Source: an uncultured bacterium (lineage in GTDB: Bacteria; Bacillota_I; Bacilli_A; RF39; UBA660). From it: a stretch of DNA of 57,671 nucleotides. Below are positions 1-57,671 of the stretch, piece after piece (within the stretch, counting starts at the first letter, position 1; every line of letters begins with the position of its first letter). The stretch covers positions 1 to 57,671 of the forward strand of contig CASDWO010000026.1 in the NCBI GenBank assembly GCA_949284575.1, read 5' to 3'. The notes under the pieces were generated by a model, which saw only the letters and a list, made by a program, of their open reading frames with translations, did not search any database and had not been told where the DNA came from. The position numbers and the translations under genes were made by a program.

Positions 1-1281
1 ATCATAAGTCTTGATAAAGCCCTACCTACAACAGATAAGACAGGAAAAACATTAGAAGATTATTTTGAGTTTACAGTAAGTGGTAATATAACAGGAGATG
101 CAAATATTAATTATGAGATATCAGCTAAAGAACAAGAAGGTAATACTTTTGATGGTAATAATGTTAAGTTATATTTAACAAGAGTAACAGATAATGGTGA
201 AGAAGAAGTAATGGCTCCTGAAATATATAATGAAGAAAGTAATGCTAACAGCTTTACAGGAAGACCAGCAGGCGAAATGAGTTTATATACATCAAGTATG
301 AATTCAAGTGAATCAAATACATATCGTTTAAGAATGTATGTAACAGAAGAATATAATCCTCAAGGTGATGGAGGTAATAAAACCTTTAGTGTCAAAGTAA
401 ATGTTTATGGGAGAGATGGAGAAATACCAACAGCAGTTGATACTTTACTAGCTAAAGTTAATGATGAGACTCTAGATTATAATACCGCAACAGAAGAACA
501 ACAAAAAGAAATGTGGACATTCTCTCATCCTTCCACAGAACAAACAGAAGCTTTAACAGATTATAGATATATAGGAAGTAATCCTAATAATTATGTAGAG
601 TTTAATAATGAATTATGGAGAATAATTGGAATATTTACAGTAGATGATGGAACAGGTAATGTAGAAGAAAGAGTTAAATTAATAAGAGATGAATCTATTG
701 GTGATTACTCATGGAATAATAATAGTTTCAGTGGTGATTGGGTAACTGCATCATTAAATAATTTTCTAAACTCAGGAGATTACTGGACAAATTCTTTAGA
801 TAGTAATGCCAAAAATATGGTAGATAATGTTGTATGGTATTTGGGTGGTAGTAGTACTTCTACTGATGTAACCCCATCAATGTTTTATGAAAGGGAAAGA
901 GGTACAGAAGTGTTTGCTGGTGATATAAGTTTTATAGGAAAAGTAGGCTTAATGTATCCTTCTGACTATGGCTATGCGACAAGTGGAGGAAGTACAACTG
1001 ATAGAAATAGTTGTTTAAATGAAGGTTTAGGTGCTGATGGTTGGAATAATGTAAGTGACTGTTACAATAATGATTGGATATTTAATCAAAATTTTCAATG
1101 GACTATTACTCCTAGGTCTAGTAATTCTAATCTAATATTTGATGTTGGTAGAAGTGGAAGTATCAGTGGTTTTGCTGTTAGTTTATCAAACAGTGTACGT
1201 CCTGTTGTTTTTCTAAAATCTACTATCAAGATCGTTGGTGGTGATGGGAGTGGTAGCAATTCATATGTATTGCAAAGTTAA
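1..1281 (+). CDS. 5'-truncated secreted/surface protein, C-terminal part
   Basis: Frame 1 is open from base 1 to the TAA at 1279-1281, so the track Met at 211 is internal. Composition is extracellular-type (S/T/N/G-rich). The tail ...SVRPVVFLKSTIKIVGG... is not assigned to a family with confidence. Confidence 0.55.
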   Translation: MISLDKALPTTDKTGKTLEDYFEFTVSGNITGDANINYEISAKEQEGNTFDGNNVKLYLTRVTDNGEEEVMAPEIYNEESNANSFTGRPAGEMSLYTSSMNSSESNTYRLRMYVTEEYNPQGDGGNKTFSVKVNVYGRDGEIPTAVDTLLAKVNDETLDYNTATEEQQKEMWTFSHPSTEQTEALTDYRYIGSNPNNYVEFNNELWRIIGIFTVDDGTGNVEERVKLIRDESIGDYSWNNNSFSGDWVTASLNNFLNSGDYWTNSLDSNAKNMVDNVVWYLGGSSTSTDVTPSMFYERERGTEVFAGDISFIGKVGLMYPSDYGYATSGGSTTDRNSCLNEGLGADGWNNVSDCYNNDWIFNQNFQWTITPRSSNSNLIFDVGRSGSISGFAVSLSNSVRPVVFLKSTIKIVGGDGSGSNSYVLQS

Positions 1282-1395
1282 TAATAAATTTATAGACATG
1301 GTTTTATGCCGTGTTTTTCTTAACTAATACTTTTAATTATTTTATCTTTATGTTAAAATTAAAGAGAATAAAAGGATTAAAGGAGCTGTGATGCT

Positions 1396-3819
1396 ATGTA
1401 TCCATTAGGTAAACAGTTTGAAATAGATGTTAGTAAAGCTAAGAGTGATCAAAAGTGTTTTTATAAAGGAAAACATTATCGTATTACAATGCTTAGTGAA
1501 AGATTAGTTAGACTTGAATATAGTCCAAGTGGTACTTTTGTTGATGTTCCTAGTCAGTTTGCTATTAACCGGTCTTTTTCATTTCCTGAATTTCAAGTTA
1601 AACAGGATTCTAAGTTCTTGGAGCTAACTACTAAATATTTTCGTCTTACATATGTTAAAGAAGCTCCATTTACAGGGACTAAAATAGATCCAATGAAAAA
1701 CTTGAAAATAACCTTATTTATGGGTGGTAGAGAAAATGATCGTGATTGGTATTATGGTCATCCTGAAGTCCGTAATTTAGGTGGTAATATGATCAGTGAA
1801 GATGTTAATACTCCTAAAATGCTTAAACATGGTCTTTATTCTCTTGAAGGTTTTGCTAGTATTGATGATAGTAATAGTCTTTTATTTAATACTGATGGAA
1901 CTTTAGAAAGTCGTGAAAAGGGAAGCGTTGATATTTATGTTTTTATGTATAAAGATGATTTTTCTTTGGCATTAAAAGATTACTTTAGATTAACAGGTAA
2001 TCCTGAACTTGTTCCTCGTTATGCTTTAGGTAATTGGTGGAGTCGTAATACTACTTATAGTGAAGACTCTGTAAAAGAAATAGTTGGTGACTTTGAAAGA
2101 CGTAATGTACCTTTAGCTGTTTTCTTATTAGATAAAGATTGGCATTATCGTAATGTTGGTAAAGCTAAAGATTTACATACAGGTTTTACTTTTAATAAAG
2201 AATTATTTCCTAATCCTAGTGAAGTTTCAAAGTTTTTACATGAACATAATATTAGATTAGGTCTTGAAATAGATCCTAGTCAAGGTTTATATCCTCATGA
2301 GGCTTATTATAATCAAGCTTGTTCTTATTTGGGAATTACTGATAATAAAATAATTGTTTTTGATCCTTTAAATCCTAAATTACTTGATGTTTATTTTAAA
2401 CTTTTTTTACATCCTTTAGAAGCTTTAGGAGTTGATTTCTTTTGGCATGATTATAAAGCTGATAATAATATTATTAAATTACTTGCCTATAATCATTATA
2501 ACTATAAAGATATTGGTCGTAATCCTGCTAAGCGTAGTATTATGTTAAGTCGTAATGGTATATATGCAGCTCATAGATATCCTATTCTATATGCTGGAGA
2601 AACTGAAGTATCTTGGGATGGATTAAAAGAAATATCTTCTAGTATGATGGCTGCTGCTAATATAGGGGTATCTTTTTGGTCACATGATGTAGGAGGGAAT
2701 CATGGGGGAATTGAGATGAGTGAACTTTATATTAGATATGTTGAACTAGGTACTTTTAGTCCAATTCTTAGATTTCATGCAGCACGGGGTAATTATTATA
2801 AAAGAGAACCTTGGAGATGGGATATTAAGACAGAGACTATTGTTAATGATTATTTAAGATTAAGACATAGATTGATTCCTTATTTATATACAGAGAGTTA
2901 TAACTATTATAAGGATGCTAAAGTTTTGATTGAACCTTTCTATTATAAATATAAATGGGTAATAGATGATAATAATTATAAATATCAATACTTTTTAGGT
3001 AGTGAATTCCTTGTTTGTCCTATCTTAACTAGAAAAGATAATATTATGAATAGGACAATTCATCGTTTTTATATTCCTGATGGAGTTTGGTATGATTTTA
3101 AAACAGGTAAGAAGTTTCCTGGTAATAAAAAATATGTTTCTTTCTATAAAGAAGAGGATTATCCTGTCTTTGCTAAAGCAGGTTCTATTATTCCTTTATC
3201 AAATAGAAGTGATGTTAATAATGTAGGACTTCCTTTGGATTTAGAAATTCATATTTTCCCTGGAGTTTCTAATACTTATACTCTTTATGAAGATGATGGT
3301 ATTACTTCATTATATAAAGATGGTTATTACTTAAAGACGGATATTGATTATAATTACTTACAAAATAATTATACTGTTATTATTAGATCTGTTGAAGGTA
3401 AGAGTGGAATTGTACCGATTAGACGTAATTATAAATTTAGATTTAGAAATACGAAGAAGGCAACAGATGTAAAAGCTTATTATAATGAAACAGAAATTAA
3501 GATAGAAGATATGTATATAGAAGAGAATGACTTTGTTGTTTTAGTTAACAATGTTAATACAATTGGCCAGTTAACGATTAATTGTAAGGGTAAAGATATT
3601 GAAATAGATGCAGTTAGACTTATTAATGAAGATATTGATAGTATTTTAATGGATCTACAAATTAGTACTTATATTAAAGAAAAACTTGCTAATGTTGCTT
3701 TTTCTGATATGTCTATTAAGAAAAAAAGAATTGCTATTAGAAAATTAAGAAAAGATGGTTTATCTAAAGAACATATGAAGTTATTCTTAAAACTTATGGA
3801 ATATATAGAGAGTGTATAA
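1396..3819 (+). CDS. glycoside hydrolase family 31 (alpha-glucosidase/alpha-xylosidase-like)
   Basis: 807 aa. GH31-type motifs are GVDFFWHDY and FWSHDVGG (HDxGG acid/base region). Length and beta-sandwich C-terminus are typical. RBS aaaggag lies upstream. Confidence 0.8.
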   Translation: MYPLGKQFEIDVSKAKSDQKCFYKGKHYRITMLSERLVRLEYSPSGTFVDVPSQFAINRSFSFPEFQVKQDSKFLELTTKYFRLTYVKEAPFTGTKIDPMKNLKITLFMGGRENDRDWYYGHPEVRNLGGNMISEDVNTPKMLKHGLYSLEGFASIDDSNSLLFNTDGTLESREKGSVDIYVFMYKDDFSLALKDYFRLTGNPELVPRYALGNWWSRNTTYSEDSVKEIVGDFERRNVPLAVFLLDKDWHYRNVGKAKDLHTGFTFNKELFPNPSEVSKFLHEHNIRLGLEIDPSQGLYPHEAYYNQACSYLGITDNKIIVFDPLNPKLLDVYFKLFLHPLEALGVDFFWHDYKADNNIIKLLAYNHYNYKDIGRNPAKRSIMLSRNGIYAAHRYPILYAGETEVSWDGLKEISSSMMAAANIGVSFWSHDVGGNHGGIEMSELYIRYVELGTFSPILRFHAARGNYYKREPWRWDIKTETIVNDYLRLRHRLIPYLYTESYNYYKDAKVLIEPFYYKYKWVIDDNNYKYQYFLGSEFLVCPILTRKDNIMNRTIHRFYIPDGVWYDFKTGKKFPGNKKYVSFYKEEDYPVFAKAGSIIPLSNRSDVNNVGLPLDLEIHIFPGVSNTYTLYEDDGITSLYKDGYYLKTDIDYNYLQNNYTVIIRSVEGKSGIVPIRRNYKFRFRNTKKATDVKAYYNETEIKIEDMYIEENDFVVLVNNVNTIGQLTINCKGKDIEIDAVRLINEDIDSILMDLQISTYIKEKLANVAFSDMSIKKKRIAIRKLRKDGLSKEHMKLFLKLMEYIESV

Positions 3820-3843
3820 AAGAGAACTGGTATTCTCTTTTTC
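3820..3843 (+). terminator. intrinsic terminator after GH31 gene
   Basis: Stem aagagaa/ttctctt with loop ctggta, followed by a T-run. Confidence 0.6.
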
Positions 3844-3881
3844 TCTGTGATAAAATAGATTTAAGGAGTGAGGTGGTTTAG

Positions 3882-4640
3882 TTGAAAGCAATGGTAACTG
3901 GAGCAAGTAGAGGTATTGGTCGTGATATAGCTTTAAATCTTGCTAAGTTAGGTTATGATTTAATTCTTGTAGGAAGAGATAAAGAGGCTTTAGAAGAAGT
4001 AAAGTCTACTATAAATAATAAAGTTAGAATTAAGATAATTGTAGTTGATCTTTCTAATTTACAAAAAGTTAAAGAGCTTTATGTTTTAACGAAAAATGAT
4101 GATATTGATATACTTGTTAATAATGCTGGGTTTGGAATATTTGGAGAGTTTAGTGAGATTGATATAAATGAAGAACTTAATATGTTAGATGTAAATATTA
4201 GAGCACTTGATATGTTATGTAAATTCTTTTTAAAAGATATGGTAAAGAAAGATAGAGGAATTATTTTAAATGTTTCTTCAAGTGCAGCTTTTATGGCGGG
4301 ACCTTTAATGAGTAGTTATTATGCTACTAAGAGTTATGTATATAGCCTTAGTTTAGCTTTAAATGAAGAACTTAGAAGACGTAAGAGTAAAGTACAAATT
4401 TCTTTATTATGTCCTGGTCCTGTTGATACTAACTTTAATGATAGAGCAGGGGTTACTTTTAGAGTTAAAGCACTTAGTAGTAGTTATGTAGCAGATTATA
4501 CTATTAAAAAGATGTTTAAAGGAAAAACAATAATTATTCCAGGCTTTAAGATGAAGTTTGTTAAGTTTATAGTTAGATTTTTACCGGATAAGTTTGTAGC
4601 TCGTATTAATTATAATATTCAAAAGAAGAAGGTAAAATAA
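3882..4640 (+). CDS. short-chain dehydrogenase/reductase (SDR) family oxidoreductase
   Basis: TGASRGIG NAD(P)-binding motif, NNAG, and the S...YxxxK triad (YYATKSY). TTG start follows ggagtgagg. Confidence 0.85.
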   Translation: MKAMVTGASRGIGRDIALNLAKLGYDLILVGRDKEALEEVKSTINNKVRIKIIVVDLSNLQKVKELYVLTKNDDIDILVNNAGFGIFGEFSEIDINEELNMLDVNIRALDMLCKFFLKDMVKKDRGIILNVSSSAAFMAGPLMSSYYATKSYVYSLSLALNEELRRRKSKVQISLLCPGPVDTNFNDRAGVTFRVKALSSSYVADYTIKKMFKGKTIIIPGFKMKFVKFIVRFLPDKFVARINYNIQKKKVK

Positions 4641-5407
4641 TGGATAATGTAGTAGTTGTTCAAAATTTAAATATAGGTCCTTTTAAAAAGTTTAACTTTG
4701 AAGTTTTACTTAATTCCTTAGTTATTATTACAGGATCTAATAAAAGTGGGAAAAGTTTATTACTTAAAGTAATGGCTGGTATTATTAATAAAAAAGGTAT
4801 AACTTATAATAAAGAGGTAATTTCTAGTGATAAAGATATTGCTTATTTTTATAATACTTCTTTTAACTTTGAAACAGTCTTAGAGACACTTAGATATCCT
4901 TTAGAACGTTTAGAATTAGATGATGAAGCGATTATGAAGTCAGTTAAAGATATGGCTAAGATGTTAAAAATAACAAAAATACTTAATAGTAAAATAGAAG
5001 ATTTAAATAATTATGAAAAAGTTAAAGTTATGTTAGGTAGTCATCTTATTAGTAAACCTAAATTATTACTTTTGGATGATCCTTGTCTTTATTTATCACC
5101 TTTAGAAAAAGAAGATTTTATGAGTATTATTGAACAATTAAGATTTATGGGTATTACGATAGTTCTTGCTTGTTCTAGTTTAGAAGAAGTTATTTATACT
5201 CTCAATAGTACTTTATATGTTCTTAATAATGGAGATATTGTTAGTAGTGGAGATATGTTAACTGTTTTAAGTAATGATAGCCTTATAAATAAAGTAGGGT
5301 TAGAGCTTCCTTTTATGGTAGATTTATCTGTAAAATTAGAGTATTATAATCTTGTTTCTAATATTAATATGAATCCTTTAGGATTAGTGGAGCATTTATG
5401 GAAATAA
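4640..5407 (+). CDS. ABC-type ATPase, ECF-transporter EcfA-like, partly degenerate
   Basis: Walker A GSNKSGKS is intact. Walker B is LLLLDDP (Asp in place of the catalytic Glu). The signature motif LSGGQ is not recognisable. Position upstream of truA matches ecfA1-ecfA2-(ecfT)-truA synteny. Confidence 0.65.
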   Translation: MDNVVVVQNLNIGPFKKFNFEVLLNSLVIITGSNKSGKSLLLKVMAGIINKKGITYNKEVISSDKDIAYFYNTSFNFETVLETLRYPLERLELDDEAIMKSVKDMAKMLKITKILNSKIEDLNNYEKVKVMLGSHLISKPKLLLLDDPCLYLSPLEKEDFMSIIEQLRFMGITIVLACSSLEEVIYTLNSTLYVLNNGDIVSSGDMLTVLSNDSLINKVGLELPFMVDLSVKLEYYNLVSNINMNPLGLVEHLWK

Positions 5408-6201
5408 AATTTTCTCATGTTAATAGTAAAGATTTTACAGATATATCTTTTGTTATACCTAAAGGAGAGATTACAGGAATATATGGGGAAGATGGAGATA
5501 AATTATTGAAGTTAATATCTTTAAAAGCAAATGAAGATATGAAGGGAATAATTTATTTTGATAAGAAAAGAAAGCTTAGAAGTAATTATTATTTGTTTAA
5601 GAATGATATTGTCTTAGTAGAAGCTTTATTTAATAATTTATTTAATGTAGATAATGTTTATGAGTATTTTGTATTATATATTAGAGATAAGAAAATAGAA
5701 GTTAAAGATAATTTAGAAAAGATTAAAGGGGCATTAAAGATAGTAGGACTTGATGATGATATTTTAGATAGACGTATTTCTACTTTGTCTTTTAGTGAAC
5801 TTAAACTCTTTCAGTTTGCTCTTGCTTTTTTATCTAATCCTAAAGTAATATTATTAGATGAACCTTTTAGAGGACTTGATTTAAGTAAAGAGAAAAAGTT
5901 AGTAAGAATTATTAATAGATTACAAGAAAAGTTTTTAAAGACAATAGTTATTTATAGTAATAATCCTAATTATTTATATAAATATACTAATTATTTAATA
6001 GTACTTTATAAAAATAAGGTTTTAGCGCTTGGTAATACTAGTGATGTTTTCTTTGATAATAAGGAACTTACTTTATATAAGATAAAAAAACCTGATATTG
6101 TAGAGTTTATTTTATTAGTAGAAGAAAAGAAAAAAGTTAAGTTACCTAGGAGAAAGAGTGTTATGGATCTTATTAAAGATATTTATTGGAATGTGAAGTG
6201 A
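5398..6201 (+). CDS. ABC-type ATPase-like protein, EcfA2 position, degenerate Walker A
   Basis: The P-loop position reads GIYGEDGDKLLKL, with no GK[ST]. The signature reads LSFSE. Walker B ILLDEP is retained. It overlaps the previous gene by 10 nt. Confidence 0.6.
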   Translation: MEIKFSHVNSKDFTDISFVIPKGEITGIYGEDGDKLLKLISLKANEDMKGIIYFDKKRKLRSNYYLFKNDIVLVEALFNNLFNVDNVYEYFVLYIRDKKIEVKDNLEKIKGALKIVGLDDDILDRRISTLSFSELKLFQFALAFLSNPKVILLDEPFRGLDLSKEKKLVRIINRLQEKFLKTIVIYSNNPNYLYKYTNYLIVLYKNKVLALGNTSDVFFDNKELTLYKIKKPDIVEFILLVEEKKKVKLPRRKSVMDLIKDIYWNVK

Positions 6202-6205
6202 TAAT

Positions 6206-6949
6206 ATGCGGTTTTTAATTAGATTTAGTTATGATGGAAGTAATTTTAAAGGATATCAGAGACAAGATGGGTATAGGACTATTCAAGAGGAGTTAGAAAA
6301 TGCTGCTACTAAAATAAATAATGGAAACTTTGTAAAAGTAGTGGCAGCAGGAAGAACTGATAAAGGTGTTCATGCTCTTGATCAAGTAGCACATTTAGAT
6401 TTAGATGTTGCTATTACGCCTTATAAGTTAAAAAGAGCTTTAAACAGTAATTTATCAGATGAAATTCATATAAATTCTGTTAAGGAAGTTACAAATGATT
6501 ATTTTACGAGGTATTTTGTCTTAAGAAAAGAATATCATTATTATATAAATATGGGGGAATTTAATCCAATAATGCGGAATTACATTTATCAACATTGTTA
6601 TCCTCTTAAAGTTGAAAAAATGGAGGATGCTATACAATATTTTGAAGGTGAACATGACTTTAGAGCATTTGTAACGGAAAATAATGTTAAAGAAAATTGT
6701 GTTAGAACTATTTATGAAGCTTCTATTAAGAGAACTGGTGATATTTTAGATATTAAATTTGTAGGTAGTGGTTTTTTAAGATATCAAGTTAGAAATATGG
6801 TAGGGGCTTTACTTAAAGTGGGAACTGGTAAGATAGAAGCTTATGATGTTAAAGAAATATTAGATAGTAAAGTAAGAGGTAAGAATGGGGCGACAGCGAA
6901 GTCTTGTGGTCTTTATCTTGTCAAAACGACTTTGAAAGGTGATTTATGA
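6206..6949 (+). CDS. truA: tRNA pseudouridine(38-40) synthase TruA
   Basis: YDGSxFxGYQRQ N-terminus, catalytic GRTDKGVHA, and FLRYQVRNMVG near the C-terminus. Confidence 0.92.
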   Translation: MRFLIRFSYDGSNFKGYQRQDGYRTIQEELENAATKINNGNFVKVVAAGRTDKGVHALDQVAHLDLDVAITPYKLKRALNSNLSDEIHINSVKEVTNDYFTRYFVLRKEYHYYINMGEFNPIMRNYIYQHCYPLKVEKMEDAIQYFEGEHDFRAFVTENNVKENCVRTIYEASIKRTGDILDIKFVGSGFLRYQVRNMVGALLKVGTGKIEAYDVKEILDSKVRGKNGATAKSCGLYLVKTTLKGDL

Positions 6950-7680
6950 TTGGAGTATTTGATTCAGGAATTGGAGGAGTTAGTGTTTTACGAGAAATAG
7001 TTAAACTAATTCCTAAAGGACATTTTATATATTATAGTGATTCAGTTAATAATCCTTATGGTGATAAGACTTATGAAGAAGTTTATAGTATTGTTAAAGG
7101 TATAGTTAATTATTTTTTGGAAAGAGAATGTGTTGCGATAGTAATTGCTTGTAATACTGCTAGTGCTATATGTGTTAAGAGGTTAAGAAGTGAGTATCCT
7201 AATACATTATTTATTGCAATTGAACCTACTTATAAGATGGTTCATGATTATAATCCTTTAGGCAAGACATTAGTAATGGCTACTAAAGGAACACTTAAAA
7301 GTGAAAAGTTTTTAGCATTATATCATAAATATGATAACGGTAAGACAATATTACTTCCTTGTAGTGGGCTTGCAGATCTTATTGAAGATGGTAATGATGT
7401 AAAAATAAGGAGATATTTAGAGGATAATATTAAACAGTATAGAGGTATTAATAATGTTGTTTTAGGATGTACGCATTATCCTTTAATTAAAGATAATATT
7501 AAAGAAGTGTTAGGAAATGTTAAGTTTTTTGATGGTTCTATTGGTGTTAGTAAAGAGCTTGTGAGACAGTTAAAATTAAGAAATATTGCTTATCAATTTG
7601 AAGAGTTAAAAATTATCTTTTATGATTCAAGTGATGATATAAAGAAAAAAGAAAGATTTAATCAGTTAATGAGAAATTAA
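6946..7680 (+). CDS. murI: glutamate racemase
   Basis: GVFDSGIGG, the ACNTAS cysteine motif and the GCTHYP second catalytic Cys motif. 4-nt overlap with truA. Confidence 0.92.
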   Translation: MIGVFDSGIGGVSVLREIVKLIPKGHFIYYSDSVNNPYGDKTYEEVYSIVKGIVNYFLERECVAIVIACNTASAICVKRLRSEYPNTLFIAIEPTYKMVHDYNPLGKTLVMATKGTLKSEKFLALYHKYDNGKTILLPCSGLADLIEDGNDVKIRRYLEDNIKQYRGINNVVLGCTHYPLIKDNIKEVLGNVKFFDGSIGVSKELVRQLKLRNIAYQFEELKIIFYDSSDDIKKKERFNQLMRN

Positions 7681-7707
7681 TAAATTAAAAATTAATAATT
7701 TAGAGGT

Positions 7708-7736
7708 TTGACTTATAATTTATTTTTTGATATAGT
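7708..7736 (+). promoter_or_regulatory. sigma-A type promoter of the tyrS leader
   Basis: TTGACT (7708-7713), 17-nt spacer, TATAGT (7731-7736). Confidence 0.6.
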
Positions 7737-7744
7737 TTAAATAG

Positions 7745-7960
7745 ATTTTCGATGAAGTCTAAAAGTAGAAATATAATTTTTTAAAGAGACTTAGTGGAAG
7801 GTGTGAACTAAGAGGGTTATATTTTGAAGTTACATAGAGGGAGAAAAACGTGACTTAAGCGTTAATTAGAATAAAGTGCATAGTTTCTAGGGATAAGGAT
7901 GGATACAGTGGTTTACCACGGGTTAGCTCGTCCTTAGTTTGTAGAGACTTTTTAATTTTT
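7745..7960 (+). promoter_or_regulatory. T-box leader (tyrosine specifier) controlling tyrS
   Basis: Located between the promoter and tyrS. A UAC codon followed by A lies in a specifier-loop-like context (7831-7834, gaagtTACAtag). The T-box-like sequence acagtggtttaccacgggt (7905-7923) resembles consensus ...GGUGGUACCGCG. Stem taagga(t)gg / c(t)cgtcctta lies downstream. Confidence 0.8.
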
Positions 7961-7972
7961 AGGAGGGATAAA

Positions 7973-9217
7973 ATGACATTATTTGAAGAATTAAAATGGA
8001 GAGGATTAATTAAAGATGTGGCAGGTGAAGATTTAGAGAAGCTTCTTAATGGGAAACCTATTACTTTTTATTGGGGAACTGATCCTACTGCTGATAGCTT
8101 ACATTTAGGACATTATTCATCACTTGTTACTGCTAAACGTCTTGCAAAGGTAGGACATCATCCTATTCTTTTAGTAGGGGGAGCGACTGGTCTTATTGGG
8201 GATCCTCGTCCTACAACGGAAAGAGAAATTATATCTAAAGAACAACTTAATAAGAATTTAGAGGGAATTAAAAAACAAGTTAGTGATATATTTGAAGGTA
8301 AAGCAGAAGTTGTTAATAATTATGATTGGTTTAAAGGATATGAATTTACTGACTTTTTAAGAGATGTTGGTAAATATATAAACATTAACTATATGCTTGA
8401 TAAAGATATTATTAGAAGAAGGTTAGAGACTGGTATTACTTTTGCAGAGTTTGCTTATACTTTAATTCAAGGTTATGACTTTTTATGGTTATATCAAAAT
8501 AAAAATTGTGTGTTACAAGCTGAAGGAAGTGATCAGTGGGGAAATATTACAACAGGAATTGATTTAATTCGTAAGAAACTTGGAAAAGAAGCTTATGGAT
8601 TTACGATGCCTTTAGTACTTGATAAATATGGTCATAAATTTGGGAAAAGTGAAGGTAATGCTTTATGGTTAGATAGAAATAAGACATCTAGTTATGAATT
8701 ATATCAATATTTAATTAATGTAGATGATGAGATGGTAATTAGTTACCTTAAGATCTTTACTTTCTTAAGTGTAGAAGAAATTTTAGAATTAGAGAAATCT
8801 AATAAGGAACATCCTGAACTAAGAGAAGCTCATAAGGCTTTAGCTAGATGTATTATTACAGATTTACATGGAGATAATGCTTATAAGGAAGCAGTTAAGA
8901 TAAGTGAGTCTTTGTTTAGTGGTAATATTAAGAATCTTACTAGTAAAGAGATAGAAATGGCTTTTAAAGGACTTGATAAAATTATTATAGATAGCGATAT
9001 GAATATAGTGGATTTTCTTGTTAATACAAGTATTTGTAGTAGTAAAAGAGAAGCGAGAGAGTTTGTTAATAATAATAGTATTAGTATTAATGGAGAGAAG
9101 ATTAATGACTTAGAGTTTACTATTAATAAAGATATTGCTATAGATAATAAATATGTAGTGGTTAGACGTGGTAAAAAGAAATACTTTATTGCTTGTTTTG
9201 GAGGTAGTAATGAGTAA
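7973..9217 (+). CDS. tyrS: tyrosine--tRNA ligase
   Basis: Class I HIGH (HLGH) and KMSKS-like (KFGKS) motifs, plus a C-terminal S4-like domain. 414 aa. Confidence 0.95.
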   Translation: MTLFEELKWRGLIKDVAGEDLEKLLNGKPITFYWGTDPTADSLHLGHYSSLVTAKRLAKVGHHPILLVGGATGLIGDPRPTTEREIISKEQLNKNLEGIKKQVSDIFEGKAEVVNNYDWFKGYEFTDFLRDVGKYININYMLDKDIIRRRLETGITFAEFAYTLIQGYDFLWLYQNKNCVLQAEGSDQWGNITTGIDLIRKKLGKEAYGFTMPLVLDKYGHKFGKSEGNALWLDRNKTSSYELYQYLINVDDEMVISYLKIFTFLSVEEILELEKSNKEHPELREAHKALARCIITDLHGDNAYKEAVKISESLFSGNIKNLTSKEIEMAFKGLDKIIIDSDMNIVDFLVNTSICSSKREAREFVNNNSISINGEKINDLEFTINKDIAIDNKYVVVRRGKKKYFIACFGGSNE

Positions 9218-10499
9218 AGAAAAAAGAAAGCTCAGTAAGGATCAACAACGTATTTTTAAATGGCTTAAAGTTATTATTTTGATATGTATTGCTATTATTG
9301 TTTTAGAAGTTATATATATTATTTTTGGTATTTATAATAGAAATAATAATGTTCAAGGTATAGATACGCTTAATAGTTTTAAAGAAGTTTCTAGTGGTTA
9401 TATTGTTGCAGGGAATAGTAATTTTAAAGATAGTAAGTTTAATTCTTATCAAGATGAAACTAAAGCTAAGTTTGCTAAATTGACAAGTGACTTTAAAGTA
9501 GAATTTGAAAGTGCCTATACTAAAGGATATCAATCATATTTTAATGATGTTATAGAATATAGTGATGGTTTTATTGCTGTAGGTGGGGGAGCATTTAGTG
9601 AAGAACAAGTTAATGATAATGCTACTGATGGTTTAATTGTTTTGTATGATAAAAATGGTAAAGAAAAAGATGTTAAGAGAGTACAAGTAGCAGGAGATAC
9701 AACACTAAATAAAGTATTACTTTTAGATGATGGTTTTATTGTCATTGGTCAAAGTATTTTACAAAATATGGTTATTGGTAATGATCCTAATGGGGGAGCT
9801 TTAATGATTAAATATAATTTTGATCTTGAAGAAGAGTGGCGTACTAATTATGGAGGTAGTAAATCAGCGATCTTTAATGATGCTATTATAAGTGATGATT
9901 ATATTTATGTAGTTGGTAAAGATGCGACAAGATATGGTTTAATTGCTAAATATACTTTAGCGGGTGAAAGATTATGGGCTAAGAGTTATGAATATACTGA
10001 TACAGTTGGTTTTAGTTCAATTGTTAAAGTCGGTGATTATTTCTTTGTTGCAAGTTCTAAAACTACTAATATAGATGCTAGTGATGCTGATAAAATTACA
10101 GAGGCTTTAATATTAAAATATAGTGAAGATGGAAAATTAGTTGATGAAGTAGTCTTAAGTAAAAATAATAATGCTAGGTTTAATAAAATCATTAGTAGTG
10201 GTAATAATTTAATTGCGATTGGTCATACCTATAAAATTGATGAAGAAAAATCTACAAGTACATATAATTACTTAGTGTATAGTGGCCTTATCGCTAAATA
10301 TGATGAAAATTTAAAAGAGTTAAAGACAAAAGTAGAAAAAGGCTCTGGTAATAATTATTTTAGTGATATTTTAGTAAGTGATGATGGTTATTTATTAGGA
10401 GGTGCTACTTCTTCTAAAGAGTTAGGTAGTAATGATAGAGATTATCGAACTTTTTTCCTAAAATATAATCAAAATTTACAGAAGGAATGGTATAAGTGA
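9210..10499 (+). CDS. membrane-anchored protein with repeated beta-propeller-like blades
   Basis: The preferred start is ATG 9210 after ggagg, overlapping the tyrS stop; the track GTG at 9168 lies inside tyrS. There is one N-terminal TM. Seven to eight ~45-aa repeats each end in a hydrophobic-Gly motif (GYIVAGN, DGFIAVGG, DGFIVIGQ, DYIYVVGK, GDYFFVASS, NNLIAIGH, DGYLLGGA). Confidence 0.7.
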   Translation: MSKEKRKLSKDQQRIFKWLKVIILICIAIIVLEVIYIIFGIYNRNNNVQGIDTLNSFKEVSSGYIVAGNSNFKDSKFNSYQDETKAKFAKLTSDFKVEFESAYTKGYQSYFNDVIEYSDGFIAVGGGAFSEEQVNDNATDGLIVLYDKNGKEKDVKRVQVAGDTTLNKVLLLDDGFIVIGQSILQNMVIGNDPNGGALMIKYNFDLEEEWRTNYGGSKSAIFNDAIISDDYIYVVGKDATRYGLIAKYTLAGERLWAKSYEYTDTVGFSSIVKVGDYFFVASSKTTNIDASDADKITEALILKYSEDGKLVDEVVLSKNNNARFNKIISSGNNLIAIGHTYKIDEEKSTSTYNYLVYSGLIAKYDENLKELKTKVEKGSGNNYFSDILVSDDGYLLGGATSSKELGSNDRDYRTFFLKYNQNLQKEWYK

Positions 10500-10840
10500 T
10501 TTATTTAATTGAAAGTTTTAAAGAAGATAAAGATACTAGTGGTAAGAATAATCCTCCTTTAGCAGAAGAGGGAGTACAATTTGGAAAAAGATTAAAGTAT
10601 AAATATAAAGATCTTAAATTTAGTAAATGCTTTTCTTCATATAAGTTAAAAGATTTTAGTAGTGCTTTAATTCTTGTTGGTGATTATTTAATAGTAGAAA
10701 GATGTCATGAATTAGATAGTGATAGTGATATTTCTTCTTTTATAAAAAAACTTGATAAAGATAAAGATATTTTAATAGTTGCTGATAATAAAGTAATAAA
10801 AAAAATAAATAATTTGGTAAATAGTAAAATTTTATTGTAA
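10496..10840 (+). CDS. small histidine-phosphatase-like protein with the catalytic RHG motif replaced
   Basis: The N-terminus IYLIESFKE occupies the position of IYLIRHGE. PLxxxGxxxxxxL follows. 114 aa, 4-nt overlap with the upstream gene. Confidence 0.45.
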   Translation: MIYLIESFKEDKDTSGKNNPPLAEEGVQFGKRLKYKYKDLKFSKCFSSYKLKDFSSALILVGDYLIVERCHELDSDSDISSFIKKLDKDKDILIVADNKVIKKINNLVNSKILL

Positions 10841-10886
10841 TTTTTGATATTATGCGTTATTATATGCCTTGAAAGGAGGCCTAGGT

Positions 10887-11393
10887 ATGAATAGTGTTTA
10901 TAATGTTAAGGTATATTCTATAATACCAGGAAGAGTAACTTTAACTAGAAAAGATGATAAAATGTTTGATAAATTTGGTAATGTAGTTAATGAAACATGG
11001 GCTAATACTAATAATTGGTATTATCAAGGTAATTTGGATGTTTATTTTAGAAGTGATAAATGTTTGGATTTATATAGTGATGTAAATATTCCTGTTGTTA
11101 AATGTATATCTAAAGGTAAAAATAGTGATGAGAAAATATTTTTAGGTGATGATGCAAGTTTTTACTTTACTTATTTAGAAGATGATGTGCTTAATGATAT
11201 TAAAAATTATCAATTACTTACTAGAGAAGAAGTAAAGGCTATATTGCCTGTTGATGATGAAGATCATCAAGCAAAATGGATTAAAAATTATATGTGGTTA
11301 AAGAAAATATCTGAATATGCAAAACGTACTTATAATGGTGCTTGGATTGATTATTGTCGTCATCAAAGTAAAACTTTCTTTAAAAGTCGTTAG
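10887..11393 (+). CDS. hypothetical protein
   Basis: ATG 10887 follows aaaggagg. 168 aa, no recognised motif. Confidence 0.6.
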   Translation: MNSVYNVKVYSIIPGRVTLTRKDDKMFDKFGNVVNETWANTNNWYYQGNLDVYFRSDKCLDLYSDVNIPVVKCISKGKNSDEKIFLGDDASFYFTYLEDDVLNDIKNYQLLTREEVKAILPVDDEDHQAKWIKNYMWLKKISEYAKRTYNGAWIDYCRHQSKTFFKSR

Positions 11394-11403
11394 GTAAAAA
11401 AAG

Positions 11404-11443
11404 AGCTGCAACGAAATATAATAATTTCGCTACAGCTTTTTTT
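11404..11443 (+). terminator. intrinsic terminator
   Basis: Stem agctgcaacgaaat / atttcgctacagct with two mismatches, followed by T7. Confidence 0.7.
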
Positions 11444-11539
11444 ATATATAAGGAACGTTTTTTTACAAAAAACGAAAATATGTATTGACGAACATATATT
11501 TTATATGGTAAACTTAAATTACAAAGGGAGGTTTGATAT

Positions 11540-11596
11540 ATGAAAATATATAAAGCATATAAATTTAGGTGTGACTTAGTAGGTCGCATAATTTAG
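11540..11596 (+). pseudogene. relic of an IS200/IS605-family TnpB-like gene start (MKIYKAYKFR), interrupted after codon 10
   Basis: RBS aaagggagg followed by ATG. The first 10 residues match the common TnpB N-terminus (M.KAYKFR-[IL]YP). The reading frame then runs into GTGTG intron-like sequence and stops after 18 aa. Confidence 0.4.
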
Positions 11597-11760
11597 CAAG
11601 TGGGAATCCTGTCTAGTAAGGTGAACCCACACCACTAGTAACGAGTCTTGGAGCGAAAGCTGGTAAAAGTTAGTTTAAGCGTATACTTAGGTATTAGGGT
11701 TAGCATTGAGTCTCGAAATATATGCATACAATTAGAGTGCAGATGTAGTCTAAATCACAG
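11569..11760 (+). ncRNA. group II intron 5' fragment (domain I through EBS1), no domain V
   Basis: Starts GTGTG (GUGYG). It is collinear with the 45193 element in blocks (tagcaagtNg, cttggag-cgaa(a)g, ttagNtttaagcgta, gatgtNNt-[EBS1]-cacag). CTAAAT (11750-11755) is complementary to the 6 nt preceding the element (ATTTAG, 11563-11568). The 3' boundary is approximate. Confidence 0.6.
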
Positions 11761-11851
11761 AATGCAATTATTTGAAGGATTAAGGTTGCACTATAAATTA
11801 GTTAATGTAGTTTAGATAATGTTTTAGATGAAAAAATAAACAGATTATTGA

Positions 11852-11939
11852 GTACGGTAGTGACTATCGGAATTTAAGCCTATGGAGAATAGGGAATACT
11901 CTATCTGTGAAGTAGGAATCCTTGGAGGTAACGACAAGG
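11852..11939 (+). repeat. 88-nt conserved core, copy 1 (85/88 identical to 32063-32150)
   Basis: gtacggtagtgactatcggaatttaagcctatggagaatagggaatactctatctgtgaagtaggaatccttggaggtaacgacaagg. It contains the hairpin cctat-ggaga-atagg and is followed by the 9-bp hairpin gaaataaaa/ttttatttc (11942-11963) and T4. Confidence 0.85.
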
Positions 11940-11956
11940 GTGAAATAAAATTTATT

Positions 11957-12643
11957 TTATTTCTTTTGTTCTAAGCTTGTTAGTGATACATCATCTAGAT
12001 CTAGTGATTGATTTTCATTTGCTTCAACAGTAAATTCTATTTTAATTGCAGTAGTTCCAGCAGGAGCTTGTGAAGTAATTAATCTATAGTATGCAAAATC
12101 ACGGTTACTGTTAGTAATATCTTGAGATCTTACCATAATATTACCACCAAGAACATCGCAAGAATTAGTTATAAATATTACATTAGCATTTAGTGATACT
12201 TGTGCACCTTCTCCTCTTGCGAAGAAACTTAATTCATAAAAACAACCTGGTTCTATATTGTTTATTACCTGAGATAGTGTTGAATCATCTTCTATGTTGA
12301 CAGACCAATTTCCTGAATGAACTCTTCCTTGACTGTTTTCTGATGTTATATTGTCTGGATTTGAGAATAACCAGCCAGTTGGTTTATCATCGATAACAAT
12401 TTCCATTCCGCCATTTATTATTAGTTCGCCTCTAGATACACATGAGCATGTACAATTTCTAGTAGGACCAGCAGGGCCTGTTGCACCTGTAGCTCCAGTT
12501 GGTCCAGTAGGGCCTGTTGCTCCTCTTGGACCAGTAGGACCAGTGCAGTTATTAGTATTAGCTAGACATTTAACAACTTCACAAAGGCAGTTATCGTTTT
12601 TATCTTTACACTCTTTATTTTTGTTATCATTATAAAAAATCAT
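11957..12643 (-). CDS. collagen-like triple-helix repeat protein, exosporium/spore-surface type, with a C-terminal carbohydrate-binding-like domain
   Basis: A Cys-rich N-terminus is followed by 9 G-X-Y triplets (GPTGPRGATGPTGPTGATGATGPAGPT), then a ~150-aa beta-rich domain ending ...LDLDDVSLT (CBM4_9-like pattern). RBS aaggagg lies upstream. Confidence 0.75.
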   Translation of the reverse strand: MIFYNDNKNKECKDKNDNCLCEVVKCLANTNNCTGPTGPRGATGPTGPTGATGATGPAGPTRNCTCSCVSRGELIINGGMEIVIDDKPTGWLFSNPDNITSENSQGRVHSGNWSVNIEDDSTLSQVINNIEPGCFYELSFFARGEGAQVSLNANVIFITNSCDVLGGNIMVRSQDITNSNRDFAYYRLITSQAPAGTTAIKIEFTVEANENQSLDLDDVSLTSLEQKK

Positions 12644-12718
12644 ATTTACCTCCTTTGTTATATGTTATGTCTTATAAAAAAAGTTAAATAATTAATGTGT
12701 TTAATATTTTTAATTTAA

Positions 12719-12754
12719 TAAAAAAATCAAGGATTTGTTAGTTTTATCCTTGAT
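12719..12754 (-). terminator. rpsD terminator
   Basis: Stem atcaaggat/atccttgat, followed by a T-run on the minus strand. Confidence 0.75.
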
Positions 12755-12765
12755 TAGTTTATTTT

Positions 12766-13368
12766 CTATTTGTTATAGAATTCAACGATTAATGATTCAT
12801 CGATATCCATGTTAAGTTCATTTCTTTCAGGATATCTAACATATGTACCTTCTTTTTTGTTATCATCAAAAGTTACATATTCTACACGTTTAGTTACTTT
12901 ACTTAAAGCTTCATTAGCAGCTTTATGATCTTTAGAATTTTCTTTTAAAGCAATAACACTTCCTGGTTTAACTCTGTATGATGGGATATCAACTTTTTTA
13001 CCATTTACAGTAACATGTCCATGGTTTACAAGTTGTCTTGCTCCACGACGAGTAGTAGCAAAGCCCATACGATATACTAAGTTATCAAGGCGTGATTCTA
13101 ATAAAATTAAGAAGTTAGTACCATGAACACCAGGCATTTTCTTAGCTTCATCAAAAGTTTTACGGAATTGTTTTTCATTAATTTCATACATGAAACGTAA
13201 TTTTTGTTTTTCTTTTAATTGAACTCCGTAATCACTTGGTTTACCATGTCTAGCATTACCATGTTGACCAGGACCATAAGGCTTTTTAGCTAATTCTTTA
13301 CCAGTTTCACTAGTAGAAAATCCAACTCTTCTAGCTTTTTTGTAACTAGGACCTGTATATCTAGCCAT
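12766..13368 (-). CDS. rpsD: 30S ribosomal protein S4
   Basis: [18 protein letters not shown]... is the canonical S4 N-terminus. The track ORF is extended 18 codons upstream of this Met. RBS aaaggagaaaaa lies upstream. Confidence 0.95.
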
Positions 13369-13629
13369 TTGTTTTTCTCCTTTCTTTATTATTTGCATTT
13401 CCTTGATTTTTGTTTTCACCAATTATTCAGGGAGTATTTCTTTCACTTTACAGCACAAAAGTTACTATAAATTTAGAAAACACATTGAATAATGTAAAAC
13501 ATTGCTGTAAGCTATTTCAAGTTAATATGCTCTAATATCATATTATGAAAAGTTATTTTTGTCAATACAAAAAATAAGTAGATTTCAAGGAGAGTTTATG
13601 ATATGATGTTATAGTAGAAGGTGATAGTA

Positions 13630-15345
13630 ATGAAGGGGACATCGTTATTTATTATTAGTGTAGTAATAGTATTATTAATAATTGTTATTGTTACTATTAC
13701 CATTTTTAAGAAAAAAAGAAAAAACTATTATCAAAAAGTTTATGATGATTTAGAACGGGGAAAAAACTTAATTGGTAGTACACCAGTGTTATTAGAACTT
13801 TCTAAATTAGAACCTATCGTTAAAAATGAGAAAATGGAAGAAAAATATCAAAAATGGGAAGAGAGATTTGAAATAATTAAAAATGAAGAACTTCCTAAGA
13901 TTGATGATATGTTAATAGAATTAGATACTTTAATTGATAAAAAAGAATATAAAACAGCAAGATTTAGAATTGCTAAATGTGAAATGGAACTTTATAAAGT
14001 AAGAGAACAAGCTGATGATTTATTAGATCAAATTAAAGAGATAACTTTAAGTGAAGAAAAGTATCGTAGTATTATTAGTAAGTTAAAGACAAAGTATCGT
14101 TCCTTAAATAAAGAATATAATGAACATAAGAATCTTTATGAAGAGATGGCAGAAGCGATTGAATTACAACTTGAAAATATTGAGAAAAGATTCTTAGAGT
14201 TTGAGAAAGATATGGATGAGAATTTATATAGTGAAGTTGTTCATATCGTTAAAGCTTTAGATACGATGATAGAGCATATGACAATTGTTGTTTCTGAAGT
14301 TCCTGATTTAATGCTTATGTGTAAACAGCTTATTCCTAAGAGAATTAAAGAAATTGAAGATATTAGTAAAGAGATGATGGAAAAGGGATATCCTATTGAA
14401 TATTTAAATCTTGATTATAACTTAGAAGAATCTCGTAAAAATGTTAATATTATTCTTGATAGGATTAAAGTTTTAAATCTTGAAGATTGTATGTTTGAAC
14501 TTAAGACTATTCTTGATTATTTAGATAGTATTTTTGTAGATTTTGAAAAAGAGAGATTGTCACGTAAGGTATATGAAGAAAGTATTAAAGATTTTGCTAA
14601 GAAGTTAAAGAAAACTAATAAAATTGTTACTGATATATATGAACAATTAGATGATATTAAAAACATGTATGATTTAAACGAAGATGATGTTAATATTATT
14701 AATGAAGTTAATAAAGATTTAACTTTAATTAAAGATGATTATAAAAATATTATTGATAGGGTTAATAATAAAGCGACACCATTTTCTTTACTTACTAAAG
14801 AGGTCGATGAATTAACTGTTAAATTAAAACAAACAGAAGTGACATTAGATGTAGCTTTGAAATCACTTGGTAATATGTATGAAGATGAACAAAGAGCTAG
14901 AGAACAACTTAATGAAATTGATAAATTATTAAGAGAATGTAAAGAAAAGATGAGAGAGTTTAAACTACCAGTAATTAGTGATAATTACTTTGTAGAATTA
15001 AATGAAGCGAATGAAGCTATTTTAGAAGTAGTAAAAGAATTATCTAAGAAACCTATTGTTATTAAGACTCTTAATACAAGAGTTGATACAGCTAGAGATT
15101 TAGTTTTGAAATTATATAATACAACTTTAAATATGATTAATAAAGCTAAATTAAGTGAGATGGCTATTGTTTATGGTAATAGATATAGATTTATACATGA
15201 AGATATTAATCGTGGTTTAGAAAGAGCAACTAACTTATTTTTTAAAGGTAATTATGATAGTTCTTTAAAGGTATGTATAGATACTTTAAAATTAATCAAT
15301 GATGATATTGAAGGAAAGTTGAAGAGTTATGAGAATAAAGCTTAA
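13630..15345 (+). CDS. ezrA: septation ring formation regulator EzrA
   Basis: A single N-terminal TM is followed by ~540 aa of coiled-coil-rich sequence. Size (~570 aa) and the rpsD neighbourhood match Bacilli. ATG 13630 follows gaaggtg. Confidence 0.75.
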   Translation: MKGTSLFIISVVIVLLIIVIVTITIFKKKRKNYYQKVYDDLERGKNLIGSTPVLLELSKLEPIVKNEKMEEKYQKWEERFEIIKNEELPKIDDMLIELDTLIDKKEYKTARFRIAKCEMELYKVREQADDLLDQIKEITLSEEKYRSIISKLKTKYRSLNKEYNEHKNLYEEMAEAIELQLENIEKRFLEFEKDMDENLYSEVVHIVKALDTMIEHMTIVVSEVPDLMLMCKQLIPKRIKEIEDISKEMMEKGYPIEYLNLDYNLEESRKNVNIILDRIKVLNLEDCMFELKTILDYLDSIFVDFEKERLSRKVYEESIKDFAKKLKKTNKIVTDIYEQLDDIKNMYDLNEDDVNIINEVNKDLTLIKDDYKNIIDRVNNKATPFSLLTKEVDELTVKLKQTEVTLDVALKSLGNMYEDEQRAREQLNEIDKLLRECKEKMREFKLPVISDNYFVELNEANEAILEVVKELSKKPIVIKTLNTRVDTARDLVLKLYNTTLNMINKAKLSEMAIVYGNRYRFIHEDINRGLERATNLFFKGNYDSSLKVCIDTLKLINDDIEGKLKSYENKA

Positions 15346-15952
15346 TGAAAAGGGAAAAGGTAGTTATGAATTTTTAACAGTGGTAGTAGTGTGTTTAGGG
15401 TTATCTGCTATTGTTTTAGCTATTGCTATTAGAAATAGTGAAGAGGAGAAATTTCAGGTATTTAGATATAATGCTAAAACAGTAGGGATAAATGCTATTA
15501 ATTATAATAATGTTACTGTTGAAGATACTATCTATTTGTATGAAATGATCGATAAAAACTTAGTTACTAATATAAAAAATAACTTTACTGGGGATGAATT
15601 TTGTGATCCTTATGCTTCAAAAGTAGAGTTTGTAAATGATAATAAATTAGTTACTTTAAAATGTGGTAATTATTTGATTTATCAACAAGAAATTACAGAT
15701 AAAGAATATAGTATATATCGAGTTAGTAATTGGACTTTTGATAAATTAGAAGGTAATAATGTCGATACTAATAAAGTTTATGCTTTAATATTAGGAGATA
15801 AAAATGTTTTTGGAAGTTATTATGAAGAAGATTTATTTTTAAAGTTAGTTAGTTCTAAGTATGGTAAAAAGTATGATTCTTTAAAGAACATAAAAAAAGA
15901 TTTTACGGTTAAGAGTAAAACTGTTTATCGAAAAAGAAAATTAGTTGATTAG
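15329..15952 (+). CDS. hypothetical membrane-anchored protein
   Basis: One N-terminal TM (FLTVVVVCLGLSAIVLAIAI). The start overlaps the ezrA end. The prepilin-like appearance is not convincing. Confidence 0.6.
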   Translation: MRIKLNEKGKGSYEFLTVVVVCLGLSAIVLAIAIRNSEEEKFQVFRYNAKTVGINAINYNNVTVEDTIYLYEMIDKNLVTNIKNNFTGDEFCDPYASKVEFVNDNKLVTLKCGNYLIYQQEITDKEYSIYRVSNWTFDKLEGNNVDTNKVYALILGDKNVFGSYYEEDLFLKLVSSKYGKKYDSLKNIKKDFTVKSKTVYRKRKLVD

Positions 15953-15978
15953 AAGATGTAAAATTTCTAATCTTTTTT
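15947..15978 (+). terminator. intrinsic terminator
   Basis: Stem gattagaa/ttctaatc followed by T6. Confidence 0.75.
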
Positions 15979-16026
15979 AATTCTTTTATTTTTTTCATGA
16001 TATAATAGAAGTGATAGGAGGTAATA

Positions 16027-16710
16027 ATGAATAATAATAAAGAAAAAGATTTTTTTGATAGTCCATCAATGATAACTTATATTATTATTGGCTTGTTAAT
16101 TATTTTAATAATTTTATCACAGTCTTTTGCTATTCAAAATAATTTAGGAGCAAAAGAGATATTTACATCTATTATTAATTATAATAGTGTTTATTTAGTT
16201 AGTTTAGGTTATTTTATCTTGATTAGATTTAAAATAGGAAAGAGATATTTTGATTATTTAAATGTTGTTTTATTTGTTTTCTATTTATTATCAACCTTTG
16301 CTAGTTTATTTACCATTTTTCAATCTTTTGGATTTGATTCATTACTTTCATTAGCATTTAATGTTTTAATTACTCTTTATTTTGGTTATTCTTTCTTTAC
16401 TAATACTGTTATAGGTAGAGAATTAAAACTTTCTAATAGTCCACTTGCTGAGATAAATAATGGACAATACTATTATTTATTAATGGGTATTATAGTAGTT
16501 AGTTTAATTGTAGCACTTATATCAGTTAATAGTTTTGAAGATGTTGTAGTTTATCTTTTAGAATTTATGTATCAAGCACTATTAGTTAGATATATTTATC
16601 TTTATAAAGAGTTTATTGATCATAAAGAATTAGAGAAAACTAGTGAAAAAAAAGATAAGATTGTAAAAAATAAAAGAAGTAAGAAAGTCAAGGAAAGTGA
16701 TGGTGAATAA
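16027..16710 (+). CDS. hypothetical polytopic membrane protein
   Basis: About 5 hydrophobic segments and a Lys-rich C-terminus. RBS ataggaggt lies upstream. Confidence 0.65.
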   Translation: MNNNKEKDFFDSPSMITYIIIGLLIILIILSQSFAIQNNLGAKEIFTSIINYNSVYLVSLGYFILIRFKIGKRYFDYLNVVLFVFYLLSTFASLFTIFQSFGFDSLLSLAFNVLITLYFGYSFFTNTVIGRELKLSNSPLAEINNGQYYYLLMGIIVVSLIVALISVNSFEDVVVYLLEFMYQALLVRYIYLYKEFIDHKELEKTSEKKDKIVKNKRSKKVKESDGE

Positions 16711-17054
16711 TGAGAGATTTATTTGATGAAATTTATGATGAAAGAAAAGAATTACCTAAATTAAAAAAGATAAGTAATGAAGTGCAAAAGAAAAGAGAAT
16801 ATAATTTTTATCAACAGTTGGCAGTTTGTTTATTTATTTTTCTTTTTATTGCAGGTGTTGTTATGGGAAATTTATTTCCAGCTTGTAGTGAAACATCAGC
16901 TTTATTTTCTAGTTGTACTAAGACAGAATATAATTTATCATTAACTTTGTTGTGTTGGCTTTTTAGTTTTGTTTTTTGTAGTCTTATATATGGTTTAGGA
17001 GAGATTATTAAGTTACTTAATGTAATTGCAACTAATACTAGTAAGGATAGGTGA
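16710..17054 (+). CDS. hypothetical small membrane protein
   Basis: Two TM segments. The start overlaps the previous stop (ATGA). Confidence 0.6.
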   Translation: MRDLFDEIYDERKELPKLKKISNEVQKKREYNFYQQLAVCLFIFLFIAGVVMGNLFPACSETSALFSSCTKTEYNLSLTLLCWLFSFVFCSLIYGLGEIIKLLNVIATNTSKDR

Positions 17055-17059
17055 TTTTT

Positions 17060-18010
17060 ATGGATCGTAGAACAGAAATTATTGATTTTAAAAAAGTTTC
17101 TAATATTGAATTAAGAAAAGCAGCAGTAGCTAGAAGAAAAAGAAAGATGATGATTAAAAGAATTAGAAAGATTGGTCTTGTTTTAGGAGTTGTTGCAGGT
17201 CTTGGAGTTACAGGTAGTTTTATTTCTAAAAAGATGGAACCAAGAGAGGCAATTACTGCTGATAGTTTAGATAATAATACTAATGTTGATTCTAGTTTGG
17301 ATGATGAGTATTTAATTAGTGCAATGGATACAAGTCTTGATATGAATGTTGTTTTAGTTGATGATGGAATTGGTAGTATAAAGTTAGAGAATGTTAAGGA
17401 TGGATTAGAGAGTTTAGGATTAGATGTTGATACAAGAAGTATTGATAATCTTAATAGTAATGGAACTGAAACTTTTATTTCTTTAACTAGTTATAAAGGG
17501 GAAGAGGCTAAAGTTATTGGTAATTATAATGCTGGTAATAGTCAAGCTGATTTGTTAGCTTTATCAATGGTTTCTTCTTTAAAAGAAGGAAATATTACGG
17601 GCTTTGATATTCAAAGAGGTGTTCATCAATATAGTGATGGTATTACAAAGATGGTTCCTTCAGATATTGAAAAGAAAACGGATGGATCAATGATTCCTAC
17701 TGTAACTATTGCTGTACCAGAGGATAAAGATATGGATGCTATTTCTATTGCTCAAGGACTTGCTCGTTATAATGATTATTTTGAAAAAGGTAATTCAGTT
17801 TATGATGCTAATTATTTATTGAGATTAAATCCAGGAGAAAATGTAACTGATGAAGTAAGATTTCTTAATGGAATGAGTAATAGTGATAATGGCTCAACGG
17901 AAGTGATATATTTAGCTTCTAAGTTACCTAAAATGTTTGATCCTGCCGCTAAAGTTTTGATTGTTACAACAATTGATAATACTAATACTAGTGAAAGAAC
18001 ATTAAAATAA
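17060..18010 (+). CDS. hypothetical membrane-anchored protein, possibly with a degenerate amidase_3-like domain
   Basis: ATG 17060 lies 8 nt after aaggatagg. There is one TM. Weak resemblance to an N-acetylmuramoyl-L-alanine amidase layout (VVLVDDG..., TFISLTSY...), but the His/Glu metal ligands are not evident. Confidence 0.5.
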   Translation: MDRRTEIIDFKKVSNIELRKAAVARRKRKMMIKRIRKIGLVLGVVAGLGVTGSFISKKMEPREAITADSLDNNTNVDSSLDDEYLISAMDTSLDMNVVLVDDGIGSIKLENVKDGLESLGLDVDTRSIDNLNSNGTETFISLTSYKGEEAKVIGNYNAGNSQADLLALSMVSSLKEGNITGFDIQRGVHQYSDGITKMVPSDIEKKTDGSMIPTVTIAVPEDKDMDAISIAQGLARYNDYFEKGNSVYDANYLLRLNPGENVTDEVRFLNGMSNSDNGSTEVIYLASKLPKMFDPAAKVLIVTTIDNTNTSERTLK

Positions 18011-18011
18011 A

Positions 18012-18995
18012 ATGCGTGATGATATTTTAGCAATTCCTAAGATTGTTTTGCATTTACATTTAGATGGATCTTTGGATTTAGATTTAGCATATAAGTGGTT
18101 AATGGAGAAGGGGTATAATTATACTTTTGATGAAGTTAAAAAGATGATGCAAGTAGATAAAGATTGTAAGTCATTGAATGATTATCTAGATAAATTTGCT
18201 TTACCTCTTTCGCTATTACAAACAAAAGAACATTTAGAACTTGCAACTTATAAGCTTATTAAGAAACTTAAAGAAGCAGGAGTCGTATATTTTGAAATTA
18301 GATTTGCTCCTATTAAGCATTTAGATGATGGATTAAGTCTTGATGAAGTAGTTGAAGCGGTATTAAGAGGTCGTGCTAGAGCTTTAGAAGATTTTAATAT
18401 TTATGGTGGTATTATTCTTTGTTGTATGCGAGATAGTAATACAAATGATAATTTGAAAATTGTTGATTTAACTCTTAAGTATCTAAATAATGGTGTTGTT
18501 GGACTTGATTTAGCAGGAGCGGAGACTTTATATAAGACAGAAGATTTTAAAGATATTTTTATGTATGCTAAAAAGTTAAAAATTCCTTTTACTATTCATG
18601 CTGGAGAAGCTGCTGGTGTTGATAGTATAAATAAGGCTTTGGATTTTGGAGCAAAAAGATTAGGACATGGGGTTAGATGTATTTATGATAATAAGACTTT
18701 AGAACGAATAAAGAATATGAAGATTTTGTTAGAAGTCTGTGTTACTAGTAATTATCAAACTCTAGCAGTTAAGGGAGATCATCCCATTGAAGCTTTATAT
18801 AAAGATGGGGTTAATATTTCTATTAATACTGATAATGATACTGTTTCTAATATAGATATTATTTCAGAATATAAGAGAATTCTTAAGGAGACTTCTTTAT
18901 CTTTAGAAGATTTAAAAAAATGTAATTACAATTCTATTCCTTATTTATTTGCTAGTGATGAGATTAAAGATAGAATAAGAGAGTTTTTTAATTAA
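18012..18995 (+). CDS. add: adenosine deaminase
   Basis: LHLHLDGS metal-binding motif, HAGE, and the SINTDND-like C-terminal motif (ISINTDNDT). Confidence 0.9.
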   Translation: MRDDILAIPKIVLHLHLDGSLDLDLAYKWLMEKGYNYTFDEVKKMMQVDKDCKSLNDYLDKFALPLSLLQTKEHLELATYKLIKKLKEAGVVYFEIRFAPIKHLDDGLSLDEVVEAVLRGRARALEDFNIYGGIILCCMRDSNTNDNLKIVDLTLKYLNNGVVGLDLAGAETLYKTEDFKDIFMYAKKLKIPFTIHAGEAAGVDSINKALDFGAKRLGHGVRCIYDNKTLERIKNMKILLEVCVTSNYQTLAVKGDHPIEALYKDGVNISINTDNDTVSNIDIISEYKRILKETSLSLEDLKKCNYNSIPYLFASDEIKDRIREFFN

Positions 18996-19237
18996 AAAAA
19001 GGCTGCCGAGCAATTATTTAATTTCTTGACAGCCCTAAATTTATTATTCGATGATATTGAAATAAAAATGTATGAAGTAGATAGGCGTTTATTAAATGTT
19101 AAAAATATTTATAAATATTTAATAAATTCTAAAATATTAGAGGAATATTAAGAAGTTTTTCTAAATTTGATGCTTTGTGCAATTTGGGAATGAATGTTAA
19201 TAATATTTCTAAAAAGAAAATTTAAATATGAACTTAT

Positions 19238-19266
19238 TTGACAAGTACATATCTATATGCTATTAT
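19238..19266 (+). promoter_or_regulatory. sigma-A type promoter of the leader/ABC exporter transcript
   Basis: TTGACA (19238-19243), 17 nt, TATTAT (19261-19266). Confidence 0.6.
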
Positions 19267-19295
19267 TATGTCACTTGAAAGGAAGAGTGATTAGG

Positions 19296-19352
19296 ATGAG
19301 ACTTTTAGTTACTAATGTAAATAAAACTATTTATGACATATTTTTACAGTAG
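19296..19352 (+). CDS. candidate 18-aa leader peptide (MRLLVTNVNKTIYDIFLQ)
   Basis: ATG lies 6-8 nt after ggaagag/tagg. Its stop codon lies inside the AGTAGTT segment that duplicates the 3' arm of the downstream terminator. Confidence 0.45.
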   Translation: MRLLVTNVNKTIYDIFLQ

Positions 19353-19394
19353 TAGTTAAAATACTTCTTATCCTTTTAATGTGATATTTATGAG

Positions 19395-19418
19395 AACTAC
19401 TTTACAGTAGTTTTTTTG
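19395..19418 (+). terminator. attenuator terminator immediately upstream of the ABC exporter start
   Basis: Stem aactact/agtagtt (7 bp) with loop ttac, followed by T7. The hairpin 3' arm ends 23 nt (T-run 17 nt) before GTG 19435. Confidence 0.65.
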
Positions 19419-19434
19419 TTGGAGGTGTATTTTT

Positions 19435-21165
19435 GTGAAAAAGTTAAAACATTTTAAAATATTTTGGGATTATATTAAAGATGATAAGTTAAAGCTTGTT
19501 CTTTATATTATCTTAGTTGCTTTATCTTATTTACCTGCTTTAATATCTGTATATTTTTGGGGTGTTGCTGTTGAGGCATTGACTCTTAAAGATATAAATT
19601 CATTTGTCTTTTATCTAGCAATGTATGAAGGTATTTACATTATTTTCTACACTTTTTTACAGATACCAAGAGACGCTTTATATACATATTTTGAGATTAA
19701 GTTTACAAAAAATGTGAGTAAAGACCTATATAAAAAGATAGATAAGTTACCTGCCATTGCTTTTGAGGAGATAGGAGTAGGAGAGTTTATTAACCGGTTA
19801 TATACTGATCCTGATAGAGTAATGGAATTATTATCTAAGATGGTTAGACTTATTTGTAAAGCAGTAGTTGTAATTATAGTTATAGTTATTGCGATTAGAA
19901 TATCTTTTGTCTTATTTATAGAAATTATGTTACTTGCTGTTATTATGGGATTTATTTCAATGAAGTTTTTTCCTAGGATTAAGAAAAGCCAAGAAAATAT
20001 TAAAAAAGAAAGTGATTCTTATGTAAAAGTGGCGACAGAAAATATTACAGGGATTAGAGAGATTAAGTCACTTGGTATTACTAGAATAATAGAGAGTAAT
20101 ATTTCTAAAGTTATAGATAAACTTTATAGTCATACTGCTAAAGTTAGAAAGTATGAAAGATGGTATTATGGCTTTAATAATTTAGCTTATTTCTTAATAC
20201 AGTTTTTAATTCTTTTTACAACTGGTAAGTGTTATTTAGATGGTGTTATTAGTCTTTCTCTTTTCTTAATGATGGAGTCTTATATATGGAGAATTGATGA
20301 AGTAGTTGAGAGTATTAGTGATTTTGGAGTTAGTTTTAATAAAGTAACTGTATCTTTAAAAAGAATAGGGGAATTATTAAATAATGATTTATATAAAGAT
20401 GAAGTATATGGTTCTAAAGAGTTAGAGGATACTAAAGGTGTTATTAAATTTAATAACGTTAAGTTTAAATATAAAGAGGATGAAGATTATACTTTAAATG
20501 GTCTTAATTTAGAGATTGTTCCTAATAAAAAGATTGCTATTGTAGGACGTAGTGGTAATGGTAAGAGTACAATATTTAACTTGTTACTTAGATATTTTGA
20601 TGCAAGTAAAGGTTTTATTACTATAGATGGTATTAATATTAAAGATTTAACTGAAGAGTCTTTAAGAGGTAATATTTCTATTATTAGACAGAGTCCTTTT
20701 CTATTTAATTTGTCAATACTTGATAATTTTAGATTAGTTAGGGAAGATGTTAGTTTAGAAGAAGTGAGGGAGTATTGTAAAAGAGCTTATATAGATGATT
20801 ATATTATGAGTTTACCTAAAGGATATGATACCGTAATTGGAGAAGGTGGTATTAACTTATCTGGTGGACAAAAACAAAGACTTGCTATTGCTAGAACACT
20901 TCTTTTAAATACTAAGATAATCCTTTTTGATGAAGCGACTAGTGCACTTGACAATGAGTCTCAAGAATATATTAAGAAGACTATTGATGATTTAGTTAAA
21001 GATCATACTGTAATCATAGTTGCGCATAGATTATCTACTATTGTAGATGCTGATACTATTCATATAATAGAGAAAGGTAAATTAGTTGGTAGTGGTACGC
21101 ATAGAGAATTGTTAGAAAGTTGTAAGCAATATCAAAACTTGTATACTGCAGAATCTAATTCGTAA
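19435..21165 (+). CDS. ABC exporter, fused permease/ATP-binding protein (type I exporter half-transporter)
   Basis: Six-TM N-terminal domain. NBD has Walker A GRSGNGKST, LSGGQKQR, Walker B ILFDEATSALD and H-loop AHRL. Confidence 0.9.
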   Translation: MKKLKHFKIFWDYIKDDKLKLVLYIILVALSYLPALISVYFWGVAVEALTLKDINSFVFYLAMYEGIYIIFYTFLQIPRDALYTYFEIKFTKNVSKDLYKKIDKLPAIAFEEIGVGEFINRLYTDPDRVMELLSKMVRLICKAVVVIIVIVIAIRISFVLFIEIMLLAVIMGFISMKFFPRIKKSQENIKKESDSYVKVATENITGIREIKSLGITRIIESNISKVIDKLYSHTAKVRKYERWYYGFNNLAYFLIQFLILFTTGKCYLDGVISLSLFLMMESYIWRIDEVVESISDFGVSFNKVTVSLKRIGELLNNDLYKDEVYGSKELEDTKGVIKFNNVKFKYKEDEDYTLNGLNLEIVPNKKIAIVGRSGNGKSTIFNLLLRYFDASKGFITIDGINIKDLTEESLRGNISIIRQSPFLFNLSILDNFRLVREDVSLEEVREYCKRAYIDDYIMSLPKGYDTVIGEGGINLSGGQKQRLAIARTLLLNTKIILFDEATSALDNESQEYIKKTIDDLVKDHTVIIVAHRLSTIVDADTIHIIEKGKLVGSGTHRELLESCKQYQNLYTAESNS

Positions 21166-21225
21166 ATTATAATATTTTGCTTATAAAAATACTTTAATTT
21201 TAGGAGAATTTTTAGTAATATATAT

Positions 21226-22167
21226 GTGAATTTTGATGTGTTAAAAGAAAGGACTAAAAATATGGAAGAAGAGATAATTAGAGAGTTATTAGAGACAAAA
21301 GATTTTAATAAAGTTGTGGATAAAAACAATTTATATAAGTATCAACTTTTGGATTTTATGAGGGATGGTATTTATAATTATAAATCTCCTTTAGAAACGC
21401 AAGAAAAAGAAATTTTAAAAGAAATTTATCGAGATAAAGGGTGTATGCTTAAAGTTAAAGATGATGCAGTTGTGTTTATCTCTGATACTCATTATGATTA
21501 TTCTTCTTTGGATAGAAAGAAGACGAATAGATGGGATTTTCTTTATTATGTTTTAAATTTTTGTAGATATAATAAAATCCGTTATTTAATTCATGGAGGA
21601 GATATAGGTGATGGTACAATTGAGGTGAATGGAGTAAAGCAACCTATAAATTTTGATGTGGGTAGTTATGAAAATGCAAGAGAACAAGTAGATAATATTA
21701 TAAGTGATTATCCAAGTAATCCTTTTGTTCATCAATCAGTATTAGGTGGTAATCATGATGAGAGATATTTAGATTATGAAATAGATATATTAAAAGAACT
21801 AGCAGATAAGAAAAATATTTATCCTTTAGGATATCTTCATGCATTTATATCAGTTGATGGGGTTTATATTTCTTTGGAGCATGAAAATCATCCTTATCAT
21901 ATAGAGTATAGAAATTTAATTTCTCATAGTTTAACTATACATGGTCATTCTCATATAGCATCATTTCAAGATAATGATGTTTATATTCCTGCACTAGGTG
22001 GTTTTTTGAATCATAAAGGTGAAGAAGGAGGAGAGCCTGGGTTTATAGTTATGTATCCTAGTAAAGAAAGTGATTCAGTACATTTAGAATTTGAACATCA
22101 TTACTTAAAAGATGGGTGTTTTGTAAAAAAACCAGAACCATATGTTTATAAACTAAAAAGAAAGTAG
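21226..22167 (+). CDS. metallophosphoesterase (calcineurin-like) family protein
   Basis: SDTHYD, HGGDIGDG and GNHDE motifs, with HGHSH near the C-terminus. The start codon is uncertain (GTG 21226 or ATG 21253). Confidence 0.75.
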   Translation: MNFDVLKERTKNMEEEIIRELLETKDFNKVVDKNNLYKYQLLDFMRDGIYNYKSPLETQEKEILKEIYRDKGCMLKVKDDAVVFISDTHYDYSSLDRKKTNRWDFLYYVLNFCRYNKIRYLIHGGDIGDGTIEVNGVKQPINFDVGSYENAREQVDNIISDYPSNPFVHQSVLGGNHDERYLDYEIDILKELADKKNIYPLGYLHAFISVDGVYISLEHENHPYHIEYRNLISHSLTIHGHSHIASFQDNDVYIPALGGFLNHKGEEGGEPGFIVMYPSKESDSVHLEFEHHYLKDGCFVKKPEPYVYKLKRK

Positions 22168-22177
22168 TTTATAATTA

Positions 22178-22216
22178 GAAAAGGACTATTGTTCATGAAA
22201 TTAATAGTCCTTTTTT
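22178..22216. terminator. bidirectional terminator between convergent genes
   Basis: Stem aaaggactatt/aatagtccttt with A/T runs on both sides. It overlaps the stop of the minus-strand gene. Confidence 0.7.
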
Positions 22217-22533
22217 ACTGTTTCTAAAAATAATCTCTTTTGAAATCCTCCGTTTGTTTGTCTTTTTATATCTGCTTGTTTTATAACATCTTCTAATGTA
22301 AAATCTTGATACTCAGCCATTGCTCTAATAAGTTCTAGTTTATCCCCTAGTTCTTTTAATATTTCATCTTTACTTTCTGCATTTTTTACTTCCTCTAATT
22401 CTTCTGTATCCTTTTTTAATAAAGCATCCCAGTATTCTTCATCATTTAAAGTATGATAGATTGGTTTTTCACCATTGGCTTTAATAATATTTGGAATATT
22501 ATCACGTACTAATTTATTATATTTATTTTTCAT
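22201..22533 (-). CDS. MazG-like nucleotide pyrophosphohydrolase (phosphoribosyl-ATP pyrophosphohydrolase-like small family)
   Basis: 110 aa. The N-terminal YNKLVRDNIPNII motif and the EELEE / ELxDxLE acidic helices are typical of this family. Confidence 0.7.
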   Translation of the reverse strand: MKNKYNKLVRDNIPNIIKANGEKPIYHTLNDEEYWDALLKKDTEELEEVKNAESKDEILKELGDKLELIRAMAEYQDFTLEDVIKQADIKRQTNGGFQKRLFLETVKKDY

Positions 22534-22607
22534 AGTTTTTCTCCTTAGTAATTAAATTATAACAGATAATTAAAAGAAAAAGTAGATATTTTGTTATCTA
22601 CTTTTAA

Positions 22608-23573
22608 CTATAGTTTGTTATGTAATTTTAATATTTCTATTAGCATTTTATCACGATATTCGGCAAGTGATTCATCATCATTACCTATTTCTTTAGGTCT
22701 ATTTTTTAAGGCTTCTTCTACACCTTTTCTTGCAATACTAGCGAATTCTTCAGGAAAGTCTTTAAAATCTGCCATATCGTGTAACCATAAACTAATAGAT
22801 GGGTTTAGGTGTTTTATAAGACCATCTATGTGACCTTTACCACCACCTAATTCAAAGACTAGACTAGGTCCCATAATAGCCCATCTTAATCCTGGACCAT
22901 AAGTAACGGCTTTATCAGCATCTTCTATGGTACATACACCATTCATTACTAGGCTACATACTTCTCTATAAACAGCCATTTGAATACGATTACAGATAAA
23001 TCCTAAAGCTTCTTTTTGTAATACTACAGGTTCTTTACCAATTAATTGGAAAAATTCTTTAGCAGTGTTTAAAACTTCATCAGTTGTATAATCTCCTTTA
23101 GTAAGTTCTACTAATGGTATTAGATGTGGTGGATTATAAGGATGTGCTCCTATGAATCTTTCTTTGTGTTTAGCATCTTTTGCTATTTCTGTAATTAGTA
23201 GTCCTGATGTAGATGATGAGATGATTGTGTCTTCTTTTGTATATTTTTCCATTTCTTCAACCATTTTTCTTTTAATATCATAATTTTCAGGACCAGATTC
23301 AGTAATAAATTCTACATCTTTTACTGCTTCTTCCATAGATGTAGTATAATTAATCCTACTTTCAATTTCGTTAATTTCTTCTTCTGTTACAACATTATTT
23401 TTCTTTAAGTTGAGTAGGCTTTCATGAATTCTTTCTTTTGCAAGATTTAAAGCTTCATCAGTTATATCATAAACATTTACTGATAGTTTTTTTAGAGAAT
23501 AATATAAAGCCCAACTATAACCAATTACACCTGCACCAACACAGGCAACTTTCTTAATATCTTTTGCTTCCAT
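22608..23573 (-). CDS. 3-hydroxyacyl-CoA dehydrogenase family protein, L-carnitine dehydrogenase-like
   Basis: Rossmann motif VGAGVIG. By recall it is collinear with 321-aa L-carnitine dehydrogenases (E(S)xPE..D.K, SSSTSGLL, HPxNPPxLxPLVE, GFIxNR, GPGLRW, AEYRD). Confidence 0.7.
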   Translation of the reverse strand: MEAKDIKKVACVGAGVIGYSWALYYSLKKLSVNVYDITDEALNLAKERIHESLLNLKKNNVVTEEEINEIESRINYTTSMEEAVKDVEFITESGPENYDIKRKMVEEMEKYTKEDTIISSSTSGLLITEIAKDAKHKERFIGAHPYNPPHLIPLVELTKGDYTTDEVLNTAKEFFQLIGKEPVVLQKEALGFICNRIQMAVYREVCSLVMNGVCTIEDADKAVTYGPGLRWAIMGPSLVFELGGGKGHIDGLIKHLNPSISLWLHDMADFKDFPEEFASIARKGVEEALKNRPKEIGNDDESLAEYRDKMLIEILKLHNKL

Positions 23574-23777
23574 ATTCTACCTCCATCTTAATTGTAGTTT
23601 TTTAGATGGAGAAATGCAAGTCAGTTGACATTATTTGATGTTAAGTTTTTGTAAATAACATTAATTATATTTTTATTATGCTAATTTGAAAAGATGTTTA
23701 GTCTATGATATAATTTTTTCATTGAAAACAGATTGGTACATAAATAGTTAAAGAAAAATCAGAGAGGATGAAAATAT

Positions 23778-24425
23778 ATGAATTTAATATCTTTATTACA
23801 AAATCGACAGGAAGTATTATCTTTTGAACCTTTAATATCATATTTACAAGAGATAGAAAGACTTAATCCGGAGATTATTTTTCAAAATAAGAAATCCTGC
23901 TATTTAAAAGATAATGAGCATTATTATAAGATTGAATATCGTTTATTAGATGGTCCTTTGTTAAGTGATATTGTTGAAATAGCTATTACTGATATAAATT
24001 TTTTCTCAGTAAGACATACTGCTTTTTCTATTACTAATCCTGATAATGATCTTGATATTCCTGATATGCCTGAAAAAAGTATAGATGATGAATTTTTAGT
24101 TCTTCGTGATAGTTCTTATAATGTTATAGACAGATTTTATTCTTATGAAAATAATAATATAGAAGTGTTATCTAGTAAAGTAATGGAATTATCACTTTCA
24201 GAAATGAAGGAGATTTTTAATCCTGATAATTTTTTAGACTGTGAATGTTTATTAATATTAGATAATGCTAAAAAGAATAATGATAAGATAACACAGCTTA
24301 GAATGATGATTGATGTAGGTGCTAGTGGTAATGCATTTTCCCGTTTAACATTTGGACCGTTAAGACATCGTTTTGTTCCTGAAACCTTAGAAGATAAAGC
24401 ATTTACATATACGTTAAAAAAGTAA
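23778..24425 (+). CDS. hypothetical protein
   Basis: 215 aa. RBS agagagga lies upstream. No recognised motif. Confidence 0.6.
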   Translation: MNLISLLQNRQEVLSFEPLISYLQEIERLNPEIIFQNKKSCYLKDNEHYYKIEYRLLDGPLLSDIVEIAITDINFFSVRHTAFSITNPDNDLDIPDMPEKSIDDEFLVLRDSSYNVIDRFYSYENNNIEVLSSKVMELSLSEMKEIFNPDNFLDCECLLILDNAKKNNDKITQLRMMIDVGASGNAFSRLTFGPLRHRFVPETLEDKAFTYTLKK

Positions 24426-24514
24426 GTTAGAGTTTGAAAATAAAAAAAACTTTCAATTATGTGTAAAGAAAGTTTTTTACTTTTTTAGTATTTTCACTTT
24501 GCTTAACTTGAATA

Positions 24515-25057
24515 TTAATGATATTCATCTGTTTCATAATAATATGAAGTTTCTATACCTTTAAAAATTGTAGTTAAACTTAAATCATCTGTTAGATTAT
24601 TTTCGATTAAAGTTTTAATTTCTAAAGTGTTAATTGGGCTTCGTTCCATTGCTTGTAAATATAATCTTTTATCAATTTTTTCCCAATTAACTATTTTATT
24701 TAAATTTTTCTTTAATATTAAATCTAACCAAATTCTTGTGCTTCTACCATTTCCTTCTAAAAAAGGATGAGCGATATTCATTTCTACATATTTATCAATT
24801 ATTTCATCTAGTGTAGATTCTTTCATTGTTTCTATTTTTTTTAAAATGTCTTCTAAATATAGAGTGTTGGCGAATCTAAAATTTCCTTTAGAAATGTTTT
24901 CTTTTCTGATGATACCTGCAAAATCATATAAGCCTTCAAATAGATATTTATGAATTTGTTGTAATCCTTTAACAGTACCAACTTCAATGTTGTTAATATC
25001 TCCACTTGAAAATAGTTTTTTAGCTTTTTCTAAACTTTTTTTATCAGTTTCACTCAT
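24515..25057 (-). CDS. Fic family protein (AMPylase-type)
   Basis: Fic motif [12 protein letters not shown]. The true start is MSETDKK (ATG 25057); the track ORF is artificially extended across the tRNA. The C-terminal SYYYET resembles the class III inhibitory motif [ST]xxxE[GN]. Confidence 0.85.
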
Positions 25058-25123
25058 TTGTATCACCTTCTTATATAAGAATATAAAAAAGACTCTTATG
25101 CCAAGAGTCTTTAAGTTTCTTAA

Positions 25124-25197
25124 TGGCAGGGGCGGAGAGAATCGAACTCCCATCAAAAGTTTTGGAGACTCCTATGCTACCATTATACCACGCCCCT
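25124..25197 (-). tRNA. trnW: tRNA-Trp (anticodon CCA)
   Basis: The reverse complement reads AGGGGCGTGGTATAATGGTAGCATAGGAGTCTCCAAAACTTTTGATGGGAGTTCGATTCTCTCCGCCCCTGCCA. It shows a 7-bp acceptor stem, a GTTCGATTC T-loop, anticodon loop CT-CCA-AA and an encoded CCA end. Terminator hairpin gactcttatgccaagagtc (25091-25109) lies downstream. Confidence 0.93.
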
Positions 25198-25268
25198 ATG
25201 GGTTCTTTTAAGAACACATTAATTATATCATAGTTTACTATGATTTGACAATATATTTTTGATTGCGT

Positions 25269-25700
25269 TTAATGCAGTGGAGGACATACATTTGGATCAG
25301 GGGCATAGAAACAATGATTTTTAAATCTTCCTGCTAAGGCTTGATCATACCAAGTACTAATACAGTTGTTATTTCTTCCAGGAGCATAGAACCATAAAGC
25401 ATTAGTAGCAGGGTAGTAATATTCTCCTTTTAAAGTTCTTTCTGCTAGTTCTCTTTCTTTAATAGTTGAACCTGATGTGAATTGGGGACTGTTAATACCT
25501 GCAAAACCTCCAGGATTTTGGTAAACCATTTGAGTAACAGTATTTATATTTCTAAAAGTGTAACAGTTAGCAAGGACTCTATTTACACCAACATTACCTA
25601 CCATAAGCATACCATATTCTCCTTCACCAACTGCTTCTGCTCGCATTAATCTTGCTAGTAAATCTAATTCTTTACTTGTATATTGAACTAATTGAGACAT
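25269..25700 (-). CDS. cell wall hydrolase, SleB/CwlJ family (spore cortex-lytic type)
   Basis: LLARLMRAEAVGEGEYGMLMVGNVGVNRV... is typical of the Hydrolase_2 (SleB C-terminal) domain. 143 aa, as for CwlJ. Confidence 0.8.
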   Translation of the reverse strand: MSQLVQYTSKELDLLARLMRAEAVGEGEYGMLMVGNVGVNRVLANCYTFRNINTVTQMVYQNPGGFAGINSPQFTSGSTIKERELAERTLKGEYYYPATNALWFYAPGRNNNCISTWYDQALAGRFKNHCFYAPDPNVCPPLH

Positions 25701-25791
25701 ATAATCACCTAATATACTTTATGTTTTTTATTATAAATTGTTCTACTAAGTAGTATAAAACTGTGATAAAATTAAAGGAGAGGTGGTACTT

Positions 25792-26835
25792 ATGAAAAAG
25801 AAGAGGAAAAGAATAATTACATTTATTATATTTATAATTTTACTATTAGCTTTAGCAGGAGGAGCTTACTATTATTTTATTTATCTTGGTAATGATATTC
25901 CTTTAGTAGAAAAAAAAGAAGAGTTAAATGTTTATGATGTTAATAGTAATAAACGTCCTATTGCTGTTATGATAGATAATAATGTAGAAAATGATGAACA
26001 AGTTGGTTTACAAGATGCTTATTTAACTTATGAAATAATAGTAGAGGGTGGTCTAACTCGAATGATGGCTATTTATAAAGATGTTGATACAAGTGTTATT
26101 GGACCAGTTCGTAGTAGTAGACATTACTTTTTAGATTATGCTCTTGAAAATGATGCAATATATGCTCATTATGGATGGAGTACTTATGCAGAGAATGATA
26201 TAAAGGCTCTTTCTGTTGATAATATTAATGGACTTTATGATGATGCCTTTTATCGTGATAGTAGTATTGCTACTCCTCATAATGTTTTTACTAGTATTGA
26301 TAATTTATATTTAAAAGCAGAAGAGTTAGGTTACGATACTACATCTAGTGATTATGAAAATTTAAATTATGTTAGTAAAAAGGTAGATTTGGAGAAAACT
26401 GATAATTCATTAAACTGTGATGGGGAGAATTGTAGTTTAGAAGATAGAAGTTTAACTAGTATTGATATTCCTTATTCAAATAGTGAAGTTAGAAGTTATA
26501 CTTATGATAGTGATAATGGTTATTATCTTCGTTATATGAATGGTATTCCTCATACTGATAGAGATAGTGGAGAGCAATATCATTATAAAAATATAATTAT
26601 TATGAAAGTAGATAATAGTACTCTTGATGATTATGATAGACAAGATTTGGATACAGTAGGAAGTGGGGAAGGTTATTATATTACTAATGGTTATATGATG
26701 CCTATTACTTGGGAGAAAGATTCAAGAAGTGGTAAGACTTATTATTCTTATAGTAATGGTGATGAAATAAAGGTGAGTGATGGTAATACTTTTATTCAAG
26801 TGATGCCTAGTAGTAGAGATGTAGTTGTTAATTAA
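25792..26835 (+). CDS. DUF3048 (YerB-like) domain protein, paralogue 1
   Basis: ATG 25792 follows aaaggagaggtgg. N-terminal TM/signal anchor. Contains RPIAVMIDNN...GLQDAYLTYEIIVEGGLTRMMAIYKD. Confidence 0.8.
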   Translation: MKKKRKRIITFIIFIILLLALAGGAYYYFIYLGNDIPLVEKKEELNVYDVNSNKRPIAVMIDNNVENDEQVGLQDAYLTYEIIVEGGLTRMMAIYKDVDTSVIGPVRSSRHYFLDYALENDAIYAHYGWSTYAENDIKALSVDNINGLYDDAFYRDSSIATPHNVFTSIDNLYLKAEELGYDTTSSDYENLNYVSKKVDLEKTDNSLNCDGENCSLEDRSLTSIDIPYSNSEVRSYTYDSDNGYYLRYMNGIPHTDRDSGEQYHYKNIIIMKVDNSTLDDYDRQDLDTVGSGEGYYITNGYMMPITWEKDSRSGKTYYSYSNGDEIKVSDGNTFIQVMPSSRDVVVN

Positions 26836-26852
26836 TATGGAGGTTTTAAATT

Positions 26853-27074
26853 ATGGGAATGGCAGATAAAATGAAAGAAAAAGCTTTGCCTGGTACTAGT
26901 GTTGTAAGGTCAAGTAAAGTTGTAAAAATCATTGATAAAGCAGATGCGTTTGAATTGAATAATGCAAATGAAGTTATTGCCTTACAAAATAGAAGAGAAG
27001 ATATTGCTAGTACAGAAACATTTAAAGGATATAAATCTGTTGAAAGTCCTTATGTTAAGAGACTTGTAAGATGA
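26853..27074 (+). CDS. hypothetical small protein
   Basis: 73 aa. RBS atggagg lies upstream. It sits between the two DUF3048 paralogues. Confidence 0.5.
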   Translation: MGMADKMKEKALPGTSVVRSSKVVKIIDKADAFELNNANEVIALQNRREDIASTETFKGYKSVESPYVKRLVR

Positions 27075-27082
27075 TAATAAAA

Positions 27083-27119
27083 GACTATCTATGAATGAAT
27101 ATAGATAGTCACTTTTTTT
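27083..27119 (+). terminator. intrinsic terminator
   Basis: Stem gactatcta/tagatagtc followed by T7. Confidence 0.8.
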
Positions 27120-27287
27120 ATTCCCATTTTCTTTATTGGTAGGGAACACCGCTTTTTAATTATGTCTATAATGTATCATATTTTTCATTGCTTTGTAAAT
27201 AGTATATTTTTTGTCAAGTTTTGGAAACTTTTCCTTTAAAGTTTAATTATTATTTAAACTGTGCTAAAATTTAGTTGGGTGGTAGTC

Positions 27288-28364
27288 GTGAGAAAGCCAA
27301 AATCTTTAGGTGAAGTTAGGATTAAACCTAACCATAATAAAAAGAAAATAATTATAATTAGTGTTATTAGTGTAGCATTACTTTTAATATTAATAGGTCT
27401 CTTTTATTTTTTGTTGTCTATGAATGATAGTAAATCTAATAAAAAAGAGAACGTGAAAATAGATGATGTTAGTACTGTTCCTAAAAAGGATTTAACTGTT
27501 TACGATGTTAATAGTAATAAAAGACCTATTGCCGTTATGATTGATAATAATGTTGGTAATAATGCTCATGTAGGATTACAAGATGCTTATTTAACTTATG
27601 AAATAATTGTAGAAGGTGGATTAACTCGTATAATGGCTATTTTTAAAGATGTTAATACTAGTGTTATTGGTCCTGTTAGAAGTAGTAGACATTATTTTTT
27701 AGATTATGCTTTAGAAAGTGATGCTATTTATGCTCATTATGGATGGAGTACTTTTGCACAAAATGATATTAGAGTTTTAGGTGTTAATAATATAAATGGT
27801 CTTTATGATAATGGTTATTATCGTAATTATAATATTGCAGCACCTCATAATGTTTTTACAAGTATAGAAGATTTATATAACGTTGCTACTAGTAAAGGTT
27901 ATAGTACTACTAGTGATAATTATAGTCTTTTGAATTATACTACTGATGATATTGCTTTTAATGATACAAGTGATCTTTTGACTGCAAATAATATTAGTAT
28001 GACATATTCTTATAGCGAGGTTAGAAGTTATACTTATGATTCTACTAATAGATATTATTTACGTTATATGAATAATAGTCCGCATATTGATAGAGATAGC
28101 GGGGAAGGGTATCATTATAAAAATATAATTATTATGAAAGTTAATAATAGTACTCTTGATAGTTATGGTAGACAAGCTTTAGATACTGTAGGTAGTGGGG
28201 AAGGATATTACATTACTAATGGTTATGCTATACCTATTACTTGGAGTAAAGATTCTAGAAGTGGTAAGACTCATTATTATTATGGTGGTAATGAGTTAGT
28301 TGTTAGTGATGGTAATACGATGATACAAGTAGTACCTGTTAATAGTAGTATTACAATTAGTTAG
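27288..28364 (+). CDS. DUF3048 (YerB-like) domain protein, paralogue 2
   Basis: The central ~130 aa are nearly identical to paralogue 1. Probable GTG start at 27288 after gttgggtgg (the track gives 27261). Confidence 0.8.
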   Translation: MRKPKSLGEVRIKPNHNKKKIIIISVISVALLLILIGLFYFLLSMNDSKSNKKENVKIDDVSTVPKKDLTVYDVNSNKRPIAVMIDNNVGNNAHVGLQDAYLTYEIIVEGGLTRIMAIFKDVNTSVIGPVRSSRHYFLDYALESDAIYAHYGWSTFAQNDIRVLGVNNINGLYDNGYYRNYNIAAPHNVFTSIEDLYNVATSKGYSTTSDNYSLLNYTTDDIAFNDTSDLLTANNISMTYSYSEVRSYTYDSTNRYYLRYMNNSPHIDRDSGEGYHYKNIIIMKVNNSTLDSYGRQALDTVGSGEGYYITNGYAIPITWSKDSRSGKTHYYYGGNELVVSDGNTMIQVVPVNSSITIS

Positions 28365-28372
28365 GGGGATTT

Positions 28373-30892
28373 ATGAAAAGTTTGCGTAAATATAAAAATG
28401 ACATTATTAGTGTTTTAACTTTAATTATTATTAGTTTTGTTATCGTTTTAATTCTTGTTAACTTTACTAATTTTTTTGGCTCTAAGAAAGACTGGCTTAG
28501 TCAACATATTATGTTTCCTGATTATTTAAGAAAATTATTCTATGATACAGGAGACTTTTTTCCTAACTTTGCTTTTAATCTTGGTGGAGGACAAAATATC
28601 TATAATATTTCTTATTATGGGCTTTTTAATCCTATTATTTTAATTTCTTATTTATTACCTTTTGTATCTATGATTACTTATATACAGTTTAGTATGATTA
28701 TATGTTTAATAGTAAGTATTGTTTTAATGTATTATTTTTTAAGAAGAAGATTTGATTCAAAGATAAGTTTTATTGGTACGTTATTATTTTTAACTGCAGG
28801 ATGTTTTATTTTCCATTTGCATCGCCATATTATGTTTGTAGATTATATGCCTTTTCTACTTATGGCTTTAATAGGTGTTGATAAGTATTTTGATAAGAAG
28901 AAAATATCTTTATTAGTTATATCTATTTTCTTAATGATTTTAACTAGTTATTACTTTAGTGTTGTAGGATTAGTTTGTGTCTTACTTTATGGTATTTTTA
29001 GATATATTGAAGATAAGAAAAATGAGAAAATTACTGTTAAAGATTTCTTTAAGGAAGGATTTAAGTTTATCTTTATAATGTTAATACCAGTTATTATGAG
29101 TTGTGTTTTATTACTTCCAACGCTTTATTCTTTACTTGATGGTAGGACTGCTACTAATAAGGATATTTCATTACTAGGATTACTTATTCCTAACTTTGAT
29201 ATTTCTAATACTTTATATTCTGCTTATTCTCTTGGATTAAGTGCTATCTTTATAATTGCTTTAATATATGGAATAGTAACTAAGAAAAAAGAAGTTAAAG
29301 TCATTAGTATAATCTTTAGTATTTTGTTAGTATTTCCTATTTTTGACTATATATTTAATGGAGGAATGTATCTAAATGGTAAAGCGTTTATACCAATGTT
29401 ACCTCTTGCTATCCTCATAATTGGTTATTTCCTTAAGAATGTTTTTAATAATAAAAAGTTAAAGATTAGTATTATTATCTCTTTAATAGTTGCAATTATT
29501 AATCTTCTTGTTTTTGTTTATAGAAATGAGTACTTGTGTTTATTATTTGTAGTTGATATGGTTCTTTTGGTTATTATTATTCTCATTAGCTTTAAGCTAG
29601 AGAAAAAATATGTACTTTATGTTTATCTTGTTATTATGTCTTTAGTCTTAGTTATTCCTACTAATTTTTCTGATATCTTTGTAACTAAAGAGTTTTATGA
29701 TACTTTAGATTATGAAGAGACTAGTGATAAGGTAAAACAAGTATTAGAGAATGATGATAGTTTTTATAGAATGAGTGATCAAAGTGTTAAGTTAGATAAA
29801 TCTAATTATATTTATGATGTAGATTACTATACAGGTAGTATTTATTCTTCTTTATCTAATTCTTATTATAAAGATTTCTATAATAATTTAATTAATAATG
29901 AGTTTATTTATAGGAGTTATGGAATGCTTACAGGTAATAATAATATTTTCTATAATTTTTATATGGGTAATAAGTATTTACTTAATAGTAGTAATGGAAT
30001 GATGGGATATGAGAAAATTTCTGATGATATTTATAGAAATGAAGATGTTCTACCTATTGGATACAGTACTAGTAAGATAATGAGTTTAGATGAGTATAAG
30101 AGTCTTAATTATTTTGAGAAGTTAGATGCTTATTTGAATTATGCTATTGTAGATGGGGATTATAGTGATAGTTATGTTAAGAAAGTAAAAGACTATGTTC
30201 CAGATTATAATGTTTTAGAAAGTAAGAATTTAAGTATAGAAGAGGATAATGGTAAATATTTTATTAAAGCTTCTAAAGATAATAAATTAGTTGTTAAATT
30301 AAATAATGTTAGTGATAATGATATTTTACTTTTAAGATTCAAGATGTTTTATGATAATAAGTGTAGTGAAGATGATTCTTATATTACTATTAATGGTGTT
30401 TCTAATAAATTAAGTTGTAGAAGATGGAAGTATCATAATAATAATTATAATTTTGAATATTCTTTGAGTAGAGATACTTTAGAAATTACTTTTAGTGAAG
30501 GTAAGTTTAGATTAACTGACTTTGATATGGCTTTATATGATTATAATGATTTAGTATCTATTAATGATGAAATATCTCCTTTTGTTATTGATAGAGATAA
30601 GACTAAAGGAGATGTTATAGAAGGTAATATTAATGTAAAAGATGATGGCTACTTTAAACTTTCTATTCCTTATGATAAAGGTTTTGAAATATATGTAGAT
30701 GATGTTAAAACTGATTATGAAGTTGTTAATAAGAGCTTTGTTGGTTTTGATATTAGTAAAGGTAGTCATAATATTAAAATAGTTTATACTTCTCCTTTAT
30801 TTAAAGAGGGATTAGTTATATCTTGTGTTGGTTTAGTGTTGTTTTTAGGAACTGTTGTTTATTATAGAAATAGAAAAAGAGAGAAAATATAG
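28373..30892 (+). CDS. YfhO family membrane glycosyltransferase-like protein
   Basis: 839 aa. About 13 N-terminal TM segments, a large extracytoplasmic C-domain and a final TM, which is the YfhO architecture. Confidence 0.75.
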   Translation: MKSLRKYKNDIISVLTLIIISFVIVLILVNFTNFFGSKKDWLSQHIMFPDYLRKLFYDTGDFFPNFAFNLGGGQNIYNISYYGLFNPIILISYLLPFVSMITYIQFSMIICLIVSIVLMYYFLRRRFDSKISFIGTLLFLTAGCFIFHLHRHIMFVDYMPFLLMALIGVDKYFDKKKISLLVISIFLMILTSYYFSVVGLVCVLLYGIFRYIEDKKNEKITVKDFFKEGFKFIFIMLIPVIMSCVLLLPTLYSLLDGRTATNKDISLLGLLIPNFDISNTLYSAYSLGLSAIFIIALIYGIVTKKKEVKVISIIFSILLVFPIFDYIFNGGMYLNGKAFIPMLPLAILIIGYFLKNVFNNKKLKISIIISLIVAIINLLVFVYRNEYLCLLFVVDMVLLVIIILISFKLEKKYVLYVYLVIMSLVLVIPTNFSDIFVTKEFYDTLDYEETSDKVKQVLENDDSFYRMSDQSVKLDKSNYIYDVDYYTGSIYSSLSNSYYKDFYNNLINNEFIYRSYGMLTGNNNIFYNFYMGNKYLLNSSNGMMGYEKISDDIYRNEDVLPIGYSTSKIMSLDEYKSLNYFEKLDAYLNYAIVDGDYSDSYVKKVKDYVPDYNVLESKNLSIEEDNGKYFIKASKDNKLVVKLNNVSDNDILLLRFKMFYDNKCSEDDSYITINGVSNKLSCRRWKYHNNNYNFEYSLSRDTLEITFSEGKFRLTDFDMALYDYNDLVSINDEISPFVIDRDKTKGDVIEGNINVKDDGYFKLSIPYDKGFEIYVDDVKTDYEVVNKSFVGFDISKGSHNIKIVYTSPLFKEGLVISCVGLVLFLGTVVYYRNRKREKI

Positions 30893-30985
30893 GCTCACTG
30901 TAAATAGAGCCCTATTTTTTATTAAAATTAAATTGCAAAAAGGGTGTTTGTGATATATAATAAGTAGTCAATTAGAGGAGGAACT

Positions 30986-31951
30986 ATGGAAACAGTAAGA
31001 TTTAGTGAAACACTTAATTTTGATGATGGAAGTATAGAAATTAAATATAAAGGTGTGTCTTTAAGAGAAGATAGTAATGAAAGTGAAGTAAGACGTATGC
31101 TGAGAGATTTTGTAGATAATCATAAGCACGATGATATGTTAAAAAATGTAACAATTTTAAGAACGATATTTAGAGATTATATGGAAGAATCACTTGATGT
31201 TTATTTTTGTGATAAAAATGGTAAAGAAGCAGTTAGGTATGATAATGTATGTGGAGTTAATGGATTTGGTTTTATAAAAGAAGTAAAGAGTGATGCTTCA
31301 TGTAAATATAAAATAAAATATGATTCTGTTTCAGGATTAGAAATAAAATGGTTTAATGAAGCAGGAAATATAAAAAAATATAGTGATGATTTAAGTGATA
31401 TTATGAAATATATTTCTAATTTATCTAATGTAGATCCTATCGTAATTAATGATAATGATAAAGCACTAATAGAAATATATAAGTTATTTTATAAAGAAAA
31501 TCCTGATTTTAGTAGTAAAGATATTAATGTTAAAGTACAAACTATGATGTCTATCTTGGCAGAATTTGGTATAACTTTAGATTGTGATTATTCTTTTTCT
31601 TTAATGACAAAATTAAAAATGCCATTTTCTTTAAAACTTGAAGAGATGGTTCAAAAAATGTATCCATTTGGTGTAGTTGATGAAGTTCAAGATAATATTA
31701 AGTTAGCAGAAGAACCTAAGAAAATAATTAGAATTGTTGGTGATAGTATAAGAGATGTAATTTCTTTAGAAGATGATATGAATGATGCTTTAATAACTAT
31801 TAGTAAGGTTATTTATGCAAGTAGCTATAATCTTTCATCTAATGCTGACATTAGTGAAATAGCAGAATTTACTAATCGTAGTGTTGATGATGTGGAAGCT
31901 AGTGTACAGTTAGTAAAACGTATTGAACATAAAATAAATAAAGATGATTAA
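30986..31951 (+). CDS. hypothetical protein
   Basis: 321 aa, acidic, no motif recognised. RBS agaggagg lies upstream. Confidence 0.6.
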   Translation: METVRFSETLNFDDGSIEIKYKGVSLREDSNESEVRRMLRDFVDNHKHDDMLKNVTILRTIFRDYMEESLDVYFCDKNGKEAVRYDNVCGVNGFGFIKEVKSDASCKYKIKYDSVSGLEIKWFNEAGNIKKYSDDLSDIMKYISNLSNVDPIVINDNDKALIEIYKLFYKENPDFSSKDINVKVQTMMSILAEFGITLDCDYSFSLMTKLKMPFSLKLEEMVQKMYPFGVVDEVQDNIKLAEEPKKIIRIVGDSIRDVISLEDDMNDALITISKVIYASSYNLSSNADISEIAEFTNRSVDDVEASVQLVKRIEHKINKDD

Positions 31952-31956
31952 TTTTT

Positions 31957-32175
31957 GTGTTGACGTTTATATACCCTATATAGTACACTATTGTTACAAG
32001 TTATTAACTAATTTTATGAAATTAGATGAAACTTGTAATTATAGCTTTATATAAAACATAATGTACGGTAGCGACTATCGGAATTTAAGCCTATGGAGAA
32101 TAGGGAATACTCTATCTATGAAGTAGGAATCCTTAGAGGTAACGACAAGGAGAAACAATTTATTTTGTTTTATGT
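31957..32175 (+). mobile_element. miniature paralogue (element C) of relic A: same promoter-like 5' module, 88-nt core and hairpin
   Basis: TTGACG, an 18-nt spacer with a tatata-ccc-tatata hairpin, then TACACT (31960-31989) aligns with 11485-11514. The core at 32063-32150 is 85/88 identical to 11852-11939. The hairpin aaacaa/ttgttt shows a compensatory T:A to C:G change. Confidence 0.55.
32063..32150 (+). repeat. 88-nt conserved core, copy 2
   Basis: Direct sequence comparison with 11852-11939 shows 3 substitutions. Confidence 0.85.
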
Positions 32176-32314
32176 TCAGCGAGAAAAAAATGTTAAATCA
32201 TTTTTGCAAGGGGCCTATGGAATTCTGTGGGGCCCTATTTTTCTTTTGTAATAAATAATATTTGTTATAGACTTAAATCTTTTGCTTTGATAAAATGTTA
32301 ATGGAGATGATTTG

Positions 32315-33319
32315 ATGGAATTTATTGATAGAATAAAAGAGAGAGTTAAATATGATTTTAAGAAAATAGTTTTACCTGAATCTAATGATGTTAGAGTGTT
32401 AGAGGCTGCTTCTATTATAAAAAAAGAAGCTTTCGCTGATATTATTTTAGTAGGTAAAGAAAGTGAAATAGGAAGTCTTGCTAAAGATAATAATATTGAT
32501 ATTAATGGGGTTACTATTATTGATCCTCTGACTTTTAGTGATAGGGAAAAGTTAGTTAATGATTATTATGAACTTAGAAAGCATAAAGGTATTAGTTTAG
32601 AGCAAGCTAAAGATACTATTTTAAATGATTATGTTTATTTTGCTAATATGTTAGTTAAAGATGGATATGCTGATGGTGTTGTATCTGGAGCGTGTCACAG
32701 TAGTGCTGATACTTTAAGACCTGCTTTACAGATAATTAAGACTAATAAAGATACAAAAGTTGCTTCTGCTTTCTTTTTAATGGTTGTTCCTGATTGTGAA
32801 TATGGTTCTAATGGGGTATTTGTTTATTCTGATTGTGGAATGATTCAAAATCCTAGTAGTGAAGAGTTAGTTGAGATTGGAAAAGCAAGTGCTAATACAT
32901 TTAGATTATTAGTAGAAGAAGAACCTAATGTAGCTTTCCTTTCTCATTCTACTTTTGGATCTTCTAAATGTAGTGATGTTGATAAAGTTGTTAGAGCAGT
33001 AGAGATGGCTAGAAAAGAATATCCTGATATTAATTTAGATGGAGAGTTACAATTTGATGCTGCTGTAGTTCCTCTTGTTGCTAAGAGTAAAGCACCTAAT
33101 AGTAGTGTAGCAGGTAAAGCCAATGTTTTAATCTTTCCAGATTTAGATGCAGGGAACATTGGTTATAAGATTACAGAAAGACTTGCTAAAGCGAAAGCAT
33201 ATGGCCCTGTTACACAAGGACTTGCTAAACCTGTTAATGATTTGTCACGTGGATGTAATGCTAATGATATAGTAGGTGTTGTTGCTATAACTGCTTTACA
33301 AGCATTGAATAGTAAGTAG
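32315..33319 (+). CDS. pta: phosphate acetyltransferase
   Basis: Full-length PTA_PTB fold pattern with C-terminal GLAKPVNDLSRGC. ATG 32315 lies 8 nt after ggag. Confidence 0.93.
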   Translation: MEFIDRIKERVKYDFKKIVLPESNDVRVLEAASIIKKEAFADIILVGKESEIGSLAKDNNIDINGVTIIDPLTFSDREKLVNDYYELRKHKGISLEQAKDTILNDYVYFANMLVKDGYADGVVSGACHSSADTLRPALQIIKTNKDTKVASAFFLMVVPDCEYGSNGVFVYSDCGMIQNPSSEELVEIGKASANTFRLLVEEEPNVAFLSHSTFGSSKCSDVDKVVRAVEMARKEYPDINLDGELQFDAAVVPLVAKSKAPNSSVAGKANVLIFPDLDAGNIGYKITERLAKAKAYGPVTQGLAKPVNDLSRGCNANDIVGVVAITALQALNSK

Positions 33320-33326
33320 GTGAGGT

Positions 33327-34079
33327 ATGAAGATAGTATCTTTTAATGTGGCAGGTTTTAGAGCTTGTTTAAAGAAAGGCTTTGAAGACTTCTTTAAAGA
33401 AAGTAATGCTGATATTTATTGTTTACAAGAAGTTAAAGCGATAGAGAGTGAGATTTCTTTTAGACCAGATGAGTATAACTTTTATTTAAATACTGCCGAT
33501 AAGAAAGGTTATTCTGGAGTAGCAGTTTATTCTAGAGTTAAACCTCTTGATGTAGCATATGGAATAGATGTTGATATACATGACCATGAAGGTAGGGTAA
33601 TTACTCTTGAATATGATGATTTCTTCCTAGTTTGTGTATATGTTCCTAATGTCAAGAGAGACTTGTCAAGACTTGATTATCGTATGATTTGGGAAAAGGA
33701 TTTTCTTAAATATTTACAGAGTCTTGATAAGAAGAAACCTGTTATTGTTTGTGGAGACTTTAATGTTGCTCATAAAGAAATAGATCTTGCTAATCCTAAA
33801 GGTAATGTTGGTAATGCTGGTTTTACTATAGAAGAACGTGATGCTTTTACAAGACTACTAGATGGAGGCTTTACTGATGTTTACCGTTATCTATATAAAG
33901 ATAAAACTGATGCTTATACTTGGTGGAGTTATATGGGAAGAGCAAGAGAGAAGAATATTGGTTGGAGAATTGACTATTTTCTAGTGTCAAATAGATTTAT
34001 AAATAGTGTAAAGAATATGAAAATAGACAGTGATGTGTTTGGAAGTGATCACTGTCCTATAGAGTTAGAAGTTAAGTAA
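33327..34079 (+). CDS. xth: exodeoxyribonuclease III
   Basis: SFNVAG..., LQEVK, GDFNVAH, WWSY, RIDY and SDHCPI motifs of the ExoIII/APE family. Confidence 0.93.
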   Translation: MKIVSFNVAGFRACLKKGFEDFFKESNADIYCLQEVKAIESEISFRPDEYNFYLNTADKKGYSGVAVYSRVKPLDVAYGIDVDIHDHEGRVITLEYDDFFLVCVYVPNVKRDLSRLDYRMIWEKDFLKYLQSLDKKKPVIVCGDFNVAHKEIDLANPKGNVGNAGFTIEERDAFTRLLDGGFTDVYRYLYKDKTDAYTWWSYMGRAREKNIGWRIDYFLVSNRFINSVKNMKIDSDVFGSDHCPIELEVK

Positions 34080-34132
34080 AAATAATTTGTAATTAAATAT
34101 ATGCTATATTTTCCTTATGAGGAGGTTCGATT

Positions 34133-35053
34133 ATGGACAAAAAAGATTTTTTAAAAGAAAAGTATTTTAAAGAAAAGGCATTTGAGTTATTTCCAGAATG
34201 CTATTCTAAAGATTTAATGGTAAGTACTTCATTTCCAAATGCATTAACTATTTTGAATAAATATATTGCAGAATATTTTGAAAAGGGTGTGTTTAATCCG
34301 AACTCTTCAGAGTATGATGCAAGTAAAGTGACCGATATAGAAAATGCATATTATTTGGTAAAGAAGGAATATAATAGGGAAGATAATATTAGTTTTGAAT
34401 ACATTAATGTTGATGATTTATTTGAAGCTTATAATAGTCTTATTTCTAATATTGGAGATTATCATTTTATAGCACATAGAAAGAATAGTTATGGTGGAAA
34501 TCAAAATAAATCTAATAAGCAGATTTTATTAGAGATATCAATGTTATATCCAGTTTTACTTGATACTTTAGAAAAAATAGAAAAGTATTATAATGAAAAA
34601 TGTGATACTTTAGTTGCTGATGAAATTATTGAAAAAATAAGTTATTGGACTCGTTTGTTAGCAACGGTAGATGGTGATTTAGATGATGCGAAAGAGAAGT
34701 ATCATAAAGCTTGGACTTATTATAATAGAGGTTCTTATTTTTCACATGGATTTGAACCACAGTTTAGTTTAGGTGAATATAAAAAGAATTGGAAACTACG
34801 TAGAAATGAAGCTTGTAATAGTATTTATGAGTTTTATCAAGATGTTATGAAAATTAATAAAGCGATAGATTATGAGAGTTTTGATGTTGATGAAACTAGT
34901 TATAGTTTAGAAGTATCAGAGATAGAAGAACTTTATAATTATGCAATGGAAAATATTGTAACAGGTCCTAATTATTATTGTTATTTAACACCTAAAGAAC
35001 GTATAGAAGATACGAATGTTAATGTACTTAAGAAAGCTATCACGAAAATGTAG
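34133..35053 (+). CDS. hypothetical protein
   Basis: 306 aa. RBS gaggagg lies upstream. No motif recognised. Confidence 0.6.
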   Translation: MDKKDFLKEKYFKEKAFELFPECYSKDLMVSTSFPNALTILNKYIAEYFEKGVFNPNSSEYDASKVTDIENAYYLVKKEYNREDNISFEYINVDDLFEAYNSLISNIGDYHFIAHRKNSYGGNQNKSNKQILLEISMLYPVLLDTLEKIEKYYNEKCDTLVADEIIEKISYWTRLLATVDGDLDDAKEKYHKAWTYYNRGSYFSHGFEPQFSLGEYKKNWKLRRNEACNSIYEFYQDVMKINKAIDYESFDVDETSYSLEVSEIEELYNYAMENIVTGPNYYCYLTPKERIEDTNVNVLKKAITKM

Positions 35054-35111
35054 ATAGTTTTTCTTTTGGTGTGATATAATATATTTATATGTGCGAGAAA
35101 GTAGTGATGCT

Positions 35112-35822
35112 ATGGATCAAGAGAAAATTGGTAAATTTATAAAGAAACTTAGAAAAGATAATAACTTAACACAAGATGAACTTGCTAAAAAATTAGGAGT
35201 TACTTATCAAGCGGTTAGTAAATGGGAGAATGGTAAGAGTATTCCTGATATTGCTATCCTTAAAACTATTAGTGAGTTATTTAATGTAAATATAGATGAA
35301 CTATTAGAGGGAAGTGTTAAGAACAAGAAAAAATTAAATAAGAAAATATTTATTCCTATAACAATTTTAAGTATTTGTGTGGTTGGTATTTTTGTATTTT
35401 TTGTCGTACATAAAGAAACTTATGAGTTTAAAGTATTAGAGACTGATTCTAATGATTTTGATGTTAGTGGTGTTTTAGCTTTTTCTCCTGATAAGTCTTC
35501 TATTTATATATCTAGTATTAATTATAACAACAGTGATGATGATACAGAATATAAAAGCTTAAGTTGTAATCTTTATGATGTTAATGGTGATGCTAAGACA
35601 AAGATTAGTAGTTGTGAAAGTGAAAATAGTGATGTAGATACTCTTTCTGGTTTACTTAATAGTATTGATTTTACAGTGGATGATTATGCTAGTAGTTGTA
35701 AAATATTTAAAAATAACCAGTTAGTCTTAGAGATAAATGCTACTAGTCTTGATAATAAGACTATTACTTATGAAGTTCCTTTAAGTTTTGATGATGATTG
35801 TTTTGACTCAACTAATAGTTGA
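35112..35822 (+). CDS. XRE-family HTH protein with a TM segment and an extracytoplasmic C-domain
   Basis: IGKFIKKLRKDNNLTQDELAKKLGVTYQAVSKWENGKSIPD is a canonical Cro/C1 HTH. A TM (IFIPITILSICVVGIFVFFVV) follows. Confidence 0.85.
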   Translation: MDQEKIGKFIKKLRKDNNLTQDELAKKLGVTYQAVSKWENGKSIPDIAILKTISELFNVNIDELLEGSVKNKKKLNKKIFIPITILSICVVGIFVFFVVHKETYEFKVLETDSNDFDVSGVLAFSPDKSSIYISSINYNNSDDDTEYKSLSCNLYDVNGDAKTKISSCESENSDVDTLSGLLNSIDFTVDDYASSCKIFKNNQLVLEINATSLDNKTITYEVPLSFDDDCFDSTNS

Positions 35823-35895
35823 GTTTTTTCAACTGATGTTTTATTTACTTACTATAGTTTTATAATGTAAAATTAAGGTGAGTGGAGGAGATACT

Positions 35896-37845
35896 ATGAA
35901 GAAAAAGAAAATTGTTATAATAGTTGTAGTTATTATTTTAATACTTGTTATTGGATGTTTACTTGTTTTTAATAATTTAAGTACTAATAGTAAAGAAGTG
36001 AAAGTTGTTAGTAGTTTAATAGAAGAGGAAAGTAAATTAGAAGATGATTTTCCTACAGAGTTGAAAGATATTGATAATGCTGATGTAATTGTTAATCCTT
36101 ATGAGATTTCACCTTTAACAGCATTGATTATCTTTAAGACCGAGACATCCGTTAGTCCTAAAGTTACTATTGAAGGTGATGATAAACTTAGTACTTATGA
36201 ATATACTTTTGATGAAGGAACTGAACATTATTTACCTATATATGGTCTTTATCCTGATAGAGATAATACTATAGTTGTAGAATATGAGGATGTAAAAAAA
36301 GAATTTACAATTACTACTGAAGCCTTACCAGATGATTTTATTTTACCTACTTCTGTTGATGCTACTAAAGATGAGTTAACTAACGATTTGTATTTCTTTA
36401 CACCATCTAGTAATGGTTATACTTGTGCCTATGATGTAAATGGTGATGTAAGATGGTATTTAACTACTAATGCTATTTGGGAGATTAATAGACTTGATAA
36501 TGGCCATATGTTAGTTAGTACTGAAAGATTAGTTAATAGTCCTTATTATATGACTGGCTTATATGAGATGGATATGTTAGGTAAAATATATAAAGAGTAT
36601 AGTTTACCTGGTGGATATCATCATGATTATTTTGAGATGCCTAATGGTAATTTGTTAGTCGCTAGTGATGATTTTACTAGTGGTGATGGTACTGTTGAAG
36701 ATTATATTGTAGAACTTGATAGAGATACTGGTGAAGTTGTTAAGACTTTTGATTTAAAAGATATTTTAAATATGGAAGATGGTAAGAGTGAAAACTGGAT
36801 AGAGTATGATTGGTTCCATAATAATTCTGTTTGGTATGATGAAGAGTCTAATTCTATAACTTTATCTGGTAGACATCAAGATGCTGTTATTAATATAGAT
36901 TATGATAGTGGAGATTTAAACTGGATAATAGGAGATCCTACTAATTGGAGCGAAGAATATCAGAAGTATTTCTTTACACCAGTGGGAGATGATTTTGAAT
37001 GGCAATGGAGTCAACATGCTGCGATGATTACTCCAGAAGGTTATGTATTTATCTTTGACAATGGTAATAATAAATCTAAAAAGGAAGATGAATATGTCCC
37101 TGCAGAAGACAGTTATTCTCGTGGTGTTATGTATAAGATAGATACAGATAAAATGACTATTGAACAAGTCTTTGAATATGGTAAAGAACGTGGTAGTGAG
37201 TTTTATTCTCCGTATATATCTGATGTTGATTATTTAGAAAGGGATCATTATATAATTCATTCTGGTGGTATAGTTTATGTAGATGGAAAGAATTCTAATC
37301 AACCGGCTGGAATCAGTGGTGCAGACCGTTTAGTTAGTGATACTGTTGAGTATAAAGATGGTGAAGTTATTTTTGAAATAGTTTTGCCTACTAATAATTA
37401 TCGAGTTGAAAAGATGAGTTTATATCCAGAAAATGAAAACTTTACTTTAGATAAGGCTGAAAGAGTTGGCAATTTAGGTAAGACTGAAGTTACTAAAAGT
37501 GAGTTAGGCTTTATCTTGAATAGTAAAGATTTTAAAGATATAGAAGAAGAACATAATATTAGTATTACTAAAGAAGTTGATAGATTAGTATTTACTGGTA
37601 AGTTTAAAAGAGGAGCTGATGTTAATGTTATTCTCTATAAAAGCGGAACTAAAAATATTTATAATGTTTCTATAAGCAAGAAGCCTTATACTGCTTTATG
37701 TGTTGATATATTTACAGAAGAAGAAACTAAGGAAGGTATTAGTGTTACTAAATATATAAATGAAGATGGCCTTAGTGGAAAATACTCTATTTATGTAGAA
37801 GTAGATGGTACTATTTATAATACTAATAGATATGTAGAGTTTTAA
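35896..37845 (+). CDS. arylsulfotransferase (ASST) family protein, membrane-anchored
   Basis: N-terminal TM. GGYHHDYFEMPNGN and DWFHNNS motifs typical of the ASST beta-propeller. ATG 35896 follows ggaggag. Confidence 0.75.
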   Translation: MKKKKIVIIVVVIILILVIGCLLVFNNLSTNSKEVKVVSSLIEEESKLEDDFPTELKDIDNADVIVNPYEISPLTALIIFKTETSVSPKVTIEGDDKLSTYEYTFDEGTEHYLPIYGLYPDRDNTIVVEYEDVKKEFTITTEALPDDFILPTSVDATKDELTNDLYFFTPSSNGYTCAYDVNGDVRWYLTTNAIWEINRLDNGHMLVSTERLVNSPYYMTGLYEMDMLGKIYKEYSLPGGYHHDYFEMPNGNLLVASDDFTSGDGTVEDYIVELDRDTGEVVKTFDLKDILNMEDGKSENWIEYDWFHNNSVWYDEESNSITLSGRHQDAVINIDYDSGDLNWIIGDPTNWSEEYQKYFFTPVGDDFEWQWSQHAAMITPEGYVFIFDNGNNKSKKEDEYVPAEDSYSRGVMYKIDTDKMTIEQVFEYGKERGSEFYSPYISDVDYLERDHYIIHSGGIVYVDGKNSNQPAGISGADRLVSDTVEYKDGEVIFEIVLPTNNYRVEKMSLYPENENFTLDKAERVGNLGKTEVTKSELGFILNSKDFKDIEEEHNISITKEVDRLVFTGKFKRGADVNVILYKSGTKNIYNVSISKKPYTALCVDIFTEEETKEGISVTKYINEDGLSGKYSIYVEVDGTIYNTNRYVEF

Positions 37846-37926
37846 AGTGCACTTTTAGACAGTGCATTTTTCTTCTATATTTATATATTTTATGATAAAA
37901 TAGTCATATAAAGAGAGGAAGATTAT

Positions 37927-38451
37927 ATGAATGATATGTTAAATTTATATAGAGCTGATAATATTTGGCCTTATATTATTGGCCAAAATCAATTTATTGG
38001 GACTGATGTTGAGAAACAATATTTTGGTGCTGCAAAGAAATTTGGCGAATTATGTTCTGTTGAGGTTATGAATTATGCTACAAGTGATCCTCAAAATAGA
38101 CCTCTTGAACCAAAATTTGTTGAAACTTATAATCAATTAACAAAAGCATTTATTAATTGTATTTCGGATGGTAGAAAAATTTCTTTATCCGAAATTGGTA
38201 ATGCTATAAGATTAGTTGGAGATTATAATGAAGCGATTGGAGCTATTTGTTATGGGGATATATCTAATATTGGAATAAGTTATGGGCCTAATAGCTCAAT
38301 GCGGTTGGAGGAGTATCTTAGTGAAGAAAATAGAACAAAGATTGTTACACAATATGTAACATGTTTAAATGCTTTAAGAAATACTTATGGTGATGTTTCT
38401 TTAAGAAATGAATTATTTAAGTCTAATAACGAATCGGTTAAGATAAAATAG
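37927..38451 (+). CDS. hypothetical protein
   Basis: 174 aa. RBS agagagga lies upstream. Confidence 0.55.
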   Translation: MNDMLNLYRADNIWPYIIGQNQFIGTDVEKQYFGAAKKFGELCSVEVMNYATSDPQNRPLEPKFVETYNQLTKAFINCISDGRKISLSEIGNAIRLVGDYNEAIGAICYGDISNIGISYGPNSSMRLEEYLSEENRTKIVTQYVTCLNALRNTYGDVSLRNELFKSNNESVKIK

Positions 38452-38467
38452 TTTATAGAAATTATTT

Positions 38468-38677
38468 GTGCAAATAAAGATAGAAAAACAAGTAATAAAT
38501 TATAAAAAAGGACATGCTTTTGAAAATGCTGAAGAAAGAAATAGACAAGCTATTAAACAGATTCATAAATATTTAAAAGAAATGAAAGATAATAGTATTG
38601 TTCCTAGTTATGAAGCTAGTAAGTTTATACCTAGGTCTAAAGTATTAAGAAAAAAATTACAAGATAAATTTGCATAA
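38468..38677 (+). CDS. hypothetical small basic protein
   Basis: 69 aa with a GTG start. Its stop lies in the first bases of repeat A. Weak call. Confidence 0.35.
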   Translation: MQIKIEKQVINYKKGHAFENAEERNRQAIKQIHKYLKEMKDNSIVPSYEASKFIPRSKVLRKKLQDKFA

Positions 38678-38704
38678 ATGTAATAATTATGATATGATGT
38701 ATAT

Positions 38705-38820
38705 GTAAGAAAAAATTTTCATACAATATAAAAAGAGGAACAATTCAATTCGTCAAGTGAATGTCTCCTCAAAAAAATGGGTTTGACACTCTAGTCATGA
38801 TGATTAGAGTGTCGTTTTTA
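38705..38820 (+). ncRNA. candidate antitoxin sRNA, copy A
   Basis: Promoter TTGCAT (38670-75), 17 nt, TATGAT (38693-98). Internal long hairpin gagga..attca/tgaat..tcctc. Terminator gacactcta/tagagtgtc followed by T5 (38785-38820). It is convergent with the toxin ORF and overlaps its 3' end. Confidence 0.55.
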
Positions 38821-38910
38821 TATTTTAATGGCTATTACCAATATGGCAAGGCTTAAAATAATAAAAGCAAGAGACTTTAAAAGTCTTAATATAAAAGCTT
38901 TGATTTTCAC
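38818..38910 (-). CDS. candidate type I toxin, 30-aa hydrophobic peptide (MKIKAFILRLLKSLAFIILSLAILVIAIKI)
   Basis: GTG start 8 nt after aaaggagg. Minus-strand promoter TTGCTA-17-TACTAT (39005-38977). The 5' UTR segment ctcctt can pair with aaggag, occluding the RBS. The ORF is conserved in copy B. Confidence 0.55.
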   Translation of the reverse strand: MKIKAFILRLLKSLAFIILSLAILVIAIKI

Positions 38911-39060
38911 TTTTATCAAGCCTCCTTTCATAAGTTGGAAGGAGACGACACTCATATTGAAATGTTCCTTATAAATATAGTATCAAATTAAATTTTGTAT
39001 AGCAAGAGAAAATGTAGTAAATTAGGCGAATTTTCGTAAATGTATTTCTATTTTTATATA

Positions 39061-39091
39061 TTGACTCTCTAGTTAACTGTAATGTTAAAGT
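39061..39091 (+). promoter_or_regulatory. MerR-type promoter with a 19-bp spacer, upstream of the merR-like operon
   Basis: TTGACT, 19 nt (ctctAGTTAACTgtaatgt, palindromic core AGTTAACT), TAAAGT. A near-identical copy lies at 40809-40839. Confidence 0.65.
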
Positions 39092-39321
39092 AGCAGTGAA
39101 GGGAGGAAAATATTATAGATAGTGATACTAAAATAAAGATAGTGCAACTTAAGATGCTTAAGATGTTATTATTGTTATTAAGGGATGAACTTGAAAGAGA
39201 AGATTATATTGTTAAGGAAACTGTAAAAGAAGAACAAAAGGTGCTAGTTTTGACCAGAAAGTTTAGAGGTAAATCTATTAAAGTTCTTTAAATTGTAGTA
39301 TGATATTTATGAAAGGTACTG

Positions 39322-39711
39322 ATGCTTATGCTGTATAGGATTGGTGAGTTTTCTAAACTTACTGGTATTCCAATTAGAACTCTTAGGTATTATGATAGTA
39401 TAGATTTGTTTAAACCTAGTGAAGTTGATTTGTTTACTAGTTATAGATATTATAAAGAAGAACAAGTTAAAGATTTAGAACTTATTAATGAGTTAAAAGA
39501 AGTGGGTTTTACTTTAGAAGAGATTAGAGATAATTGGAATAATTTTAGTGAAGAATTATTTCTTAAAAGAAAAGAGAAATTATTGGAAGAGATTAAACTT
39601 AAAAATGAAGCGATTAAGAAAACAGATATTTTAAGAAGTAAACTTAAAGATGGTAAGATAACAGATAAAATTATAGATAAAGAAATTATTAAGAAGAAAT
39701 CAATATTTTAG
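39322..39711 (+). CDS. MerR family transcriptional regulator (short, coiled-coil C-terminus only)
   Basis: YRIGEFSKLTGIPIRTLRYYDSIDLFKP...YRYY is the canonical MerR HTH and wing. 129 aa. Confidence 0.9.
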   Translation: MLMLYRIGEFSKLTGIPIRTLRYYDSIDLFKPSEVDLFTSYRYYKEEQVKDLELINELKEVGFTLEEIRDNWNNFSEELFLKRKEKLLEEIKLKNEAIKKTDILRSKLKDGKITDKIIDKEIIKKKSIF

Positions 39712-39726
39712 GAAAGGTGATGTTTT

Positions 39727-40755
39727 ATGAAAAATACAAATTTAATAATTGGAGAAGTTAATACTTATAAGACTACTGGTGTTATGTTTAATGAAGTAAT
39801 AAACTCTATTAAAAATGGAGAAAATTTATTAATTTTAGATAATAAAAATGAATACTTTGGTACCTTTAAGAGTGAACTTGATAAGAATAATTATAATACA
39901 TTGGTTTTTAATTTAGATGATGCTTATAAAAGTAATAGTTTTAATCCTTTAATACTACCTCATAAATATTATAAAGAAGGTAATAAGGATAAAGCAGTGG
40001 AAATGATTAAAGAACTTGGACTTGAAATATTTAAGACTGATAATCATTATATTGATCCTTTTTGGGAAAATAGTGCAGCAGATTATTTTATGGCTTTAGT
40101 TTTAATACTATTTAAAGAAGGAAAAGAAGAAGAGATTAATTTAGGTAGTATTCAGGTTATGATTAATAAAAACGATAAGATTACTAAGTACTTTGATAGT
40201 TTAGATGTTCTTGATTCTATCTATATTGCAGGAAGTACTACTGTTTATGCACCTGTTGAGACTAGAGATAGTATTCTTTCTGTAATGAAACAAAAACTAA
40301 ATGAGTTTTGTGTAAGAGAAATGTTACTTAATAATTTATTAGGTAATGATATTGATTTATCTAATATAAAAGAGAAAACTGCTATATTTATTATTGGTAA
40401 TGAAAAGATTAATAGGTTAGGTAATATTTTAATTGATGAGTTAGTTAATATTTCAATAGACAATAATATCTTGTTTACCTTTTTCTTAGATGGTCTATGT
40501 GATGTACCTGTTATTTTAGAGTTTAATAGAATATTAGATAAGAAAATGAGATTATTTGTAACAGTTCGTTCTTTAGAAGAGTTAGAAAATAAATATGGTA
40601 AGTATATAATGGGTAAATTTGATAATTGTGTTAAAAGTGTTGATGTTGTTGATAAAGATAATTTAATAAACATTGGTAACTCTAAAGATTATCCTGAATC
40701 TAAAGTTAATAAAGGTGTATATTTTAATATTGAAGAGCTTGTAAATAAATTTTAA
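39727..40755 (+). CDS. soluble TraG/VirD4 (type IV coupling protein)-like protein with degenerate NTPase motifs
   Basis: Collinear with the T4CP NBD core: NLIIGEVNTYKTTG (Walker A position, second Gly replaced by Tyr), LLILDNKNEY, SFNPL, DPFWENSAADYF..L.LIL, and FFLDGLCD (Walker B position, DE replaced by DG). No TM segments. Confidence 0.55.
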   Translation: MKNTNLIIGEVNTYKTTGVMFNEVINSIKNGENLLILDNKNEYFGTFKSELDKNNYNTLVFNLDDAYKSNSFNPLILPHKYYKEGNKDKAVEMIKELGLEIFKTDNHYIDPFWENSAADYFMALVLILFKEGKEEEINLGSIQVMINKNDKITKYFDSLDVLDSIYIAGSTTVYAPVETRDSILSVMKQKLNEFCVREMLLNNLLGNDIDLSNIKEKTAIFIIGNEKINRLGNILIDELVNISIDNNILFTFFLDGLCDVPVILEFNRILDKKMRLFVTVRSLEELENKYGKYIMGKFDNCVKSVDVVDKDNLINIGNSKDYPESKVNKGVYFNIEELVNKF

Positions 40756-40808
40756 AATAATTTATGGAAGTAGAATTTATCTGCTTCTTTTCTTATGCGA
40801 AAAAACTA

Positions 40809-40839
40809 TTGACTCTCCAGTTAACTGTAATGTTATGCT
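40809..40839 (+). promoter_or_regulatory. MerR-type promoter with a 19-bp spacer, upstream of the ABC exporter
   Basis: TTGACT, 19 nt (ctccAGTTAACTgtaatgt), TATGCT. 28 of 31 positions are identical to 39061-39091. Confidence 0.65.
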
Positions 40840-40871
40840 TAAGTTGTAAATCTTTTTGAAGGGGGAGTTTG

Positions 40872-42611
40872 ATGAAAAAGATTAAAAATAATTTTAAAGA
40901 ATTGAAGACAAATTTAAAGATGAGTTGGTATTTTGTTAAGGAGGAGAAACTATATTTTGTACTACTTGCTATTTTATCATTAGTACTTGCAGGGATAGGT
41001 TTTATTTTACCTTTGTTTTCTGCACAGTTACTTTTAAAACTTACAGATGGATTATTAAAAGACTTGATGTTAGTGGCAATTATTATATTCTTTATAGAGA
41101 TATTTAGAAATATAGTAGCATATTTCTTTAGAAGAATTTTTGAACTTTATTCTATAAAAGCTACTACAAATGCACAAATTAAAATGTTTGAAGAGACATT
41201 GAAAATTAAAACATCAGAGTTAGAAGATAATACTACAGGAATGTTTGTTGATAGAATTAATAATGATACAGAAGAGATAATTAATACTTTTTCGCAGTTG
41301 TGTTCTGTTACTATAAATATTATTTCTAATATAGGTGTTTTTCTAGCAGTGTTTGTTATAAATAAATATATGTTTTTATATTTTGTGATCTCTTTTATAA
41401 TTATAGTTATAATAGAGACTAAGAGAACAAATATTTATTATGAGAGAACTAAAAAAATGCGATTAATTAGTGAGAAGAAAACTGGTCTTATATCAGAGAT
41501 AGTTAGAGGATTACAAGATATTAAATTATTAAATGCTCAGTCTGGTATATTAAAGAAAACAAGAAAACAACTACAAGATATTAATGATGAAAGAATAGGT
41601 ATTGTTAAAGTGACATCTAATTTTCAATTTATTTCAGGAAGTGTAAGTGATTTATTTGATGTTATATTTTTTGCATTAGGTAGTTTACTTGTTTATTTAA
41701 ATAGTCTTACTATTGCTAACTTTGTTATTTTATATACGTATAAGTCTAGAATAGATAATTTATTAAATTTCTATAATAGTTTTAATATGTATGTTAAGAA
41801 TTTTAATTTGAGTGCTACAAGAGTATTTGAAGTTATAGGAGATACTTTTGATAAAGAAAGTGATAAAGGTAAAAGAATAGATAAATTAAATGGAAAAATA
41901 GAGTTTGAAGATGTCTCTTTTGCTTATGATAAAGATAATGTTTTAAATAATATAAGTTTTACTATTAATAAAGGGGAAAGAATAGGTTTTGTTGGTAGTT
42001 CTGGTAGTGGAAAAAGTACTATATTTAAATTATTAACTAAGTTATATTCATTAAATGAAGGAAAGATATTAATTGATGGAGAAGATATTAATAATATTTC
42101 TAATAAGTCATTAAGAAAAAATATATCTTTAATTTCGCAAAGTCCTTATATATTTAATTTCTCAGTATTAGATAATTTAAAAATAGGAAATTTAGATGCT
42201 TCCAATGATGAAGTTAAAGAGACTTGTAAGAAGGCAGATATTTATGATGTAATTATGGATCTTGATGATAAATTTAATACTTTTGTTGGTGAAGGGGGAG
42301 TGATGTTAAGTGGTGGTGAAAAACAAAGACTTGCTATTGCTAGAACTCTTTTAAAGAAAAGTAATATTATTCTTTTTGATGAAGCGACAAGTGCTTTAGA
42401 TAGTGTTACTCAAGATAAAGTTCAGAAAGCTATATATGGATTAGATAAAGATAAAACAATATTAATTATTGCACATAGATTATCTACTGTTAATAAATGT
42501 GATAGAATAGTAGTTGTAGATGACGGGAATATTGTTGATATTGGTACACATAAAGAATTATATAAAAGATGTAGTAAGTATAGAGAATTATATGATTGTG
42601 AAATAGCTTAA
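40872..42611 (+). CDS. ABC exporter, fused permease/ATP-binding protein
   Basis: Six-TM domain. Walker A GSSGSGKST, LSGGEKQR, ILFDEATSALD and AHRL. ATG 40872 follows aagggggag. Confidence 0.9.
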   Translation: MKKIKNNFKELKTNLKMSWYFVKEEKLYFVLLAILSLVLAGIGFILPLFSAQLLLKLTDGLLKDLMLVAIIIFFIEIFRNIVAYFFRRIFELYSIKATTNAQIKMFEETLKIKTSELEDNTTGMFVDRINNDTEEIINTFSQLCSVTINIISNIGVFLAVFVINKYMFLYFVISFIIIVIIETKRTNIYYERTKKMRLISEKKTGLISEIVRGLQDIKLLNAQSGILKKTRKQLQDINDERIGIVKVTSNFQFISGSVSDLFDVIFFALGSLLVYLNSLTIANFVILYTYKSRIDNLLNFYNSFNMYVKNFNLSATRVFEVIGDTFDKESDKGKRIDKLNGKIEFEDVSFAYDKDNVLNNISFTINKGERIGFVGSSGSGKSTIFKLLTKLYSLNEGKILIDGEDINNISNKSLRKNISLISQSPYIFNFSVLDNLKIGNLDASNDEVKETCKKADIYDVIMDLDDKFNTFVGEGGVMLSGGEKQRLAIARTLLKKSNIILFDEATSALDSVTQDKVQKAIYGLDKDKTILIIAHRLSTVNKCDRIVVVDDGNIVDIGTHKELYKRCSKYRELYDCEIA

Positions 42612-42674
42612 CATAGCTTAAATTTATTATCAGAAACATTTGCATAAATGTAATAATTATGATATAGTGTATAT

Positions 42675-42788
42675 GTAAGAAAAATTTTCATACAATATAA
42701 AAAGAGGAACAATTCAATTCGTCGAGTGAATGTCGCCTCCAAAGATTGGTTTTGACACTCAAACATTATTTGTTGAGTGTCGTTTTTA
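42675..42788 (+). ncRNA. candidate antitoxin sRNA, copy B
   Basis: TTGCAT (42640-45), 17 nt, TATAGT (42663-68). Terminator gacactcaa/ttgagtgtc followed by T5. Confidence 0.5.
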
Positions 42789-42878
42789 TATTTTTATAGC
42801 TACTACCAATATGGTAAGGCTTAAAATAATAAAAGCAAAAGACTTTAAAAGTCTTAATATAAAAGTTTTGATTTTCAC
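42786..42878 (-). CDS. candidate type I toxin, 30-aa hydrophobic peptide (MKIKTFILRLLKSFAFIILSLTILVVAIKI)
   Basis: Same frame, length and RBS as copy A, with 4 conservative substitutions and the ORF kept open. Confidence 0.55.
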   Translation of the reverse strand: MKIKTFILRLLKSFAFIILSLTILVVAIKI

Positions 42879-43037
42879 TTTTATCAAGCCTCCTTTCATA
42901 TGTTGAAAGGAGACGACACTCATATTGAAATGTTCCTTATAAATATAGTATCAAATTAATTTCTGTATAGCAAGATAAGATGTAATAAATTAGTTACGAG
43001 TTTTCGTAATATTAGATGTGTTAAGGTAGTGATATTT

Positions 43038-43928
43038 ATGATTCTTTTTGTAAGTGGTAGATGTGATATAGTAGCATTCTATACTCCTTGGTTTATGAAT
43101 AGATTAAAAGAAGGATTTGTAGATGTTAGAAATCCTTTTTATAAGAAACAGGTTAGTAGAATATACTTTAATGATGTAGATTTAATCTACTTTTGTACTA
43201 AGAATCCTAGACCTATTGTTCCTTACTTAAAAGAGATAAATAAGCCTATACTATTTAATGTTACGATTACTCCTTATAAAAGAGATATTGAACCTAATGT
43301 ATTAGATAAAGATAAAATAATTGAAAGTGTTATAGAAATATCTAAAATAATTGGTGCTGATAATATTTATGTTAGATATGATCCTATATTTTTAAGTGAT
43401 ACGTATAATTTAGATTATCATATTAAAGCATTTGATAGACTTTGTAATTTGCTTAATGGTTATGTTAAACATATTATAGTATCTTTTATAGATGATTATA
43501 AAAATGTTAGAAAAAATATGGGTGTCTTAAGAGTTAAACCTTTTACCAGTGAAGATTATAAAACAATAGGGACATCTTTTAGTTCTATTGCAAGTAATTA
43601 TAATATGACAGTACAAACTTGTTTTGAAAAAGAAAATCTTGTAGAGTATGGTTTTATTAAAGGGGATTGTTTAGGCGTAGAACTTGCTAGTAAATTAACT
43701 GGTAAGACTAAGTTTAAGAAAAGTAGAATTAGAAAAGGTGGACTTTGTAACTGTGTAGAAATGGTTGATATTGGATATTATAACTCTTGTAAACACTTTT
43801 GTAAGTACTGTTATGCTAATTATAGTGAGAGTGACGTTGTTAGTAATTCTATGAAACATAATGTAAATTCATCTTTACTTATTGGCGAGTTAGAAAAAGA
43901 TGATATAATAAAGGTAAGGAAAAATTGA
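43038..43928 (+). CDS. DUF1848 domain protein
   Basis: The N-terminus MILFVSGRCDIVAFYTPWFMNRLKEGFVDVRNPF matches the DUF1848 pattern (SxRTDIPAFYxxWFxNRLxxGY). C-terminal Cys cluster CNCVEMVDIGYYNSCKHFCKYCYAN. Confidence 0.75.
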   Translation: MILFVSGRCDIVAFYTPWFMNRLKEGFVDVRNPFYKKQVSRIYFNDVDLIYFCTKNPRPIVPYLKEINKPILFNVTITPYKRDIEPNVLDKDKIIESVIEISKIIGADNIYVRYDPIFLSDTYNLDYHIKAFDRLCNLLNGYVKHIIVSFIDDYKNVRKNMGVLRVKPFTSEDYKTIGTSFSSIASNYNMTVQTCFEKENLVEYGFIKGDCLGVELASKLTGKTKFKKSRIRKGGLCNCVEMVDIGYYNSCKHFCKYCYANYSESDVVSNSMKHNVNSSLLIGELEKDDIIKVRKN

Positions 43929-43949
43929 AATTGGTGTTAACAACGAGGT

Positions 43950-45167
43950 TTGTTGGAGGTGATGATCTTGAATAAGAATAAAATTCTTATAATAGCTGCT
44001 ATTTTTTTAATTATTATCTTAATTATTGCTTTAATTATTTATTTTAATACAAGAATAGTTGTTGATAATAGTGGCTTTACTTTAAAAGATGATCTTTCTG
44101 TTAATGTATATAGTGATGTATCTGTTAATGACTTTATTAAAAATATGGATGGTAAGATTGTTGATAATAATAAAATTAATACTAATAAGTTAGGTAAAGT
44201 AGAAGTAGAATTTATTTATTTAAATAGTGATGAAAGAAAGAGAAAAGGTACTTTTGAGGTTGAAGTTAAGGATTTGGAAGAGCCTTTAATATGGCTTGCT
44301 AATAGTTATAGTGTTAGAGTAGGAGAAGATGTAAATTTAGAAGATGAAATACTCTGTGCTGATAATTATGATAGTAATCCTAGCTGTAAAATTAAAGGAG
44401 ACTATGATTTAAATACTGCTGGAAACTATTCACTTGTTTATGAAGCAGAAGATAGTAGTGGTAATAAAGAAAGTATTAATTTTACTTTAAATGTTTATGA
44501 ACCTAAAGTTAATTCTGGTGGTTCTAATAATGAAGTTGTCTATACTGATTTTAAAGAAATACTAGATAAACATAAGAGTGATAATACTCTAGTTGGTATT
44601 GATGTTTCTAAGTGGCAAGGAGATATTGATTTTGCTAAAGTAAAAGAAGCAGGAGCAGAGTTTGTTATTATTAGAGTAGGTCATCAAAATGGTGTAGGAG
44701 GAGAATATGTACTTGACCCTTATTTTGAAGCAAATATTAAAAATGCTTTAGAAAATAATTTGGAGGTAGGTATTTACTTTTATTCTTATGCTGATAGTAA
44801 GAAAGAAGCTAGGAAACAGGCTAAGTGGGTTATTAAGCAAATAAATGATTATGATGTTTCTTTACCTGTTGCTTTTGATTTTGAGTCATTTACATCATTT
44901 AATAGTATGAATCTTAGTTTATTTGGTTTAAATGAAGTAGCTGAGTCTTATTTTTCTACTTTAGAAGATAAAGGCTATGATACCATGCTTTATGGTAGTA
45001 AGAATTATTTAAATGCTATTTGGAAATATAATAAAAATAAAGTATGGCTTGCTCATTATACAGATGAGACTGATTATTCTAAAGATTATATGATGTGGCA
45101 GTTATGTCAAGATGGGATTATTGATGGAATTAATGGTTTTGTTGATATAGATATTTTATATAAATAA
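43950..45167 (+). CDS. GH25 muramidase (lysozyme) with an N-terminal TM and an Ig-like domain
   Basis: GIDVSKWQGDIDFAKVKEAGAEFVIIRVG and ...YFYSYA..., then the WQLC... GH25 pattern. A DUF5011-like Ig segment precedes it. The start is ambiguous (43950-43968). Confidence 0.85.
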   Translation: MLEVMILNKNKILIIAAIFLIIILIIALIIYFNTRIVVDNSGFTLKDDLSVNVYSDVSVNDFIKNMDGKIVDNNKINTNKLGKVEVEFIYLNSDERKRKGTFEVEVKDLEEPLIWLANSYSVRVGEDVNLEDEILCADNYDSNPSCKIKGDYDLNTAGNYSLVYEAEDSSGNKESINFTLNVYEPKVNSGGSNNEVVYTDFKEILDKHKSDNTLVGIDVSKWQGDIDFAKVKEAGAEFVIIRVGHQNGVGGEYVLDPYFEANIKNALENNLEVGIYFYSYADSKKEARKQAKWVIKQINDYDVSLPVAFDFESFTSFNSMNLSLFGLNEVAESYFSTLEDKGYDTMLYGSKNYLNAIWKYNKNKVWLAHYTDETDYSKDYMMWQLCQDGIIDGINGFVDIDILYK

Positions 45168-45176
45168 TGGTATAAT
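45168..45176 (+). promoter_or_regulatory. extended -10 promoter element (TGgTATAAT) just upstream of the intron-like RNA
   Basis: TG at 45168-69 and TATAAT at 45171-76. No good -35 at 17 nt. Confidence 0.45.
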
Positions 45177-45192
45177 ATGACAAAAAAAGTGG

Positions 45193-45826
45193 GTGCGCCA
45201 GTTCGGTGTTTAATATATAGTCGGGTGGGAAACCGACATGGTAAGACCTAGCAAGTCGCCATTAGTTAGCCTTGGAGTCGAAGTCGTGAGATTAGATTTA
45301 AGCGTAGGTAAACGAGAATACGAGCCGTAATACGAAAGTGTGAAGCGATTCAGCCTCGTTAAATATAAATAGTGGTAGTCGATGTGTTCCACTTCACAGC
45401 AGACAATAACGGCGATATCGATAAGCGAGATATCGTGAGAGTGCCACCGGGGTCAATAGAGCATGGCGAGTATATCATTGATATATTAAGCATACCTGGG
45501 AGAACTTATAAATTCCTAATTCTAAACGGTTTAAAACACCAATAGTAACAGGTATGCCGAAGCAAGGTTTTGTAAACTAAGTAAGGCAAATGATTTATAA
45601 GTAGTCGGACTAGTTCATAGTAGCAAAGAAGGAAGTAATGACTCTGGAGCGAAGGGACTAGCATATAAGTCGATTTATATATGAAACAATGCTAATGTGC
45701 TAGATGCATTAAGCCAATGCAAAATGAATATATGAAATAACTTGAGTAGCAAATGGCTTATATGAAGAGCCGTATGCGAGAAAACCGCACGTACGGTTCT
45801 GTGAGGGGCGACAGACTTCCTCTCAC
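45193..45826 (+). ncRNA. ORF-less group II intron-like RNA (about 634 nt)
   Basis: 5' GTGCG. Domain V is gagccgtatgcgagaaaaccgcacgtacggttc (45767-45799). A domain VI-position hairpin gtgagggg/cctctcac lies at 45801-45826. EBS1 CCACTT (45389-94) is complementary to AAGTGG (45187-92). No RT/maturase ORF. G+C is clearly above the flanks. The 3' end is approximate. Confidence 0.85.
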
Positions 45827-45876
45827 TAAAGAAAGAAAGAGAGGTGGGGTCGAGTCGTCTACTCGACTGAAGAATA

Positions 45877-47426
45877 ATGCAAGTATTAGATGATAAGCTT
45901 AATAAAGAGTTTATATTTGATCTTTATAGTAAAATTAATTTAGATTTTAAAGAATATGATAAGATTACAAGAAAGCAAATGTTATTATTTATCAATAATT
46001 TTTATAGTGATTATCATAATATAATTGATATTTGTACAGTAAGAGAACTTAAGCTTTTAAAAAGACTTGCTAGTGGTGAAGAGATTAATCATAGCGATGA
46101 AAAATATGATTTTGAGATATCTACTTTAATAAATAAGATGTTAATTGGTTATGATTTTAGTGATGGCTATTTATAGCAGATGAATTTAAAGATAATATTT
46201 TGTTAGCTTTATCTAAAGTTAATATGAAAAATGCTAAAAAACTAGATGAACTTAATGAATTTTTAGTTGGTTTTTGTAAGGTTAATGGTAATGTACTTGT
46301 AGAGACACTTATAAGTATAGCTTTGCAATTATTTGATCATAGTGAAGAGGAACTTAGAGAACATATTGTTAATAATAAATTGTTTAGATACTATGTTATG
46401 CTTGATTATAAATATATAGAATCTTTAGATAGTAAAATGATTGTAGCAATGTATAGTGATTATTATTATGTGATGGATAGATTAGATGAAAATAGGAAAA
46501 AATATGCTTTACTTTCTAACTCAAATTTTGATTTAGATATGTATAAGAATATATTTTATAATAATTTTGATACTAGTAATAAAATAGTTTCTAAATTTCT
46601 TAGAGAAATTAAAGCTTTACCTTTCTTTTGGAATAGAACTTTAGAAGAATTTAGAATTTGTGCTTTATTAAATGAAGGAAGAGAAGAGTTAAAAGAATCA
46701 ATTAGTAATGTACCTATTTTAAAGATGGAACATATAGATTTGACTAATTTTTTTGATTTAATGGATAAAGCTCTTGATGATATGCCTTCAGGTGCTTTAA
46801 ATGGAATGACTCCTAATCAATATTATAAGAAATCTAAAGAAACAATAGAGCATGATATAAAAAAAGAAAAAGAATATGTAAAACAAACTAATGCTCATTT
46901 AAATGAAAAGGATGCTAAGAAATTTTATGATCTATACTTTTCTTTGTTAGAATATGTGAATAATAAATATCATATTAATACTAGTCTTAAAAAAATATAT
47001 AAACAACATTTTTTAGATCCTAATACTTTAGTACCTGTTATAGAATATCTTTTTAGTGATAAAGAAAATATTATAGATTCCTATATAATAGAAAATCCTC
47101 ATAAATTTACTAAAGATGATTTAAATGTAATTAAGAAATTTAAAGATGGTATTAGAGAAACAGTTGTGATTGCAAAGTTTGAAGAAGAATATACTGGTGT
47201 TGTTAGTGATTATAAAGTATATATGATTAAAGGAGTTAATTCTAATATTGATGAGATTATTTCTTATAAACAATTACCTTATTTAGTTATTATGACGCTT
47301 TTACCGTTTAAAGATGTAATTATCTATGATGGTATTATGACAGGTATTCCAGTTGGTTTAGGTGTTAATTTTGCTAAGATGGTAGAAAATGATTATAATA
47401 AAAATATGAAATATTATCATTTATAA
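45877..47426 (+). pseudogene. unknown-function gene split by a -1 frameshift near 46164-46176 (99-aa plus 408-aa ORFs)
   Basis: ORF1 ends ...GYDFSDGYL* at 46176. The second frame is already open from 46164 (WLFIADEFKDNILLALSKV...), so the two read as one ~510-aa protein if 1 nt is removed or a -1 shift occurs. There is no slippery heptamer. Confidence 0.5.
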
Positions 47427-47531
47427 GAAAGAGATTATTTTAAAATAGTCTTTTTTTTCGTAATTTATTAAGAAAATAGATTTGTATAAAGTTGTAAGAG
47501 AGTGATATACTAGATTAAGAAAGGATGATTT

Positions 47532-48911
47532 ATGTTGAAAGAGAATATTTGGAAGAAGTATGATGCAGTAGAAGTTTCTAAAGTTTTTGAAATGGGTGAT
47601 GATTATAAGAAGTTTTTAACTGTTTCTAAAACAGAAAGAGAAGCAAATAGAGAAATTATAAGGCGTGCAAAGGAGAAAGGTTTCCACAATATTGTGGATT
47701 ATATAAAAGAAGGAAAGAGATTAAAACCTGGTGATAAAATTTATGCTGATAATAGAGGAAAAGCCGTTGCTTTATTTGTTATTGGAAAAGATTCTATTAC
47801 TAATGGTATGAATATATTAGGAGCTCATATTGATTCACCTAGACTTGATTTAAAAGCTAATCCTTTATATGAAGATACTGATTTTGCATATTTTGATACA
47901 CATTATTATGGTGGTATTAAGAAATATCAATGGACTACTATTCCGTTAGCTTTGCATGGAGTCATTGTAAAAAAAGATGGTACAAAGATAGATGTTAATA
48001 TAGGAGAAAAAGAAGATGATCCTGTATTTTGTATAACAGATTTACTTCCTCATTTAGCTAGTGAACAAATGAAAAAGACATCTGATAAATTAATTGAAGG
48101 AGAAGCTTTAGATGTATTAATAGCTAATATGCCTTTAAAAGGTGAAGATAAGAATGAGGTTAAAGCTAATGTACTTTCTTTATTAAAAGAAAAATATGAT
48201 ATAACAGAAGAGGATTTTTTATCTAGTGAAATAGAAGTAGTACCTGCAGGAAGAGCTCGTGATATGGGCTTAGATAGAAGTATGGTTTTAGCATATGGAC
48301 AGGATGATAGAAGTTGTGCTTATTCTTCTCTTATGGCTATATTAGATTCTAAAGGGTCTGATAAGACAGTGAGCTGTATTTTAGTTGATAAAGAGGAAAT
48401 AGGTAGTGTGGGATCTACTGGTATGTGTTCTACTTTTTATGAAAATACTGTAGCAGAGATTTGTCAGTTATTAGGTGAAGATAGTTTTGTAGCGGTAAGA
48501 AGAGTTTTTGCTAATTCTAAGATGTTATCTAGTGATGTTAATGCGGGATATGATCCTATGTATGCTAGTGTTATGGATAAACGAAATGCTTCATATTTAG
48601 CTCGGGGATTAGTATTTTGTAAATATACAGGTTCTCGTGGTAAAAGTGGAAGTAATGATGCTGATGCTGAGTTTATTGCAGAACTTAGAAATATCTTGGA
48701 TAGTGATAATGTTAGTTATCAAGTGTCAGAGTTAGGCAAAGTTGATATTGGTGGTGGAGGTACAATTGCTTATATTCTTGCTAATTTAGATGTAAAAGTA
48801 ATTGATGCAGGTGTAGCAGTCTTAAATATGCATGCTCCATATGAAGTAACTAGTAAGGTTGATATTTATGAAGCTTATTTAGGATATTTATCTTTTTTAA
48901 ATAAAGCATAG
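47532..48911 (+). CDS. M18-family aminopeptidase
   Basis: 459 aa. GAHIDSPRLDLK, the acidic DKEEIGS pair and the C-terminal NMHAPYE motif match M18 aminopeptidase 1-type enzymes. Confidence 0.8.
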   Translation: MLKENIWKKYDAVEVSKVFEMGDDYKKFLTVSKTEREANREIIRRAKEKGFHNIVDYIKEGKRLKPGDKIYADNRGKAVALFVIGKDSITNGMNILGAHIDSPRLDLKANPLYEDTDFAYFDTHYYGGIKKYQWTTIPLALHGVIVKKDGTKIDVNIGEKEDDPVFCITDLLPHLASEQMKKTSDKLIEGEALDVLIANMPLKGEDKNEVKANVLSLLKEKYDITEEDFLSSEIEVVPAGRARDMGLDRSMVLAYGQDDRSCAYSSLMAILDSKGSDKTVSCILVDKEEIGSVGSTGMCSTFYENTVAEICQLLGEDSFVAVRRVFANSKMLSSDVNAGYDPMYASVMDKRNASYLARGLVFCKYTGSRGKSGSNDADAEFIAELRNILDSDNVSYQVSELGKVDIGGGGTIAYILANLDVKVIDAGVAVLNMHAPYEVTSKVDIYEAYLGYLSFLNKA

Positions 48912-48982
48912 TTTAATAGCTATGTTTTTATTTGTTTCTTCTTTTTTACTGTTACGCAATAACGTTATAATAAGATAATAAG

Positions 48983-49606
48983 CTAATGACAATAACTTCT
49001 AAGAGCTTCCATAATCTCTTCTTCTTTAATAGGTCCTGGTCTTTGAATTTTTATATTATTACCCGTAAGGTCAACTATCGTGCTAGCTTCTCCAAAAGAT
49101 ATATAGCCTAGAACCATTCCATCAAGAGTAGGGCATTCTTTTTCTATTTCATCTAAACTTTTACATACATCTTTTCCAGAAATATTTGCACTACTTAAAA
49201 ATATAGGATTTCCCACTTCTTTAATTAATTCTTTTAAAAAGGGAGTAGTGGCCATTCTAATAGCAAGTTCATTTGTTTTTTTTGTCCCTGCATTATTAAT
49301 ATATGAAAGTACATCAGGTCTTTTATTTAAGACTAAAGTAATAGGACCTGGCATAAAAGCTTTAATTAACTTGAGAGCTTTTTGATCTATGATAGCAATA
49401 CTTTTAATTTGTTCTATATCACTACACATAATAGGGAAAGATTTATTGGAAGGACGATTTTTAACACTAACTAATTTATCATAAGCTTTACTTGAATTAA
49501 TTCTAGCACAGATACCATAAACAGTATCAGTAGGTACACTAATAACACCATCATTTTTAAGAATAGTTGCAAGTTCTTTTATTTCACTTTGTTTATATCG
49601 TCTCAT
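48983..49606 (-). CDS. tsaC: L-threonylcarbamoyladenylate synthase (Sua5/YciO/YrdC/YwlC family)
   Basis: PTDTVYG motif, a KxRxxxKxF/P segment, and SSANISG. 207 aa, single domain. Confidence 0.85.
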   Translation of the reverse strand: MRRYKQSEIKELATILKNDGVISVPTDTVYGICARINSSKAYDKLVSVKNRPSNKSFPIMCSDIEQIKSIAIIDQKALKLIKAFMPGPITLVLNKRPDVLSYINNAGTKKTNELAIRMATTPFLKELIKEVGNPIFLSSANISGKDVCKSLDEIEKECPTLDGMVLGYISFGEASTIVDLTGNNIKIQRPGPIKEEEIMEALRSYCH

Positions 49607-50075
49607 TAACTACACCTCTATTTAAAAATATTTTAAAAGATTGTATCACTTACTAATAAGCTTTGCAAGTAATGTCGTAATGATTGTCATAAGAAATATC
49701 GTAAAAAAATCACAGATGTTGCCTTTATCAATCTTAAATGATAATATAAATTTAAATTAGAAGAGAGGGATATTAATATGCTAAAAAAATGAAAAAACAA
49801 CTATAAAAATAGAGTTCAAAGATGAAATACTAGAACTAGCAAAAGAAATATCTAATGCCTATCTCATTATTGTTAAAGGTAAATTAAAAATGATATAATA
49901 CTACAAAGAATATTTAAAATATCTAAAAGATAATAATCTAGAAATAGAATTTGCTAATCTCCACTTTATAAATAAGAGGAATTCTAAAGAAGAATTAAAT
50001 AAGTTTTTAAATCCTAAAAGAAGTTATTTAGAAGATTTATTAGAATTAGATAGTTATAATTAAAAAAGATAGTTG

Positions 50076-51418
50076 TTATTTTATATATTTACTATCTTTT
50101 TGGTTATTGTCTTTAACATACTGAGTACTTGTAGTTATCTCAACTGCTTTATCAATAAAGTTATTAATATTCTCTTTATATAATAATAGTACTTTTTTAG
50201 TAGTTTCAATAACTTCTTCTTCAATGCCTAAAAAATCTGCAATTGATTTTGTAGAAAAATATTTATTATCAACATAGCCTAGTCTTAAACAAATAATAAT
50301 TGCTTCTTTAACTGATAAAACATTAAGTATATCACTAAACTTTAGAGTTTTCATCATATCTAATATTTTTATATAGTCATCTTTAGTTAAATCCTCTTCT
50401 ACAGATAAAGTCTGTGATTTTTTATCAACATTATTATTACTATGCTTTAAGGATATTTCATCTTCTGTATCTTTAAGATTTTCTTTCTTTTTTAAACTTG
50501 ATAACATGCTTTTCATTTTTGGTAGAAGCCACCCATAAAACCTATTTGATTTCTTTTTATCAAAATTATCATTTTTAATAGGATTTTCTAAATCATTTCC
50601 ATATCTAGCATATAATAATTCTTTTTCACTATCTGAAAGTCTTAAAATAACTTCATCAATTTCCTCTTTACTATATTTATCAAAATATTCGTATATACTT
50701 TTTAATTTTTTTGGCATTATTTCATTCTCTCTATTTCTAACTAGTTTTTCACTAATTTCATCGACAATTCCCAATTTAATTAGTTCTTCTTTAATTTTAT
50801 TTACATTTTTTTTAATTATTTTAGAAATATGAGCTTTTGATAAGTTGAATTTTTTAGAAATATCGCTTTGGCTATATACTTTATCATCGTAAAAACCAAA
50901 ACAAAGTGATACAATCTCTTTATCTCTATCTGGCAATTTATTTACTAATTCCCTAACTACTTTATTAGTACAATCTTCTTCAATGTCACTAACAAAATCA
51001 ACAGATTTATCAACTAGAGTATCTTCTAATGTAATTTCATTTCCTTTGTCATCGCTTTTTAAACAACAATTTATACTTTCATCGTATAAATGTTTTTTTT
51101 GTTTTCTAATAAACATACCAATTTCATTATTAATACATGTACCAGCATAAGTGGAAAATTTTATTTTTTTTCGATATTAAAAGTATCAACACTTTTTATT
51201 AGCCCTAATATACCAACCGCTACAAGTTCTTCACTATCATATGGTGTATTATTAAACTTCTTTAACACAGTATTTAAAACTAATTTAATGTTATGGTTAA
51301 TAACCATCTCTCTAGCTTTTAAATCACCATTATGAGCCTTTTTTATATATTCAATCACTTCATCATGTGTTAAAGGAGCAGGTAAATTGGAAGAAATAAA
51401 TAATTTGTTGTCTAACAT
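50076..51418 (-). pseudogene. sporulation-type (SigE/SigK-like) sigma-70 family factor split at an A8 tract, with a ~240-aa C-terminal extension holding two extra sigma-4-like modules
   Basis: The N-part (51418-51161) has region 2 (GDLKAREMVINHNIKLV..., GILGLIKSVDTF) and ends at a TAA created in atcgAAAAAAAAtaa (51164-51171). With 9 A the frame continues as FNIEKKIKFSTYAGTCINNEIGMFIRKQKK, which is the canonical FSTYA..I.NEI..F.R. Region 4 is LPDRDKEIVSLCFG...SQSDISKKFNLSKAHISKI. Extra modules are LRLSDSEKELLYARYG and LSVKEAIIICLRLGYVD...STKSIADFLGI. Confidence 0.7.
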
Positions 51419-51484
51419 AATACCCCCTCTTTCAAATTTATATATATAATAGCACTGATTAATTTTATTTACAAATATTTTTTC

Positions 51485-51514
51485 TTGACAATTGAATGAA
51501 CGTTCAACTATAAT
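51485..51514 (+). promoter_or_regulatory. promoter of the metal-efflux operon with a palindromic operator in the spacer
   Basis: TTGACA (51485-90), 18 nt, TATAAT (51509-14). The perfect 10-bp palindrome TGAACGTTCA (51497-51506) lies in the spacer. The inverted repeat tcaactat/atagttga and a second gttcaactataa lie just downstream. Confidence 0.6.
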
Positions 51515-51571
51515 GAAGATAGTTGAGTAATAGTTCAACTATAACATATAATATTAATAGGATGTGATAAT

Positions 51572-51934
51572 ATGTCTAGAAATGAATTTTCATGTGACTG
51601 TAATATTATTCATAAGGAAGCAGTAGATAAAGTCTTAAATAAAATGCCTAATGAAAATACGTTTAATCATTTAGCAGATTTATTTAAATTAATAGGTGAT
51701 ACAACAAGATGTAGAATCCTTTTTGCACTTGATCAAGATGAAATGTGTGTCTGTGATTTAGCTAATGTCTTAAATATGACTAAATCAAGTGTTTCTCATC
51801 AATTAGCAACTCTTAGAAGAAGTGGAATAGTTAAATGCAGAAGAAGTGGTAAAGAAGTATATTACACTCTAGATGATGATCATATTGTTAAATTATTTGA
51901 AATAGGACTAGAACATATTAATCATAAAGGATAG
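51572..51934 (+). CDS. ArsR/SmtB family metalloregulator (CadC-like)
   Basis: LADLFKLIGDTTRCRILFAL, the alpha3 CVCDL motif and the MTKSSVSHQL recognition helix. Confidence 0.9.
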   Translation: MSRNEFSCDCNIIHKEAVDKVLNKMPNENTFNHLADLFKLIGDTTRCRILFALDQDEMCVCDLANVLNMTKSSVSHQLATLRRSGIVKCRRSGKEVYYTLDDDHIVKLFEIGLEHINHKG

Positions 51935-51949
51935 AAAGAAGGAAATAAT

Positions 51950-52174
51950 ATGAAAGATTATAAATATAAAATAGAAGGATTAGATTGTGCTAATTGTGCC
52001 AATCTTTTAGAAGAATCTTTAAGAAAAATAGATTTAATAGAAAATGTCTCTATTAGTTTTATGATGGAAAGATTAACTTTTAGTTGTAATGAAGATAATA
52101 TAAATAATGCCTTAAAACAAATTAAAAAAACAATAAGAAGAGAAGAGCCTGATGTTAGTATTGAGGAGGTATAA
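51950..52174 (+). CDS. stand-alone heavy-metal-associated (HMA) domain protein
   Basis: GLDCANCA (CxxC) in a 74-aa ferredoxin-like module, 2 nt before the ATPase start. Confidence 0.8.
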   Translation: MKDYKYKIEGLDCANCANLLEESLRKIDLIENVSISFMMERLTFSCNEDNINNALKQIKKTIRREEPDVSIEEV

Positions 52175-52176
52175 TA

Positions 52177-54039
52177 ATGACTAAAAAGATGAGAAAAAAA
52201 TTAATTAGAATTGTTATATCTTTTATCTTACTAATACTAGCATTTATCCTTAAACTAGATAATGTTATCATTAATGACATTCTATTTATTATCTCTTATC
52301 TAATAGTAGGTTATGATATCATCTTAAAAGCCTTAAGAAATATAACAAGAGGAAAAGTCTTTGATGAGAATTTCTTAATGACTATTGCAACCATAGGAGC
52401 CTTTTTTATTGGTGAATTTCCTGAAGCAGTCGCAGTAATGCTTTTCTATCAAGTAGGAGAATTATTCCAAAGTTATGCTGTTGATAAATCAAGAAAATCA
52501 GTTTCAGCATTAATGGATATAAGACCAGATTATGCCAATCTTTATCATGATGAAAAGACAGAAAGAGTAGATCCTAATAAAGTTAAAGTTGGTGATATTA
52601 TCTTAATAAAACCAGGTGAAAAGATACCTTTAGATGGTATTGTAGTAGAAGGTAACTCTTTTCTTAATACTCTTGCCCTTACAGGAGAATCTATGCCAAA
52701 AAGTGTAGTTGAGGGTGATGAAGTATTAAGTGGATGTATTAATAATGAAGGAATACTAAAAGTAAAAGTAACTAAAGAGTTTCAAAACTCTACTGTTAGT
52801 AAAATCTTAGACTTAGTAGAAAATGCTAGTAGTAGAAAATCTAAATCAGAAAACTTTATTAGTAAATTTGCAAAATATTACACACCAATAGTTGTAATAA
52901 TCGCTATTTTTCTTGCCTTTATTCCTACTTTAATATTGGATACTTCTTTTAAAAGTTGGATCTATAGAGCTTTATCATTTTTAGTTGTTTCTTGTCCTTG
53001 TGCTTTAGTAATATCAATTCCTCTAAGTTTCTTTGCTGGGATTGGGGCTGCCTCTAAAATAGGGGTTTTAGTAAAGGGGAGTAATTATTTAGAAGCTCTT
53101 GCTAATACAGAGATAGTTGTTTGTGATAAAACAGGAACATTAACAGAAGGAATCTTTAAAGTGCAGAAAGTTAATCCTGTAGGTTACTCCGAGGAGGAGT
53201 TATTAAAATATACAAGTTATGCAGAGAATTACTCTAATCATCCAATTGCTTTATCTATTAAAGAGGCTTATGGTAAAGCTATTAATGAAAAACTAGTTAT
53301 GAAAACTAGGGAACTTAAAGGTAAAGGAGTTATAGCTAAAGTAGAGTCTAAAGAAGTTTTAGTAGGTAATCTAAAATTAATGGATGAATATAATATTGAC
53401 TATGAAAAGAGTAATGATGTTGGTACTATTATTTATATTGCTGTTGATAATCTTTTCGCAGGTTCTATTGTTATTTCTGATAAGATTAAAGAAGATGCCT
53501 ATAAAGCAGTTAAAGAATTTAGAAGAAATAATGTTAAGAAAATAGTAATGTTAACAGGAGATAGAGAAGAAATTAGTAAAAATGTCTCAAAGAAATTAAA
53601 ACTAGATAATTATTATGCTGAACTACTACCTCAAGATAAAGTTAAAAAAGTAGAATCTTTAATGCAAGATGAAAGTATTGATGGTAAGTTAGTCTTTATT
53701 GGTGATGGTATTAATGATGCTCCTGTTCTTGCTTTGTCAGATATAGGAGTAGCAATGGGAGGGCTTGGTAGTGATGCGGCAATAGAAGCTGCTGATATCG
53801 TAATTATGACAGATGAACCATCTAAACTTGCTGATGCAATTAAAATAAGTAAAAAGACTATGCATATAGTAAAAGAAAATATTATTTTTGCTATTACGGT
53901 TAAAATCCTTGTTTTAATACTAAGCGCTTTAGGAGTAACAACAATGTGGGCGGCAGTATTCGCTGATGTTGGTGTTTCAGTTATCGCTATTATTAATGCT
54001 TTAAGAATATTAATAGTAAAAATAATTGACGAGAAATAA
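52177..54039 (+). CDS. P1B-type heavy-metal (Cd/Zn/Co-type) translocating ATPase lacking a fused N-terminal HMA domain
   Basis: TGES, CPC in TM6, DKTGTLT, SNHPIA (HP motif) and GDGINDAP. 620 aa. Confidence 0.9.
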   Translation: MTKKMRKKLIRIVISFILLILAFILKLDNVIINDILFIISYLIVGYDIILKALRNITRGKVFDENFLMTIATIGAFFIGEFPEAVAVMLFYQVGELFQSYAVDKSRKSVSALMDIRPDYANLYHDEKTERVDPNKVKVGDIILIKPGEKIPLDGIVVEGNSFLNTLALTGESMPKSVVEGDEVLSGCINNEGILKVKVTKEFQNSTVSKILDLVENASSRKSKSENFISKFAKYYTPIVVIIAIFLAFIPTLILDTSFKSWIYRALSFLVVSCPCALVISIPLSFFAGIGAASKIGVLVKGSNYLEALANTEIVVCDKTGTLTEGIFKVQKVNPVGYSEEELLKYTSYAENYSNHPIALSIKEAYGKAINEKLVMKTRELKGKGVIAKVESKEVLVGNLKLMDEYNIDYEKSNDVGTIIYIAVDNLFAGSIVISDKIKEDAYKAVKEFRRNNVKKIVMLTGDREEISKNVSKKLKLDNYYAELLPQDKVKKVESLMQDESIDGKLVFIGDGINDAPVLALSDIGVAMGGLGSDAAIEAADIVIMTDEPSKLADAIKISKKTMHIVKENIIFAITVKILVLILSALGVTTMWAAVFADVGVSVIAIINALRILIVKIIDEK

Positions 54040-54072
54040 AAATTGCTTTAGTATAAGTACTGGTGAAATATT

Positions 54073-55065
54073 ATGGATAAAATAGATATATTATATGCAA
54101 CAAATAAAAAATATTTGTTTGTTACTTTAGCATCACTTGTTTCTTTAATGGAAAATGCTAATTTAGCTTTAGATACTAAAATAAATATTAATTTAATGAC
54201 AGAAGGACTGGTTAAAGAAGATTATAAATTACTTGAAGAGATAATTAGTCTTTATCCTGCTTTTAAATTAACTGTATATCCTATTGAAGAGTTTAATATT
54301 GAAAAATATAATATTCCTAAATGGCTAAATACTCAGGTTGCTAATGCGAGATTATTTTTTCAAGAAATATTAGGTGATAAAGTTAAAAATATGGAAAAAA
54401 TTCTTTATTTAGATTCTGATACGATAGTAATAGATGATTTAAGAGGTTTAGAAAAATATCAAGAGGGAATATATGCTGTTAAAGATAGTGCTTTACCATC
54501 TTATTGTCGAAAATTAAATGTGGATAATTATTATAATTCTGGAGTTTTATATTTAGATCCTAAAAATTGGATAGAAAATAATTATCAAGAGAAGATTGTT
54601 GATTTTGTTAAGTACAATAGAGATTTTGATTTTTCTTATCCCGATCAAGATTTAATTAATGTTGTTTTAAAAGATGAGTTAAAACCGTTGGAAGAGTCTT
54701 ATAATGTGTCTCCTTTTATGTTTTCAATAACTGATAGAACTTTAGATTATTATTGTAAGGTAACAAATAATGATTATAGAAGTCTTAAAGAAAATATAAG
54801 AAATCCTAAAATTATTCATACTTGTGGCTTTTTAGGAATTAAACCTTGGATGGATAATGCGGTTAATCCTTATAATGATATATATAGATATTATTTAAGA
54901 CGAGTAAATGCTAATTTTGAAGTGGAAAATTTAACTGGAATTAAAGAATTTTTGGGAAAACATCCTAGACTGTTTTATAGTTTGTTACTATTAAAAACTT
55001 ATACTCCAGATAGTTTGCAAAACAGTACTAAAAAATTGGCATTAAAATTTTATACAAAAAAATAG
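54073..55065 (+). CDS. glycosyltransferase family 8 protein
   Basis: ILYLDSDTIVIDD (DxD), YYNSGVLYLD, and PDQDLIN... then IIHTCG, the pattern of GT8 LPS-glycosyltransferase/GspA-like proteins. Confidence 0.8.
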   Translation: MDKIDILYATNKKYLFVTLASLVSLMENANLALDTKININLMTEGLVKEDYKLLEEIISLYPAFKLTVYPIEEFNIEKYNIPKWLNTQVANARLFFQEILGDKVKNMEKILYLDSDTIVIDDLRGLEKYQEGIYAVKDSALPSYCRKLNVDNYYNSGVLYLDPKNWIENNYQEKIVDFVKYNRDFDFSYPDQDLINVVLKDELKPLEESYNVSPFMFSITDRTLDYYCKVTNNDYRSLKENIRNPKIIHTCGFLGIKPWMDNAVNPYNDIYRYYLRRVNANFEVENLTGIKEFLGKHPRLFYSLLLLKTYTPDSLQNSTKKLALKFYTKK

Positions 55066-55298
55066 ATAATAATAGTGAAAAAAAGTTTTAAAATTAGTTT
55101 TTTAGGTAATAAAATAAGAGTTAGGATTAGAAGAATATTTAATAGTAATGATAGAAGTATTATTTTCGAATAATGAAAATGGTACTTTTTTCTTTATTAT
55201 AAATAAAATTATCATCTTTTTTTATATAATATGTATATAGGTCTATAATATTAATACTATTGACTTTATATCTTAAAACTATAACTAAAGTTATCTGC

Positions 55299-55316
55299 AA
55301 GTCATATATATGACTT
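55299..55316. promoter_or_regulatory. perfect 18-bp palindrome upstream of the ClpX-like gene (possible operator)
   Basis: AAGTCATATATATGACTT lies 42 bp upstream of the predicted -35. Confidence 0.35.
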
Positions 55317-55357
55317 TCTATAGATGGTTTAATATCTCTATCTTTTATATTTAATAC

Positions 55358-55386
55358 TAGACATAGGGTATTATTTGTAATATAAT
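55358..55386 (+). promoter_or_regulatory. sigma-A type promoter of the ClpX-like operon
   Basis: TAGACA, 17 nt, TATAAT (55381-86). RBS aaagggga precedes ATG 55419. Confidence 0.5.
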
Positions 55387-55418
55387 ATGAGCTACGAAAA
55401 GCAAAGGGGATTTTATAT

Positions 55419-57134
55419 ATGTTAGATTTTACCTATGAAAATTTTGATGAAGAAACAAAAGAATATCTAAATAAAGCAATGGATATTTATTCAACAATAA
55501 AAGATAAGGAAATTAATAAAACAGTAAAACATCTAGTGACTAATAAAAATTATATTTTTTCAAAATTAGATAAAAGAATAATATCCTTATATATAGCAGG
55601 ATTTTTATTAGATAATGATCTTAGTAAAATATTAGAAGAATATGATGATTTAAAAACAAGTGATTTATTTGATTTTATTGATATAAAAGAAGAAGATATA
55701 AAAAGATTAGATAAAAGTGAATATAGTGAAATCTATGATAAAAACTTAAAATTAGATATAATGTCTATAGCCACAAAAAAGGCATCATACTATCAATTTG
55801 ATGTTATAACTCCAGAAATTATTTTTTCTTGTTTGCGTGGAGCAACTTCTATAAATGGTTCTGATATAATGAATTACTTTGGTAATGCTTATAATATAGG
55901 AGGAATGTGGTTTGGTGACCATCCTAGTTTTAAAGCTGTGGAAAATTATGCAATATTAAATGGACTTTTACAAAAAAAGGATTTTTCTAATAAAAAAAAT
56001 AATGCTGGTTTGAATACATCTAATTTAAATAAGTATATACAACCAAATAATGATGTTATTAAAGAACTTTTCCCAGGAAAAAAGCCATCAGTAAATGAAG
56101 AAGAGAAAAAAATGGATTTAGATAGTGAAGATTTATGGGCTATACTTGACGATATTAAAGCCAAGTTTATTGGCCAAGAAAAAGCGGTAGAAGATTTATT
56201 TTATAATATTGTTAACAACCAAGACTTAGTAAAAGAAAATTATACTTTTGATGGTGAAAGGTCAATAATATTCCTTGATGGTCCAACAGGAACTGGTAAA
56301 ACATCAATTACAAGAGAAATTACAAAAAAATTAGATATACCATTTATATCAACTTCAATTGTTAACTATTCTTCAACTGGATATGTCGGAGGAGATATTA
56401 CTGATACTTTAGAAACACTATATAAACAAGCAAATGGCAATTTGGAAAAGGCACAAAGAGGTATTATTGTCTTTGATGAATTTGATAAATTAGCAAATAG
56501 CAGTGAGAACGGTTTATTAGAGATGAAAAAAGCTGTTCAACAACAATTACTTGACTTTATGGGTGGAGGAACATATGAAATTGTTGTAGGTGATAATCCA
56601 TTTAATATGAGAATAGTCAGCTTTGATACTTCTAAATTAACTTTCGTATGTCTAGCTGCTCTAACAGATTTAAGAGATAAGAAGACTCAAAAGAAACAAA
56701 TTATCGGTTTTGGCAATAGAACAGACGACCAAAATAATGAAAGTTATACTATTACAGTCGAAGATTTAATTGATATTGGTCTAAAAAAAGAATTAGCAGG
56801 TAGGTTTAATACATTTCTTCATACTGAAGAATATTCTAAAGAGTCATTACTTAGAATTTTAAAAGAATCTACAATAAGTCCTATTGCTGGCTTTGAAAAA
56901 TGGATAACTTCACATGGTAAGAAATTAATAATAGAAGATGGTGTTTATGAAGCTATTGCAGATGCTGCCTATGACCTTAATACAGGTGCAAGAAGTTTGC
57001 AAACTGTAATGAATAATATAAGAACACCTTTCTTAAAAGAAGTTTTACGTGGTAAAGAAGAAACAATTTATTTAGATGTTGATACTGTTAAAAATATAAC
57101 TGAAGAGACTGTAAAAAGAAAGGTTAGAAAATAG
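55419..57134 (+). CDS. ClpX-family AAA+ unfoldase paralogue with a ~240-aa non-zinc N-terminal domain
   Basis: Walker A GPTGTGKT, pore loop GYVG, Walker B IVFDEFDKL, the IGFG (ClpP-docking IGF) loop, and VEDLIDIGLKKELAGRF...SLLRILKE collinear with E. coli ClpX. There is no C4 zinc-finger. The N-terminal region carries Clp_N-like helices (ITPEIIFSCL). Confidence 0.8.
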   Translation: MLDFTYENFDEETKEYLNKAMDIYSTIKDKEINKTVKHLVTNKNYIFSKLDKRIISLYIAGFLLDNDLSKILEEYDDLKTSDLFDFIDIKEEDIKRLDKSEYSEIYDKNLKLDIMSIATKKASYYQFDVITPEIIFSCLRGATSINGSDIMNYFGNAYNIGGMWFGDHPSFKAVENYAILNGLLQKKDFSNKKNNAGLNTSNLNKYIQPNNDVIKELFPGKKPSVNEEEKKMDLDSEDLWAILDDIKAKFIGQEKAVEDLFYNIVNNQDLVKENYTFDGERSIIFLDGPTGTGKTSITREITKKLDIPFISTSIVNYSSTGYVGGDITDTLETLYKQANGNLEKAQRGIIVFDEFDKLANSSENGLLEMKKAVQQQLLDFMGGGTYEIVVGDNPFNMRIVSFDTSKLTFVCLAALTDLRDKKTQKKQIIGFGNRTDDQNNESYTITVEDLIDIGLKKELAGRFNTFLHTEEYSKESLLRILKESTISPIAGFEKWITSHGKKLIIEDGVYEAIADAAYDLNTGARSLQTVMNNIRTPFLKEVLRGKEETIYLDVDTVKNITEETVKRKVRK

Positions 57135-57135
57135 T

Positions 57136-57501
57136 ATGCAGTATGAATATAATGGTAACTTGCTGGAAGAAGATAGAATAAATCTAGTAGCAAATGAAAT
57201 AATTACGGCATATCCTGAAATACCTATTGATAAAGCTAAAGAAATTGCTATGCTTGAAGGTAGGATCTCATCTAACTGTAATTTAGAAATGGTATTTACA
57301 AGATTATACAATATTATGTTAACAATGAGTAATGATAAGAGTATTGTAAAAAGAGTATACTTAGATTTATTTAATATCTTAAATGTTAATGCTAATACTA
57401 ATCAAAATATTGATAAAATAGATTACTATTATCAAGTATTAGAAGAAATATATAATTTTCTAATTGATGAAAGAGAATTCCCATTATTAGTGGAAATTTA
57501 A
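57136..57501 (+). CDS. hypothetical small protein, translationally coupled to the ClpX-like gene
   Basis: The ATG lies 1 nt after the upstream TAG. 121 aa, acidic, no motif. Confidence 0.55.
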   Translation: MQYEYNGNLLEEDRINLVANEIITAYPEIPIDKAKEIAMLEGRISSNCNLEMVFTRLYNIMLTMSNDKSIVKRVYLDLFNILNVNANTNQNIDKIDYYYQVLEEIYNFLIDEREFPLLVEI

Positions 57502-57583
57502 GACATTATCATAAGTTAATTATTGATAATAATATTTGAGTTTCGGTGAAAAAAATACTTGACAAGAAAAAAGTGAAAATGTG

Positions 57584-57592
57584 TTATCCACA
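57584..57592 (+). promoter_or_regulatory. single perfect DnaA box (TTATCCACA)
   Basis: Exact 9-mer, overlapping the -10 region of a TTGACA (57559-64) promoter-like element at the window edge. Confidence 0.35.
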
Positions 57593-57671
57593 GATTCACT
57601 TTTTTAGGCATAAAATAAGGAAAAACCTCAAGAATTGTAGTATAATAATATTAATAAAATAACCATAGTAA

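Follow-up and report, generated by a model that had tools for sequence, protein, structure and literature searches.

Group II introns of bacteria are described as usually decaying by loss of the 3' terminus while a 5' fragment persists, and the RmInt1-related remnant FRE652 of Sinorhizobium is a fragmented group II intron without its 3' terminus (PMC4181065, PMC4496777). RmInt1 itself has its natural homing site in Sinorhizobium meliloti in the insertion sequence (IS) ISRm2011-2, and its target specificity is diverging (PMC1802570, PMC4496777). IStrons such as CdISt1 combine a group I intron with an IS200/IS605-like element (PMC4227781, PMC10690162). Our literature search returned nothing specific on group II introns that target tnpB.

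The locus described here lies in a 57,671-nucleotide contig of an uncultured bacterium, which is called the window below. It consists of the remnant of a group II intron that has lost its 3' part, lying within an element of the IS200/IS605 family that has itself suffered an internal deletion (Table 1). The intron remnant is the subject of the comparisons that follow. It resembles FRE652-type remnants in that the 5' part is kept, the 3' part (domains V/VI and the reverse transcriptase, RT) is lost, and the fragment sits in or near mobile DNA and keeps diverging. It differs from them in its lineage (Rfam D1-D4 type 6, in gut Bacilli) and in that the deletion also took most of the host gene, with both breakpoints placed within ~3 nt. 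The window lineage and RmInt1 share an RT/maturase without an endonuclease domain, the targeting of an IS coding region through EBS-IBS pairing, and variants that have diverged in target. The host here is however an IS200/IS605 tnpB, which encodes an RNA-guided nuclease, and not an IS630-family transposase gene, and the window lineage uses two tnpB sites through EBS-retargeted variants (codon 10, and codon ~369 in relatives). Homing into tnpB is a direct parallel of RmInt1 in ISRm2011-2, one that extends known behaviour and reveals no new mechanism, and the decay of the window relic is of an ordinary sort, although it can be resolved unusually well. As in an IStron, a self-splicing-type intron is physically combined with an IS605-family tnpB/guide-RNA element. 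The group I ribozyme of an IStron, however, forms a composite 5' end and splices out the whole IS, whereas the window holds an independent group II retroelement, dead and nested in the tnpB ORF. An IStron was rejected on these grounds: its ribozyme would be of group I and placed at the left end, and the one found here is a group II ribozyme within the tnpB reading frame.

Table 1. Features of the relic, its target and related elements in the window.
Feature	Positions	Strand	Basis or remarks
Bidirectional terminator hairpin (11404-11437), T-run and TTTAT target (11441-45)	11404-11445		terminator scan
IS200/IS605-family tnpB-only relic, 526 bp; both ends kept, interior replaced	11446-11971	+	blastn against intact relatives
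IS left end with tnpB promoter and RBS AAAGGGAGG (11523-31)	11446-11539	+	promoter scan; ~80% identity to intact left ends
tnpB codons 1-10 (MKIYKAYKFR; codon 10 cut after base 2), the 5' exon	11540-11568	+	N-termini of intact TnpBs
Fragment of a group II intron of ~1918 nt, of which positions 1-200 are kept (5' GUGUG, 5' part of domain I)	11569-11768	+	
Last 15 tnpB codons and stop (LFEGLRLHYKLVNVV*)	11768-11815	+	tblastn to residues 368-382 of the TnpB of relative L024; alignment
Poorly conserved A-rich spacer, tnpB stop to right-end module	11816-11855	+	alignment
Conserved structured right-end module, 116 nt	11856-11971	+	nine-copy alignment
tnpB-less mini of the same IS family	~31950-32177		left-end promoter TTGACG-17-TATAGT joined to right-end module
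Group II intron, complete but without ORF; Rfam type as for the fragment	45193-45867	+	RF02005, 111 bits; RF00029 (domains V/VI), 55.5 bits

Relatives for comparison were obtained by taking the neighbourhood of the adjacent gene ezrA from 80 related genomes. In blastn searches, ~11437-11568 and ~11767-11974 matched the two ends of intact elements of ~1.42 kb (L024, L010 and L013), which carry ~1071 nt extra between the matched ends. Identity to these ends was ~80% over 11439-11568 and ~85% over 11767-11971, and the ends of the relic ranged from 80 to 94% identity to intact copies. The motif TTTTT(A/G)T(C/A) stands directly to the left of the IS in 8/8 copies, with unrelated sequence farther out, and the flanks of the copies diverge right after the terminal TGTTC (11971 in the window). 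Relatives without the IS have the empty site TTTTTTTAT/AGGCTTG, which runs straight into the 3' end of the collagen-like gene. We therefore place the element at 11446-11971, with boundaries accurate to ~2 nt. The target is usually a terminator T-run, and it was not repeated at the right end of the eight copies examined, so that there is no target-site duplication. The relic keeps the conserved left and right ends of the intact IS, and the full TnpB ORF with its OrfB_IS605/RuvC and TNB domains is gone; it is therefore a relic of an IS200/IS605-family member, not an intact one. The 11446-11971 element lacks tnpA, and neither TnpA nor an intact TnpB is encoded anywhere in the window. The promoter scan gave TTGACG (11485-90), an 18-nt spacer and a TG-extended TAAACT (TGnTAAACT) ending at 11514 as the tnpB promoter.

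The IS ends are multi-copy in the window's strain. Short-read contigs that carry proteins identical to those of the window (L128, L129, L130 and L131; assemblies ERZ16268097 and ERR10610483) break at or just inside both ends. Exact-protein look-ups with two neighbouring genes, which were aimed at a strain-level progenitor, led to contigs that break at or inside the IS ends and leave the interior uncovered.

Several observations concern the surroundings of the element. This IS has a hotspot at the terminator that adjoins rpsD and the collagen-like gene: in one relative an IS right end lies at the same junction as in the window (L006 2-76), and in two others an intact IS adjoins rpsD, with the collagen-like gene missing (L010 7692-9119, L002 24-236). 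In the window, the collagen-like GPT-repeat ORF (11957-12643, minus strand) runs into the IS right end, which supplies its four final codons (EQKK) and its stop, and in relatives without the IS (e.g. L017 ~7789-7830) this ORF ends in ...VSLTSL* with the stop overlapping the TTTAT target. The insertion of the IS therefore rewrote the C-terminus of the collagen-like protein. Elsewhere in the window, a T-box leader lies at 7743-7938, upstream of a tyrosyl-tRNA synthetase gene; it scored 58.6 bits, under the Rfam gathering score of 93.

In intact relatives the interior of the IS is a 382-aa ORF, MEIYRAYKFRLYPNEEQ...EGLKLHYNLVSLV, with the Pfam domains HTH_OrfB_IS605, OrfB_IS605 and Cas12f1-like_TNB; because all three were found, the ORF is a TnpB. 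TnpBs of intact homologous copies begin MEIYRAYKFRLYP... or MKIYKAYKYRLYP..., and in the window the 29 nt that code for MKIYKAYKF(R) run from the ATG at 11540 to the ATTTAG at 11563-68. The preliminary description of this DNA had proposed that an intron was inserted after codon 10 of a TnpB-like start and had called for OrfB profiles to be run on relatives. Both points held: the homologous IS with matching ends are intact, their 382-aa product carries all three domains, and the same junction recurs in the metagenome-assembled genome (MAG) BRZ_ES__bin111 (see below). The same description had stated that no remainder of tnpB was present. This was wrong, as the last 15 codons (11768-11815) and ~155 nt of IS right end follow directly 3' of the fragment. 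The 55-aa ORF at 11648-11815 is a chimera.

That 11569-11768 is a group II intron fragment, as had been proposed, was borne out by the Rfam covariance model RF02005 (group-II-D1D4-6), which reached 48.4 bits over 11603-11819 (E 1.6e-12) and so fell 0.6 bit short of the gathering score. From 11769 to 11819 this match extends spuriously, for ~50 nt, into tnpB sequence, and the stub truly contains the first ~170 of the 225 model positions. Against full-length introns (L120, L121, L140 and others), 11569-11768 is 86-87% identical over all 200 nt, and the identity stops exactly at 11768. Alignment of the two window copies with each other, the check originally suggested, was not decisive alone: the Smith-Waterman score was only marginally above shuffles (z = 3.5; 6/500 dinucleotide shuffles scored equally high), and MAFFT misaligned the copies beyond ~11700. 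Of the four sequence blocks said to be shared and collinear, three are homologous, and 'tagcaagtNg' falls at differing model positions in the two copies. Intron identity is proved by the covariance model and the relatives, not by raw alignment of the window copies. For the structural class (A-F, CL, ML), PDB matches to the LtrA, IIC and IIB RTs were equally distant, and the Rfam paper states none for RF02005.

The stub breaks off within domain I, right after EBS1, and the helices opened at RF02005 positions ~113-144 are left without their 3' strands. No RF00029 or other domain V match was found at E<=10 within 11300-12100, which agrees with the earlier statement that this copy has no visible domain V, and no RT/maturase ORF of the intron lies in 11569-11971. 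The stub is non-catalytic because several 3' strands of domain I and domains II-VI are lost; judged from its sequence, it can neither fold into a ribozyme nor splice. Its 5' end is GUGUG, where every active relative has GUGCG, and its sequence has diverged by ~14%.

The exon-binding sites of the stub are nevertheless preserved. EBS1 (CTAAAT, 11750-55) pairs with IBS1 (ATTTAG) at 6/6 Watson-Crick positions and EBS2 (TATATGC, 11719-25) with IBS2 (GCATATA, 11555-61) at 7/7, and the chance of a joint 6/6 EBS1 and 7-nt EBS2 match is ~2.5e-5. The positions originally read for the ATG, for ATTTAG, for the intron start GTGTG (11569) and for CTAAAT are all correct. Other members of the lineage pair with their own exons through other sequences (EBS1/exon: CGAATA/TATTTG, CAAACA/TGTTTG, CAAAAA/TTTTTG and CAATAT/ATATTG). 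In an alignment of seven lineage members with five different EBS1 sequences, 97.6% of the EBS1-IBS1 cells were paired, against 72% in shuffled alignments (0/500 reached the observed value) and 31-52% when the sites were slid, and four of the six EBS1-IBS1 pairs showed compensatory change. The claim that EBS1 covaries with its own 5' exon was thus upheld across the lineage as well as in this copy.

Intact homologues of the intron, which the preliminary description had asked for, exist in related gut Bacilli as full-length introns of ~1.9 kb. When a 30-nt motif from the intron 5' region was used in a scan, 14 loci came to light in uncultured gut Bacilli that are closely related (Onthousia-like MAGs). 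One of these copies is the 1918-nt intron of a closed genome (L121 4808-6725; RF02005 147 bits, domains V/VI 48 bits), with a 434-aa ORF that contains RVT_1 and GIIM and no endonuclease domain. This RT family is very abundant in gut metagenomes (3901 matches at E<=1e-100).

The tnpB/intron junction ...GCATATAAATTTAG/GTGCGACTGGG..., in which the intron starts GTGCG, is present at four loci of MAG BRZ_ES__bin111 that have different flanks and different left-end SNPs. Codon 10 of tnpB (site A) is therefore a recurrent insertion site. These loci come from a scan of the genome collection for the junction that gave 34 matches, 30 of them chance matches without intron behind. All four contigs break 14-44 nt into the intron, and no full-length codon-10 intron was recovered. 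A genome scan for the site-A EBS1 variant GTCTAAATNNCAGAATGCAAT had one match, in a Verrucomicrobia MAG and presumably due to chance, and metagenome scans for the junction and for the intron 5' region gave 0 matches each. The exact intron/tnpB junction of the window was not found elsewhere in the genome-collection and metagenome scans.

A second homing site (site B) is tnpB codon ~369, where several other MAGs have ...AACATATTATTTG/intron/AAGGATT.... A search for RT homologues, with contigs taken from the three closest clusters, added more insertions at site B and outside IS, and no full-length codon-10 insertion. Full-length introns at codon ~369 were seen in MAGs and metagenome contigs (L121 3700-6929, L127, L115, L118, L122, L124, L125 and L133-L138). 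Unspliced read-through at this codon yields a TnpB that lacks only its last 14 residues (with GATG* added), so that the insertion may be nearly harmless to the IS even when it is not spliced. In one metagenome contig (L136 493-2412) the EBS1, CATAAA, is unpaired with its own 5' exon TATTTG; the assembly has probably fused two intron copies into a chimera.

The second intron of the window, at 45 kb, had been described as a fragment as well. It is instead a complete ORF-less intron with domains V/VI, and its domain V is the sole one in the whole window. IBS1 AAGTGG precedes its start GTGCG (45193), and its EBS1 CCACTT lies in the context gatgtNNt-[6 nt]-cacag, which also surrounds the EBS1 of the stub. 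The possibility that it occupies the same locus as the L140-L142 introns was rejected, as no similarity of flanks was found between them. By eye, an extended -10 box (TGGTATAAT) precedes the start of its 5' exon by no more than ~12-16 nt, and a ~26-nt insertion lies inside its domain VI. Splicing would join ..AAAGTGG/TGAAGAATAATG.. and, again as read by eye, place a Shine-Dalgarno-like GGTGA 6 nt upstream of the ATG at 45877; because of this motif, the ORF that follows might be translated only once the intron is spliced out.

The deletion junction in the window is GCAAT/TATTTG, in the context ...CAGAATGCAAT/TATTTGAAGG.... In comparison with L121, the intact intron runs on at the breakpoint as ...GCAATATTTAAT... 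and the intact tnpB reads ...ACATATTATTTGAAGG..., which places the breakpoints in imperfect A/T microhomology. A/T-rich microhomology this short says little about the mechanism. On its right side the deletion ends exactly where TATTTG begins, the IBS1 of site B, a coincidence that a simple deletion leaves unexplained.

We consider it very probable that the locus is a three-layer fossil of nested mobile elements, in which an IS was entered by a homing intron and a deletion followed. A tnpB-only IS would have inserted just 3' of TTTAT, after the bidirectional terminator between the 174-aa ORF and the convergent collagen-like gene. A mobile, RT-encoding group II intron from a lineage that is common in these gut Bacilli would then have retrohomed into the tnpB coding strand after nt 29 (codon 10), guided by pairing of EBS2/EBS1 with GCATATA-A-ATTTAG. 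Finally, a deletion of ~2.8 kb, with its junction in the short A/T microhomology, would have removed intron positions 201-1918 (what was left of domain I, all of domains II-VI and the gene for the RT) together with tnpB codons 11 to ~367. In its present form the relic begins with the left end, which carries promoter, RBS and 10 codons; 200 nt of intron follow, and 15 tnpB codons lead into the right end. The insertion of the IS and the homing of the intron are documented by sequence comparison with relatives, some of them intact and some bearing the intron. The deletion is evident as an outcome, and its mechanism and the full-length intermediate at this locus are what we infer from that outcome.

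Four other readings were weighed against this history or beside it. The resemblance to a group II intron could be a product of chance in AT-rich DNA, a view to which the modest alignment with the 45-kb intron and the Rfam score just short of its threshold lend themselves; the E-value of the RF02005 match speaks against it, and the identity to bona fide full-length introns over the whole 200 nt and the EBS/IBS covariation refute it, so that its probability is practically nil. The preserved 5' splice site, EBS1 and EBS2 with a matching exon, and the promoter upstream, are also what would be expected if the stub were the 5' half of a split intron that works by trans-splicing with domains encoded elsewhere. 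The break, however, falls inside domain I and leaves helices without their partners, the fragment is fused directly to the last tnpB codons, domains V/VI occur in the window in the complete 45-kb intron alone, and the altered GUGUG and the divergence of the stub set it apart from active relatives. Trans-splicing is accordingly highly improbable and close to refuted. The chimera might further have been made at the RNA/cDNA level, by an RT template switch from a 3' IS transcript to a truncated intron RNA and subsequent recombination. The lineage encodes an active-looking RT, and a tnpB-side breakpoint at the IBS1 start of site B is odd for a random deletion. Against such a switch, the guide-RNA-like module seems to start at ~11856 while 11769 is no obvious RNA 5' end, and a microhomology deletion is simpler; we regard this origin as improbable.

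The last reading concerns present activity only and is compatible with the fossil history: the relic could be a non-autonomous, MITE/PATE-like derivative that is still mobilised in trans and still yields a TnpB guide RNA from the retained promoter, while the intron stub is simply carried along. Like MITE/PATE-type derivatives of IS200/IS605 elements, it has kept its left and right ends, which are close to those of intact copies, and lost the nuclease gene. Its 3' module is intact; in nine aligned copies 34 pairs are predicted, 7 of them with compensatory changes, and the module had no match to any Rfam family. We infer that it may be the scaffold of a TnpB guide RNA (omega RNA) together with a terminal hairpin used in transposition. 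The promoter is retained as well, the IS ends are multi-copy in the strain, and tnpB-less minis that consist of exactly promoter and 3' module occur in the window and, in a similar form, at L010 2554-2782. With its IS ends intact the relic may perhaps still be mobilisable in trans, and the occurrence of such minis makes residual activity, be it movement or expression of the 3' guide-RNA module from the tnpB promoter, plausible. Unlike these minis, however, the relic holds a 200-nt intron stub with 10+15 tnpB codons and no second copy of it was found, so that there is no sign that the derivative has moved, and the window itself supplies neither TnpA nor an intact TnpB. A relic that is active today is therefore possible but rather doubtful, and the three-layer fossil is our reading of how the locus arose.

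For annotation, 11446-11971 is a decayed IS with an intron stub and should be labelled neither as a gene nor as a riboswitch or functional ribozyme. The relatives provide a clean natural series of EBS1/EBS2 retargeting within one lineage, with five EBS1 sequences that each match their own exon. They also make clear that IS605-family tnpB genes repeatedly serve as homing sites, which is of some relevance at a time when Cas12 is being traced back to TnpB with its guide RNA. A more speculative view, which at present we think unlikely, is that in gut Bacilli the lineage may have specialised as a parasite of IS that encode TnpB, with at least two EBS-retargeted variants for two conserved tnpB sites (codons 10 and ~369), and that intron-associated deletions like the present one may recurrently turn autonomous tnpB elements into minis with only a promoter and a guide RNA. 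If this were true, the intron would be a player in the life cycle of an RNA-guided transposon, a group II counterpart to the relationship between intron and guide RNA in IStrons.

Follow-up and report, generated by a model that had tools for sequence, protein, structure and literature searches.

A probable family of type I toxin-antitoxin-like modules in uncultured Candidatus Onthousia-like gut Bacilli

Two copies (A and B) of a module of about 370 bp, in which a gene for a short hydrophobic peptide faces a convergent promoter, are present in the stretch of DNA analysed here (57,671 nucleotides, hereafter the window). The question raised by this locus is whether the module specifies a toxin and its antisense RNA, or whether the small open reading frame and the facing promoter serve another end. 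An initial annotation of copy A had proposed a type I toxin-antitoxin module. All features described therein for copy A were located again in a check of the sequence. The underlying idea, a hydrophobic peptide with a convergent cis-antisense sRNA and a locked Shine-Dalgarno (SD) sequence, is supported at the sequence level by selection on the peptide, the two promoters, hairpin covariation and co-evolution of 5' and 3' ends. We consider the locus probably to be a chromosomal type I toxin-antitoxin-like module, belonging to a family that has so far been undescribed and is restricted to Candidatus Onthousia-like gut Bacilli.

Promoter-like hexamers in this DNA of 27% GC (29 observed, 37.7 expected from shuffled sequences) are non-significant when taken alone. 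The module is raised above chance by the second copy at a distance of 3,969 bp, by the z-scores of the folds, and by conservation and covariation in more than 100 related copies. On the minus strand of copy A, the peptide promoter (38977-39005) consists of the -35 element TTGCTA (39005-39000), a 17-nt spacer and the extended -10 element TGaTACTAT (38985-38977; hexamer TACTAT, 38982-38977). The sRNA promoter on the plus strand (38670-38698) is composed of TTGCAT (38670-38675), likewise a 17-nt spacer, and TGaTATGAT (38690-38698; hexamer TATGAT, 38693-38698). Both had been named in the initial annotation; both are present, carry a TG-extended -10 and are conserved throughout the family. The peptide promoter is shared by both peptide families described below. 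The sRNA promoter is kept in all copies, and its variants (TTGACA-17-TGnTACTAT, with TGnTAAGAT or TGnTACAAT as further -10 forms) preserve the TG-extended -10 and the spacing. Thus, extended -10 geometry is retained by both convergent promoters despite differences in sequence. The outer module edge was placed by alignments at a degenerate 16-bp palindrome (39025-39040, minus strand). Its family consensus TTACGAAAATTCGTAA is matched within two mismatches by copy B only.

The peptide ORF of copy A (38818-38910, minus strand) has 30 codons, starts with GTG (38910-38908), ends with TAA (38820-38818) and encodes MKIKAFILRLLKSLAFIILSLAILVIAIKI. It is preceded by the SD sequence AAAGGAGG (38921-38928, minus strand), which is invariant in the alignments and is followed by an ATG or GTG start at a distance of 8-9 nt in the complete copies aligned and of 10 nt as counted for copy A. 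The ORF was judged to be truly coding because of its fixed length (30 codons in every complete copy of the KIK type aligned), the SD sequence, a dN/dS of 0.15-0.23 at a dS of 0.7-1.2, which is near saturation, and the distribution of variable sites over the three codon positions (13/4/16), the second varying least. Alternative frames scored worse or contained stop codons. Loss of the ORF in related copies had been named beforehand as a point that would speak against the module; the ORF is intact in the complete copies aligned and evolves under purifying selection. A few family members have early stops in the ORF.

The description of the product as a basic, hydrophobic, GTG-started peptide of 30 aa was borne out (GRAVY 1.99, net charge +5). 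Its uncharged core comprises 16 residues and is flanked by Lys; the peptides of both copies A and B contain neither Pro nor Gly. Type I toxins have been characterized as shorter than 60 aa, hydrophobic and with one alpha-helical transmembrane segment (PMC8309996). With 30 aa and a GRAVY of 1.99 the peptide agrees with this in size and hydrophobicity; for a transmembrane helix its core is rather short. A reading of 45 aa from an upstream in-frame AUG was rejected because its additional codons are not conserved (L006 and L015 have AUG-UGA at this place, and the NKKD modules lack the extension), whereas an ATG or GTG after a strong SD sequence is universal. Gene callers overlook the peptide or mis-call it with 45 aa. 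A plus-strand ORF of 31 or 48 aa was likewise discarded; it has no conserved start, and indels in the spacer between the hairpins preclude a conserved frame among the copies.

The predicted antisense sRNA of copy A (38705-38822, plus strand) has a length of about 115 nt and starts near 38705; a conserved 5' leader rich in A and U is followed by a 5' hairpin, a terminator hairpin and a U-run. The covariance model R1, which gave 115 full-length matches, identified copy A with 139.6 bits at the exact position. The predicted fold has a free energy of -32.4 kcal/mol (z -5.0). Hairpin 1 (38784-38814, 14 pairs) serves as the sRNA terminator together with TTTTT at 38815-38819 and, on the minus strand, forms a 3'-UTR hairpin directly after the stop codon. 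Hairpin 2 (38735-38770), which the initial annotation had not listed, forms the 5' hairpin in the sRNA and is, on the minus strand, likely the intrinsic terminator of the peptide mRNA (U-run UUUUU at 38734-38730). Of the earlier claim of an sRNA of about 115 nt ending at a strong terminator, the hairpin with its T-run was verified, and the transcript itself is a prediction from the sequence.

The terminator had further been taken to be common to both RNAs. This part was not upheld: on the sRNA strand hairpin 1 is followed by a U-run in 95% of the modules, and on the peptide strand 2% of the modules have a U-run after hairpin 1 and 99% have one after hairpin 2. The U-runs therefore place the mRNA end after hairpin 2, so that the two RNAs would overlap by about 90 nt over both hairpins and spare the ORF. 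Overlap of the sRNA with the ORF extends at most to the stop codon (stem end 38814, U-run to 38819, stop codon 38818-38820).

Compensatory changes were found in 20 of the 21 hairpin pairs among 83 distinct sequences, in an alignment fitted to the model structure: 11 of 12 in hairpin 2 (helices 1 and 2) and all 9 modelled pairs in hairpin 1 (helix 3). Of the alignment cells, 89.8% were paired, compared to 73.7% after shuffling and 35-56% with slid partners. Copies A and B themselves differ in this manner in hairpin 1 (CTCTA/TAGAG versus CTCAA/TTGAG). Covariation cannot tell which strand's RNA uses the hairpins. An assignment by wobble pairs was tried and abandoned; hairpin 1 is symmetric (34 versus 32), and hairpin 2 is mildly skewed (74 versus 40) in a count biased by the model alignment. 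The sequence evidence for the predicted separate antisense RNA is strong and consists of the conserved, convergent extended -10 promoter, the U-run in 95% of the modules and the covariation. Logan contigs from eight metatranscriptome runs were set aside as evidence for transcript ends; they are unstranded and of low depth, end at repeat borders, include several with promoter DNA and are possibly derived from DNA.

The full-length peptide mRNA of copy A is predicted to span about 245 nt (38727-38970, minus strand, with ends set by promoter and terminator). A start near 38970 gives a 5' UTR of 59-60 nt. The predicted parts are a long-distance helix between the 5' and 3' ends, an SD/anti-SD hairpin, the ORF, hairpins 1 and 2 and the U-run; the minimum free energy is -70.9 kcal/mol (z -8.05), and the 5'-3' helix was also recovered by RNAalifold. 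The folds point to a putative regulatory stretch in the 5' UTR (38939-38953, minus strand), formed by GAGUGUCG (38953-38946), with complementarity to both 3' hairpin stems, and the anti-SD sequence UCUCCUU (38945-38939), with complementarity to the SD sequence AAAGGAGG at 38928-38921. The 5' UTR of about 60 nt with an anti-SD sequence able to pair with the SD sequence, as put forward earlier, is thus in place, with the SD sequence predicted to be paired (probability of being unpaired 0-0.1 overall and 0.00-0.01 in copy A). It is predicted to be locked irrespective of whether the 3' UTR is occupied or free, so that the model explains neither translation of the peptide nor an effect of the sRNA on translation.

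Across families, the 5'-UTR motif co-varies with the 3' hairpins (GAGUGUC/GACACUC, UUGGGUG/CACCUAA and UUGGGUACU/AGUACUCAA), i.e., the 5'-3' pairing co-evolves across modules that are otherwise unrelated in sequence. Duplexes of 5' UTR and 3' UTR had mean energies of -21.6 kcal/mol for cognate and -13.6 kcal/mol for cross-family pairs (z -4.9 versus shuffles). Sequestration of the SD sequence, terminal stem-loops and a 5'-3' long-distance interaction are used in T1TAdb to describe type I toxin mRNAs (PMC8594479). In silico, the mRNA has the SD/anti-SD hairpin and the 5'-3' helix, the latter in the minimum free energy structure as well as in RNAalifold and with co-evolution of its two sides. 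A second suggestion, that the sRNA could pair with the toxin SD sequence through UCUCCU, held in part: the motif is present (38765-38770), but a specific contact is not supported. No specific trans site of the sRNA on the 5' UTR or SD sequence is claimed, since cognate duplexes (-25.9 kcal/mol) are close to non-cognate ones (-24.1 kcal/mol).

Copy B (42626-43009, minus strand) was delimited by alignments and scored 137.2 bits with R1. It has the same parts: an sRNA promoter on the plus strand (TTGCAT 42640-42645, TGaTATAGT 42660-42668), a predicted sRNA (42675-42790, plus strand), hairpin 2 (42704-42739) and hairpin 1 (42754-42781), and on the minus strand the ORF (42786-42878) for MKIKTFILRLLKSFAFIILSLTILVVAIKI, the SD sequence (42889-42896) and the peptide promoter (-10 at 42945-42950, -35 at 42968-42973), followed by the palindrome (42994-43009). 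The predicted mRNA fold reaches -74.4 kcal/mol (z -8.46). Between the copies lies an accessory cassette of 3.6 kb (39041-42625, plus strand), in which searches against Pfam and NCBIfam revealed a MerR-family regulator (39322-39711), a fragment of a VirD4-like coupling protein of 342 aa (39727-40755) and an ABC exporter (40869-42611). The cassette is present in L003 and missing in L001, L002 and L004, in which one module alone lies between the same flanks. At the orthologous site of a sister species a different core was found.

The family comprises at least 136 distinct copies on 110 stretches from a single clade, all from Candidatus Onthousia-like Bacilli. The hosts are uncultured chicken-gut Bacilli, and the family is unannotated. 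One closed genome (1.52 Mb) contains at least ten modules with at least eight different peptides. An SD sequence with a small ORF is present in 129 of the 136 distinct modules. Two unrelated peptide types occur, beginning with MKIK (KIK) and MNKKD (NKKD); both cores encode peptides of 25-31 aa in the same architecture, are framed by nearly invariant promoter blocks and have been exchanged at orthologous sites. Tandem arrays and occasional decayed copies were seen, and together with the high copy number these are typical of chromosomal type I systems. Neighbouring genes are mostly core or unrelated housekeeping genes family-wide, by which an association of the modules with mobile elements was ruled out.

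Ten peptides of both types were searched against Pfam, NCBIfam and PHROGs at E<=10 without a match, except for one chance-level hit to CD225. At the copy A locus, Rfam gave no match at gathering level; at E<=10 the best scores were 12-22 bits against thresholds of 50-95, all to unrelated families. With the over-called 45-aa form as query, a large protein collection yielded a single cluster, containing the same peptide. An exhaustive HMMER comparison of both window peptides with 1.84 billion representatives recovered two clusters only, both from the own family, and no distant relatives or named homologues. A pattern scan of viral contigs gave 0 matches, and blastn against annotated plasmids and phages gave none. 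The proposed lack of similarity to known toxins, for which a homology search had been suggested beforehand, is in line with these results. With no known peptide or RNA family matched in Pfam, NCBIfam, PHROGs, Rfam and the protein clusters, a new family, as surmised, is probable.

The following mode of action is proposed. The strong extended -10 promoter of the minus strand would yield the mRNA (about 245 nt) for the conserved, highly hydrophobic and cationic peptide of 30 residues, and the convergent extended -10 promoter the non-coding RNA (about 115 nt). Each RNA would terminate at the hairpin nearer the start of the other, which would render them perfectly complementary over about 90 nt that include both 3'-UTR hairpins and exclude the ORF. 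The mRNA would be translationally silent as long as the upstream anti-SD sequence is paired with the SD sequence and the 5' end with the 3' end; by analogy to known systems, translation may require an additional activating step such as processing or refolding. Once made, the peptide may damage or depolarise the membrane, as in Gram-positive systems. The sRNA would bind to the 3' UTR, presumably beginning at the complementary hairpin loops, and the duplex would be cleaved and degraded, probably by an RNase III-type enzyme and other RNases, and the mRNA thereby held under the harmful threshold; these steps, too, are modelled on characterized systems. As the 5' UTR nearly duplicates the sequence of the sRNA's 5' hairpin, sRNA and mRNA 5' end would compete for one site in the 3' UTR. 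The nearly invariant promoter blocks would act as homology arms for the exchange of toxin/antitoxin cores and of adjacent cassettes.

Three other explanations were weighed against the toxin-antitoxin reading. The peptide might be a small membrane-active or secreted product tuned by an antisense RNA and not directed against its own producer, of the regulatory, cytolytic, bacteriocin-like or phenol-soluble-modulin kind. A conserved, cationic and hydrophobic peptide with a core of 16 residues could be an amphipathic, surface-active one equally well, it has no homology to any proven toxin, and an ABC exporter is encoded between the two copies in the window. The exporter cassette is missing at most related loci, however; across the family the modules are flanked by unrelated housekeeping genes, and neither a signal peptide nor a leader-cleavage motif nor a dedicated processing gene is apparent. 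An elaborate translational lock (SD/anti-SD and 5'-3' pairing), complete complementarity of the antisense RNA and a large number of diverging paralogues in each genome are hallmarks of type I systems (PMC8594479), and we regard this explanation as unlikely.

A non-coding intergenic repeat of the REP, BOX or MITE kind, acting through promoters and bidirectional terminators as an insulator or recombination hotspot and containing the ORF by accident, is highly improbable, although the module is repeated so often within one clade (136 distinct copies, 110 stretches), usually lies between convergent genes, contains internal inverted repeats and has nearly invariant outer blocks that are involved in the exchange of cassettes and cores. 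Such a repeat would not account for the conserved length, start and SD sequence of the ORF, its dN/dS of 0.15-0.23 with least variable second positions, or two unrelated cores that both encode peptides of 25-31 aa in the same architecture; the element has no terminal inverted repeats, and target-site duplications were not seen. The least probable of the readings considered is that the plus-strand RNA is no antitoxin, rather a 5' leader or attenuator of the genes downstream (the MerR operon after copy A and DUF1848 after copy B). The order of promoter, about 115 nt and terminator would suit a leader, and each of the two window copies has its plus-strand promoter and terminator oriented towards co-directional genes downstream. 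Across the family, 67 of 101 modules are followed in plus direction by a gene of the opposite strand, which argues against a leader function; any read-through would have to pass in antisense through the entire peptide gene with its promoter before reaching the downstream genes, and no known riboswitch or leader family was matched.

The toxin-antitoxin reading may be extended tentatively, with a fixed two-promoter chassis, cores swapped by recombination, a built-in mimic of the antitoxin, portable homology arms and one common regulator; this extension is possible and rather doubtful as a whole. One of the two near-invariant blocks would comprise the palindrome and the peptide promoter, and the other the sRNA promoter and the sRNA leader. 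The mRNA 5' UTR, as a copy of the sRNA 5' hairpin, might generate a three-way RNA switch. Dispersed copies could move accessory cassettes, such as that of 3.6 kb with MerR, VirD4-like and ABC genes, in and out of the 1.5-Mb genome. A promoter block that also drives a Bro-N/DinD-like gene might place all toxins under one regulator.

If the toxin-antitoxin reading is true, a sizeable new family, comprising at least 136 distinct modules and two peptide types unrelated to each other, exists in a lineage of uncultured gut Bacilli with small genomes. Many diverged cores within one promoter frame would permit the co-evolution of SD lock, 5'-3' pairing and antisense RNA to be studied, and the modules could supply orthogonal RNA-controlled kill switches. 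The bracketed 3.6-kb cassette and the different core at the orthologous site of the sister species suggest that the modules shape genome plasticity in the clade. Annotation of the modules in collections of chicken-gut MAGs would be possible with the covariance model and sequence patterns.

Among characterized systems, TxpA/RatA, BsrG/SR4 and BsrE/SR5 of Bacillus subtilis are, as is predicted for the present modules, chromosomal, 3'-overlapping cis-antisense systems of a low-GC Gram-positive host. In them, formation of a long perfect duplex of about 75-120 nt leads to degradation of the mRNA, the action proposed here for the sRNA. The toxins TxpA, BsrG and BsrE have 38-59 aa, are longer than the peptide described here and unrelated to it in sequence, and their loci are tied to prophages or the skin element, whereas the present modules are located among core genes. 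Type I toxins of Clostridioides difficile have about 34-53 aa and charged C-terminal tails, and their genes adjoin CRISPR arrays or prophages. Modules such as CD2517.1/RCd8 resemble the present ones in a low-GC Firmicute host, multiple copies and the convergent toxin and antitoxin RNAs predicted here; the two are dissimilar in sequence and in RNA family. In the TxpA/RatA and BsrG/E/H families the antisense RNA covers the 3' part of the ORF (PMC8594479), a trait absent here, where the predicted sRNA stops at the stop codon. The layout had initially been likened to txpA/RatA and bsrG/SR4; as the overlap in those systems includes the ORF (PMC8594479) and here spares it, this comparison was given up.

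In the Gram-negative type I systems hok/sok and AapA1/IsoA1 the full-length toxin mRNA is locked by 5'-3' pairing and SD sequestration (PMC8594479). The predicted 5'-3' lock is of this kind and co-varies across families. The antitoxins of those systems pair within the mRNA near its 5' or translation-initiation region and not with the 3' UTR as proposed here; the present modules have no leader ORF, belong to a different phylum and encode unrelated peptides.

In SprA1/SprA1as (PepA1) of Staphylococcus aureus, only the 3' end is overlapped by the antisense RNA and the ORF is spared (PMC8594479), and SprA1as bears a stretch that can pair with the toxin ribosome-binding site (PMC8309996). A membrane peptide of 30 aa, a 3'-only overlap and an sRNA with the anti-SD-like sequence GUCUCCUC are predicted here as well. 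Unlike SprA1, the peptide lacks PxxxGC, the predicted overlap is much longer and no sequence similarity was found; unlike with SprA1as, a trans contact of sRNA and SD sequence is unsupported, as cognate and non-cognate pairs are about equal.

In Fst/RNAII (par of Enterococcus faecalis pAD1; Fst/Ldr group including Lpt), the overlap excludes the ORF (PMC8594479), the SD sequence is sequestered in an intramolecular stem-loop, and RNA-RNA interaction begins at the terminator loops (PMC8309996). An APxxxG or PxxxGC motif in the transmembrane helix is common to the Fst/Ldr group (Fst, Lpt and SprA1; PMC8309996). The peptides of copies A and B do not contain this motif and had no Pfam or NCBIfam match at E<=10; unlike Fst, they have no Pro or Gly and no charged C-terminal tail. 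The direct repeats of par (DRa/DRb) make the 5' regions of both RNAs complementary, and their interaction covers the start codon (PMC8309996). Here, complementarity of this type was not found: through an inverted repeat, the mRNA 5' UTR resembles the 5' hairpin of the sRNA and is complementary to its own 3' end, and the trans site is non-specific. The predicted overlap of about 90 nt with two hairpins also differs from the one shared terminator of Fst/RNAII. A hydrophobic peptide of about 30 aa and, as predicted here, convergent RNAs, an antisense RNA placed 3' on the toxin transcript, an ORF-free overlap and a sequestered SD sequence are features in common with Fst/RNAII. Because the predicted overlap leaves out the ORF, the layout appears to resemble Fst/RNAII and SprA1/SprA1as more closely than txpA/RatA or bsrG/SR4.

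Both strands of the copy A locus were read, and every element listed in the initial annotation was present. On the minus strand, the peptide promoter consists of a -35 hexamer TTGCTA (39005-39000), a 17-nt spacer and a -10 hexamer TACTAT (38982-38977) following TG, with a predicted mRNA start at about 38970. The 5' UTR carries UCUCCUU (38945-38939; anti-SD), which is complementary to the Shine-Dalgarno sequence (SD) AAAGGAGG (38928-38921); a GTG at 38910 opens an ORF of 30 codons with its stop codon at 38820-38818. On the plus strand, the sRNA promoter (TTGCAT 38670-38675, 17 nt, TGaTATGAT ending at 38698) is predicted to start transcription at about 38705, and hairpin 1 (38784-38814, 14 pairs, followed by TTTTT) was recovered by a terminator scan. 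Copy B (whole module 42626-43009), located 3,969 bp downstream, is about 92% identical to copy A and has an intact ORF; where the two copies differ in a hairpin, the change is compensatory (CTCTA/TAGAG versus CTCAA/TTGAG). Promoter-like hexamers by themselves mean little in this 27% GC DNA (29 found, 37.7 expected), and the weight is borne by comparative evidence.

Related copies were gathered by pattern and peptide scans using one genome per species. Scanning with the sRNA promoter block yielded 30 loci, and scanning with the block that precedes the peptide promoter yielded 110 stretches. All loci were found in metagenome-assembled genomes of uncultured Bacilli or "Tenericutes" from gut samples, including Candidatus Onthousia faecipullorum and Ca. 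O. excrementipullorum (Bacilli incertae sedis at NCBI); the sequencing runs holding the element were mostly chicken-gut metagenomes. An SD followed by a small ORF was present in 129 of 136 distinct copies. The peptides fall into two types, named by their N-terminal residues: KIK/KMK/KTK (30-31 aa) and NKKD/SKKD/RKID (25-30 aa). The two types have a pair of nearly identical outer blocks in common. One holds the palindrome TTACGAAAATTCGTAA together with the peptide promoter and ~10 nt from the 5' end of the mRNA; the other holds the sRNA promoter with ~35 nt from the 5' end of the sRNA. The intervening ~250-bp cores are not alignable. On inspection, copies missed by the promoter pattern proved to have a convergent extended -10 promoter as well, and TG and spacing were kept across promoter variants. 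On one closed 1.52-Mb chromosome there are at least 10 modules, which between them encode at least 8 different peptides. Decay was seen in a few modules: some contain in-frame stops within the first codons, and module L048_25 has a truncated 3' region and an altered peptide C-terminus; this decay is consistent with paralogue turnover.

The ORF was exactly 30 codons long in every complete KIK copy aligned. Some of these copies start with ATG and the rest with GTG, in each case 8-9 nt past AAAGGAGG. In a divergent peptide group (MKIKTFILKLLKSVALVVISLALLVVAIKI), about 30% of the residues differ from copy A, all by conservative changes; dN/dS between this group and the copy-A group was 0.15-0.23 at a dS of 0.7-1.2. 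Variable sites were distributed 13/4/16 over codon positions 1/2/3, and the other five frames scored worse or contained stops. Judged by this conservation, the 30-codon ORF is a real gene. The peptide has a GRAVY of about 2, a net charge of +5 and an uncharged core of 16 residues, and lacks both Pro and Gly. Automatic gene callers, where they call the peptide at all, give 45 aa from an upstream in-frame AUG (public protein entries P0001 and P0002). This reading was rejected, as the extension before the 30-aa start is not conserved; the real product is, on comparative grounds, the 30-aa peptide.

The ends of the two RNAs were assigned from U-runs in 83 distinct modules. On the peptide strand, a U-run follows hairpin 1 in 2% and hairpin 2 in 99% of modules, copy A being an exception in that a U-run does follow hairpin 1; on the sRNA strand the figures are 95% and 22%. 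This distribution indicates that the mRNA ends past hairpin 2, which in copy A occupies 38770-38735 (minus strand) and is followed by a U-run, and that the sRNA ends past hairpin 1. The terminator which both RNAs had been thought to share is thus replaced by separate terminating hairpins. The predicted transcripts of copy A (mRNA ~38970 to 38727, minus; sRNA 38705 to ~38820, plus) are complementary over ~90 nt including both hairpins, and this predicted overlap ends at the stop codon.

Ten copies were used to build a covariance model of the sRNA, which matched at full length 115 times among the loci retrieved; within the window it matched only copies A and B, at exactly 38705-38822 and 42675-42790. 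In the alignment fitted to this model, from which all covariation figures come, standard pairs filled 89.8% of pair cells (shuffles 73.7%, slid partners 35-56%), compensatory double changes occurred at 20 of 21 pairs, and the covariation score was 0.41 (shuffles 0.17, slid partners 0.05-0.08). By wobble asymmetry the stems could not be attributed to a single strand, as expected if both RNAs use them. An alternative role of the plus-strand RNA, as a leader or attenuator, is argued against by the usual position of the modules between convergent genes. Module neighbours are mostly core genes.

The predicted full-length mRNAs fold at -70.9 kcal/mol (z -8.05, copy A) and -74.4 kcal/mol (z -8.46, copy B). 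In both folds the SD pairs with the upstream anti-SD, as had been proposed, and the 5' end pairs with the 3' end; the 5'-3' helix was also recovered by RNAalifold. The mRNA 5' UTR nearly copies the 5' hairpin of the sRNA (at the DNA level, an internal inverted repeat) and is therefore complementary to the 3' UTR of the same mRNA. Since MNKKD core sequences differ entirely from KIK ones, cognate and non-cognate duplexes could be compared, restricted to the variable inner segments. Mean 5' UTR x 3' UTR duplex energies were -21.6 (cognate) versus -13.6 kcal/mol (cross-family), with a mean z of -4.9 for cognate duplexes against shuffled tails. Complementarity is kept in subfamilies of unrelated sequence (e.g. 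-22.8 versus -8.4), and the 14-bp helix of the copy-B type is maintained by two G·U pairs. The peptide mRNA thus looks locked by SD pairing and by co-evolving 5'-3' pairing. In the KIK family the modelled probability of an unpaired SD was 0-0.1 in three states (5' part alone, full-length, 3' UTR blocked), so the sRNA probably does not act by making the SD accessible or inaccessible. A specific contact between sRNA and SD, suggested initially, found no support (-25.9 cognate versus -24.1 kcal/mol non-cognate).

Copies A and B bracket a 3.6-kb cassette (39041-42625) encoding a MerR regulator, a 342-aa VirD4-like fragment and an ABC exporter. Its presence is polymorphic: in three related genomes (loci L001, L002 and L004) the same outer flanks are bridged by one module with no cassette, and the cassette does occur in Ca. 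O. faecipullorum (L003). At the copy-B orthologous site of the latter species (L025:1583-1950), the window's outer blocks and flanks recur almost unchanged, the locus aligns to the window at 91% overall, and the core is of MNKKD type; by this alignment the putative toxin/antitoxin core has been swapped. Cassette polymorphism and core swap together indicate that cores and adjoining cassettes are exchanged via the conserved blocks. The 16-bp palindrome TTACGAAAATTCGTAA, intact at 42994-43009 and degenerate at 39025-39040, lies ~20 nt upstream of the peptide-promoter -35 and is conserved family-wide; a regulator might bind to it, or it might form a weak insulating hairpin. The same palindrome-plus-promoter block drives an ordinary Bro-N (DinD-like) protein gene (L042:303-760, plus strand; also in L096, L114, L121 and L125), which hints at a shared regulator.

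Other elements were observed in the window. An 88-nt intergenic repeat (11852-11939 and 32063-32150; 97% identical; fold z -3.3), also present in related genomes, gave no Rfam match at E<=1 and is a candidate structured RNA or leader, as yet unclassified. At 45228-45867 on the plus strand lies a group II intron RNA (RF02005, 111 bits, domains 1-4; RF00029, 55 bits, domains 5-6), with no intron-encoded protein ORF evident inside it. Two tandem paralogous genes (25783-26835 and 27261-28364) are ~84% identical over 300-nt blocks and contain internal 47-nt repeats.

The in silico basis for a mechanism is the conserved coding ORF, the likewise conserved convergent promoters, two covarying hairpins, the ~90-nt complementarity, the predicted SD lock and the modelled co-evolving 5'-3' pairing. 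The peptide would be membrane-toxic. The sRNA would bind the mRNA 3' UTR, probably loop-to-loop first, and set off RNase-mediated decay, the mode of the Bacillus subtilis systems. The mRNA's own 5' end and the sRNA may compete for the 3' UTR, and translation would require a further activation step. The module is quite likely a type I toxin-antitoxin-like system.

By its predicted layout, the module belongs among the Gram-positive type I systems with an antisense RNA on the 3' side. The closest systems are Fst/RNAII and SprA1/SprA1as, in which the antisense RNA likewise spares the ORF (PMC8594479), rather than txpA/RatA and bsrG/SR4, with which the initial annotation compared it. The peptide fails the APxxxG/PxxxGC motif that defines the Fst/SprA1 group, and the module lacks the complementary 5' repeats of par (PMC8309996). 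Peptide and RNA family searches gave no match, in line with the earlier impression of a possible new family; none of the annotated plasmids and phages searched carries the element, and targeted literature searches retrieved no earlier account either of these modules or of any type I system in this genus. Given the matching layout, the failed motif and the empty family searches, the module is filed as a new family of the known type I kind, outside every named family, with a predicted 5'-3' lock reminiscent of those of hok and AapA1.

Follow-up and report, generated by a model that had tools for sequence, protein, structure and literature searches.

In the window, that is, the whole 57,671-nt stretch of DNA that was analyzed, the leader of a gene for a 516-aa protein is occupied by a genuine group II intron of 675 nt that lacks an open reading frame (ORF; Table 1); the earlier note had recognized an ORF-less element of group II type here. 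The Rfam covariance search suggested there gave matches above the gathering scores of both the D1-D4-6 and the D5/D6 models: RF02005 (group-II-D1D4-6) matched 45228-45463 over its full length (model positions 1-225) with 111.1 bits and an E-value of 1e-30 (gathering score 49), and RF00029 (Intron_gpII) matched 45765-45867 with 55.5 bits (gathering score 40). The single match to a D5/D6 of group II type in 57 kb indicates one intron copy in the window. The GTGCG at 45193-45197 fits GUGYG and forms the 5′ boundary, as proposed earlier; the 3′ end required revision, since domain VI runs further, to 45865, and the intron ends at 45867, giving 675 nt instead of ~634 nt and leaving a gap of 9 nt, not 50 nt, to the next ORF. 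Neither the element nor the remainder of the 57-kb window contains a reverse transcriptase (RT)/maturase ORF, in agreement with the note and as judged from ORFs and tblastn; eight RTs of the family, searched by tblastn against the window and the intron, revealed no significant RT remnant, and the best match (E 0.05), located within a GH25 gene, was dismissed as spurious.

Table 1. Features of the intron and its flanks (positions in the window)
Feature	Position	Strand	Basis or remark
Host-gene promoter-like element	45148-45176	+	Consensus scan; outside the intron
IBS1 (AAGTGG)	45187-45192	+	Final 6 nt of the 5′ exon; upstream half of the divided Shine-Dalgarno
Complete ORF-less group II intron, 675 nt	45193-45867	+	Rfam; joined exons colinear with the L007 empty site; 95% identity to L130
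5′ boundary motif GUGCG	45193-45197	+	Motif and its spacing to the D1 pattern shared by 85 relatives
Domain I	45198-45499	+	Closing helix pairs 45198-45201 with 45496-45499
EBS1 (CCACUU)	45389-45394	+	Terminal loop of hairpin 45378-45404, the family's EBS1 hairpin
Domain II	45500-45606	+	Subgroup consensus fold
Domain III	45610-45661	+	Subgroup consensus fold
Domain IV remnant	45662-45764	+	RT ORF deleted; read from sequence
Decayed start of the intron-encoded protein (IEP), stub	45717-45740	+	ATG to TAA, MQNEYMK and stop; L130 starts MTNERKDIS...
Domain V	45767-45799	+	AGC triad, 2-nt AC bulge
Domain VI, long helix	45802-45865	+	Minimum-free-energy fold; covariation
Bulged branch-point adenosine	45861	+	7th base from the 3′ splice site
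3′ exon start (UGAAGAAUA)	45868-45876	+	First bases complete the Shine-Dalgarno (GUGG/UGA) upon exon joining
Host gene, 516 aa if intact	45877-47426	+	Split here by a 1-nt deletion into 99-aa and 408-aa ORFs

Insertion site and host gene

As the earlier note had stated, a promoter-like element is followed closely by the intron, which occupies the 5′ leader of the gene downstream. A consensus scan confirmed the extended -10 (TGgTATAAT, 45168-45176) and placed a -35-like TAGATA (45148-45153) at a spacing of 17 nt. The note had taken this promoter for the element's own; however, GGTATAAT of it is also present at the intron-less orthologous site of a sister species (L007), and the promoter is therefore that of the host gene. 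In L007, the gene order is DUF1848, GH25, the 516-aa gene and M18 peptidase, as in the window (a second locus, L008, is likewise syntenic, intron-less and colinear with the joined exons), and its 516-aa protein is 70% identical to that of the window. Only 32 nt separate the GH25 stop from the ATG in L007, and this interval is colinear with the window's exons joined at 45192^45868. The window's AAGTGG (45187-45192) aligns with the Shine-Dalgarno (SD) GGTGGAG of L007, and the intron is thus located inside the SD of its host gene, 16 nt past the extended -10 and 9 nt before the ATG. No terminator-like site was found on the + strand between 44000 and 47600. Reading from an ATG in the 5′ exon (45177) through 45192^45868 into the host ORF was considered and rejected; after joining, this read is out of frame and soon stops, and no exon-fusion protein would be produced.

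The 516-aa host protein matched no Pfam or NCBIfam family. The 1-nt deletion in its gene leads to an in-frame TAG and is shared by the window and four independent assemblies, a pattern that would fit a gene no longer expressed; in L009, another assembly, the intron is present and the gene is intact (516 aa).

Ribozyme structure and loss of the ORF

The consensus of domains I-III, calculated with RNAalifold from 11 members of the window's subgroup, comprises 114 pairs, 68 of them with compensatory changes; 103 of the 114 are kept in the window and 105-113 in ORF-bearing members. The basal helix of domain IV is formed by CAUAUAAG (45662-45669) and CUUAUAUG (45757-45764). Its homolog in an ORF-bearing relative (L130, see below) is CAUAUAG/CUAUAUG, and a one-base insertion on each side preserves pairing in the window. 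The six-base contact with the 5′ exon, which the note had read as EBS1/IBS1 from CCACTT and AAGTGG, is supported in three ways: all six positions pair in the window, EBS1 falls in the loop of the hairpin that carries it throughout the family, and among 69 family members an intron and its own 5′ exon form a mean of 4.9 contiguous pairs vs. 3.4 in mismatched combinations. Judged from these sequences, EBS1 and IBS1 covary across the family.

Domain V was correctly placed by the note at 45767-45799 with its AGC triad and bulge. Its loop-closing position is an A45779 x C45785 mismatch, which is shared by the ORF-bearing L130 copy; domain V loops of the family have 5 nt (GAAAA or UAAUA) closed by 4 bp, the closing pair being A x C in the window's lineage. 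Domain VI, in contrast, is not the 8-bp hairpin at 45801-45826 that had been assigned to it. Across 14 relatives that hairpin is paired in 61.6% of cells and shows no compensatory change, which ruled it out, and the family's domain VI corresponds to 45802-45865. Covariation in domains V and VI together is pronounced (24 pairs, 99.4% paired, 7 with compensatory changes), and none of 500 shuffles was as good. Contrary to the view that domain VI has no bulged adenosine, A45861 is unpaired in the minimum-free-energy fold, is an invariant A in 14 relatives and coincides with the branch position of the Rfam model. The suggestion that hydrolysis would be favored over branching is consequently without basis, since a canonical branch A is present. 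We also considered a 3′ extension of the B.c.I4 type, in which the splice site lies ~53-56 nt past a normal domain VI, and rejected it because the extra 41 nt downstream constitute the 3′ strand of the long domain VI helix, with the branch A 7 nt from the 3′ end.

The origin of the element became apparent from L130, another metagenome contig with a 1901-nt intron and an intact 420-aa RT/maturase. The two ribozymes are 95.0% and 95.4% identical over intron positions 1-499 and 567-675, and of their 30 differences, 23 occur in positions unpaired in the model and 2 in EBS1. The L130 protein matches TIGR04416 with 382 bits (cut-off 300), the RT/maturase model spanning residues 28-390, and no endonuclease domain was detected in its 420 aa. 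By local DNA alignment, window positions 45652-45754 align with L130 1161-1258, including the ATG of the IEP. The resulting stub was detected only through this DNA alignment and not by tblastn. Since domain IV of L130 houses an RT ORF whose disrupted start the window retains, the element is an ordinary decayed mobile intron, an outcome that the earlier note had named as refuting its reading; it is a non-autonomous derivative that arose recently by internal deletion from a mobile, RT-encoding intron. Where a new ribozyme class had been a candidate, the locus contains a mobile intron that lost its ORF recently, whose boundaries are placed exactly and for which a branch point, an empty site and a living parent copy can be named.

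With respect to class, a 5-nt domain V loop is a hallmark of classes IIE and IIF (PMC3753933, Nagy et al., 2013), and, as judged by traits, this loop together with the AGC triad and the length of domain VI points to IIE/IIF. Like IIE and IIF introns, the window's lineage has a IIB-like ribozyme of compact size (450-700 nt, ORF not counted) with a 5-nt domain V loop (GAAAA/UAAUA), an IEP of ~420 aa without a detected endonuclease domain, and EBS1-IBS1 as the key contact with the 5′ exon; like IIF in particular, it has a long, structured domain VI (PMC3753933). The RT of L130 is less discriminating. Against structurally solved RTs it scored 173 bits with LtrA, 166 with E.r. IIC and 138 with GsI-IIC, and LtrA, E.r. 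IIC, TeI4h and GsI-IIC all fall within ~35 bits of one another.

Predicted splicing and competing explanations

The sequence of the locus suggests the following course. A mobile intron of a compact, endonuclease-less, IIB-like lineage would have reverse-spliced into the leader of the 516-aa gene, inside its SD, guided by pairing of EBS1 (CCACUU) with AAGUGG. Transcription from the host promoter would start ~10 nt 5′ of the intron, the ribozyme would fold into domains I-VI, and A45861 would attack the 5′ splice site between 45192 and 45193. The exons would then be joined at 45192^45868, giving ...AAAAAGUGG followed directly by UGAAGAAUAAUG (with longer flanks, the predicted junction is ...AAAAAGTGG followed by TGAAGAATAATG). 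Joining would rebuild an SD-like GUGGUGA 6 nt from the AUG, albeit one weaker than the GAGGUGG of the empty site, and splicing thus probably restores the ribosome-binding site. In the unspliced RNA, half of the SD is 675 nt from the AUG, so that the host gene should be translated in a splicing-dependent manner. The reaction itself may need no protein or may be assisted by a maturase that acts in trans and is supplied by a full-length sister copy, e.g., one of the L130 type. The splicing-dependent switch for the downstream gene envisaged in the earlier note retains a plausible effect here, in that the intron separates the SD core from the ATG, but not the promoter of its own that went with it. 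We consider this explanation as a whole, an ORF-deleted mobile intron within an SD whose splicing restores the ribosome-binding site, to have a probability of about 0.8. The following were counted against it: the 57-kb window holds no RT/maturase, L130 being a separate metagenome contig; a frameshift affects the host gene here and in four further assemblies; and the SD rebuilt at the junction is weaker than that of the empty site.

The same frameshift, with its in-frame TAG, and the absence of an RT from the window would also be expected of a dead relic, an intron that lost its maturase, no longer splices in vivo, and cuts the SD from the ATG so as to silence a decaying downstream gene. Many bacterial group II introns are described as requiring their own maturase (PMC11754743), which adds to this alternative. 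We nevertheless regard it as unlikely. The ribozyme is as structurally intact as those of ORF-bearing members, substitutions relative to L130 avoid paired positions, the domain IV stem was kept through a compensating indel, EBS1 matches the exon perfectly, and L009 combines the intron with an intact 516-aa gene. The weight of structural integrity is tempered by the recency of the deletion (95% identity to L130), with little decay expected under either explanation. Mobile, RT-bearing relatives hold the same position relative to SD and ATG in unrelated genes, and this position is therefore a trait of the retroelement's target choice rather than of the 516-aa gene. For this reason, and given that the intron is absent from the orthologous site of the sister species and that the gene in question is frameshifted in most assemblies, it is very unlikely that the host retains the intron as a domesticated riboregulator that would control translation of the 516-aa gene in response to temperature, Mg2+ or maturase dose. 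In its favor, the split between SD and AUG makes translation formally splicing-dependent, and there are known cases of host genes modulated by group II introns (PMC12584367, PMC3753933).

The earlier note had further raised the possibility of a free ribozyme related to HYERs. HYERs (Liu et al., 2024) are described as ORF-less introns of class IIC that occur in multiple copies (PMC11754743, PMC12990946), and HYER1 has 637 nt and a 6-nt target recognition site (PMC12990946). By these descriptions, the window's element resembles a HYER in being an ORF-less group II RNA of ~0.6-0.7 kb with a 6-nt guide loop (EBS1); moreover, a promoter lies directly upstream, and ORF-less members of the same subgroup are multi-copy in some Synergistales assemblies. 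By the same descriptions it differs in its IIE/IIF-type traits, whereas HYERs are placed in class IIC: its lineage has the 5-nt domain V loop (PMC3753933), its 5′ flank consists of a -10 element and an SD with no terminator hairpin upstream, and the RT of its relative is not specifically IIC-like. A free ribozyme is likewise disfavored by the canonical branch A in domain VI, by a promoter that the empty site already has, by the presence of only one copy in the window and by a location explicable through splicing alone, which would restore the ribosome-binding site. Membership in the HYERs thus gained no positive support, the evidence pointing away from class IIC, and a HYER-type RNA that has its own promoter and, instead of acting as an intron, hydrolyzes DNA or RNA at guide-specified sequences appears extremely improbable.

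Related introns and a proposed niche of the lineage

The ORF-deleted mobile intron has a close parallel in the dnaN introns of Trichodesmium erythraeum, which are described as ORF-less, as derived by deletion from RT-encoding copies, and as served in trans by the RT of the RIR intron (PMC12584367, PMC4424553). In both cases the full ribozyme was kept while the domain IV ORF was lost, a near-identical ORF-bearing copy occurs elsewhere (L130, 95%), and expression of the host gene depends on splicing, a dependence that is predicted for the window. Unlike the dnaN introns, the window's intron is located in a 5′ leader within an SD and not in coding sequence, and its ORF-bearing relative is known from another metagenome contig. 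Another comparison is C.te.I1 of Clostridium tetani, also ORF-less, in a low-GC Firmicute-like genome and just past the stop of a cell-wall-related gene. C.te.I1 is a class B intron with a CGC triad; further D5/D6 copies follow downstream, and its 5′ splice site is shifted (PMC3919590, PMC4024640), whereas the window's intron has an AGC triad, one D5/D6 and a canonical 5′ splice site. Alternative splicing in the manner of C.te.I1 was rejected on the basis of the AGC triad and the single D5/D6 match in 57 kb.

The window's intron is unusual for its place in the leader, a place typical of its family; the object itself is well understood and is not a new kind of free ribozyme. What continues to be of interest is a ribosome-binding site cut in two directly past a promoter, with relatives placed likewise in unrelated genes. 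In 12 of the 13 subgroup members for which both ends are available, a start codon that opens an ORF occurs ≤10 nt (mostly 6-10 nt) past the 3′ splice site, and most 5′ exons end in an SD core. Extended -10 elements precede the relatives by a few nucleotides, and members of the window's subgroup lie between SD and start codon. We tentatively propose, at slightly less than even odds, that promoter-proximal leaders are colonized by a lineage of group II introns that lack an endonuclease and are widespread, chiefly among Clostridia and related bacteria, one subgroup ("long-5′") 9-10 nt past the (TG-extended) -10 hexamer and the other ("short-5′", to which the window belongs) inside SDs by means of an anti-SD-like EBS1. 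In this reading, the EBS1 sequences of the "short-5′" subgroup are anti-SD-like (CUCCUU, CACCUA, CCACUU and others), and its sites lie 10-20 nt past a -10 element and 6-10 nt before a start codon. The -10 element could be sensed through recognition by the IEP or through the single-stranded DNA of the open complex, or the pattern could reflect mere selection for expression.

Like lineages that target functional landmarks, such as IIC introns at terminators and IIB1 introns at start or stop codons, the present lineage would be tied to a landmark and not to one sequence; unlike them, its landmark would be the interval between extended -10 and start codon and, for the window's subgroup, the SD itself. 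We found no description of this niche in the literature searched, nor of a promoter/SD insertion niche for classes IIE and IIF in the literature surveyed. If the proposal is true, such sites would let a retroelement be transcribed at once, shield the ribozyme from ribosomes and tie host translation to splicing. A real targeting preference would represent a new way for bacterial retroelements to choose safe, well-expressed sites, provide natural cases in which RNA self-splicing gates the initiation of translation, and supply compact, protein-independent ribozyme scaffolds with a programmable 6-nt guide.

An exact 30-mer from the window's domain IV had no match in JGI metagenomes, and the element had none in the phage collection searched. 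Among plasmids only distant relatives were found: one on C. perfringens pJIR4150 lacks the ORF, and one in C. tagluense encodes an RT.

Identity and boundaries of the intron

A search with Rfam covariance models, rerun with permissive filters, gave two matches in the leader of the gene for the 516-aa protein, and the stretch they mark is a group II intron (see Table). The group-II-D1D4-6 model aligned over its full length with 111.1 bits (gathering score 49, E 1e-30), and Intron_gpII, which covers domains V and VI, with 55.5 bits (gathering score 40); the search found no other intron match in the 57.7-kb window. The same window contains a tRNA gene (Rfam tRNA, 54.3 bits) that is unrelated to the intron. 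The earlier note had described an ORF-less, intron-like ribozyme here, an observation that was largely real but misread in its 3′ third. The group II-type 5′ end, GTGCG, is present, and domain V has the AGC triad and a two-base bulge, paired as in 13 relatives. Absence of an RT/maturase ORF was also borne out: an ORF scan detected none of more than 60 aa within the element, and tblastn with eight RTs of the same intron family returned nothing significant in the whole window.

Table. Locations of the intron, its parts and associated features
Feature	Location	Remark
Extended -10 TGgTATAAT	45168-45176	
Intron	45193-45867 (+)	GTGCG at 45193
group-II-D1D4-6 match	45228-45463	
EBS1 CCACTT	45389-45394	
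Misaligned domain I-III hairpin	45410-45439	
Spurious 46-aa ORF	45753-45893	
Intron_gpII match	45765-45867	
Domain V	45767-45799	
8-bp hairpin	45801-45826	rejected as domain VI
Domain VI	45802-45865	
Distal domain VI helix	45819-45846	
Bulged adenosine	45861	
Terminal AC	45866-45867	
Host gene ATG	45877	
Host gene 1-nt deletion	46160-46200	
tRNA gene	25127-25197 (-)	
Intron of contig L130	702-2602	
Intron of plasmid pJIR4150	L005:3400-4050	
Short-form introns inside SD	L013, L030, L033, L040, L066, L067, L070, L083, L119, L121, L130, window 45187-45879	

The error concerned domain VI, which had been assigned to an 8-bp hairpin. This hairpin is able to form but is rejected by the pairing of 14 relatives, with 61.6% of cells paired and zero compensatory change. 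Instead, a longer domain VI is agreed upon by the Rfam alignment, the family alignment and minimum-free-energy folding, in which 45761-45880 reaches -44 kcal/mol (z -4.5). The family alignment has 24 pairs across domains V and VI, 7 of them changed on both sides; 99.4% of cells are paired, and 0 of 500 shuffles match these values. Shifting the 3′ partners by one to three columns lowers pairing to 31-42%. Because domain VI extends this far, the intron is 675 nt long and the host ATG lies 9 nt 3′ of its end. Its helix carries a single bulged adenosine, A45861, separated from the terminal AC by CUCG. This position is an invariant A in the family alignment and is predicted to be the canonical branch site, 7 nt from the 3′ end, which leaves the suggestion of hydrolysis for want of a bulged A baseless. 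Subgroup relatives all finish in ...GUCUACUCGAC, beyond which their sequences are unrelated, and at one Synergistales locus (L079) a second intron copy begins immediately past the terminal GUCUACUCGAC motif. In the distal domain VI helix, the purine strand (GAGAGG/GAAAGGAG) is conserved and SD-like, and it pairs with a pyrimidine run (CCUCUC/CCUUUC). The same pyrimidine run could, in roughly half of the relatives, pair instead with the 5′ strand of domain VI to form the 8-bp hairpin. A conformational toggle in domain VI is conceivable, though without covariation support.

Both the Rfam model and the consensus of the family put CCACTT in a terminal hairpin loop at the EBS1 position. Its bases all pair (6/6) with the hexamer preceding the intron, the geometry previously pointed out. 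Since a given hexamer has a chance of ~15% of occurring somewhere in 675 nt, the EBS1/IBS1 pairing was tested family-wide. Across 69 distinct members, the loop and the 5′ exon of the same member form on average 4.9 contiguous bp, vs. 3.4 bp for mismatched intron/exon combinations, and non-purine exons covary too (e.g., GCGCTTA with UAAGCG, ACGGTG with CACCGU). The RNAalifold consensus of domains I-III from 11 subgroup members has 114 pairs, 68 with compensatory changes; ORF-bearing members retain 105-113 of them and the window copy 103, with six of its 11 missing pairs falling in one misaligned hairpin that has its own perfect 7-bp stem. Domains I-III are thus predicted to be intact in the window copy.

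Origin and classification

Gene predictors have called a spurious 46-aa ORF in public assemblies, which spans domains V/VI into the 3′ exon and is not a gene. Used as a search handle, it led to one homologue, on the metagenome contig L130. The L130 intron (1901 nt) is 95.0% identical (472/497) to window intron positions 1-499 and 95.4% identical (104/109) to positions 567-675, and its domain IV contains an intact 420-aa ORF, which scores 382 bits (cut-off 300) with the NCBIfam equivalog for group II intron RT/maturases. The window's domain IV is still alignable to the ribosome-binding site and first codons of this ORF, with indels and an early stop (MQNEYMK-stop vs. MTNERKDIS... in L130). Because of this close identity to an ORF-bearing intron and the decayed ORF start, the window element must have arisen recently from an autonomous intron by internal deletion. 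This is the very result that, according to the earlier note, would make it an ordinary decayed intron and remove its special status. Of 30 substitutions between the two copies, 23 are at positions unpaired in the model (about half expected), and the domain IV basal stem is preserved by a one-base insertion on each strand, which suggests that the ribozyme structure remained under constraint, within a small sample and a model that omits part of domain II. Two of the 30 fall in EBS1 (CCAC vs. CCTT). The L130 intron occupies the leader of a dUTPase-like gene, adjoined by a divergent HTH repressor-like gene in a prophage-like setting. In this copy only four of the six EBS1 bases (CCUUUU) pair with the adjoining 5′ exon (AGUUGG), suggestive of an ectopic insertion.

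Published descriptions place HYERs in class IIC: they lack an ORF, are multi-copy in their genomes and have a 6-nt target recognition site, HYER1 being 637 nt long (PMC11754743, PMC12990946). Compared with these descriptions only, the window element is likewise ORF-less, of similar size and equipped with a 6-nt guide. However, its family has a 5-nt domain V loop (GAAAA or UAAUA), and its 5′ flank is not a terminator hairpin, unlike IIC introns. A 5-nt domain V loop and small size are peculiarities of IIE/IIF introns, and long domain VI stems of IIF (Nagy et al., PMC3753933). The L130 RT scored 173 bits against LtrA (IIA), 166 against the E. rectale IIC RT, 144 against TeI4h and 138 against GsI-IIC, with similar scores for the L067 RT, so that it appears not to be specifically class C. 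The evidence points away from class IIC; the HYER-like reading of the earlier note found no support, and membership, judged by description only, is unproven. Two other types were considered and do not fit: a C.te.I1-type intron (class B, CGC triad, extra D5/D6 copies), as there is a single Rfam D5/D6 match, and a B.c.I4-type 3′ extension, as the 3′ end is part of the long domain VI helix. The window element is a non-autonomous, ORF-deleted mobile group II intron of a known kind, and its remaining, modest interest lies in its place inside a ribosome-binding site just past a promoter and in the family-wide pattern.

Insertion site and proposed splicing

Pfam/NCBIfam searches found no family for the 516-aa host protein. 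A homologue (P0002, ~70% identical) occurs at two loci, L007 of a sister species and L008, which share with the window the gene order DUF1848, GH25 muramidase, 516-aa-type gene and M18 aminopeptidase. There, the GH25 stop and the ATG are separated by 32 nt only, with no intron. When joined at 45192^45868, the window exons are colinear with the L007 stretch except for one 2-nt indel, and the junction (GG/UGAAG) coincides with the L007 Shine-Dalgarno sequence, GGUGGAG. The extended -10, which overlaps the GH25 gene end and had been taken for the element's own promoter, has a counterpart (GGTATAAT) in the same place at L007, and is a promoter-like element of the host gene. No terminator-like site was found on the + strand between the GH25 and 516-aa genes.

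From this anatomy, transcription would start ~7 nt past the -10 element, near 45183, and IBS1 would lie in a 5′ exon about 10 nt long. The ribozyme would then fold, A45861 would attack the 5′ splice site, and exon ligation would yield ...AAAAAGUGG/UGAAGAAUAAUG, placing GUGGUGA 6 nt from the AUG. This motif is complementary to the usual Firmicute 16S rRNA 3′ end; the window itself holds no 16S gene. Without splicing, 675 nt would separate the SD half from the AUG, and the AUG would have the base of domain VI, but no SD, in front of it; translation of the host gene should therefore need splicing. Related compact IIE/IIF introns self-splice protein-free in vitro (PMC3753933), and bacterial ORF-less introns usually have a co-resident ORF-bearing relative (PMC4424553). 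The main rival, which we consider improbable, is that the copy is a dead relic. It is kept because the host gene is frameshifted: relative to L009, another assembly with this gene, the window has a 1-nt deletion (GGCTATTTATAGCAG vs. GGCTATTTATTAGCAG) that changes TTATTAGC to TTATAGC, creating a TAG stop and a frameshift that leave ORFs of 99 and 408 aa, and four other public assemblies (L001-L004) have the same lesion. In L009 itself, however, the intron is paired with an intact 516-aa gene.

Promoter-like elements and Shine-Dalgarno sites across the family

A scan with a degenerate domain I pattern, with one genome per species, gave at least 120 loci. The majority of matches listed are from Clostridia, Lachnospiraceae, Synergistales, Anaeroplasma and similar lineages, and most are ORF-bearing (domain V lies ~1750 nt beyond the domain I pattern), with a few ORF-less. 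The 5′ part of domain I separates long-form from short-form introns, the window copy being short-form. Among the matches listed, a -10-like hexamer starts 12-32 nt before the 5′ splice site in 45 of 54 distinct long-form loci (31 perfect TATAAT, 30 TG-extended), vs. 9-17 hexamers and 0-2 TG-extended in control stretches of equal size taken further upstream; 37 loci have a 9-10-nt spacer, and in this subgroup an SD and ORF follow at a median of 64 nt past the 3′ end. Short-form loci in the same set have the hexamer in 19 of 31 cases, 12 TG-extended (controls 7-8 and 0-2), with spacers of 10-20 nt. Their 5′ exons usually end in an SD core (AGGAG/, AGGUG/, GGAGG/), EBS1 resembles an anti-SD (CUCCUU, CCUCUU, CACCUA), and the 3′ splice site is followed within 10 nt (mostly 6-10) by an ORF-opening start codon in 12 of the 13 listed members that have both ends. 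Apart from the -10 element, the upstream flanks of the intron copies (L010-L129) are unrelated. No description of a promoter/SD niche for group II introns was found in the literature searched; older key papers lie outside it, and we claim no priority. A 2025 introduction that enumerates specialized intron niches names only terminators and start/stop codons.

Several minor observations accompany this pattern. In long-form introns (e.g., L022, L047, L048, L114), the RNA 5′ exon would be just ~3-4 nt if the adjacent -10 is used, shorter than the DNA IBS1 of 5-6 bp, and 3′ conservation ends at ...CUACUAGAG, an apparent AG terminus. Two Synergistales genomes (L015, L033, L034, L055, L057, L079, L083) have several copies with near-identical 5′ ends, among them an ORF-less form of 679 nt (L033), a form with an ORF (L083) and two copies in head-to-tail tandem (L079); the pattern resembles the spread of ORF-less introns to multiple copies that is reported for HYERs. 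Finally, the C. perfringens plasmid pJIR4150 carries an unannotated ORF-less long-form intron 9 nt past TATAAT, flanked by a conjugal-transfer gene and a yafY-family gene, whose EBS1 loop pairs poorly with the adjacent exon.
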